IMG/VR virus record: IMGVR_UViG_3300025803_001552 | Location: 1 to 24,242 of that record | Reading direction: 5' to 3' (one strand) | Source: a virus | Taxonomy: Duplodnaviria > Caudoviricetes | Length of the DNA: 24,242 bases | In this document: positions 1 through 24,242 of the stretch, piece by piece | Layout: every line of letters starts with the position of its first letter | Position numbering within the stretch: position 1 is the first letter of the stretch | Made by a program: the position numbers and the translations under genes | The notes under the pieces: model-generated | The model's input: the letters and a program-made list of their open reading frames with translations, nothing else | The model's database searches: none | What the model was told of the DNA's origin: nothing

Positions 1-93
1 CGCTCTGCTATCGAAATAGCGATTGTCCACAATCATAACTACTGCGAACACGCTCGCTGCTAAGATCGAGCCAAAGAATATACGTCGCTTCAT
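1..93 (-). CDS. 5' part of an exported or membrane-anchored protein with a twin-arginine-like N-terminus (runs off the window; not in the ORF track)
   Basis: Manual translation from the ATG at 93, 8 nt after the tatC stop: MKRRIFFGSILAASVFAVVMIVDNRYFDSRA..., open to position 1. It has RRxFF followed by a hydrophobic stretch. Confidence 0.65.
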   Translation of the reverse strand, partial: MKRRIFFGSILAASVFAVVMIVDNRYFDSRA

Positions 94-101
94 TCCGTGT
101 T

Positions 102-968
102 TTACCACCATATGCCATGCTTCATTAGCGTGCTACGCACCCAACGATACGCAGCGACCGGTCTACTCACTACCCAGAATATACGATTCCAGATTGCCCT
201 TACCCACCTGCTGATCGTTTTGAACCACAGGTAATTACCTTCCTCTGGATTCACCGTCCACGCAGCAAACATACCGACTTCGTACAACGCCATAACCGGA
301 GTAGATACCAGCAAGAAATTTATCCCGTCCGCTGTGGGCGTCAGGATGATTCCGAGAAACGTGGCGAACAACGGTGACAGCAACCTGCCCCATCGGAAAT
401 GCTTGTACCTCAATAGCCTTGCTCTAGCGAGAATATACATCGCCGTCGGAATCATGAACACGAAACTCATTGCCGACATTAGAGCGGTAACTAGGTCAAG
501 ATAATTGCCTATGTCGATAAGCGGTACAGCGACGTTTGAACCGAAGTTGAGCAGGAACTTCAACCCGACTGGCAGCAGGACGTAATACACGAACATGATG
601 CCCAGAACATAGGACACCATTGCTGAGATCGTTACAGCGGTCAGGAACCGCCAGAATTGAACAGGGAGCCAGGGCTTGAGTAATGACAAGACGCTGTAAG
701 CGATCATCGGTATCGCTGCGAACGTCCCGCCTTTCATAACAATCGAAATCGTCGCCCCCATCATCGACAGAGGCGACGTGAATACCGGCTTACCGTCAAA
801 CGGTGAAAGCCTATCTCCCGCCGGTGCTAATAACCATTGGAAAATTTCGTCCTTGAAATAAAAGCTGTATCCAGAACCCGCGCCCGCGAAAACGAGAATC
901 CAAAAGACTCTCAGCCAAAACTTATTCTTGAACGAGCGTTCCGGTTTACCGCGTCTCCACGGCAGCAC
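102..968 (-). CDS. tatC: TatC-family twin-arginine translocase subunit (divergent)
   Basis: About six hydrophobic segments with TatC landmarks: IFQWLLAP, FTSP, GIMFVYYVLLPVGLKFL, IDIGNYLDLV, FVFMIP, ILTPTAD, PVMALYEVG. GTG start 2 nt after the upstream stop. Confidence 0.9.
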   Translation of the reverse strand: MLPWRRGKPERSFKNKFWLRVFWILVFAGAGSGYSFYFKDEIFQWLLAPAGDRLSPFDGKPVFTSPLSMMGATISIVMKGGTFAAIPMIAYSVLSLLKPWLPVQFWRFLTAVTISAMVSYVLGIMFVYYVLLPVGLKFLLNFGSNVAVPLIDIGNYLDLVTALMSAMSFVFMIPTAMYILARARLLRYKHFRWGRLLSPLFATFLGIILTPTADGINFLLVSTPVMALYEVGMFAAWTVNPEEGNYLWFKTISRWVRAIWNRIFWVVSRPVAAYRWVRSTLMKHGIWW

Positions 969-970
969 TT

Positions 971-1168
971 TTACTCAGCTTTAGACGTTGCAGGTTCGGC
1001 GGTCTTGGACTCTGCCTCTGCCTTTGCTTCTGTGGCTCGCTTCTTGCTGCCACCGAAGAAGTACCGGAATACGTTTTTGATTCCGAACATCATGTGAAGC
1101 CCAATGCCGATAACAAGTACACCGACAAGCACTCCGAGGAAAATTTCATTTCCGAATATTGCAAGCAT
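971..1168 (-). CDS. Small single-TM protein, TatA/TatB-like
   Basis: 65 aa with Glu8, an N-terminal TM segment, an FG hinge (MFGIKN), a short basic/amphipathic segment and a charged low-complexity tail. GGAGG RBS; directly upstream of tatC. The TM is longer than in canonical TatA. Confidence 0.5.
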   Translation of the reverse strand: MLAIFGNEIFLGVLVGVLVIGIGLHMMFGIKNVFRYFFGGSKKRATEAKAEAESKTAEPATSKAE

Positions 1169-1182
1169 TTAGACCCTCCAGG

Positions 1183-1422
1183 TTATTTGCTTTTTCCTGT
1201 TGAGAACAATCGTTCCCTTAAACCTTGAACAGACTTTTTCGCACGAGGTGTGCCTAGAACGCCCGTTCCTAGTCCCATAACAGCACCAAATATACCGCCT
1301 CTGGCGTGATGCGTCTGCACCCCTATTTCATCGCCAATGGCTTTCAGAATTTGGTTACTGATAAGAGCAAGTATAAAAGACGCTGCGCTTGCGCCTATAA
1401 GCCACCGCAGTTGAAACAACAT
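1183..1422 (-). CDS. Small two-TM membrane protein with glycine zipper (holin-like architecture)
   Basis: 79 aa; hydrophobic N-terminal helix, second helix with G42-x3-G46-x3-G50-x3-G54, basic C-tail; start 2 nt after the upstream stop. Confidence 0.55.
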   Translation of the reverse strand: MLFQLRWLIGASAASFILALISNQILKAIGDEIGVQTHHARGGIFGAVMGLGTGVLGTPRAKKSVQGLRERLFSTGKSK

Positions 1423-1424
1423 CG

Positions 1425-1748
1425 CTAATCGTCCAACGCTCGCCGTACACGACGAAACAAACTGTTGCCGAGTTTCAGAATACCGTCTTTGACTTCTTCT
1501 GCGCTTGACTCTTTGAACCGCTCAACCGTGTCCCAGAATTCAGCCTTTGCATCATCTAGAGATTCGATCTGGCGTCGCTGTGGCTCCGGTTCCATAACTT
1601 CAACCTCGTCCGCTTTTTTGTCGATTGTGGGTTCCTCAACTTTTGGAGCGGGTTTTGCCTTTTTCCTTGATGGTCGTTCTTTTATTTCGTGTGGGTTAGG
1701 TTCCGCATTGACTTTGGCTGCGGTAACCTTTTTCCTGCTATCAGACAT
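1425..1748 (-). CDS. Hypothetical protein (charged, disordered N-half; helical C-half)
   Basis: 107 aa, GGAG RBS, tightly packed in the operon. Confidence 0.7.
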   Translation of the reverse strand: MSDSRKKVTAAKVNAEPNPHEIKERPSRKKAKPAPKVEEPTIDKKADEVEVMEPEPQRRQIESLDDAKAEFWDTVERFKESSAEEVKDGILKLGNSLFRRVRRALDD

Positions 1749-1762
1749 TTTCTGACTCCGCT

Positions 1763-2119
1763 TTATTTGATGCTATCGACCGACGTTAGTAAATCGCCAG
1801 ATTGCTCAGAGGATTTTTCAGCAGCAGCTTTATTTGCAGCAGCTACCGCCGCATCACATTTTTTCCTAATTGTTCGGACGTCATCAGATGCTATTACGTT
1901 CGCCCACTCGTCAAGAATCTCTTGCTGCGTTAAGTCTTGTGCCTCAAACGTAATCTCGGCTTCTTTTCCTATGTAAGTACATAAAGTATCCACCGCTCCA
2001 ACAAAGCCCAAATCCCACGGCGTACCGTAAGCTAAAAATAATTCTTCATTCGATACAGGAAATCGTTTTCCACCCGACGAACGATTGTCAGTCACCGAAA
2101 CTTTTACTGTTACAGGCAT
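1763..2119 (-). CDS. Hypothetical protein (possibly fibre-associated)
   Basis: 118 aa; the start overlaps the stop of the upstream fibre gene. Confidence 0.7.
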   Translation of the reverse strand: MPVTVKVSVTDNRSSGGKRFPVSNEELFLAYGTPWDLGFVGAVDTLCTYIGKEAEITFEAQDLTQQEILDEWANVIASDDVRTIRKKCDAAVAAANKAAAEKSSEQSGDLLTSVDSIK

Positions 2120-2811
2120 CTTATTTCCGTCACTGTCATAGACGTGTAATCATTTTGATTTGCGTACCCACCTGGAGAACCTTTGAAATCAAATTCATAA
2201 GTTGTACTCGTGTTTGCACCTGCAATTTCAAAATGTGTTATTTGATGTATGTCGTACCCTGATCCAGCTGTTAATACATGAGAAGTTTCTTTTACGGTTG
2301 AACCAGCAATATCTATTTTCATCGACAGAGTTACGGTTGTACTAACGTGTGCTTGCGTTTTCATACAAGCAGATATAAACATTCCGTATTGGGCAGTTCC
2401 GGTGCTATCACTTGGTGTTTTTGTGAGGCTTAAGGCTTGTGCAGCAACTCCATAGGCAGCATTGAGAGTTTGGGAACCACTTGCCTCGTCTGTACTTGTA
2501 GAACCCTCTGACTGAGTGTGAGTGTGCGTTGTATCTGCAACAGTTTTCTCACTTCCACCGTTGGCGTAATACCGCAAAGTGCCGTCAGTGTTCGCAGCAA
2601 AACGTGTGTGACCAGTAGCAGGGGCAGACAGCGCACCTTGTTGATCTAGGTCGATGTAATCCAGCGAGTCGAGCGTTGCACTCCCATCACCAGCAGTTCC
2701 GGTGTGAGTATGACCGGCAATTGAATCTAGGTTGTCGCGAATCTGCGTGTTGAAATCGTCGGCAGAAACCGTTTCCTGATCGACCCATGTTTTAGGTGTT
2801 GTCCATGCCAT
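2110..2811 (-). CDS. Putative tail fibre / receptor-binding protein
   Basis: N-terminal WTTPKTWV...FNTQIRDNL anchor-like segment, HxH motifs (GHTHTG, THTHT), Thr/Ser-rich beta-type C-terminal domain; located at the end of the tail module. Confidence 0.65.
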   Translation of the reverse strand: MAWTTPKTWVDQETVSADDFNTQIRDNLDSIAGHTHTGTAGDGSATLDSLDYIDLDQQGALSAPATGHTRFAANTDGTLRYYANGGSEKTVADTTHTHTQSEGSTSTDEASGSQTLNAAYGVAAQALSLTKTPSDSTGTAQYGMFISACMKTQAHVSTTVTLSMKIDIAGSTVKETSHVLTAGSGYDIHQITHFEIAGANTSTTYEFDFKGSPGGYANQNDYTSMTVTEIRCL

Positions 2812-3110
2812 TAGTGCGTATGTCCTATTACTGAGGCTGTTTTCTCAGTATCGCCATTGGCTCTGTATCTAAGTGTCCCGTCTGTGTGCATAGCGAATCT
2901 AACGTGACCTGCTGCTGGTTCACCTAAAGCCGAACCTGTTTGCTCAATGTCTGCGTGGTCTAATGATGTAAGTGTAGAACTGCCGTCACCTGCTGCGCCA
3001 GTGTGCGCGTGCGCTCCAAGACTATCTAGATTATCCCGCACATAAGTATTCATCCACGCAGCGTCGATAAGATCGCCCACGACCATTTTAGGTGTTGCTG
3101 ACCACGTCAT
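2811..3110 (-). CDS. Short fibre-like protein, paralogue of the N-terminal ~100 aa of 2110..2811
   Basis: Start re-called to ATG 3110 (MTWSATPK) by alignment with MAWTTPK. Shares RDNLDS, HxHTGxAGDGSxTL, GHxRFA, TDGTLRY and EKT. TAATG coupling to the next gene. Confidence 0.75.
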   Translation of the reverse strand: MTWSATPKMVVGDLIDAAWMNTYVRDNLDSLGAHAHTGAAGDGSSTLTSLDHADIEQTGSALGEPAAGHVRFAMHTDGTLRYRANGDTEKTASVIGHTH

Positions 3111-3525
3111 GCTCGACGTTCTCCCGTTGCAAATCTTCCACCGTTTCACCTGGCAACCAGTTTCGAGTGATAGCCCGATCGCTTCGAGCAGCAGGGCGAA
3201 TGACCAGTTCTGCTTCTATGGCGGTGCGTTTCTGAGGCATACGAACATGACGCCACGCAAAATTCACAGCAGCGTTTCCACAATTCAAACACCAAAACCG
3301 GCGTTCTGTTTCCGACACCAATTGCGCCCCTGCACAGTCTGGACATTCTGCAATCCATCGACCGTGATTCACGTATGCCACTATCTCGCCGTCTGTCACG
3401 CCGTCCTGCGCTGGTGCTTGCATAGATTTTCGCGAAGCCGAGTATCTGACAAACTCGCCGTAAGGCAGCCTAAATATATCCTCGTGAGTGATGATCTTAT
3501 CGTCGGGAGTGTCAGGCTTTCTCAT
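3088..3525 (-). CDS. Zn-ribbon-containing tail-region protein
   Basis: VNHGRWIAECPDC...FWCLNCGN (two CxxC pairs); overlaps both neighbours. Confidence 0.75.
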   Translation of the reverse strand: MRKPDTPDDKIITHEDIFRLPYGEFVRYSASRKSMQAPAQDGVTDGEIVAYVNHGRWIAECPDCAGAQLVSETERRFWCLNCGNAAVNFAWRHVRMPQKRTAIEAELVIRPAARSDRAITRNWLPGETVEDLQRENVEHDVVSNT

Positions 3526-6080
3526 GTTGGGTTTAACCTTGTTTCGCTTCCAAGTAGTGAATATCCGAGCGTCCAGAACGCAGAGAACGCAGAAGCCGAT
3601 GACAACTCAAAATGAGCGGTAAGGCGTTTAGGGACAATTTCATAAGCCCAGTTTTCCACGAAGAAATCTTCATCGACTCCAAGCCCTGCGTTATTGTTTG
3701 CCTCAATGTTTACTCTATCCGATATGGTTCGACTCAGCACTTCAACTGCGTGATACAAATCCTTTTGACCGGTAACGCTGATACCGAGCATCGGCGAAGG
3801 GTCTTTATATAACGCCAGATTATGCAGCACCCATTGTTGCGCAGTTGCGGTGTCTGGAATATGAACAGCCAGATCAGAACGTGCGAATGTCCGTTGACCA
3901 TAAACACTCTGGCTGGTGGCGTTCGCTGCTTGAACGGTCACAGGGTCTAACTCGTATACCTCTGTGCCACGGCATTGCAGCTTGGTGAGATAAACGGTCA
4001 CGGCAGCGTCGTTTGTTATCTGAATCTTTTTAGATTTTGAAAAGTCGGTTTCGACGATGGTTAGATCGGAAGTGTAGTCGGTTCCTGTGCCGTCGCTTGC
4101 GCCGTTTGCTGTGTAGTCCGTAGTGGCTACCAGCGCAGTCCAAGCAGCCACGCCGGTTCCGTCTGTACGGCTTGCAGGGTTCGGGTAGTTAGCCCAATAG
4201 GTCACGGTGTCCCCTGCTTCAATAGCAGGTGCATCTCCGGTCGTATTCGCTTCCGAGTGTGTCCAAAGCGTCACACCTGCGTTAGTTGCTTTTTTTCTGA
4301 CGGTGGCGCGAAAATCGTTATAGATAAATCGCAGCGGGTCTAATTCGCTGATCGACTCATATCGCAACACACCTTTCGCCGTCGGGTCATCTGAGTATTC
4401 GGCTTGCGCCACGATGTTCGGCAAATTCAGTCTGTGGTCACGATCTTGGAAATCAATCTTGCCTTCTTTAGTCTCAACGAGCAGACCTGATTCTGATTCC
4501 TCGACACGCCTCAGGGCGGTTATAGCTTCGAGAGAATCTACTTCCCAGTTTTTGAACGTCTGTGTTCCACCGTCAACGATGCGCTGTGTCGCACTCCAAC
4601 CGGCAGCGTCAAGAATATCGTCTATTGCGTCACCGCTCGTAATGCTCGCCTGATACGGGATGTTTACTTCGTTTTGCGTCAGTTGACCGAACACGCCCAG
4701 ACAACTAATCGTTGCGGTCTTAATGCGGTTGTTGCCCACGCTCGGCGCAATGCGTTCAATGTAGCCGGTGAACATGTCACGAACAACTGGCGATTCGCTG
4801 CGTACTTTGACCGAGCGATTCGGCACAAGGTTTCCTGTCAAAACTGAGGAAGTATTGAACGGGGAATAACGGTCATCGTCGTTTGCAACCGTGAGTGTCA
4901 TTCGCGCAGCCTTCACCTTGCCGGTGAGCGAACTGGCGACGTCACGACCGCCTTTGATGGATACCTTCAAAACATCCGAGGTGATGTTGTCGTAAGTACC
5001 GTCGTACTTTCCGTCGTTGCCCCAATCGACAAATACTTTTGTGCCAATGTCCAACTGGTCATCTTCCCAATTGGCTTTAGTTTTGCCAACGCCCTCAACA
5101 ACGAACAACGAACCAGCAACGAAGTTGGAACCACCTGACACTGATAAGACGATCTGCGTGACTGCTGATGTATCTTTCCAGCGCATCGAGTTGAGTTCTA
5201 AAACATCTTCGGCAGCAGCACCGGTACTCAATAAGGTTTTGTGCCGGTCAGTTTTCGTGTATTCAAATATCGTGGTCGTGCCACCGCCAAAGACGTTAGC
5301 CGTTGCAGATGCCCCAGGTATTTCATACAGCGTCCGGTCAGACGTTCTCTGCGCTGCTGTAAGCGTCGCTCCATCACCGTCTAATCCCTGACTGTCGTAA
5401 TTAGCAGCAGTCGTGTCGCTGTTGAGTTGAATATCTAGCCCTGATGTTGCAGCGACTTCATCGGTTCTGGCGTACACCGTAATCTTGCAATTTTGGTATT
5501 CACCGGAAACCGGCAGCGTTATGGTGGCAGCGTCACTCTCTAGCTTTTTGTAAGCAATTACATTCTTCGGGACGTGGTAAGCAGAAAACATCGACCCTGC
5601 TACAAAGCCGTCTCCGGTCGATGGAAGCAAATCATATTTGGTCAACGCAGCGATGTTGTCACGGCGTTGCGATGTGATTTGGACTTGATCGGATTGACCG
5701 GTGATTGCAAGCGAATAACCGTCGTTTGCAGAATCGGGCGCGTTATAAATCGTCTGAACAAACGCACCAAATACGTTAGCCTCGGCGTTGGCTGCGGGGC
5801 AGACTCCGATTTTTCTATCGCTTCCGCTTTCCGCTGCTTTGACTCCAGAATCACCCCTGATGTACTGGCGAGCGTAGTTCCCGTCCACGGTGTCGTTATT
5901 CAACGCAACGACCAGATCAGCAGTATCAGCAACAGGGTTGGCGCGAAGATTGGCGACTATTACGACGTCACCTGCAAGCTGCGGCAGACTCTGTGCGCTT
6001 AACGCAGTTCCAGTTGCGAGTGGGCTTGCAACTCCACCAAATACGGACTCATTAAAATAGGTATTGTTGAACTCAGCCAA
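3522..6080 (-). CDS. Large minor tail (tail-tip/hub-like) protein with two N-terminal repeat domains
   Basis: 852 aa, TTG start. Internal repeat in the first ~330 aa (LNNDT..NY...PAANAEANVFG / LNSDT..NY...PGASATANVFG). The rest resembles siphophage tail-tip proteins (VDW..DG, MFTGYIERI, SQSVYGQRTF, FWTLGYSLLG). Confidence 0.75.
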   Translation of the reverse strand: MAEFNNTYFNESVFGGVASPLATGTALSAQSLPQLAGDVVIVANLRANPVADTADLVVALNNDTVDGNYARQYIRGDSGVKAAESGSDRKIGVCPAANAEANVFGAFVQTIYNAPDSANDGYSLAITGQSDQVQITSQRRDNIAALTKYDLLPSTGDGFVAGSMFSAYHVPKNVIAYKKLESDAATITLPVSGEYQNCKITVYARTDEVAATSGLDIQLNSDTTAANYDSQGLDGDGATLTAAQRTSDRTLYEIPGASATANVFGGGTTTIFEYTKTDRHKTLLSTGAAAEDVLELNSMRWKDTSAVTQIVLSVSGGSNFVAGSLFVVEGVGKTKANWEDDQLDIGTKVFVDWGNDGKYDGTYDNITSDVLKVSIKGGRDVASSLTGKVKAARMTLTVANDDDRYSPFNTSSVLTGNLVPNRSVKVRSESPVVRDMFTGYIERIAPSVGNNRIKTATISCLGVFGQLTQNEVNIPYQASITSGDAIDDILDAAGWSATQRIVDGGTQTFKNWEVDSLEAITALRRVEESESGLLVETKEGKIDFQDRDHRLNLPNIVAQAEYSDDPTAKGVLRYESISELDPLRFIYNDFRATVRKKATNAGVTLWTHSEANTTGDAPAIEAGDTVTYWANYPNPASRTDGTGVAAWTALVATTDYTANGASDGTGTDYTSDLTIVETDFSKSKKIQITNDAAVTVYLTKLQCRGTEVYELDPVTVQAANATSQSVYGQRTFARSDLAVHIPDTATAQQWVLHNLALYKDPSPMLGISVTGQKDLYHAVEVLSRTISDRVNIEANNNAGLGVDEDFFVENWAYEIVPKRLTAHFELSSASAFSAFWTLGYSLLGSETRLNPT

Positions 6081-6098
6081 TGCAATTCTTTTTCTAGC

Positions 6099-6422
6099 TT
6101 ACGGCTTTGGGTATTTGGCTTTCACCGCTGCAATATGGTCTTGCCAGGTGGTCGTGCCGTTTACAGAATCATGGTACTGCATGTCTAGCTGGTCGCCGAT
6201 GGAGCCGTAGGCTTCCCTGCGGTACGCAGCGTAGTTAGCAGACACTCCACCGTTCTCCCGCACATTTCTTTCTTGTTCCTGATTGAAGGAGTTCTGCGCC
6301 CATTCGTTGATAATCTTTTGGTACTCGTCTGGCGTGAGCGTAATCGACTCCCCATCCACCATCTTGGTGAGGGTAGGGTTGTCATTCTCGAATTGAGTTT
6401 TCCATTCTTGAAGTGTTGCCAT
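6099..6422 (-). CDS. Small tail-fibre-associated protein (assembly chaperone-like)
   Basis: C-terminal YRREAYGSIGDQLDMQYHD...WQDHIAAVKAKYPKP motif, of a type commonly seen next to phage fibre genes. Confidence 0.6.
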   Translation of the reverse strand: MATLQEWKTQFENDNPTLTKMVDGESITLTPDEYQKIINEWAQNSFNQEQERNVRENGGVSANYAAYRREAYGSIGDQLDMQYHDSVNGTTTWQDHIAAVKAKYPKP

Positions 6423-6959
6423 TTATCCTACTCCGTACATGTGAACTGTTCCTGCGTCGATGTTGCCTGAGTCAAACTTGAAACTTATTTCATCTATCGC
6501 TGCCGTTGTATTGATGTAGCCACTAGTAAAGTTGTCAATGGTAAAGTTTCCTTCATATGCGTTGTTGGTTCTTGCAATGTAGTGCTTTACGAATGTCGTA
6601 CTAGAAGGGTCATAAAGAGTTAGTACACCGCTACACGATTGGTCACTATCAAAGCCATTTGAGTAAGTCAGGGGTTGATATGCCGTACCCTGTGCTTGAT
6701 CCCAACGAGTGTCATATGCCAACGAAGTAGCAGTATCGGCTTCGTTGTGATACGCACGAAAGAATGTCGATGTAATCACTTCATTGAATCCGGTCTGACC
6801 GGATGCGTTCACTTGGAACATAAAGTCCACATTGTCGGTTTGCGGGTGCATGTTCACAAAGTGGAACTCGTAAGCGTCATACGTGCTGTCGATACCGCTG
6901 GTGAAACTCAGGGTTGAACTACTGGAAGCTGTCTGAGATGAAAGGTAAGTCAACGCCAT
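6423..6959 (-). CDS. Tail-associated ~175-aa domain protein, paralogue 3 of 3
   Basis: QTASSSSTLSFTSGIDSTYD...GYINTTAAIDEISFKFDSGNIDAG; 1-nt stop/start overlap with the upstream paralogue. Confidence 0.8.
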   Translation of the reverse strand: MALTYLSSQTASSSSTLSFTSGIDSTYDAYEFHFVNMHPQTDNVDFMFQVNASGQTGFNEVITSTFFRAYHNEADTATSLAYDTRWDQAQGTAYQPLTYSNGFDSDQSCSGVLTLYDPSSTTFVKHYIARTNNAYEGNFTIDNFTSGYINTTAAIDEISFKFDSGNIDAGTVHMYGVG

Positions 6960-7495
6960 CAGGACACCCCAAACATCTTGATTGTGCCAGCGTCTATGTT
7001 TCCGCTTGAGAATTTGAAGCTAATTTCGTCTATAGCTGCGGTTGTATTGATGTAACCGGCAGAAAAATCATCAATCGTGTAATTGTCTTTCTGAGCGTCA
7101 TTGAACCTAGCCATAAACTGCTTCACATATGTCGTATCTGAGGGTGCGTATAGTTTTAGGATTCCGCTACACGCCTGATCGTTATCGGCTCCCGTTGTGT
7201 AGGTAAGGTTTTGATACGCTGTCCCTTGCGCTTGGTCCCATCGAGTATCGTAAGCGAGTGCATTTGCTGCTGTTGTTTCATTGTGATAAGCCCTAAAGAA
7301 ACTGGAGGTTATTGTTTCATTGAAACCCGTTTGACCAACCGCATTTACTTGGAATTGGAAATTCACACCATCCGTTGAAGGATGCATGTTCGTAAACACA
7401 AACTCATAAACGTCGTAAGTTGAGTCAATCCCTGACGTAAACGATAACGACGAAGATGCTGAGGCGGTTTGTGTTGCGAGGAGTTTCTTAGCCAT
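6959..7495 (-). CDS. Tail-associated ~175-aa domain protein, paralogue 2 of 3
   Basis: Collinear with 6423..6959 over the full length; 1-nt overlaps at both ends. Confidence 0.8.
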   Translation of the reverse strand: MAKKLLATQTASASSSLSFTSGIDSTYDVYEFVFTNMHPSTDGVNFQFQVNAVGQTGFNETITSSFFRAYHNETTAANALAYDTRWDQAQGTAYQNLTYTTGADNDQACSGILKLYAPSDTTYVKQFMARFNDAQKDNYTIDDFSAGYINTTAAIDEISFKFSSGNIDAGTIKMFGVS

Positions 7496-8154
7496 TAGGA
7501 AGTCGCCACCCCGTACATTCGGACTTCTCCAGCGTCAATGTTTCCGCTGCTAAATTTAAAATCTATTTCGTCAATAGCCGACGTTGTGTTTATATAACCA
7601 GCAACATTGGATTCCATAGAGTAATTCGATGAATGATGGTTGCCTTGTACGCGAGAAACAAAGTGCTTGACGTAAGTGGTACTTGATGGCGCGTACAGCG
7701 TCAAAATCCCAGAACAACTCTCGTCGTTTTCATAGTCAAGGTTGTAGAACATATTTTGATAGGCAGTCCCTTGTGCTTGGTCGTGAGAAGCACTATAAGA
7801 AAGTGACGTATCAGTACCGGCTTCATTGTTATAAGCGATAAAGTGCGATGACGTTATAGTTTCGTTGAAGCCAGAGCCTCCAGAAGCATTTGCCTGAAAT
7901 TGCCAATGAACGTGCTGGGTGGCAGGGTGAATGTTTATAAAGTGAAACTCGTACACATCGTAAGTTGAGTCGATGCCAGAGGTGAACGACAGGGACGAAC
8001 TAGCACTCGCTGTCTGCGAACTGATGAACGTGTGAGCGTCACTAACGAGGGCAACATTCTGACCGTCTAGCGTTTGACCATCAGCAAAAGCGACTCCACC
8101 GAAACTAGCAAGAGTCGTTATATCAATGCCGTTGATTGTGGCAATATCAGGCAA
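7495..8154 (-). CDS. Tail-associated ~175-aa domain protein with a ~40-aa N-terminal extension, paralogue 1 of 3
   Basis: Same domain preceded by MPDIATINGIDITTLASFGGV... Confidence 0.8.
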   Translation of the reverse strand: MPDIATINGIDITTLASFGGVAFADGQTLDGQNVALVSDAHTFISSQTASASSSLSFTSGIDSTYDVYEFHFINIHPATQHVHWQFQANASGGSGFNETITSSHFIAYNNEAGTDTSLSYSASHDQAQGTAYQNMFYNLDYENDESCSGILTLYAPSSTTYVKHFVSRVQGNHHSSNYSMESNVAGYINTTSAIDEIDFKFSSGNIDAGEVRMYGVATS

Positions 8155-9154
8155 GAACTAACTCCGTCGTGTTGAAGTTGAAGTACACAGCGTCGGATGC
8201 CGTAGCAACGCCGACCTTTTGCACCGTGTCACCACTTCCGCTCGGAGCGGTACTCGTAACGTCACCGGCAGTCGTACTAATGAATATGTTGTCGCCAGCA
8301 GTAAACGACCAGCCTGTGAGTTTCATAATCCCTTGAATCATCACATCGACTGGGTTGGTGTCTGTGCTTGCGCTGGTGCAGATTCCTAACGCTGGCATCG
8401 TAGTGTCTGCGTCTGCGTCTGCGAGAAGCACCTTGCCACCCGTTCCCAAGTAAACCACGTCGCCGACAGCCAACGTCGTTCCAGCAGTAAACGAGAAGAT
8501 TACGCCGGTCGCATCACCGCTCGTACCTGGTGCGGTGTTCGAGAAATCAATCTTGCCATCTTCTGCGATAGTGACGGTTGTAAACGTACTGGCAGCGGGC
8601 GTCGTGCCACCAATAACTGTGTCATCAACAGTACCGCCATCAACGGTTAAAGCGTTCGAAATGTTGCCGTCACCCAAACTACCAGTGACGTCGGTCGATA
8701 GGTCTACGCTTGATTGAATAGCCAGAGAACCTAATCCCAAATTTGTGCGAGCATCGGCAGCGGTCGAAGCACCTGTCCCACCTTCGGAAATAGGCAGATC
8801 ACCAGTTACGTCAGTGGTGAGATCAATCGGTAAACTGACTGATGAACTTTCCAGCGAGTTCACCGCCGTGTTCAAATCGCTAACGCTTTTTGCAGTTATG
8901 TTCAGAGCGACAGATGCACCGGAAGAATGTATTGCGCCGGTTGTGCTTTGTTGAGCGCGAACCACCGTCAGAACGTCAACGACCCGATTCGTGCAGGACA
9001 TAATCTCGTCGTCGATTGAAATATGAAACGGGTACGCAGAAGGGAATTTTGCTCCCTCGCCCGATGCCACAGTTACCGAAGTTGCAACGTCTGAAATGTC
9101 CGCTGCAAGCGTCGAGACTGCGTTATTTTTTACTTGCAGAAATGTCGTGACCAT
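8147..9154 (-). CDS. Mosaic virion fibre/decoration protein
   Basis: N-terminal small beta domain (IDDEIM...LTVVRAQQSTTGAIH), central fibre motif LPISEGGTGASTAADARTNLGL, and a C-terminal cement/DUF2190-like segment (LAVGDVVYL...PALGI...VQKVGVA). Confidence 0.65.
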   Translation of the reverse strand: MVTTFLQVKNNAVSTLAADISDVATSVTVASGEGAKFPSAYPFHISIDDEIMSCTNRVVDVLTVVRAQQSTTGAIHSSGASVALNITAKSVSDLNTAVNSLESSSVSLPIDLTTDVTGDLPISEGGTGASTAADARTNLGLGSLAIQSSVDLSTDVTGSLGDGNISNALTVDGGTVDDTVIGGTTPAASTFTTVTIAEDGKIDFSNTAPGTSGDATGVIFSFTAGTTLAVGDVVYLGTGGKVLLADADADTTMPALGICTSASTDTNPVDVMIQGIMKLTGWSFTAGDNIFISTTAGDVTSTAPSGSGDTVQKVGVATASDAVYFNFNTTELVLA

Positions 9155-9163
9155 ATTGCCTCA

Positions 9164-9694
9164 CTATGCCAATATCGTTTCAATGCCTGGGATTGCGTAC
9201 ATTTCATCGACCACGGCGAGTTCAAGAACCGAACCAGCAGCCATCGTCCCCGATGTTGGAAATACTACTAAAGATGATATTGCATCCGTCGAACCCCAAC
9301 GACCGGAACTGACTTCAACTTTATTTTCGCCCGTTCCCGCCACACGCAGAACACTCTTGTGCGAGCGTGTAGATAAAGCGTCTGGAAATAGATATTCCTC
9401 ATTTGTCCACAGCGTCGCATCTAGAGTGCTAAAAACAAAAGAATCTTGGTCGATGTATTTGGCTGCGCTAGTGGAACTGGATGCGCCTGATAGATAGTTG
9501 CGGTGATAAATCGAGGTGCTGTCTGCGTTGATGCGAAGTTCCAGATCGACTGAGCCAGACCCTAAAACATTCAACCGAAGGAATAAATGGCGCGCTGTGA
9601 ACGGCAAGCCCGACGTGTCTACCGTGAGCGTTTCGCTAGATGAAGTATCGCTCAGTTCGATTCTGGATATGGTTCGTGTCGGGAGGCTTAGCAC
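9164..9694 (-). CDS. Minor tail protein following the tape measure
   Basis: 176 aa; 1-nt overlap with the TMP stop; resembles the N-terminal repeats of 3522..6080 (LRINADS..Y, HKSV, SGRWGSTDAISSL..G..AAGS). Confidence 0.7.
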   Translation of the reverse strand: MLSLPTRTISRIELSDTSSSETLTVDTSGLPFTARHLFLRLNVLGSGSVDLELRINADSTSIYHRNYLSGASSSTSAAKYIDQDSFVFSTLDATLWTNEEYLFPDALSTRSHKSVLRVAGTGENKVEVSSGRWGSTDAISSLVVFPTSGTMAAGSVLELAVVDEMYAIPGIETILA

Positions 9695-11661
9695 TACCTT
9701 ATTGCTCCAGCATCCCTGTTCTGCGTCTGTGCTTGTTCCACCTTGTCAGCAAAGTCCTCGAAGCCGTACACATCCCCGTTGACCACGTAGGTGTTGCCAA
9801 ACACGGCTTCCCGCTGCATTCCGTTTTCACCTCTTACAAAATGCGTAGGATTTTGGTTCATTTCTGGAAGCATGGGAGGCGCACCGCCAAGAACATGACC
9901 GCGAGCAGCCAAAATCATTTCACCGAGTTTCACGCCACGACCCTGATCGCTGTTCAACATATCTTCGAGCCGTTTGATTTCAGCCAACAACCCTTCTTCC
10001 GACGAAAGTCCGATGCCGAAATCACCTTGCGCTAATCGAGCGCGCGCCTCGTCGAGTTGGCGTTGCAAATCGTTCTGGTCGTCCTTAAATGCTCGCATTA
10101 CGTCAGCACCTATTACGCTGCCAGTCTGAATAACGTCTGGTAATCCCATCACCGCACGCTTGATCTCCTCGAACCGTTCACGCTCGCCCTTCTGTATTGC
10201 TTCTAGTGCATCCTCGCGCTGCTGTATAAGTTCCAACTCATCAGCAAGTGCTTCTTCTGCGATACGCTTGTTCTCCGCTGCTACCCTCGACCGAATCCGT
10301 ATCTGTTCGGCTGCGAAATCCTTGTTGGCGTTGACTATCGCCATTTCAGAGTCGATACGAGCATTGGCAGTATCAACTATCCGCTGCGCTTCTTCTTCCG
10401 CTGTGTTAGCTAACTGGGTAAAGCTGTTACCAACCATTTCGTTAGAGTCAATAACAGCGTCGTTGCTTTGTTCGATAACCTCCGCAGCTTCTTCAATAGA
10501 TTCTGTCAAGCGTGGTATTTCTATATCGGCTATTTTCTCAATCTCTACACCGAAAACCGAACCAAGCGTATTTATACCGTCGATGATTTTGTTAATGACC
10601 CACACCCACGTGTTTGCGTACATTTCGACCGCTTCAATGAGGTAATTGACCCCTTTGATAATTACACCCTCGAAATGATGCCAGTTTGCAATGACAACTC
10701 CAATGGCGAGGGTAATAGCAGTAAACGCGAGAAGAAGCGGGTTGGTGGTATATAACGCCATCATTGCAACACGCAATGCGCCTATTGCTGTTTGCGCCAA
10801 TCCAATACCGGTGATTATTGGAGGAAGTGCCAAACCAATCATTGCGAGTGCGCCAGCAAGACCACCAACGACAAGTATTACTGTCTTAGTTCCTGATGAC
10901 AGATTAGAAAATCTTTCTATCAAACTGTTTGCTATTTGCACGATTTTTTGAGCAGCGGGTAATAATTGCTGACCAAGTTCCGCAGCAGCATCTTCTAACT
11001 GCGCTTTCATAATCCTGGTCGAGTTTGCAAGTGAATCTGCGGTGCGTGTGAAATCGCCCTGCTGTGCCGTGGTTTGCGACAGAATCAACGAGTAACGGGC
11101 TTGCACCTTTTGGGCTTCTGTCAGTTGCGCGCCTTGTTCTGCGATGCCTTCTGCATACGCTTGTGCGTTCACTTCGGCAGCACTAAGCAAAACACCGACA
11201 GTACGCAGCGGTTCGACTTCACCGACTAAACCGGAGCGCAACTTCTCTAAAGCAACGTCGATCGGTATGTTGTTGAAGGACGCCATATCCGCAGCAAGTT
11301 TTACTAACTCAACGGACATTTCTGCCGATGCGCCTTCGGCTAGACCTGATGCGTTTAGGATTGTGCCGAGAGTACCAGCGTACTCATTCGCAGCGCGCTC
11401 ACTTATACCGAACGAAGCAGCGGACGCCTCACCAAATTCTTTGACAACACCGGAAGCGTTGCCAAACGTTACAGTAGCTTTGTTTATCGCTTCATCAAGA
11501 TCACTGGCGAATTTAACCGAAACAAGACCCACACCAGTCACAGCACCCGATACAGCTAGAAACGCTGTTCTCATGCTTTTAGCTTTTTTGCTTATGCTGT
11601 CTAACTGACTGGACGCTTTATCGTCCGCAGTTATAACAATCTTTGCTTCGTTAGCTGCCAC
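9694..11661 (-). CDS. Tape measure protein
   Basis: 655 aa, Ala-rich and helical; KIVITADDKAS start, LAADMASFNN...GEVEPLRTVGV...QGDFTRTADS core, central hydrophobic helices; follows the chaperone. Confidence 0.92.
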   Translation of the reverse strand: MAANEAKIVITADDKASSQLDSISKKAKSMRTAFLAVSGAVTGVGLVSVKFASDLDEAINKATVTFGNASGVVKEFGEASAASFGISERAANEYAGTLGTILNASGLAEGASAEMSVELVKLAADMASFNNIPIDVALEKLRSGLVGEVEPLRTVGVLLSAAEVNAQAYAEGIAEQGAQLTEAQKVQARYSLILSQTTAQQGDFTRTADSLANSTRIMKAQLEDAAAELGQQLLPAAQKIVQIANSLIERFSNLSSGTKTVILVVGGLAGALAMIGLALPPIITGIGLAQTAIGALRVAMMALYTTNPLLLAFTAITLAIGVVIANWHHFEGVIIKGVNYLIEAVEMYANTWVWVINKIIDGINTLGSVFGVEIEKIADIEIPRLTESIEEAAEVIEQSNDAVIDSNEMVGNSFTQLANTAEEEAQRIVDTANARIDSEMAIVNANKDFAAEQIRIRSRVAAENKRIAEEALADELELIQQREDALEAIQKGERERFEEIKRAVMGLPDVIQTGSVIGADVMRAFKDDQNDLQRQLDEARARLAQGDFGIGLSSEEGLLAEIKRLEDMLNSDQGRGVKLGEMILAARGHVLGGAPPMLPEMNQNPTHFVRGENGMQREAVFGNTYVVNGDVYGFEDFADKVEQAQTQNRDAGAIR

Positions 11662-11863
11662 TGTTGCCCTGCCTTGCGTATGCGCCTAGATCAGCACGTT
11701 TAGCGATTGCCAAATTCTCTATATCAGCTTCAAGAATCTCTGTTGGCAATTTTCCGTACCGCTGCGCTAGTTGGTCAACTGCCTCCGCTATAAGTATTTC
11801 ATTAGGGAGCGGGGCAGCGACTAGACCGACGCTTTTTGTTCGCTCGGCTGACTTTCTAAATTT
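11651..11863 (-). CDS. Frameshifted C-terminal segment of the tail assembly chaperone (gpT-like; not in the ORF track)
   Basis: The -1 frame from the A AAT TTA heptamer reads RKSAERTKSVGLVAAPLPNEILIAEAVDQLAQRYGKLPTEILEADIENLAIAKRADLGAYARQGNSGS*; its stop lies just inside the TMP start. Confidence 0.8.
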   Translation of the reverse strand, partial: KFRKSAERTKSVGLVAAPLPNEILIAEAVDQLAQRYGKLPTEILEADIENLAIAKRADLGAYARQGNSGS

Positions 11864-12177
11864 TTGTCACCGGCGATCGCCTGTGTCCATGCAGTAACGA
11901 TTGCGTTAAAAATGTCGCCTGGGAGCGTCACAGCACCATCGCCATTAGCGGGGATGTCGTTACCGTCCTCGTCAACAAGATTCCAGCTAACAATCAGATC
12001 ATCCCCGAACCGTCGCACCAATGCTTCCTGCTCTTTCATTCCTGATTCGTCCATGCCAGAAATTTGAAACAGAAACGACATTGGTGCGCTCGCAACTACA
12101 ACGACTTCACCGCCCTCATAGTCGCCAGTCAGTTCGAGTGTTTGGGTCTTTCTTTTGACCGTAAACTTCTTAGCCAT
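11821..12177 (-). CDS. Tail assembly chaperone (gpG-like)
   Basis: Between tail tube and TMP; IVSWNLVDEDGNDIP motif; GGAGGT RBS. Confidence 0.85.
   Translation of the reverse strand: MAKKFTVKRKTQTLELTGDYEGGEVVVVASAPMSFLFQISGMDESGMKEQEALVRRFGDDLIVSWNLVDEDGNDIPANGDGAVTLPGDIFNAIVTAWTQAIAGDKNLESQPSEQKASV
11857..11863 (-). other. Programmed -1 ribosomal frameshift slippery site AAATTTA
   Basis: Codons GAC AAA AAT TTA give an in-phase X XXY YYZ heptamer near the 3' end of the chaperone gene. Confidence 0.75.
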
Positions 12178-12216
12178 CTTTTACCTCCAAGCATTTGTCT
12201 GGCTATTTAGTTTCGA

Positions 12217-12621
12217 TTATGCCCAGGTTGGAACTGTCCCATCAGCCAGCGCACAAGGTACTGACCAGGTAAATTCACCTGTTGCAGATCGTGTCAGACT
12301 GTAGTCACCCAAGATCATTTCCATCGACAGTGATTGACCACTGATGGCGATGGTTACGGTTCGAGTTACTGACGTGCTGCTGATGTCTTTGAATACGGCG
12401 TGAGACTTGTTGGCAGCATCGTTATAAACACCGTTCAAAGTGAACGTTCCGTCTGCGAGAAGTTGCAGCCGTTCATTTGCTGACTTGTCTACACCGGTCA
12501 CGTTCTGCTCAGCGCGTGGCGTGTTGATGGTGAAGTCGGTCACATCGTTGCTAATGTCTCGAAGCGTCCCGCCGGAATCATCCACCGACACCGTTGCACC
12601 AAGACCACTTTCTTTAGCCAT
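12217..12621 (-). CDS. Major tail (tube) protein
   Basis: 134 aa with a tail-tube-type pattern (DISNDVTDFTINTPRAEQNVTG...DGTFTLNG); AGGAG RBS; position before the chaperone. Confidence 0.75.
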   Translation of the reverse strand: MAKESGLGATVSVDDSGGTLRDISNDVTDFTINTPRAEQNVTGVDKSANERLQLLADGTFTLNGVYNDAANKSHAVFKDISSTSVTRTVTIAISGQSLSMEMILGDYSLTRSATGEFTWSVPCALADGTVPTWA

Positions 12622-12629
12622 GATTTCTC

Positions 12630-13370
12630 CTAAATGTCGTTAGCCGTTCCACGGCGTACCGCAGCAGCTACAACCAAGTTAGTGAATGTCCCTGACGCTT
12701 CGATGCGCAGGGCTTTTTCCACGTTGCCAGCGACAGCAAGACGCTCGGCAGATCGTGCAGAGTTGATTGTGAAGGTTCCGATAGTATTCCAAGTACCATC
12801 GTCACCAGTTGTCGTGTCGCTCGAATCCTGCAACGTAATCGTTGGCGTTCCAGAATCAAGCGTGAAGATTTGCAGAAACGCAACCACCCCGTTGGTAGTT
12901 TGCGCGCCACCTGCGTCTATATATCCAGTCAGATCACCGGCTGATGCGATGGTCTCTTTCATCGCTATCGCCTCGCCCCACGCTGGCACGTTTCCGTCAG
13001 CCAACATCATTTGAGTTGAGCCGGTCAGCGTACCGTCTGCGCCACGAGTCCAGTCGTAATTCATTTGCTTTGCGTTGAACGCAAATGCTGGCTCGCCGCG
13101 AGTGGTAGATACGAGGAACATGCATTGTCGGTCAGTCGTTGGGAGCGTGCCAAGAGCGTCGTGAATCTGATCGGTGGCATCGTTAAAGAACGTGTCGAAT
13201 GTCAGTTCACCGTCAACCATCGTTTGAATGCGCTCAATTGCACTCTTGTCGATTCCGGTGACGTTCTGTTCACCCCGTGGTGTTCCCAGGCTGGACAATG
13301 CGCCGACGTCACCTGAGAGGTCGTATCCTCCAACATAAAGTTGATTGCCCAGACCACTTCGTTTTGTCAT
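12630..13370 (-). CDS. Second tail-tube paralogue with an extra C-terminal domain
   Basis: N-terminal ~135 aa align with 12217..12621 (SGLG, TPRxEQNVTGxDKSAxER, NDA, TRxAxG, LADGxVPxW), plus ~110 extra residues. Confidence 0.75.
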   Translation of the reverse strand: MTKRSGLGNQLYVGGYDLSGDVGALSSLGTPRGEQNVTGIDKSAIERIQTMVDGELTFDTFFNDATDQIHDALGTLPTTDRQCMFLVSTTRGEPAFAFNAKQMNYDWTRGADGTLTGSTQMMLADGNVPAWGEAIAMKETIASAGDLTGYIDAGGAQTTNGVVAFLQIFTLDSGTPTITLQDSSDTTTGDDGTWNTIGTFTINSARSAERLAVAGNVEKALRIEASGTFTNLVVAAAVRRGTANDI

Positions 13371-13816
13371 GGCGTTATCGTCTCCGCTTCAAGGTCGTGT
13401 ATAAGCAAATCGAAAGTAACGATTCGGTTGACCGCACCGCTGTTCCATTGGAAATAATCAACGGTCGCATCGTCCAAATCCAAGTCTGTCACCAAACTGT
13501 TGAGGTTGGAATCCCCTCTGAGTGCTGCCTTTACGTTCCTCACAGTATCCCATATTTCACCATCGACGTTCTTTTTGATGGTTGGGGATGCAATGACAGG
13601 GAAGTAGGCGCGAATTCTGATGCGCTCGGTGATCATTACGTTTCCAAGCGTCTTGGCTCCAGCAACATACGGTTCATCGCCCACGTACCAAAACGCAATG
13701 ACCGGCTTGCTTGGAACCTGCACCGGTTCCCCAACGTAGAACGCTTGAAAGCTAGGGGTTGAAACCGTTTTCAGTAGAGCGTCTATGCGTGCAATAACTG
13801 CGCTTCGATCAGCCAT
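13367..13816 (-). CDS. Putative tail terminator/completion protein
   Basis: 149 aa; position upstream of the tail tube; ALRGDSNLNSLV segment. Confidence 0.6.
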   Translation of the reverse strand: MADRSAVIARIDALLKTVSTPSFQAFYVGEPVQVPSKPVIAFWYVGDEPYVAGAKTLGNVMITERIRIRAYFPVIASPTIKKNVDGEIWDTVRNVKAALRGDSNLNSLVTDLDLDDATVDYFQWNSGAVNRIVTFDLLIHDLEAETITP

Positions 13817-14180
13817 TCAATCGCTCCGCTATTTTCTCACGTAGCTTCTTGCCCAAGCCCATTCGGTTTATACGCTGTGAGGTGTTGGCGAACATGTTGT
13901 ATAGACCTTCGATAAAGTTGGCGTATATGACGTTGGAGCCTTGCGTAACCTCACCGGCGTCGATGACGGCGTTGAGTGCGTCGATGCGGGTTCCTGTGAC
14001 AGATTCCCGCAGGTAGCCGGTCACCACACCATGCCCAGGGTACAACTGCGACTTCACATCGGCTTCACCGCTTAGAGCAGTAGAGTCGAGAAGGTCAGCA
14101 ATTTCCTCGGCGATGATCTTTTCCACTTCTCTGGATGACCAAATAACGCCACTGAATTCAACGTCAGTCTTGTTGACCAT
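13809..14180 (-). CDS. Neck/tail-completion protein (HK97 gp10-like)
   Basis: VVTGYLRESV...NVIYANFIEG motif and position. Confidence 0.65.
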   Translation of the reverse strand: MVNKTDVEFSGVIWSSREVEKIIAEEIADLLDSTALSGEADVKSQLYPGHGVVTGYLRESVTGTRIDALNAVIDAGEVTQGSNVIYANFIEGLYNMFANTSQRINRMGLGKKLREKIAERLNG

Positions 14181-15098
14181 CTAGAAATACATTCCTGCGA
14201 GATCACGGGTTTGCTTGTAGTTATCCAAGCCCCTAAGAATGGCTCGCACTTCTGCACCTGGTCTGGCGATAGTTGCGCCACCTGCGCCAATGATTGCCGT
14301 TGTGCCAGCCTCACGGCTGCGCCATCGGTCACGTGCAATTGCCAGACACGCTTCGACTACGTCAGCAGGGTAGAGATATGTATAAATGTTTGCGTCGTCT
14401 GCGTGCGTGGCTGCTGTCGTGCCATTTACGCCACGGAATACAGTCAGGTTGGTTCCGTTTTTTGCACGCACGTACATTTGCTCGGAGTCAATAAGGATGG
14501 TGTCGCCTGGGTAAATACCAGCATCGGCGTTCGTTTTTATAACCGTTGTTGCCGTGGCGTTGATCGAACCGTTCAACGTATCCCCGTTAAGTACCTCGTC
14601 TTGCCAGCCCCATGAGCCAAGAATCGTTAGGGTCTTTTGCCCTTGTGAAAGATTGTTCGTCGTATCGTCTGAAAGTTTTAGCGTGTGGTACGGGGCTTGT
14701 GGGTACGGTTCCAGAATATAGTCGTTGGTCAGTCCTTCGGTGAGAACTGTGCTGGAGTTTCGCACCGTTGCATCATATGCGGTTACGGTAGTCGGAATTG
14801 CGGTCAGCCAATCGTCGAGCGGTACAACGCCTAGAACGGGGTCAGTCGGCAAAATCCTGTGACTGTCTCTTGGTAGTTCAGACCGGTTGCGCAGTTCGCC
14901 AATGCCGAGGTCGTATTCGCGTGTTGATATGTACGGCGCAAAAGATCGGTCGCCTACATACGCTTCGATTGTGCGGGATGCGCTTTCGAGAATGGTACGA
15001 ATGACGGTTATATCATCAGCCCAGTTATCAGCGTAGGTGTCACCCGCCAAGTAGTCCTTGAACAGATCAACGCTTGCATATACGTGTTTTGATCGCAT
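14181..15098 (-). CDS. Head-tail connector/adaptor with an inserted domain
   Basis: YASVDLFKDYL...ILESASRTIEAYVGDRSF at the N-terminus; GSWGW and PADVVEACLAIA near the C-terminus, separated by an insertion. Confidence 0.75.
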   Translation of the reverse strand: MRSKHVYASVDLFKDYLAGDTYADNWADDITVIRTILESASRTIEAYVGDRSFAPYISTREYDLGIGELRNRSELPRDSHRILPTDPVLGVVPLDDWLTAIPTTVTAYDATVRNSSTVLTEGLTNDYILEPYPQAPYHTLKLSDDTTNNLSQGQKTLTILGSWGWQDEVLNGDTLNGSINATATTVIKTNADAGIYPGDTILIDSEQMYVRAKNGTNLTVFRGVNGTTAATHADDANIYTYLYPADVVEACLAIARDRWRSREAGTTAIIGAGGATIARPGAEVRAILRGLDNYKQTRDLAGMYF

Positions 15099-15135
15099 CT
15101 GTTACGCCTCTCCGTTCAAGGCTACTCAGTTCGGG

Positions 15136-15306
15136 CTATTCGCTAACTTCTTCGACCAAGTCAGACTCGGCGACGAATTCATTTGGGTAAGTTTCGAGGA
15201 TGGATACAGGAACCTTGTACTTCTTGCCCCGAATGTAGCGGTCGTCTGCGATTTGGCGACTCTTTACGCAAACCACAACGACCGTCTTTGTTTTGGCTAC
15301 TGCCAT
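15136..15306 (-). CDS. Small hypothetical protein after the capsid gene (56 aa; not in the ORF track)
   Basis: MAVAKTKTVVVVCVKSRQIADDRYIRGKKYKVPVSILETYPNEFVAESDLVEEVSE*; GAGG RBS; fills the intergenic gap. Confidence 0.75.
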   Translation of the reverse strand: MAVAKTKTVVVVCVKSRQIADDRYIRGKKYKVPVSILETYPNEFVAESDLVEEVSE

Positions 15307-15328
15307 TTTTGTCCTCTTGCTCTGCTGT

Positions 15329-15354
15329 GGGGAGCGAGCCGAAACCCGCTCCCC
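15329..15354. terminator. GC-rich hairpin downstream of the capsid gene
   Basis: Minus strand GGGGAGCGGGT-TTCG-GCTCGCTCCCC (11 bp with two G-U pairs). No U-tract on the minus strand; a T-rich tail follows on the plus strand. Confidence 0.6.
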
Positions 15355-15385
15355 TTTATTGTTTTAGTTCACGCAGTTATTGCGT

Positions 15386-16771
15386 TTATCCCATCTTCAT
15401 GATGCGGAATGCGTTGGTAAGACCAACTCGACCATCACCACGCTTGCGAGCGAAGAAACCAACCTGATCGTTGCCCATGTACAGGGAGTCGTTTCGGCGA
15501 ATCGAAATTCCTACACGGTCGATCATGTAGTAGTTCGTGAAGTCACCGAATGCGCCAACTTCTTCACCGGTTGCCAGAGCAGCAGCGTCATCCCAACCAG
15601 TACCGTCAAACAGTACGGCAGGGCGACCACGGAAGCTAGCGTCTGGAGCAGCAGTTAAGTCCTCACCGAACGTCTGTCCAGCAGATGTTGAACCAATGCT
15701 GGTCAACTGCTGCATGAAGCTAGAAGTCGAGTAGAACGTGCCGTTGCTTCGGAACTGTGCTGGAAGTGTCCAGTACAGCTTGTTTACGTCAGCAGCAACG
15801 ATGGAAGTTGCGGATGCTGCGGTAACGTCTGCAACCGCTGCTGTTCGCAGTCCCTGTGGCTCGGTCGTACCGTCACCACCGATAACCTGCTCGTCCTCGT
15901 ATCGACCAGCAGCCTCGTTGAACACCTGGCTCAGAGTTGCTGGAAGATTGTGTGCTTCATCTTCAAGAAGTTCGTTGGAGACTCGGACAAGTCCACCTGA
16001 TTTGAAGATTGTGAACGCAACCTGACCGATGGTAGGGGTTGACTCTGCACCGGTGTAAGCAGCTTCCTCAGCGATGCTTGCCCATGAAGCAGTACCGAAA
16101 GTTGGAAGGTTTCCAGCGTCACGCGAAGTCTGTATGACTCGGCAGTAAGGTCGAATCACTGAACCAGGCACGCCTGGGTCGTGGATGAGTTCTTCACGCC
16201 AGTCCTCAGGTACGAGGTATCCACCCTCTGCGTCTGTGCCTTCTTCCATTGCACGAATGTGGTTTGGGTCGCCATGTCGCCAGAAGTTCTCTGCGTTGTG
16301 GCTCTTGTCCCGCAACCATGCTCGGAAAGCGTCTTTGTAAACCTCAGCTTCTTCCTGCTGAGTGCTTCCCATCTGCTTTCGTACCCACTTAGGCTGAACA
16401 GCAGCAGGGAATCCCTTTATCCAGCCAGCAGGTTTGTGGCTAGCGGAGTATTCCTTCTTGTTGTCGTGAGCGTTGTATTCCTCGCCCTCAACAACTGGAA
16501 TGTCGTTCTGTGGAAGGTGGCGACCCTGTGCGTAGCCCTTGATGGCGTCGTTTACGAGTCGTGCTTGTGCTACCTCTGCGTCGATTCGCTTTGCCTCGTC
16601 GAGCATGCGCTGTGCAGACTCTGGCGAACTTTCAGCGTAAGTTCGTGCAGATTCGAGAAGGGCAGTCGAGTGTGCAACTTTCTCGTCGAGCGTCTTGGCT
16701 GAAACTGCCGCGCTCTTAAGGTTTTCCTCGGTAACCTCTGGAACCGTAGTCGGGTCAAAGACCTGTGACAT
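15386..16771 (-). CDS. Major capsid protein, HK97 fold
   Basis: Helical N-terminal scaffold-like region, EGGYLVPED, VRVSNELLED, GDGTTEPQGL, FGDFTNYYMIDR, QVGFFARKRGDG. Confidence 0.95.
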   Translation of the reverse strand: MSQVFDPTTVPEVTEENLKSAAVSAKTLDEKVAHSTALLESARTYAESSPESAQRMLDEAKRIDAEVAQARLVNDAIKGYAQGRHLPQNDIPVVEGEEYNAHDNKKEYSASHKPAGWIKGFPAAVQPKWVRKQMGSTQQEEAEVYKDAFRAWLRDKSHNAENFWRHGDPNHIRAMEEGTDAEGGYLVPEDWREELIHDPGVPGSVIRPYCRVIQTSRDAGNLPTFGTASWASIAEEAAYTGAESTPTIGQVAFTIFKSGGLVRVSNELLEDEAHNLPATLSQVFNEAAGRYEDEQVIGGDGTTEPQGLRTAAVADVTAASATSIVAADVNKLYWTLPAQFRSNGTFYSTSSFMQQLTSIGSTSAGQTFGEDLTAAPDASFRGRPAVLFDGTGWDDAAALATGEEVGAFGDFTNYYMIDRVGISIRRNDSLYMGNDQVGFFARKRGDGRVGLTNAFRIMKMG

Positions 16772-16777
16772 TGCTTC

Positions 16778-17434
16778 TTACCTGTATACCACAGCCGAAC
16801 GGCTGCGCTTGTATTGCTCCAACTGAATCAACAGATCGAGCGACGTTGCGTTAAGCCTTTCGGTGGGAGTGACGGAGGAATCATCCTCGGTGGCTCCGGC
16901 AGAAGGTTGACCATCCAATGATAGTGCTTTGACCGCTTCGACCGCAACCGTGAGGTTGTCGAGTGCTTCCGAAAACTTCCGCTGTGAAAGGTGTCCAATC
17001 GTGTCCGGTTCTGCTGGGATTGGCGTTAGCGACACTTCGATGATTGCCCAAGAACGAATAACATTTCCGTCCATTGCCATCATGTGTGGGGAAGTGCCGG
17101 TCGAGACGCCCATCTTGCCAGACCGAATCATCGTGGCGATTGCCTCGGCGTACTGATTCGCACGCTCTAGCTGTGCCTCGAACCAAATACCAACTTCATC
17201 TTTGGTCTTTTTCGTAACCTGACCGATCATTGACAAACCGAGTTTCGCATCCCCGCCGTGGTCGTACAGCAGCGGTGGAGTGGGCGAGGTCGATGCTTCC
17301 CAAAAGTCGGTAGCTTTGGTGAACTTCGTTCCGTACAAATCCACGTTGTCGAAGATCACCGCATAACCGTCGATGATGTAGTTCTCGCCATCGTCAGAAG
17401 AACGAATGTTGAGATTGTGCCTGTTATCCGTCAT
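16778..17434 (-). CDS. Prohead maturation protease (HK97 type)
   Basis: IDGYAVIF, LLYDHG (His), GVSTG (Ser), EVSLTPIPAEP; AGGAGG RBS. Confidence 0.9.
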   Translation of the reverse strand: MTDNRHNLNIRSSDDGENYIIDGYAVIFDNVDLYGTKFTKATDFWEASTSPTPPLLYDHGGDAKLGLSMIGQVTKKTKDEVGIWFEAQLERANQYAEAIATMIRSGKMGVSTGTSPHMMAMDGNVIRSWAIIEVSLTPIPAEPDTIGHLSQRKFSEALDNLTVAVEAVKALSLDGQPSAGATEDDSSVTPTERLNATSLDLLIQLEQYKRSRSAVVYR

Positions 17435-17451
17435 TGATTTTCCTCCTGACG

Positions 17452-19524
17452 TTATGCACCTAGACCCTCAACTACCGGAGTAGCCCTGCGCGTGCAGTTT
17501 GGGTGTTCTATTGGGTTGTCGGCGTACCAATCCACTGTTTGGCGAGTGCCGTCTACCGCAGCACAGGCTTCATCGAATTCGTCACCGTCTGAAATGATTA
17601 CTTCGCTCACACCGCTGGACTTGTAGCGCAGCGCAGTCGTTTGATTCTGCGCCCAGCGAACCTCAGTCCTAGCGATGACTCGCGCCCTGTTGATCTTGTC
17701 AGGATTGCTTGGGATTCCTCGGACGATGTTTCTCAGTCCGTTGAAATTTTCACCTGGAACACCATCGGCTATCTGCCTGAGTGAATATCCACGGTTCACA
17801 CCCCGCTTCAACTGTTCATTGATGCGCTTGCGAGTAACAGCGTTGACCTCTTTAGCGCGCGTGGTGGCTCCGTTTAATTGCTGACGGACAAGACCTTCCT
17901 GCGAACTGAACGACACCTCGGACAACACACCGGCAGCCGTTACATCGCCCCATGTAGTTTCTGCGACGTTGCGGAGTTCCGGTGCGATTGCTTGCGCCAG
18001 TACAGCATCAAATTCAATAGGAATTAAAGTCTCGCCCGAAATGCCAAACGTAGGGGCAGCCTTTACTACTTCCGCTTCCGCTTCGTCATTGGCAATTGCT
18101 CGTCCAATGATTGAGTCAGCGTCACGCCCTAGCTTGTTGAACGCCTTTTGAATATCACTTTCTAGTTCATCGACAGATTTGTCATATTCGCGCGCTGTTG
18201 CGCGTTCAAGTTCTGCCATGCCTTTGACGTTGCGAATCGGTTGCACTTCAATCGTTGGAGATTCGATAGCGTTGAGCGTGGACGGGTTCGCCGATGGAAG
18301 TTGCCCTGTATGAAGCAAGCCTTGTGGAAGCTGTAATGCTTCACTTACTGAATCAGGGTCGTAACCAACTCTAATCAATATCGCTGCTGCCTCTGAGCGC
18401 GTCTTTTGGACGTTGGCTTCTTGCTCTCGATCTTCTGCCAAAGCACGAACGCCTGAGAAGTCGAATGAGAATTCCATATCTCTGAATTCGATTGTGTTAC
18501 GCAACGAACGAGTCATAAATACAGCAATGCGCTTGTAGGCTGGCATCAAGGTTTCTTCCCAGAACGATTCTTTAGCCTGGGCGTAGTTGGAATACGTGCC
18601 GTTTTGTAATCCGACGTTCGCACCAACGACAATCGGCGGGACTCCGAACGCTGCACAGATACGGGACTCCGTAAGGTTGCGAAGATCAGGCATTGCCATA
18701 TCGGTCATCTTGGATGCAAGTTCCTCGTATGAGGCATCTTCGTCCAAAACACCGATACGCTGCCAGTTGGCTTTACCGGCGAACCGAGCGTGCCAGTTAC
18801 GTCGGATGGCGTCGGCTTCGTCTTGCGTGTTGAGTCGGCGCGCCACTTTCAAGAATCCAGCGGGTACACCTTTGTTTTCAAAAACTGACTTGGCGAAGTC
18901 GGTTGCGCTCATATCCAAGTTGACCATCTTGGCTAGTACCTGCAACGCTCCCAGACCGTACCAGTCGTTCAACGGGTCAACGACCTTGTGCTGTGAAATC
19001 AGTTCTTCGGGAATCACCGTGCTTTTGTGGTCGATGGTGTAATACCAGCCCTGCGGGTAGCCGGTCATCGTGTCTGGAATCACTCGGACTCGGTCAGGAC
19101 GCAGTAACCACATGCCCGACAGCGTGCCAATATCTGACGTTGGCTTATACATGTAAGCGTTGCCACCGATGAGCAGTTGCATGTGCATCTGTTCAAGGAA
19201 CGCAGTCATATCCTGTGAGCGGTTTGGTTCGTTGAGCAGTTCTAACGCACGTGAGTCTGTTGTTTCGATGAAGTTACGGTCTTGGTCACGTGTGCCGACG
19301 ATAAGGCGCGCTTCTGAGGCTGATGTGATGTATTCGTTGATACAAGCGAACACCAACTCGTTATTGCGATAACCCTGATCTGCTGCGCTGAAATAAGATC
19401 GGTCAGGTTGCTCCGGTTGGTCGAAGCCCGACGGTGCTGTTGCGTCCTGTCGTATTTCCTCAATCGGAATGTTGCGATTCGGAACCAGTCGTGAGAGGAA
19501 ATCTGTGAGTCGGGACATTACCAC
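17452..19524 (-). CDS. Portal protein fused to a Mu gpF/SPP1 gp7-like minor head domain
   Basis: GGNAY, LRPDRV, YGLGAL, ICAAFGVPPIVVG, TYSNY in the N-part; RARVIARTE...HPNCTR in the C-part. Confidence 0.9.
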   Translation of the reverse strand: MVMSRLTDFLSRLVPNRNIPIEEIRQDATAPSGFDQPEQPDRSYFSAADQGYRNNELVFACINEYITSASEARLIVGTRDQDRNFIETTDSRALELLNEPNRSQDMTAFLEQMHMQLLIGGNAYMYKPTSDIGTLSGMWLLRPDRVRVIPDTMTGYPQGWYYTIDHKSTVIPEELISQHKVVDPLNDWYGLGALQVLAKMVNLDMSATDFAKSVFENKGVPAGFLKVARRLNTQDEADAIRRNWHARFAGKANWQRIGVLDEDASYEELASKMTDMAMPDLRNLTESRICAAFGVPPIVVGANVGLQNGTYSNYAQAKESFWEETLMPAYKRIAVFMTRSLRNTIEFRDMEFSFDFSGVRALAEDREQEANVQKTRSEAAAILIRVGYDPDSVSEALQLPQGLLHTGQLPSANPSTLNAIESPTIEVQPIRNVKGMAELERATAREYDKSVDELESDIQKAFNKLGRDADSIIGRAIANDEAEAEVVKAAPTFGISGETLIPIEFDAVLAQAIAPELRNVAETTWGDVTAAGVLSEVSFSSQEGLVRQQLNGATTRAKEVNAVTRKRINEQLKRGVNRGYSLRQIADGVPGENFNGLRNIVRGIPSNPDKINRARVIARTEVRWAQNQTTALRYKSSGVSEVIISDGDEFDEACAAVDGTRQTVDWYADNPIEHPNCTRRATPVVEGLGA

Positions 19525-20834
19525 ACGCCTTGAGATGCTGTTTCTATGAGGTCAGTAATTGCCCAAACCAGCGCATCAAGCCGGTCGGGAGAATCCGGTG
19601 AATCAGGTGTCCAAGTTGTCATCTGATCTTCAAGTTCTGGGAAAATACCTACGTGGTGAACCAAACCACGTTCATATAGTGCTGACACAGGTTCAGCGCG
19701 AACAGCCTTGCCACGGCTAGCGGTGACTGGCTTGTACGACATTGTGCCACCGCCTTCTACATTTCGGATAGTGGCTTCTACCATATCACCGCCGTAGTTC
19801 TTTTCTGCAACTACTCGATCAGCTTGAACCTCGTCGTATAACTTCTTCACTTCCCAGCCCCATTGTGCCGGTGTCGCAAATAAAGATCGGTCGTGCAACA
19901 CGTAATAATGACCGTCTGACGCTTTGGCTGCTGCAATAATCCCAATCTCGTCACCGCCACCACCAGCAGGGTCAATTGCGACAACTACTCGGACAAGACC
20001 GACACCTGGCGGAAGCTGAGATACACGGTCACGGTCTATATCGTCATGTTTCCAGAGCGAACCTTCCACATCTTCGAGCAGCACGCCTTCCGCTTCCTGT
20101 CTGCCACGGCGTGTTCCTTTGAGTGGCTCGATCACGCTGGAATACCACGACGGATGCAGGTTGGCTTTGTTCTCGTCAGAGTGACCGCCGGTGACCACGG
20201 TTAGATCGTCTTTGACTAGATCACGCATAAACTTCGTCGGGCGTGGCGTGGTCGTAGCGATGATGCGTGGCTGCTTACCGATTCGCAGTCCTTCTTTAAG
20301 GTTGCTCCATGCTTCCTGCTCTCCGTTCACCTGCCTAAACGCTGCCAGTTCATCCACGGCAGCTAGGTCATGTTGAGGACCGCGCAATTGATCGGGTTCG
20401 ACGGCGGTGTACGTGGTGGCGATTGCGCCGTTAGGGAAGATAAGTTCACGGTTCGACGGCACGTACTCAGGACGAAACCAGTCTGGGGCTAAGGTTAGGA
20501 TGCCTGATTCACCCTCAATCATGGTTTTGCGTACATCGGGAACGGTTCGACCGACTAGGGCAATGCGCCGGTATCCCTCATGTTCGATCTTGTGCAGCAG
20601 GTTCATCGACAACGCCCAATTCTTACCGAAGCCTCTGCCGGTCATGAGCAACCAAGTAAGGTAGTCACCTTCGGGCATAATCTGCTTGGGACGTCCCCAG
20701 AACCTAATATCGAACAAAAGACGCTTTGCAGCTTCACGGTCAAGCGACGCCAAATAGTTGTCCAACTTTCCGCTTGCTTGCAGCAGTTCGGCTTGGCTCC
20801 AGTTGACGAGTGGATTAATTGCAACCGTGGTCAT
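19518..20834 (-). CDS. terL: Terminase large subunit
   Basis: GRGFGKN (Walker A), AAVDE (Walker B), TTTP, VAIDPA, VAEKNYGG, PDRLDAL. ATG 20834 preferred over TTG 20840. Confidence 0.93.
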   Translation of the reverse strand: MTTVAINPLVNWSQAELLQASGKLDNYLASLDREAAKRLLFDIRFWGRPKQIMPEGDYLTWLLMTGRGFGKNWALSMNLLHKIEHEGYRRIALVGRTVPDVRKTMIEGESGILTLAPDWFRPEYVPSNRELIFPNGAIATTYTAVEPDQLRGPQHDLAAVDELAAFRQVNGEQEAWSNLKEGLRIGKQPRIIATTTPRPTKFMRDLVKDDLTVVTGGHSDENKANLHPSWYSSVIEPLKGTRRGRQEAEGVLLEDVEGSLWKHDDIDRDRVSQLPPGVGLVRVVVAIDPAGGGGDEIGIIAAAKASDGHYYVLHDRSLFATPAQWGWEVKKLYDEVQADRVVAEKNYGGDMVEATIRNVEGGGTMSYKPVTASRGKAVRAEPVSALYERGLVHHVGIFPELEDQMTTWTPDSPDSPDRLDALVWAITDLIETASQGVW

Positions 20835-20840
20835 ACGCAA

Positions 20841-20849
20841 ATTCTAGCA
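20841..20849 (-). promoter_or_regulatory. Possible extended -10 promoter (TGcTAGAAT) for a leaderless terL transcript
   Basis: TGCTAGAAT, then 6 nt, then the ATG at 20834; no SD sequence upstream. Confidence 0.45.
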
Positions 20850-20895
20850 AGTCAAACATTGTGTTGTTATTTTTCTAAATTGGCATAAATATTTC

Positions 20896-20923
20896 TTGCG
20901 TTTGCTCCCGACATACGTATAAT
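20896..20923 (+). promoter_or_regulatory. Conserved sigma70-like promoter, copy 1
   Basis: TTGCGT-ttgctcccgacatacg(16)-TATAAT. Confidence 0.75.
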
Positions 20924-20964
20924 AGTTATACGGAAACGAAACAAGCGCACAAGGAACCACAAAG

Positions 20965-21360
20965 ATGCCACGAGCAATTCAGACCAATCGCTGCACCAAC
21001 ACTGTTGCAAGCGCATTCGGCATCGAACCTAAAACTACTCTTACTTACGCCCACGACTTGACCGATGAGTTACGAGAAGCAGGATTTACTCTGGAAAAAA
21101 TTGAGACGCAAATCCTTCACGATGTAGCCAAGTGCAACAAGGAAGAATCTGACGAACAACTTGACCACTGGCAATGCAGATATTACGACGATAAGAAGAT
21201 GGTCGATGTTCTCGCAGACTGGAAAGAAGGCGAAAACTGGATTCTATTCAACCCTGGTCACGTACAAGCAGTTCTTGCCGACGGTTCAATCGTTGACACC
21301 TACTGGAATCCACGAGGCTTCTGGAACCGTCACATTGATCTGGCTTACAAAGTTAGCTAA
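20965..21360 (+). CDS. Hypothetical protein, possible papain-like Cys-His-Asp enzyme
   Basis: Own promoter and AAGGAACCAC RBS; C10 at a helix start, GH99VQAV..DG.IVD111. Confidence 0.8.
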   Translation: MPRAIQTNRCTNTVASAFGIEPKTTLTYAHDLTDELREAGFTLEKIETQILHDVAKCNKEESDEQLDHWQCRYYDDKKMVDVLADWKEGENWILFNPGHVQAVLADGSIVDTYWNPRGFWNRHIDLAYKVS

Positions 21361-21378
21361 TATCCACACAAATAACGC

Positions 21379-21406
21379 TTGCGTTTGCTCCTAATGCGTG
21401 TATAAT
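21379..21406 (+). promoter_or_regulatory. Conserved sigma70-like promoter, copy 2
   Basis: TTGCGT-ttgctcctaatgcgtg(16)-TATAAT. Confidence 0.75.
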
Positions 21407-21449
21407 TGATACCACAACGAACGATAACTAAACAAAAAGGAACCACGAA

Positions 21450-21623
21450 ATGACCGTAGTAATCACCATAAGCGGAATCACTGATCTGGGCAGTCATGAG
21501 TTAGTCGGAAGTGACACGAAGGGCTGGCAGACAACATGCGGTATCAAGGTTGAGTTCGGTCGATACGGAACCAACCTCGTACACAGTGTCGATGCAGGAA
21601 CGCCCACCTGCAAGAATTGCTAA
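21450..21623 (+). CDS. Small putative Zn-finger protein (57 aa; not in the ORF track)
   Basis: MTVVITISGITDLGSHELVGSDTKGWQTTCGIKVEFGRYGTNLVHSVDAGTPTCKNC*; AAGGAACCAC RBS; followed by a terminator. Confidence 0.75.
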   Translation: MTVVITISGITDLGSHELVGSDTKGWQTTCGIKVEFGRYGTNLVHSVDAGTPTCKNC

Positions 21624-21640
21624 CCACCAACCAGCCAAAG

Positions 21641-21672
21641 AAAGCCCCGCCTTACAAGCGGGGTTTTTTATT
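21641..21672. terminator. Intrinsic terminator, probably bidirectional
   Basis: AAAGCCCCGC-CTTACAA-GCGGGGTTTTTTATT between convergent genes; the minus strand reads hairpin plus TTTCTTT. Confidence 0.85.
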
Positions 21673-21728
21673 CCAAATCAATTACCAATTTGGCACGCAT
21701 TCTAAAACGCTGTGGACAGTTTCAAAAA

Positions 21729-22220
21729 CTAGGCTTTGGAATTGCTGGCTTCGGCGTCCTCGGCTTCCATAATTGCGATCTGTGCGTTGATCATTCCGCT
21801 TTCGATCATGCGTTCTCGCATATCGCTCAGCCTAGCGTGCAACACATCCAGAGGGTCATCGCCGTTGACAAGGTTTACGTTGTTATTGTTGACCGTGACT
21901 TCCTGCTTGTTGCCTTCTCTGAATATTGGGCGACGTGCCTTTAGAACTAACTCGATGGCGCGAATGTGACCGTTTGCGCCTTCCTTCCACAGGACGCCTT
22001 CCAGCTTGTCGAGTGCATCTTCCAATGAGTCGTCCCAAGCCTCTGCGAACTCAGGATATTTGGCTCGATGACGGTGGACTGTCGCTCTTGATACATCGGC
22101 AGCCTTACACGCTGCGGACACGTTGCCGGTTGCGCCTAGCGTTTGTAGGAATAGCAGCGACCACGCGGGCGCGTGCGCAGGGAATGTCTCGTTCTTTTTC
22201 TTCTTACTCCGTCCCGCCAT
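21729..22220 (-). CDS. terS: Terminase small subunit
   Basis: HTH (FLQTLGATGNVSAACKAADVSRATVHRHR), PEFAEAWDD, helical C-part; upstream of terL. Confidence 0.8.
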   Translation of the reverse strand: MAGRSKKKKNETFPAHAPAWSLLFLQTLGATGNVSAACKAADVSRATVHRHRAKYPEFAEAWDDSLEDALDKLEGVLWKEGANGHIRAIELVLKARRPIFREGNKQEVTVNNNNVNLVNGDDPLDVLHARLSDMRERMIESGMINAQIAIMEAEDAEASNSKA

Positions 22221-23349
22221 GCCGTTCAGCCTTTTTGCCTGTGAAATCTTCCCACCGCTTTACGATCACGTCGCAGTAGATCGGGTCTATCTCTATACCG
22301 TAACACTTGCGCCCAGTTTTCTGGGCTGCGATGAGGGTAGTGCCTGAGCCGAGGAACGGGTCGAGGATGATTTGTGGGTTGCCGTAATTCTCAAAGCACC
22401 ATTCAGCGAGAGCGATGGGTTTCTGTGTTGGATGCACTCGCCCTTCACCATGCTCACTGTCTTTTATCATGCCATGCCATTTATGACGAAATACATCAAG
22501 CCGAACGCCTCTGTTCGCAAACGCTAATTCTGCACCACTGAACGTGTCACCCTCGCGCTGTTTATCCCACACAATCCAGCCGTACCCATCCATTAGAACC
22601 GAAGGGTAATAATTTGCGCCCCAAAATATGAGCGAACAATCTTCAACGGCAAATAACTGATATGAAGAGCGCGCTATGTCCGCGCTTTCATCACCTTGTA
22701 TCTCGCCAAAATCGTTACTTACTGATGCACCATCAATGCCTTCGCCTGAATGCTGTATCCCATAAGGGGGGTCAGCGAATACCATGTCAGCCTTCGCACC
22801 GTCCATCAGATACGCCACGCTCTCAGCGTCCGTCGAGTCACCGCATAACAAACGATGCTCGCCCAATATCCATAAGTCGCCAGGTTGAGTAATCGGGTCG
22901 GCTGGTGGCTCTGGCACATCGTCTGGGTCGGTTAGACCTTCTTCGGGTTCATCGTTGCCCATCAACGCATCTAGGTCAGGGAAGCCCAGCAAATCAAGAT
23001 CGAAGTCGAGTTCTGCTAATGCGTCCAGTTCGAGCGTAAGCAGACCATCGTTCCAGGTGGCGTTCTGGGCTAGCTGGTTGTCTGCTAGGACGTAGGCTTT
23101 CCATTGCGCCTCGGACATATCAGAGCGGTCGATAACTGGGACTTCTTTTAGTCCTAACTTGCGTGCTGCTGCTAGGCGTGCATGACCAGCTACTACCGTG
23201 TTGCCGTGAATGATGAGCGGGTTAGTCCAGCCAAACTCTTGGATAGATGCTGCAACCTGCGCTACCTGCTCCTCAGTGTGTTCGCGGGCGTTGTTGGCGT
23301 AGGGGAGTAGCGTGTCGATCTTGACCTGTGTAATTTGTGGTTCTGTCAC
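22204..23349 (-). CDS. ParB-like N-domain fused to a beta-class N6-adenine/N4-cytosine DNA methyltransferase
   Basis: PYANNAREH...FGWTNP...AGHARL (ParB/Srx-like); HRLLCGDS, DPPY, HPTQKP, DPFLGSGTT. Confidence 0.92.
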   Translation of the reverse strand: MTEPQITQVKIDTLLPYANNAREHTEEQVAQVAASIQEFGWTNPLIIHGNTVVAGHARLAAARKLGLKEVPVIDRSDMSEAQWKAYVLADNQLAQNATWNDGLLTLELDALAELDFDLDLLGFPDLDALMGNDEPEEGLTDPDDVPEPPADPITQPGDLWILGEHRLLCGDSTDAESVAYLMDGAKADMVFADPPYGIQHSGEGIDGASVSNDFGEIQGDESADIARSSYQLFAVEDCSLIFWGANYYPSVLMDGYGWIVWDKQREGDTFSGAELAFANRGVRLDVFRHKWHGMIKDSEHGEGRVHPTQKPIALAEWCFENYGNPQIILDPFLGSGTTLIAAQKTGRKCYGIEIDPIYCDVIVKRWEDFTGKKAERHGGTE

Positions 23350-23510
23350 CTACTCAACTCCTTCAGCCTTTGTTTTAGAACACGCTTGGATTCTGCTGAC
23401 TGCTGCTTCGTAGGTGCTTCAGCCCAGTACCCGCAGGACATGCACACGATACGCTCGCCGTGTTGATCGTTCAGGTTAGGTTCAGGTGCTTTGCATTTAG
23501 GGCAGTTCAT
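23346..23510 (-). CDS. Small Zn-ribbon protein (54 aa; not in the ORF track)
   Basis: MNCPKCKAPEPNLNDQHGERIVCMSCGYWAEAPTKQQSAESKRVLKQRLKELSR*; GTGA overlap with the methyltransferase start; AGGAG upstream. Confidence 0.75.
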   Translation of the reverse strand: MNCPKCKAPEPNLNDQHGERIVCMSCGYWAEAPTKQQSAESKRVLKQRLKELSR

Positions 23511-23627
23511 ATCTGTTGCGGTTCTCCTGCGTACATATTACCGCTACCCAAACAAAGCGTTGCACTCGCTGGCACATTATCCAGCACCCATTCGACACAA
23601 CCCCGCAATATTAAGTGCCATTGCCTG

Positions 23628-23655
23628 TTGCATTTGCTCCCGATGTGTATATACT
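23628..23655 (+). promoter_or_regulatory. Conserved sigma70-like promoter, copy 3
   Basis: TTGCAT-ttgctcccgatgtgta(16)-TATACT. Confidence 0.7.
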
Positions 23656-23685
23656 TGTATTCACAACAAACGAAAGGAACCACAA

Positions 23686-23964
23686 ATGATTACTGAACAG
23701 CAAAAGATCGACATTATTAGATTGGCGACCTCGAACGCTCACGACGTATCGAACGCTCAGATAGGCAAACACTTCGGTATCAGCGGTGAACGAGTGCGCC
23801 AGATTGTCGCAGCATCAGGTCAGCACAAACCGCGCAAACTAGGTGCTGTGTACAAATGCAAGAAGCCTAAGTGCAAGCGACGATTCCGAGGAACTAGACA
23901 ATACGGCGGTGGGAAGGCTCGTTACTGCCACAAGCACCGCAACACCAGGAACCACAATGACTAA
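23686..23964 (+). CDS. HTH (sigma region 4-like) plus Cys/His-motif DNA-binding protein
   Basis: Start re-called to ATG 23686 after AAGGAACCAC; SNAQIGKHFGISGERVRQI HTH; CKKPKC...YCHKH. Confidence 0.8.
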   Translation: MITEQQKIDIIRLATSNAHDVSNAQIGKHFGISGERVRQIVAASGQHKPRKLGAVYKCKKPKCKRRFRGTRQYGGGKARYCHKHRNTRNHND

Positions 23965-24151
23965 CGAAAACAACCTCAACAAGTTGTACGAACTTGTGAA
24001 ATTTTGGCAAATAGAACTCGATTATTTAACCGACTCTGCTAGCGGAGCCACTCAATGCTGTATCAATGAACTCAAAGAAGCACTTGCCAGCTTGGAGAAC
24101 AACTCTTGCGACTGTACCGCTGGCGTCGAGCATATTCATTTATTAGATTGA
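23957..24151 (+). CDS. Small hypothetical protein (64 aa)
   Basis: Start re-called to ATG 23957 after AGGAACCAC; MTNENNLNKLYELVKFWQ... Confidence 0.7.
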   Translation: MTNENNLNKLYELVKFWQIELDYLTDSASGATQCCINELKEALASLENNSCDCTAGVEHIHLLD

Positions 24152-24158
24152 GTAACGC

Positions 24159-24187
24159 TTGCAATTGCGCCCTAACAAGCGCATAAT
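24159..24187 (+). promoter_or_regulatory. Conserved sigma70-like promoter, copy 4
   Basis: TTGCAA-ttgcgccctaacaagcg(17)-CATAAT; preceded by TAACGC as in copy 2. Confidence 0.65.
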
Positions 24188-24224
24188 TCACATATCGGCA
24201 ACGAACCACAACACCAGCCGATGA

Positions 24225-24242
24225 AAGGAACCACAATGACCA
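24225..24242 (+). promoter_or_regulatory. Fifth start-associated sequence and start of a gene running off the window
   Basis: AAGGAACCAC-A-ATG (ATG at 24236). Confidence 0.7.

Follow-up and report, generated by a model that had tools for sequence, protein, structure and literature searches.

A phage TatC with replaced twin-arginine-binding residues at the end of a late operon: part of a possible Tat-derived membrane or egress device

The Tat pathway is regarded as belonging to cells and organelles; in it, TatC forms the receptor core of the TatABC and TatAC assemblies. The roles of individual TatC residues in the binding of twin-arginine (RR) signals and in the docking of TatA and TatB are set out in passages of PMC13323110, where the E. 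coli variant TatC E103A is a binding-negative, transport-inactive control and E8 of TatB is reported to bond with T208 of TatC. A literature search of main texts found no analysis of a viral TatC, and a term search of a 2026 review of Tat evolution returned no occurrence of 'virus' or 'viral' and four of 'phage', the latter on other matters. In virome papers, matches to 'tatc' were mostly primer strings. The only printed trace of a viral tatC found is the label TatC on a circular marine virus genome in a figure legend of PMC10564846. That genome resembles the present case in that a tatC was met before on a viral genome, but the legend gives the label alone, without residues, partners, clade or function.

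The window analysed here is a whole IMG/VR virus record (IMGVR_UViG_3300025803_001552; 24,242 nucleotides) and not an excerpt of one. Its minus strand carries the last fibre-like gene (233 aa; 2110..2811), which ends the tail genes and is followed by five genes and a sixth, partial open reading frame (ORF), spaced by a 10-nt overlap and then by gaps of 14, 2, 14, 2 and 8 nt; this one-strand run, described in the initial annotation, was reproduced in all its coordinates and spacings. The members of the run, all on the minus strand, are a 118-aa protein (1763..2119, overlapping the fibre-like gene by 10 nt), a 107-aa acidic protein (1425..1748, gap of 14 nt), a 79-aa membrane protein (1183..1422, gap of 2 nt), a 65-aa single-pass miniprotein (971..1168, gap of 14 nt), a TatC-family protein of 288 aa (102..968, gap of 2 nt) and the 5' part of a single-pass miniprotein of 37-43 aa (1..111), which begins with an ATG at 93 (gap of 8 nt) or at 111 and runs off the window end. 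The fibre-like gene, taken from the ORF list, belongs to the same cluster (c8) as the upstream 112-aa ORF and homologues in sister contigs, and has no Pfam or PHROG match. Positions 1-4400 of L024, a contig of the window's lineage (99.97% identical) that covers the operon stretch, contain five terminator-like hairpins against a shuffle mean of 4.3, which is no excess, and the sole sensibly placed one (L024 3456-3485) lies just outside the window end, directly after the mini ORF. A strand switch follows the mini ORF and its hairpin in L024, in 34 of 44 loci the next ORF past TatC with 60 aa or more is on the opposite strand, and in most loci no sizeable gene of the late operon comes after TatC. 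RNA-library contigs cover window positions 964-1186, 1203-1529 and 2852-3045 (the last-named outside the small genes; the 79-aa gene is among those covered); since contigs cannot show transcription, they give no more than an indication of expression of the small genes.

By sequence family and by predicted fold, the ORF at 102-968 is a true TatC, which bears out its naming as a clear TatC in the initial annotation. In the Pfam HMM search proposed there, it matched the TatC family (PF00902) with an E-value of 1.6e-30 and 106.9 bits (cut-off 25.1), while its viral relatives reach 148-149 bits, and in the PDB the TatC profile matched residues 11-233 of the Aquifex TatC (E 3.7e-38). The AF2 model has a mean pLDDT of 82.4 and a pTM of 0.72; searched with Foldseek against the PDB, it gave seven matches at E <= 0.001, all of them TatC, with the next match at E 0.95, and the TM-scores, normalised by target, were 0.62-0.70 for the six best TatC chains and 0.36 for the fused 9e03_A chain. 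The viral TatC consists of the six-helix core and a C-terminal extension of about 45 residues forming two helices, which is conserved and virus-specific.

The viral proteins depart from their cellular counterparts at the twin-arginine site. In a residue census of 89 viral and 31 cellular TatC sequences (E. coli numbering), H12, E15, F94 and E103 were each present in 31/31 cellular sequences, whereas H12, E15 and F94 occurred in 0/89 and E103 in 2/89 of the viral ones. Position 15 is arginine in 75 and lysine in 11 viral sequences, thus basic in 86/89 and reversed in charge, position 94 is L or M in 89/89, and position 12 is L, F or I in 83/89. T208, which together with Q215 represents the polar cluster at which TatA/B dock, is kept in 86/89, the copy in the window included, as are D211 in 88/89, P48 and P209 in 89/89, E170 in 67/89 and Q215 in 63/89. 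The four conserved twin-arginine-binding residues are thus replaced across the clade, with the docking threonine retained. In the window's lineage E170 is replaced by M and Q215 by F, so that even docking of the TatA/B type is uncertain there. The viral TatC thus shares with cellular TatC the family, the fold and P48, T208, P209 and D211, but differs from it, beyond the signal site, in its C-terminal extension, its late-operon location, its phage-only partners and the long stem of its clade.

In a TatC tree, 41 viral representatives form a single branch (SH-aLRT 100; stem length 0.94) beside Chloroflexota TatCs, including the canonical TatC of a metagenome-assembled genome (MAG) that also holds a viral-type copy; the cellular sample comprised 30 Chloroflexota, one Myxococcota and E. 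coli, and the clade may root in Chloroflexota. The viral TatCs therefore do not nest among the chromosomal copies sampled, but stand apart as one clade. An alignment-based scan found related TatC on 19 IMG/VR contigs, whereas single-protein pattern scans of IMG/VR had given no match with TatC or with the 852-aa tail protein. Metagenomes yielded 476 tblastn-confirmed stretches with related TatC, while a phage collection of 50,697 records gave four weak TatC matches (24-28% identity). One of these four, MT837203 (marked UNVERIFIED), was set aside, since it looks cellular, with a canonical TatC next to NrdD/NrdG and a CCA-type enzyme. The gene is internal to a 40,487-bp genome with direct terminal repeats (DTR) and is present in 3/3 records at least 90% complete (the DTR genome and two more), so that carriage of the module by related phages, on which the initial annotation had made its proposal depend, is now documented.

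The tatC gene is phage DNA, neither host flank nor chimera, because the junction recurs in independent assemblies and its relatives lie inside complete phage genomes. An origin as host DNA at a prophage edge or as an assembly chimera, to which a position 101 nt from the contig end and the cellular nature of Tat had lent some colour, is scarcely credible in view of that DTR-bounded genome with its internal module and of the contigs from three other studies that span the fibre-to-tatC junction. A 4,750-nt contig from another study covers window positions 1-3200, and two other metagenome contigs bridge the junction with 99.97-99.99% identity. Beyond the gene at the window end lie phage-type genes (HNH endonucleases), the leftward reading in L024 continuing into them with no host junction, and the base composition is even across the fibre/tatC junction. 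A close match was found in one of 185,579 species genomes, on a 3.5-kb contig.

The conserved core of the module comprises four genes, which encode an acidic helical protein, a membrane protein of about 80 aa, a short-TM miniprotein and TatC. The 118-aa protein lies outside this core: its cluster (c17) is lineage-specific, occurred in 7 loci, each time as the fourth gene before TatC, and has no family match at E <= 0.001 in Pfam or PHROG, and its slot in other lineages is taken by an unrelated protein of about 100 aa (c6). The 107-aa acidic protein, which matches no Pfam or PHROG family, has a disordered, charged N-terminal part and a conserved C-terminal helical part, and alignments of the acidic protein show a conserved acidic helix start. 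An HMM of its family (c18/c2; the two clusters are related by hhalign with a probability of 54% and E 1.3e-4) matched upstream of TatC in 66 of the 69 loci that extend 1 kb or more in that direction. The 79-aa protein (family c1) has a TM helix at its N-terminus, then a further hydrophobic segment rich in Gly, and a basic tail, and relatives were found in 81 of the 84 loci that extend 600 nt or more upstream; Pfam applied to 20 members returned no family common to more than one of them, and comparison with TatA by hhalign gave 0.3%. For neither the 79-aa protein nor a c2 protein did the ESM Atlas give a match that reached 0.8. The name 'GlsB/YeaQ/YmgE', met there at 0.79, is a mere lead.

The 65-aa miniprotein had been annotated as a TatA/B-like protein just upstream of tatC, which is correct for layout and gene order but unsupported as to homology. 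An HMM of its family (A5) matched directly upstream of TatC in 86/94 loci, and 18 aligned sequences share an invariant N7 and G29 with E or D at position 8, giving a layout like that of TatA/B: an N-E pair opening the TM helix, a Gly hinge and a basic tail. Homology of this family to TatA is unsupported at the level of sequence, as the 65-aa ORF has no match to Pfam TatA_B_E, a PF02416 search of six viral genomes (G000-G005) returned 0 matches at E <= 10 while the control matched 13/14 genomes, and hhalign against TatA gave a probability of 10.8%. The phage proteins, 36-74 aa in length, thus resemble TatA/TatB/TatE in layout and in position directly before tatC, but most lack the length for a complete amphipathic helix, and the likeness is one of architecture only. 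A complex prediction for TatC with the 65-aa protein scored 0.00, which counts neither for nor against binding.

The last ORF, at the window end, was initially annotated as RR-signal cargo; its motif (K-R-R-I-F-F at the start) is real, but a role as cargo finds no support. In L024, where this ORF is complete, the whole protein has 37-43 aa and no mature domain, and the RR pair is kept in 2/8 nearby lineages (the window and L029 only), the other six having KRL, KRW, KF, KC, KW or KRY instead. A small TM ORF follows TatC in 44/82 loci; the mini ORF is the last gene of the operon, an accessory part and not a member of the core. Among 501 ORFs from 18 large loci, none had an RR-type N-terminus by a crude rule of our own (RR-x-hydrophobic-hydrophobic within 40 residues, together with a 13-residue hydrophobic window above 1.6).

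The module occupies the region where TatC-less relatives have endolysins. Among 26 loci that share the fibre-like proteins of phrog_14820 and have at least 3.5 kb downstream, four carry TatC and 22 do not. Pfam, applied to 16 of these 22, identified Peptidase_M15_3 or Phage_lysozyme in eight, one of which also has the holin GTA_holin_3TM, and none of them in the other eight. HMMs of those endolysins matched 0/110 TatC-bearing loci and 12/79 loci, all without TatC; 12 of the 22 TatC-less relatives are likewise without an endolysin in the examined stretch (local HMMs, whole loci). The remark in the initial annotation that this position often holds lysis genes has thereby gained comparative support, and the slot comparison with endolysin-bearing relatives points to release as the putative function. 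Pfam recognised no lysis gene in two complete genomes, whose ORFs of 60 aa or more were all searched, and PHROGs recognised none among 30 window ORFs and 55 ORFs of G002 and L024, and the window has no muralytic endolysin or known holin family by either resource. The module is thus like a phage holin/endolysin cassette in its slot past the tail-fibre genes and its several small membrane proteins, but differs in having neither an endolysin nor a known holin family and in that its largest part is a 288-aa TatC homologue.

Small-genome Chloroflexota that lack peptidoglycan are the probable hosts, although this assignment is weak. The four Chloroflexota genomes whose cellular TatCs are nearest had no transpeptidase match and one weak Mur-ligase match each, compared with 6 transpeptidase and 8 Mur-ligase matches in another Chloroflexota genome; the host-side MAGs are incomplete. 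The portal protein, searched against 401 Chloroflexota genomes, gave a best identity of 27% and no close prophage, and so adds no host support. A tRNA scan detected a single tRNA-His, in G002, the 9 further loci having no tRNA gene.

Just past the operon and outside the window, a VTT/DedA-like gene lies convergent to tatC on the opposite strand in 22/50 loci. It matches VTT_dom (PF09335) with 42 bits in G002 and 28.2 bits in the window's lineage (L024) against a cut-off of 33.9, so that its likeness to DedA/VTT proteins exceeds the cut-off in G002 but not in L024, and more than half of the loci lack it. A functional link between DedA and Tat in E. coli is said to have been described by Sikdar and Doerrler in 2010 (cited in PMC7835334).

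The explanation preferred here, with a probability of about 0.4, is that TatC and the three co-conserved small phage proteins constitute a Tat-derived membrane or egress device acting late, and not an exporter of RR cargo. The four proteins would assemble into a membrane complex late in infection, in which the short-TM miniprotein may dock on TatC as TatA and TatB do; the complex could then act like a holin, by thinning the membrane and oligomerising as Tat does, and would breach or remodel the host membrane, leading to release. In a host without peptidoglycan, opening of the membrane could suffice for this. A more specific version, held to be doubtful, is that in a widespread clade of uncultured phages from aquatic habitats a captured TatC without RR recognition nucleates TatA-like miniproteins, opens the cytoplasmic membrane and replaces the holin-endolysin system in peptidoglycan-free hosts, probably small-genome Chloroflexota. 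Several observations weigh against the egress device. A TatC-based holin is without precedent, and the lysis activity is a proposal drawn from sequence comparison; the absence of an endolysin depends on the failure of HMMs in poorly known phages, is shared by the 12/22 TatC-less relatives (8/16 by Pfam), and the endolysin-bearing relatives may infect other hosts. The convergent VTT/DedA-like gene hints at maintenance of the membrane and not its destruction, the host assignment is weak, with a tree sample of 30 Chloroflexota and two others, incomplete MAGs and no close prophage, and E170 and Q215 are replaced in the window's own lineage.

The substitutions at the signal site are conserved in their turn, and most members of the clade retain E170 and Q215, a pattern that suits a re-specified receptor or translocase no less than a pure pore scaffold. 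Such a TatC would recognise a signal other than twin-arginine, possibly an acidic one, and would serve late in infection to export or insert at least one phage protein; the miniprotein would be its partner in the manner of TatA/B, and the acidic protein either an adaptor or the cargo. This reading agrees with a site that is altered and not decayed (positions 12, 15 and 94), with the persistence of transport and docking residues (E170, T208, Q215 and D211), with the co-conserved acidic protein and its acidic helix start, and with the DedA-Tat link said to exist in E. coli; it is nonetheless considered unlikely, as no cargo was found, none of the 501 ORFs has an RR-type N-terminus, the two complete genomes encode no recognisable exported enzyme, and E170 and Q215 are lost in the window's lineage. 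The private translocase for a folded late product with RR cargo, suggested by the initial annotation, has become very improbable: a true TatC family and fold, a small protein with an N-terminal TM helix just upstream and the K-R-R-I-F-F motif downstream speak for such a canonical TatA-TatC exporter, but the residues that bind the signal are replaced, one of them at the position at which E103A abolishes binding and transport in E. coli, TatA homology was not detected, the supposed cargo has no mature domain and keeps RR in two lineages only, and the 501 ORFs include no RR-type N-terminus.

Two further readings keep a membrane role for the module. A function in superinfection exclusion, in keeping the membrane energised, jointly with the VTT/DedA-like protein, while assembly proceeds, or in the insertion of phage membrane proteins is rather improbable; the convergent gene in 22/50 loci speaks for it, as does the ability of TatC to drive the insertion of signal peptides into the membrane, described in PMC3538955, but over half of the loci lack that gene, which is encoded on the opposite strand, and the comparison of the endolysin slot points to release. 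Improbable to a somewhat greater degree is a decoy or hijacker, in which the viral TatC binds host TatA or TatB, but not RR substrates, and host Tat export is shut or redirected late in infection. The retained docking threonine beside a destroyed RR site is consistent with it, as is the position of the clade beside Chloroflexota TatCs, among them the canonical one of the MAG with a viral-type copy; the phage genomes searched contain no TatA-family gene, and host TatA is therefore the only family member available. However, it leaves unexplained the strict co-conservation of three more phage proteins and the conserved C-terminal extension, the late operon would be an odd time for blocking host export, and Q215 is replaced in the window's lineage.

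These findings define a TatC branch that is confined to viruses, common in aquatic metagenomes and accompanied by defined, phage-only partners. It amounts to a natural experiment on the TatC scaffold, whose signal site has been rewritten in a conserved manner while the docking threonine and the structural prolines were kept, and it poses the question of what role the scaffold plays once freed from RR recognition. We know of no mechanism by which phages are released from bacteria without peptidoglycan, and how phages exit from such bacteria is the second question that the module poses. If the module permeabilises membranes, it would join the membrane-thinning model of Tat to holin biology, and if it exports cargo, it would define a new targeting signal.

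The 288-aa ORF at 102–968 of the window encodes a genuine, full-length TatC. It scores 106.9 bits against the Pfam TatC family, far over the cut-off of 25.1, and a profile built from 27 relatives aligns with residues 11–233 of the 236 in Aquifex aeolicus TatC (E = 3.7e-38), as well as to E. coli TatC chains. The AlphaFold2 model built from this 27-relative alignment (mean pLDDT 82.4, pTM 0.72) contains the TatC helices plus two additional C-terminal helices (residues 246–268 and 270–283), and retrieves seven PDB chains at E ≤ 0.001, every one a TatC, with the next match at E = 0.95. A clear TatC had been called here in the initial annotation.

The window is an entire IMG/VR virus record; it is linear, comprises 24,242 bp with a CheckV completeness of 78%, and carries nearly all of its genes on the minus strand, where they make up a phage late operon. 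By PHROGs assignment, this operon encodes the small and large terminase, portal, head protease, major head protein, major tail proteins, tape measure and a fibre-like protein, together with three tandem phrog_14820 paralogues (178, 178 and 219 aa; E = 1e-61 to 1e-63). At least 79 IMG/VR contigs share this fibre-like array, whether or not they carry the TatC module. In the window it is followed by a 107-aa ORF (6099–6422) matching phrog_9114/phrog_1787, the paralogues and this ORF together spanning 6099–8154 (−); ORFs of about 95 aa in the same slot of relatives match Pfam Phage_tail_APC. Adjoining the small terminase gene is a ParB-like N-terminal domain fused to a DNA methyltransferase (22204–23349, −; phrog_498, E = 3e-111). 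Within the fibre gene cluster, the region 2811–3525 (−) holds a 145-aa ORF with weak zinc-ribbon matches, followed by fibre-like ORFs of 112 and 233 aa with the common N-terminal motif R-D-N-L-D-S ... H-T-H-T-G/H-A-H-T-G ... A-G-D-G-S.

The last fibre-like gene (2110–2811, −) overlaps by 10 nt with a 118-aa ORF, after which ORFs of 107, 79, 65 and 288 aa follow with gaps of 14, 2, 14 and 2 nt, and a cut ORF leaving the window follows after 8 nt; the layout of this run had been described exactly in the initial annotation. Contigs from a seawater RNA-Seq library (run X20), which cannot prove transcription, span 964–1529 and 2852–3045 with 2–8 differences and take in the genes for the 65-aa and 79-aa proteins, the 107-aa gene at its 3' end and a portion of the 112-aa ORF. 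The cut ORF is complete in the sister contig L024, with 37–43 codons and a terminator-like hairpin on its 3' side. Leftward of window position 1, this contig continues past the hairpin into convergent genes for a VTT/DedA-like membrane protein and HNH endonucleases. The VTT/DedA-like gene, convergent to tatC, lies at 3722–4213 (−) of L024, about 325–815 nt past window position 1, and also at 12244–12804 of L104, a locus of the complete viral genome G002, scoring 28.2 bits in the window's lineage and 42 bits in G002. Sikdar and Doerrler are said to have linked DedA to Tat export in E. coli in 2010.

The tatC locus is phage DNA, because near-identical contigs run past the end of the window, other studies bridge the junction, and complete genomes carry relatives. 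Two other metagenome contigs, with 99.99% identity to 1–6968 and 99.97% to 1–3397, both extend beyond the window's end, while a 4,750-nt contig from another study spans 1–3200 with 50 differences and further other-study contigs cross the fibre–tatC junction at 912–2858 and 789–2540. Relatives of this TatC occur in 19 IMG/VR contigs, among them a genome of 40,487 bp that has direct terminal repeats and two more records rated at least 90% complete. All three lines speak against a host flank and against a chimeric assembly between the fibre gene and tatC. The module is found in phages with differing head and tail genes, namely the window (phrog_10 major head protein and tape measure), G002 (L104–L106; a 1801-aa protein and a weak Phage_capsid_4 match) and the complete viral genome G004 (L107–L109; GP7-type capsid, LPD38 giant protein and Peptidase_S74 fibre), and seems to be a cassette that passes from one phage type to another. 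The early region of G002 also contains a tRNA-His (anticodon GTG; L104 2532–2605, +), and no tRNA was detected in the other nine loci scanned.

A protein search yielded 158 TatC relatives, the best 120 of which share 38–98% identity and all contain PF00902, and a metagenome scan gave 476 tblastn-confirmed stretches of about 760 estimated. Among 185,579 prokaryote species (one genome each), one clade-specific pattern yielded just one close copy, which lies on a 3.5-kb contig of the Chloroflexota MAG G006; this MAG has its own canonical TatC on a separate contig. In 50,697 phage records there were only four weak TatC matches (24–28% identity). One of these four, MT837203.1 (L145; 'UNVERIFIED: Bacteriophage sp.', 7.5 kb), carries a canonical TatC (222.8 bits), a CCA/poly(A)-polymerase-type enzyme and NrdD/NrdG, and appears to be cellular DNA, or else a large phage of a very different kind, outside the viral TatC clade. 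The available text of a 2026 review of Tat evolution (PMC13673990) contains neither 'virus' nor 'viral', and has 'phage' in four places, all of them on other subjects. In the accessible portion of the literature, the sole trace of a viral tatC found is a figure legend in PMC10564846, which names TatC (PF00902) among the DRAM-v annotations of a circular marine virus; viral auxiliary-gene lists in supplements may name tatC.

A tree was built from 41 viral representatives (<85% mutual identity, from 96 sequences) and 32 cellular TatCs (30 from Chloroflexota, one from a Myxococcota MAG and that of E. coli; one unpublished genome omitted). Unpublished genomes G235, G181, G280 and G046 are included in the genome tallies (TatC scoring, portal search), and their one locus is excluded from the tree and the residue census; none of the conclusions depends on these genomes. 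The viral TatCs form one branch apart from the 32 cellular sequences sampled (SH-aLRT 100; stem 0.94 changes per column), which forks (SH-aLRT 88, the fork itself without finer order) with three small-genome Chloroflexota TatCs, including the canonical copy of G006. A Chloroflexota origin is a lead and not a result, since the Chloroflexota rows were the best scorers against the viral profile among 301 genomes and only two rows come from other phyla.

As described in a 2026 cryo-EM study of TatBC (PMC13323110), H12, E15, F94, Y100 and E103 of E. coli TatC are key, highly conserved residues holding the signal peptide, E103A serves as a binding-negative, transport-inactive control, and TatB E8 bonds TatC T208 and Q215. 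When 89 distinct viral and 31 cellular TatCs were aligned to the E. coli protein, H12, E15, F94 and E103 were present in all cellular sequences, whereas the viral ones retain none of the first three (H12 replaced by L in 40 and F in 36; E15 by R in 75 and K in 11; F94 by L in 78 and M in 11) and E103 in two (Q in 42, F in 19, Y in nine, others). Other positions are largely kept in cellular and viral sequences, respectively: T208 (30/31 and 86/89), D211 (30/31 and 88/89), P48 (28/31 and 89/89), P209 (31/31 and 89/89), E170 (28/31 and 67/89) and Q215 (30/31 and 63/89). The twin-arginine site has been lost from the viral proteins, and the window's lineage is the most derived, with K at 15, F at 103, M at 170 and F at 215. 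As the replacements at the signal site are uniform and not random, the alignment suggests new constraint rather than decay. Most viral members further possess a C-terminal extension with the motif P-E-E-G-N-Y-L-W, which the sister cellular TatCs lack.

Genes around TatC were clustered in 101 loci, followed by HMM searches against the six-frame ORFs of 99 loci, with the window's lineage counted once; a conserved core emerged. An acidic protein whose C-terminal helical part is conserved is present in 66 of the 69 loci that extend far enough upstream, a membrane protein of about 80–90 aa in 81/84, a single-pass miniprotein of 36–74 aa directly before TatC in 86/94, a small TM ORF after TatC in 44/82, and the convergent VTT-like gene in 22 of the 50 loci that extend far enough downstream. 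The acidic protein of the window is probably homologous to the commoner type, judging from their profile alignment (c18 versus c2; hhalign 54%, E = 1.3e-4). In the miniprotein, the TM helix opens with N followed by E/D and closes with glycine, N7 and G29 being invariant across 18 sequences; this layout is reminiscent of TatB/TatA with their E8 or Q8, their short helix and their hinge. The upstream protein had been termed TatA/B-like, which holds for this layout, but homology could not be demonstrated: Pfam TatA_B_E has no match at E ≤ 10 in the window and five related viral genomes, with matches in 13 of 14 control genomes, and the profile-profile comparison of the miniprotein with a TatA/TatB alignment gives 10.8%. 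The 79-aa family shares no Pfam family across more than one member and reaches 0.3% against TatA. The downstream ORF, formerly taken for a twin-arginine cargo, is a conserved miniprotein of the window's sublineage, whose N-terminus reads KRR in the window only and LRR in one other lineage, the other six having KRL, KRW, KF, KC, KW and KRY; a crude scan of 18 large loci, two complete genomes among them, found no RR-type N-terminus in 501 ORFs with a minimum length of 50 aa.

The TatC module closes the late operon: in 34 of 44 loci the strand switches at the next ORF (≥60 aa). No lysis-category PHROG was found among the 30 window ORFs or the 55 ORFs of G002 plus the L024 extension, and no muralytic Pfam domain in G002 and G004 when all their ORFs ≥60 aa were scanned. 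Among 79 IMG/VR loci with phrog_14820 fibre-like proteins, 26 have at least 3.5 kb downstream and four of these carry the module; 16 of the 22 TatC-less loci were Pfam-scanned (149 ORFs), and eight (L162, L169, L177, L200, L203, L210, L217 and L219) encode Peptidase_M15_3 or Phage_lysozyme a few genes past the fibre genes, one also GTA_holin_3TM. HMMs from those endolysins match 12 of the 79 loci, all without TatC, and none of 110 TatC-bearing loci (857 kb, 11,258 ORFs); therefore, the module and a conventional endolysin take up the same region in related genomes and were never observed together. The four Chloroflexota genomes with TatCs nearest the viral clade (G006, G167, G203 and G292) are 1.3–2.0 Mb in size and, as possibly incomplete MAGs, show no transpeptidase (PF00905) and one weak Mur-ligase (Mur_ligase_M) match each, against six and eight, respectively, in a 3.4-Mb Chloroflexota genome. 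These four may lack peptidoglycan, judging from gene content, and the pattern, read from MAGs of uncertain completeness, fits hosts without peptidoglycan, in which a phage needs no endolysin.

The private translocase for a twin-arginine cargo proposed in the initial annotation is contradicted by the sequence and is highly improbable as the function of the module. A decoy capturing host TatA/B is rather improbable. The main rival, a translocase using a new, possibly acidic, signal, agrees well with three features: position 15 shows a conserved reversal of charge, most members retain E170 and Q215, and the acidic protein is co-conserved. It is still judged unlikely. The tentatively preferred reading, with a probability of about 0.4, sees in the module a Tat-derived membrane complex belonging to the phage late programme, most likely for release, which, placed in the lysis slot, would open the membrane.
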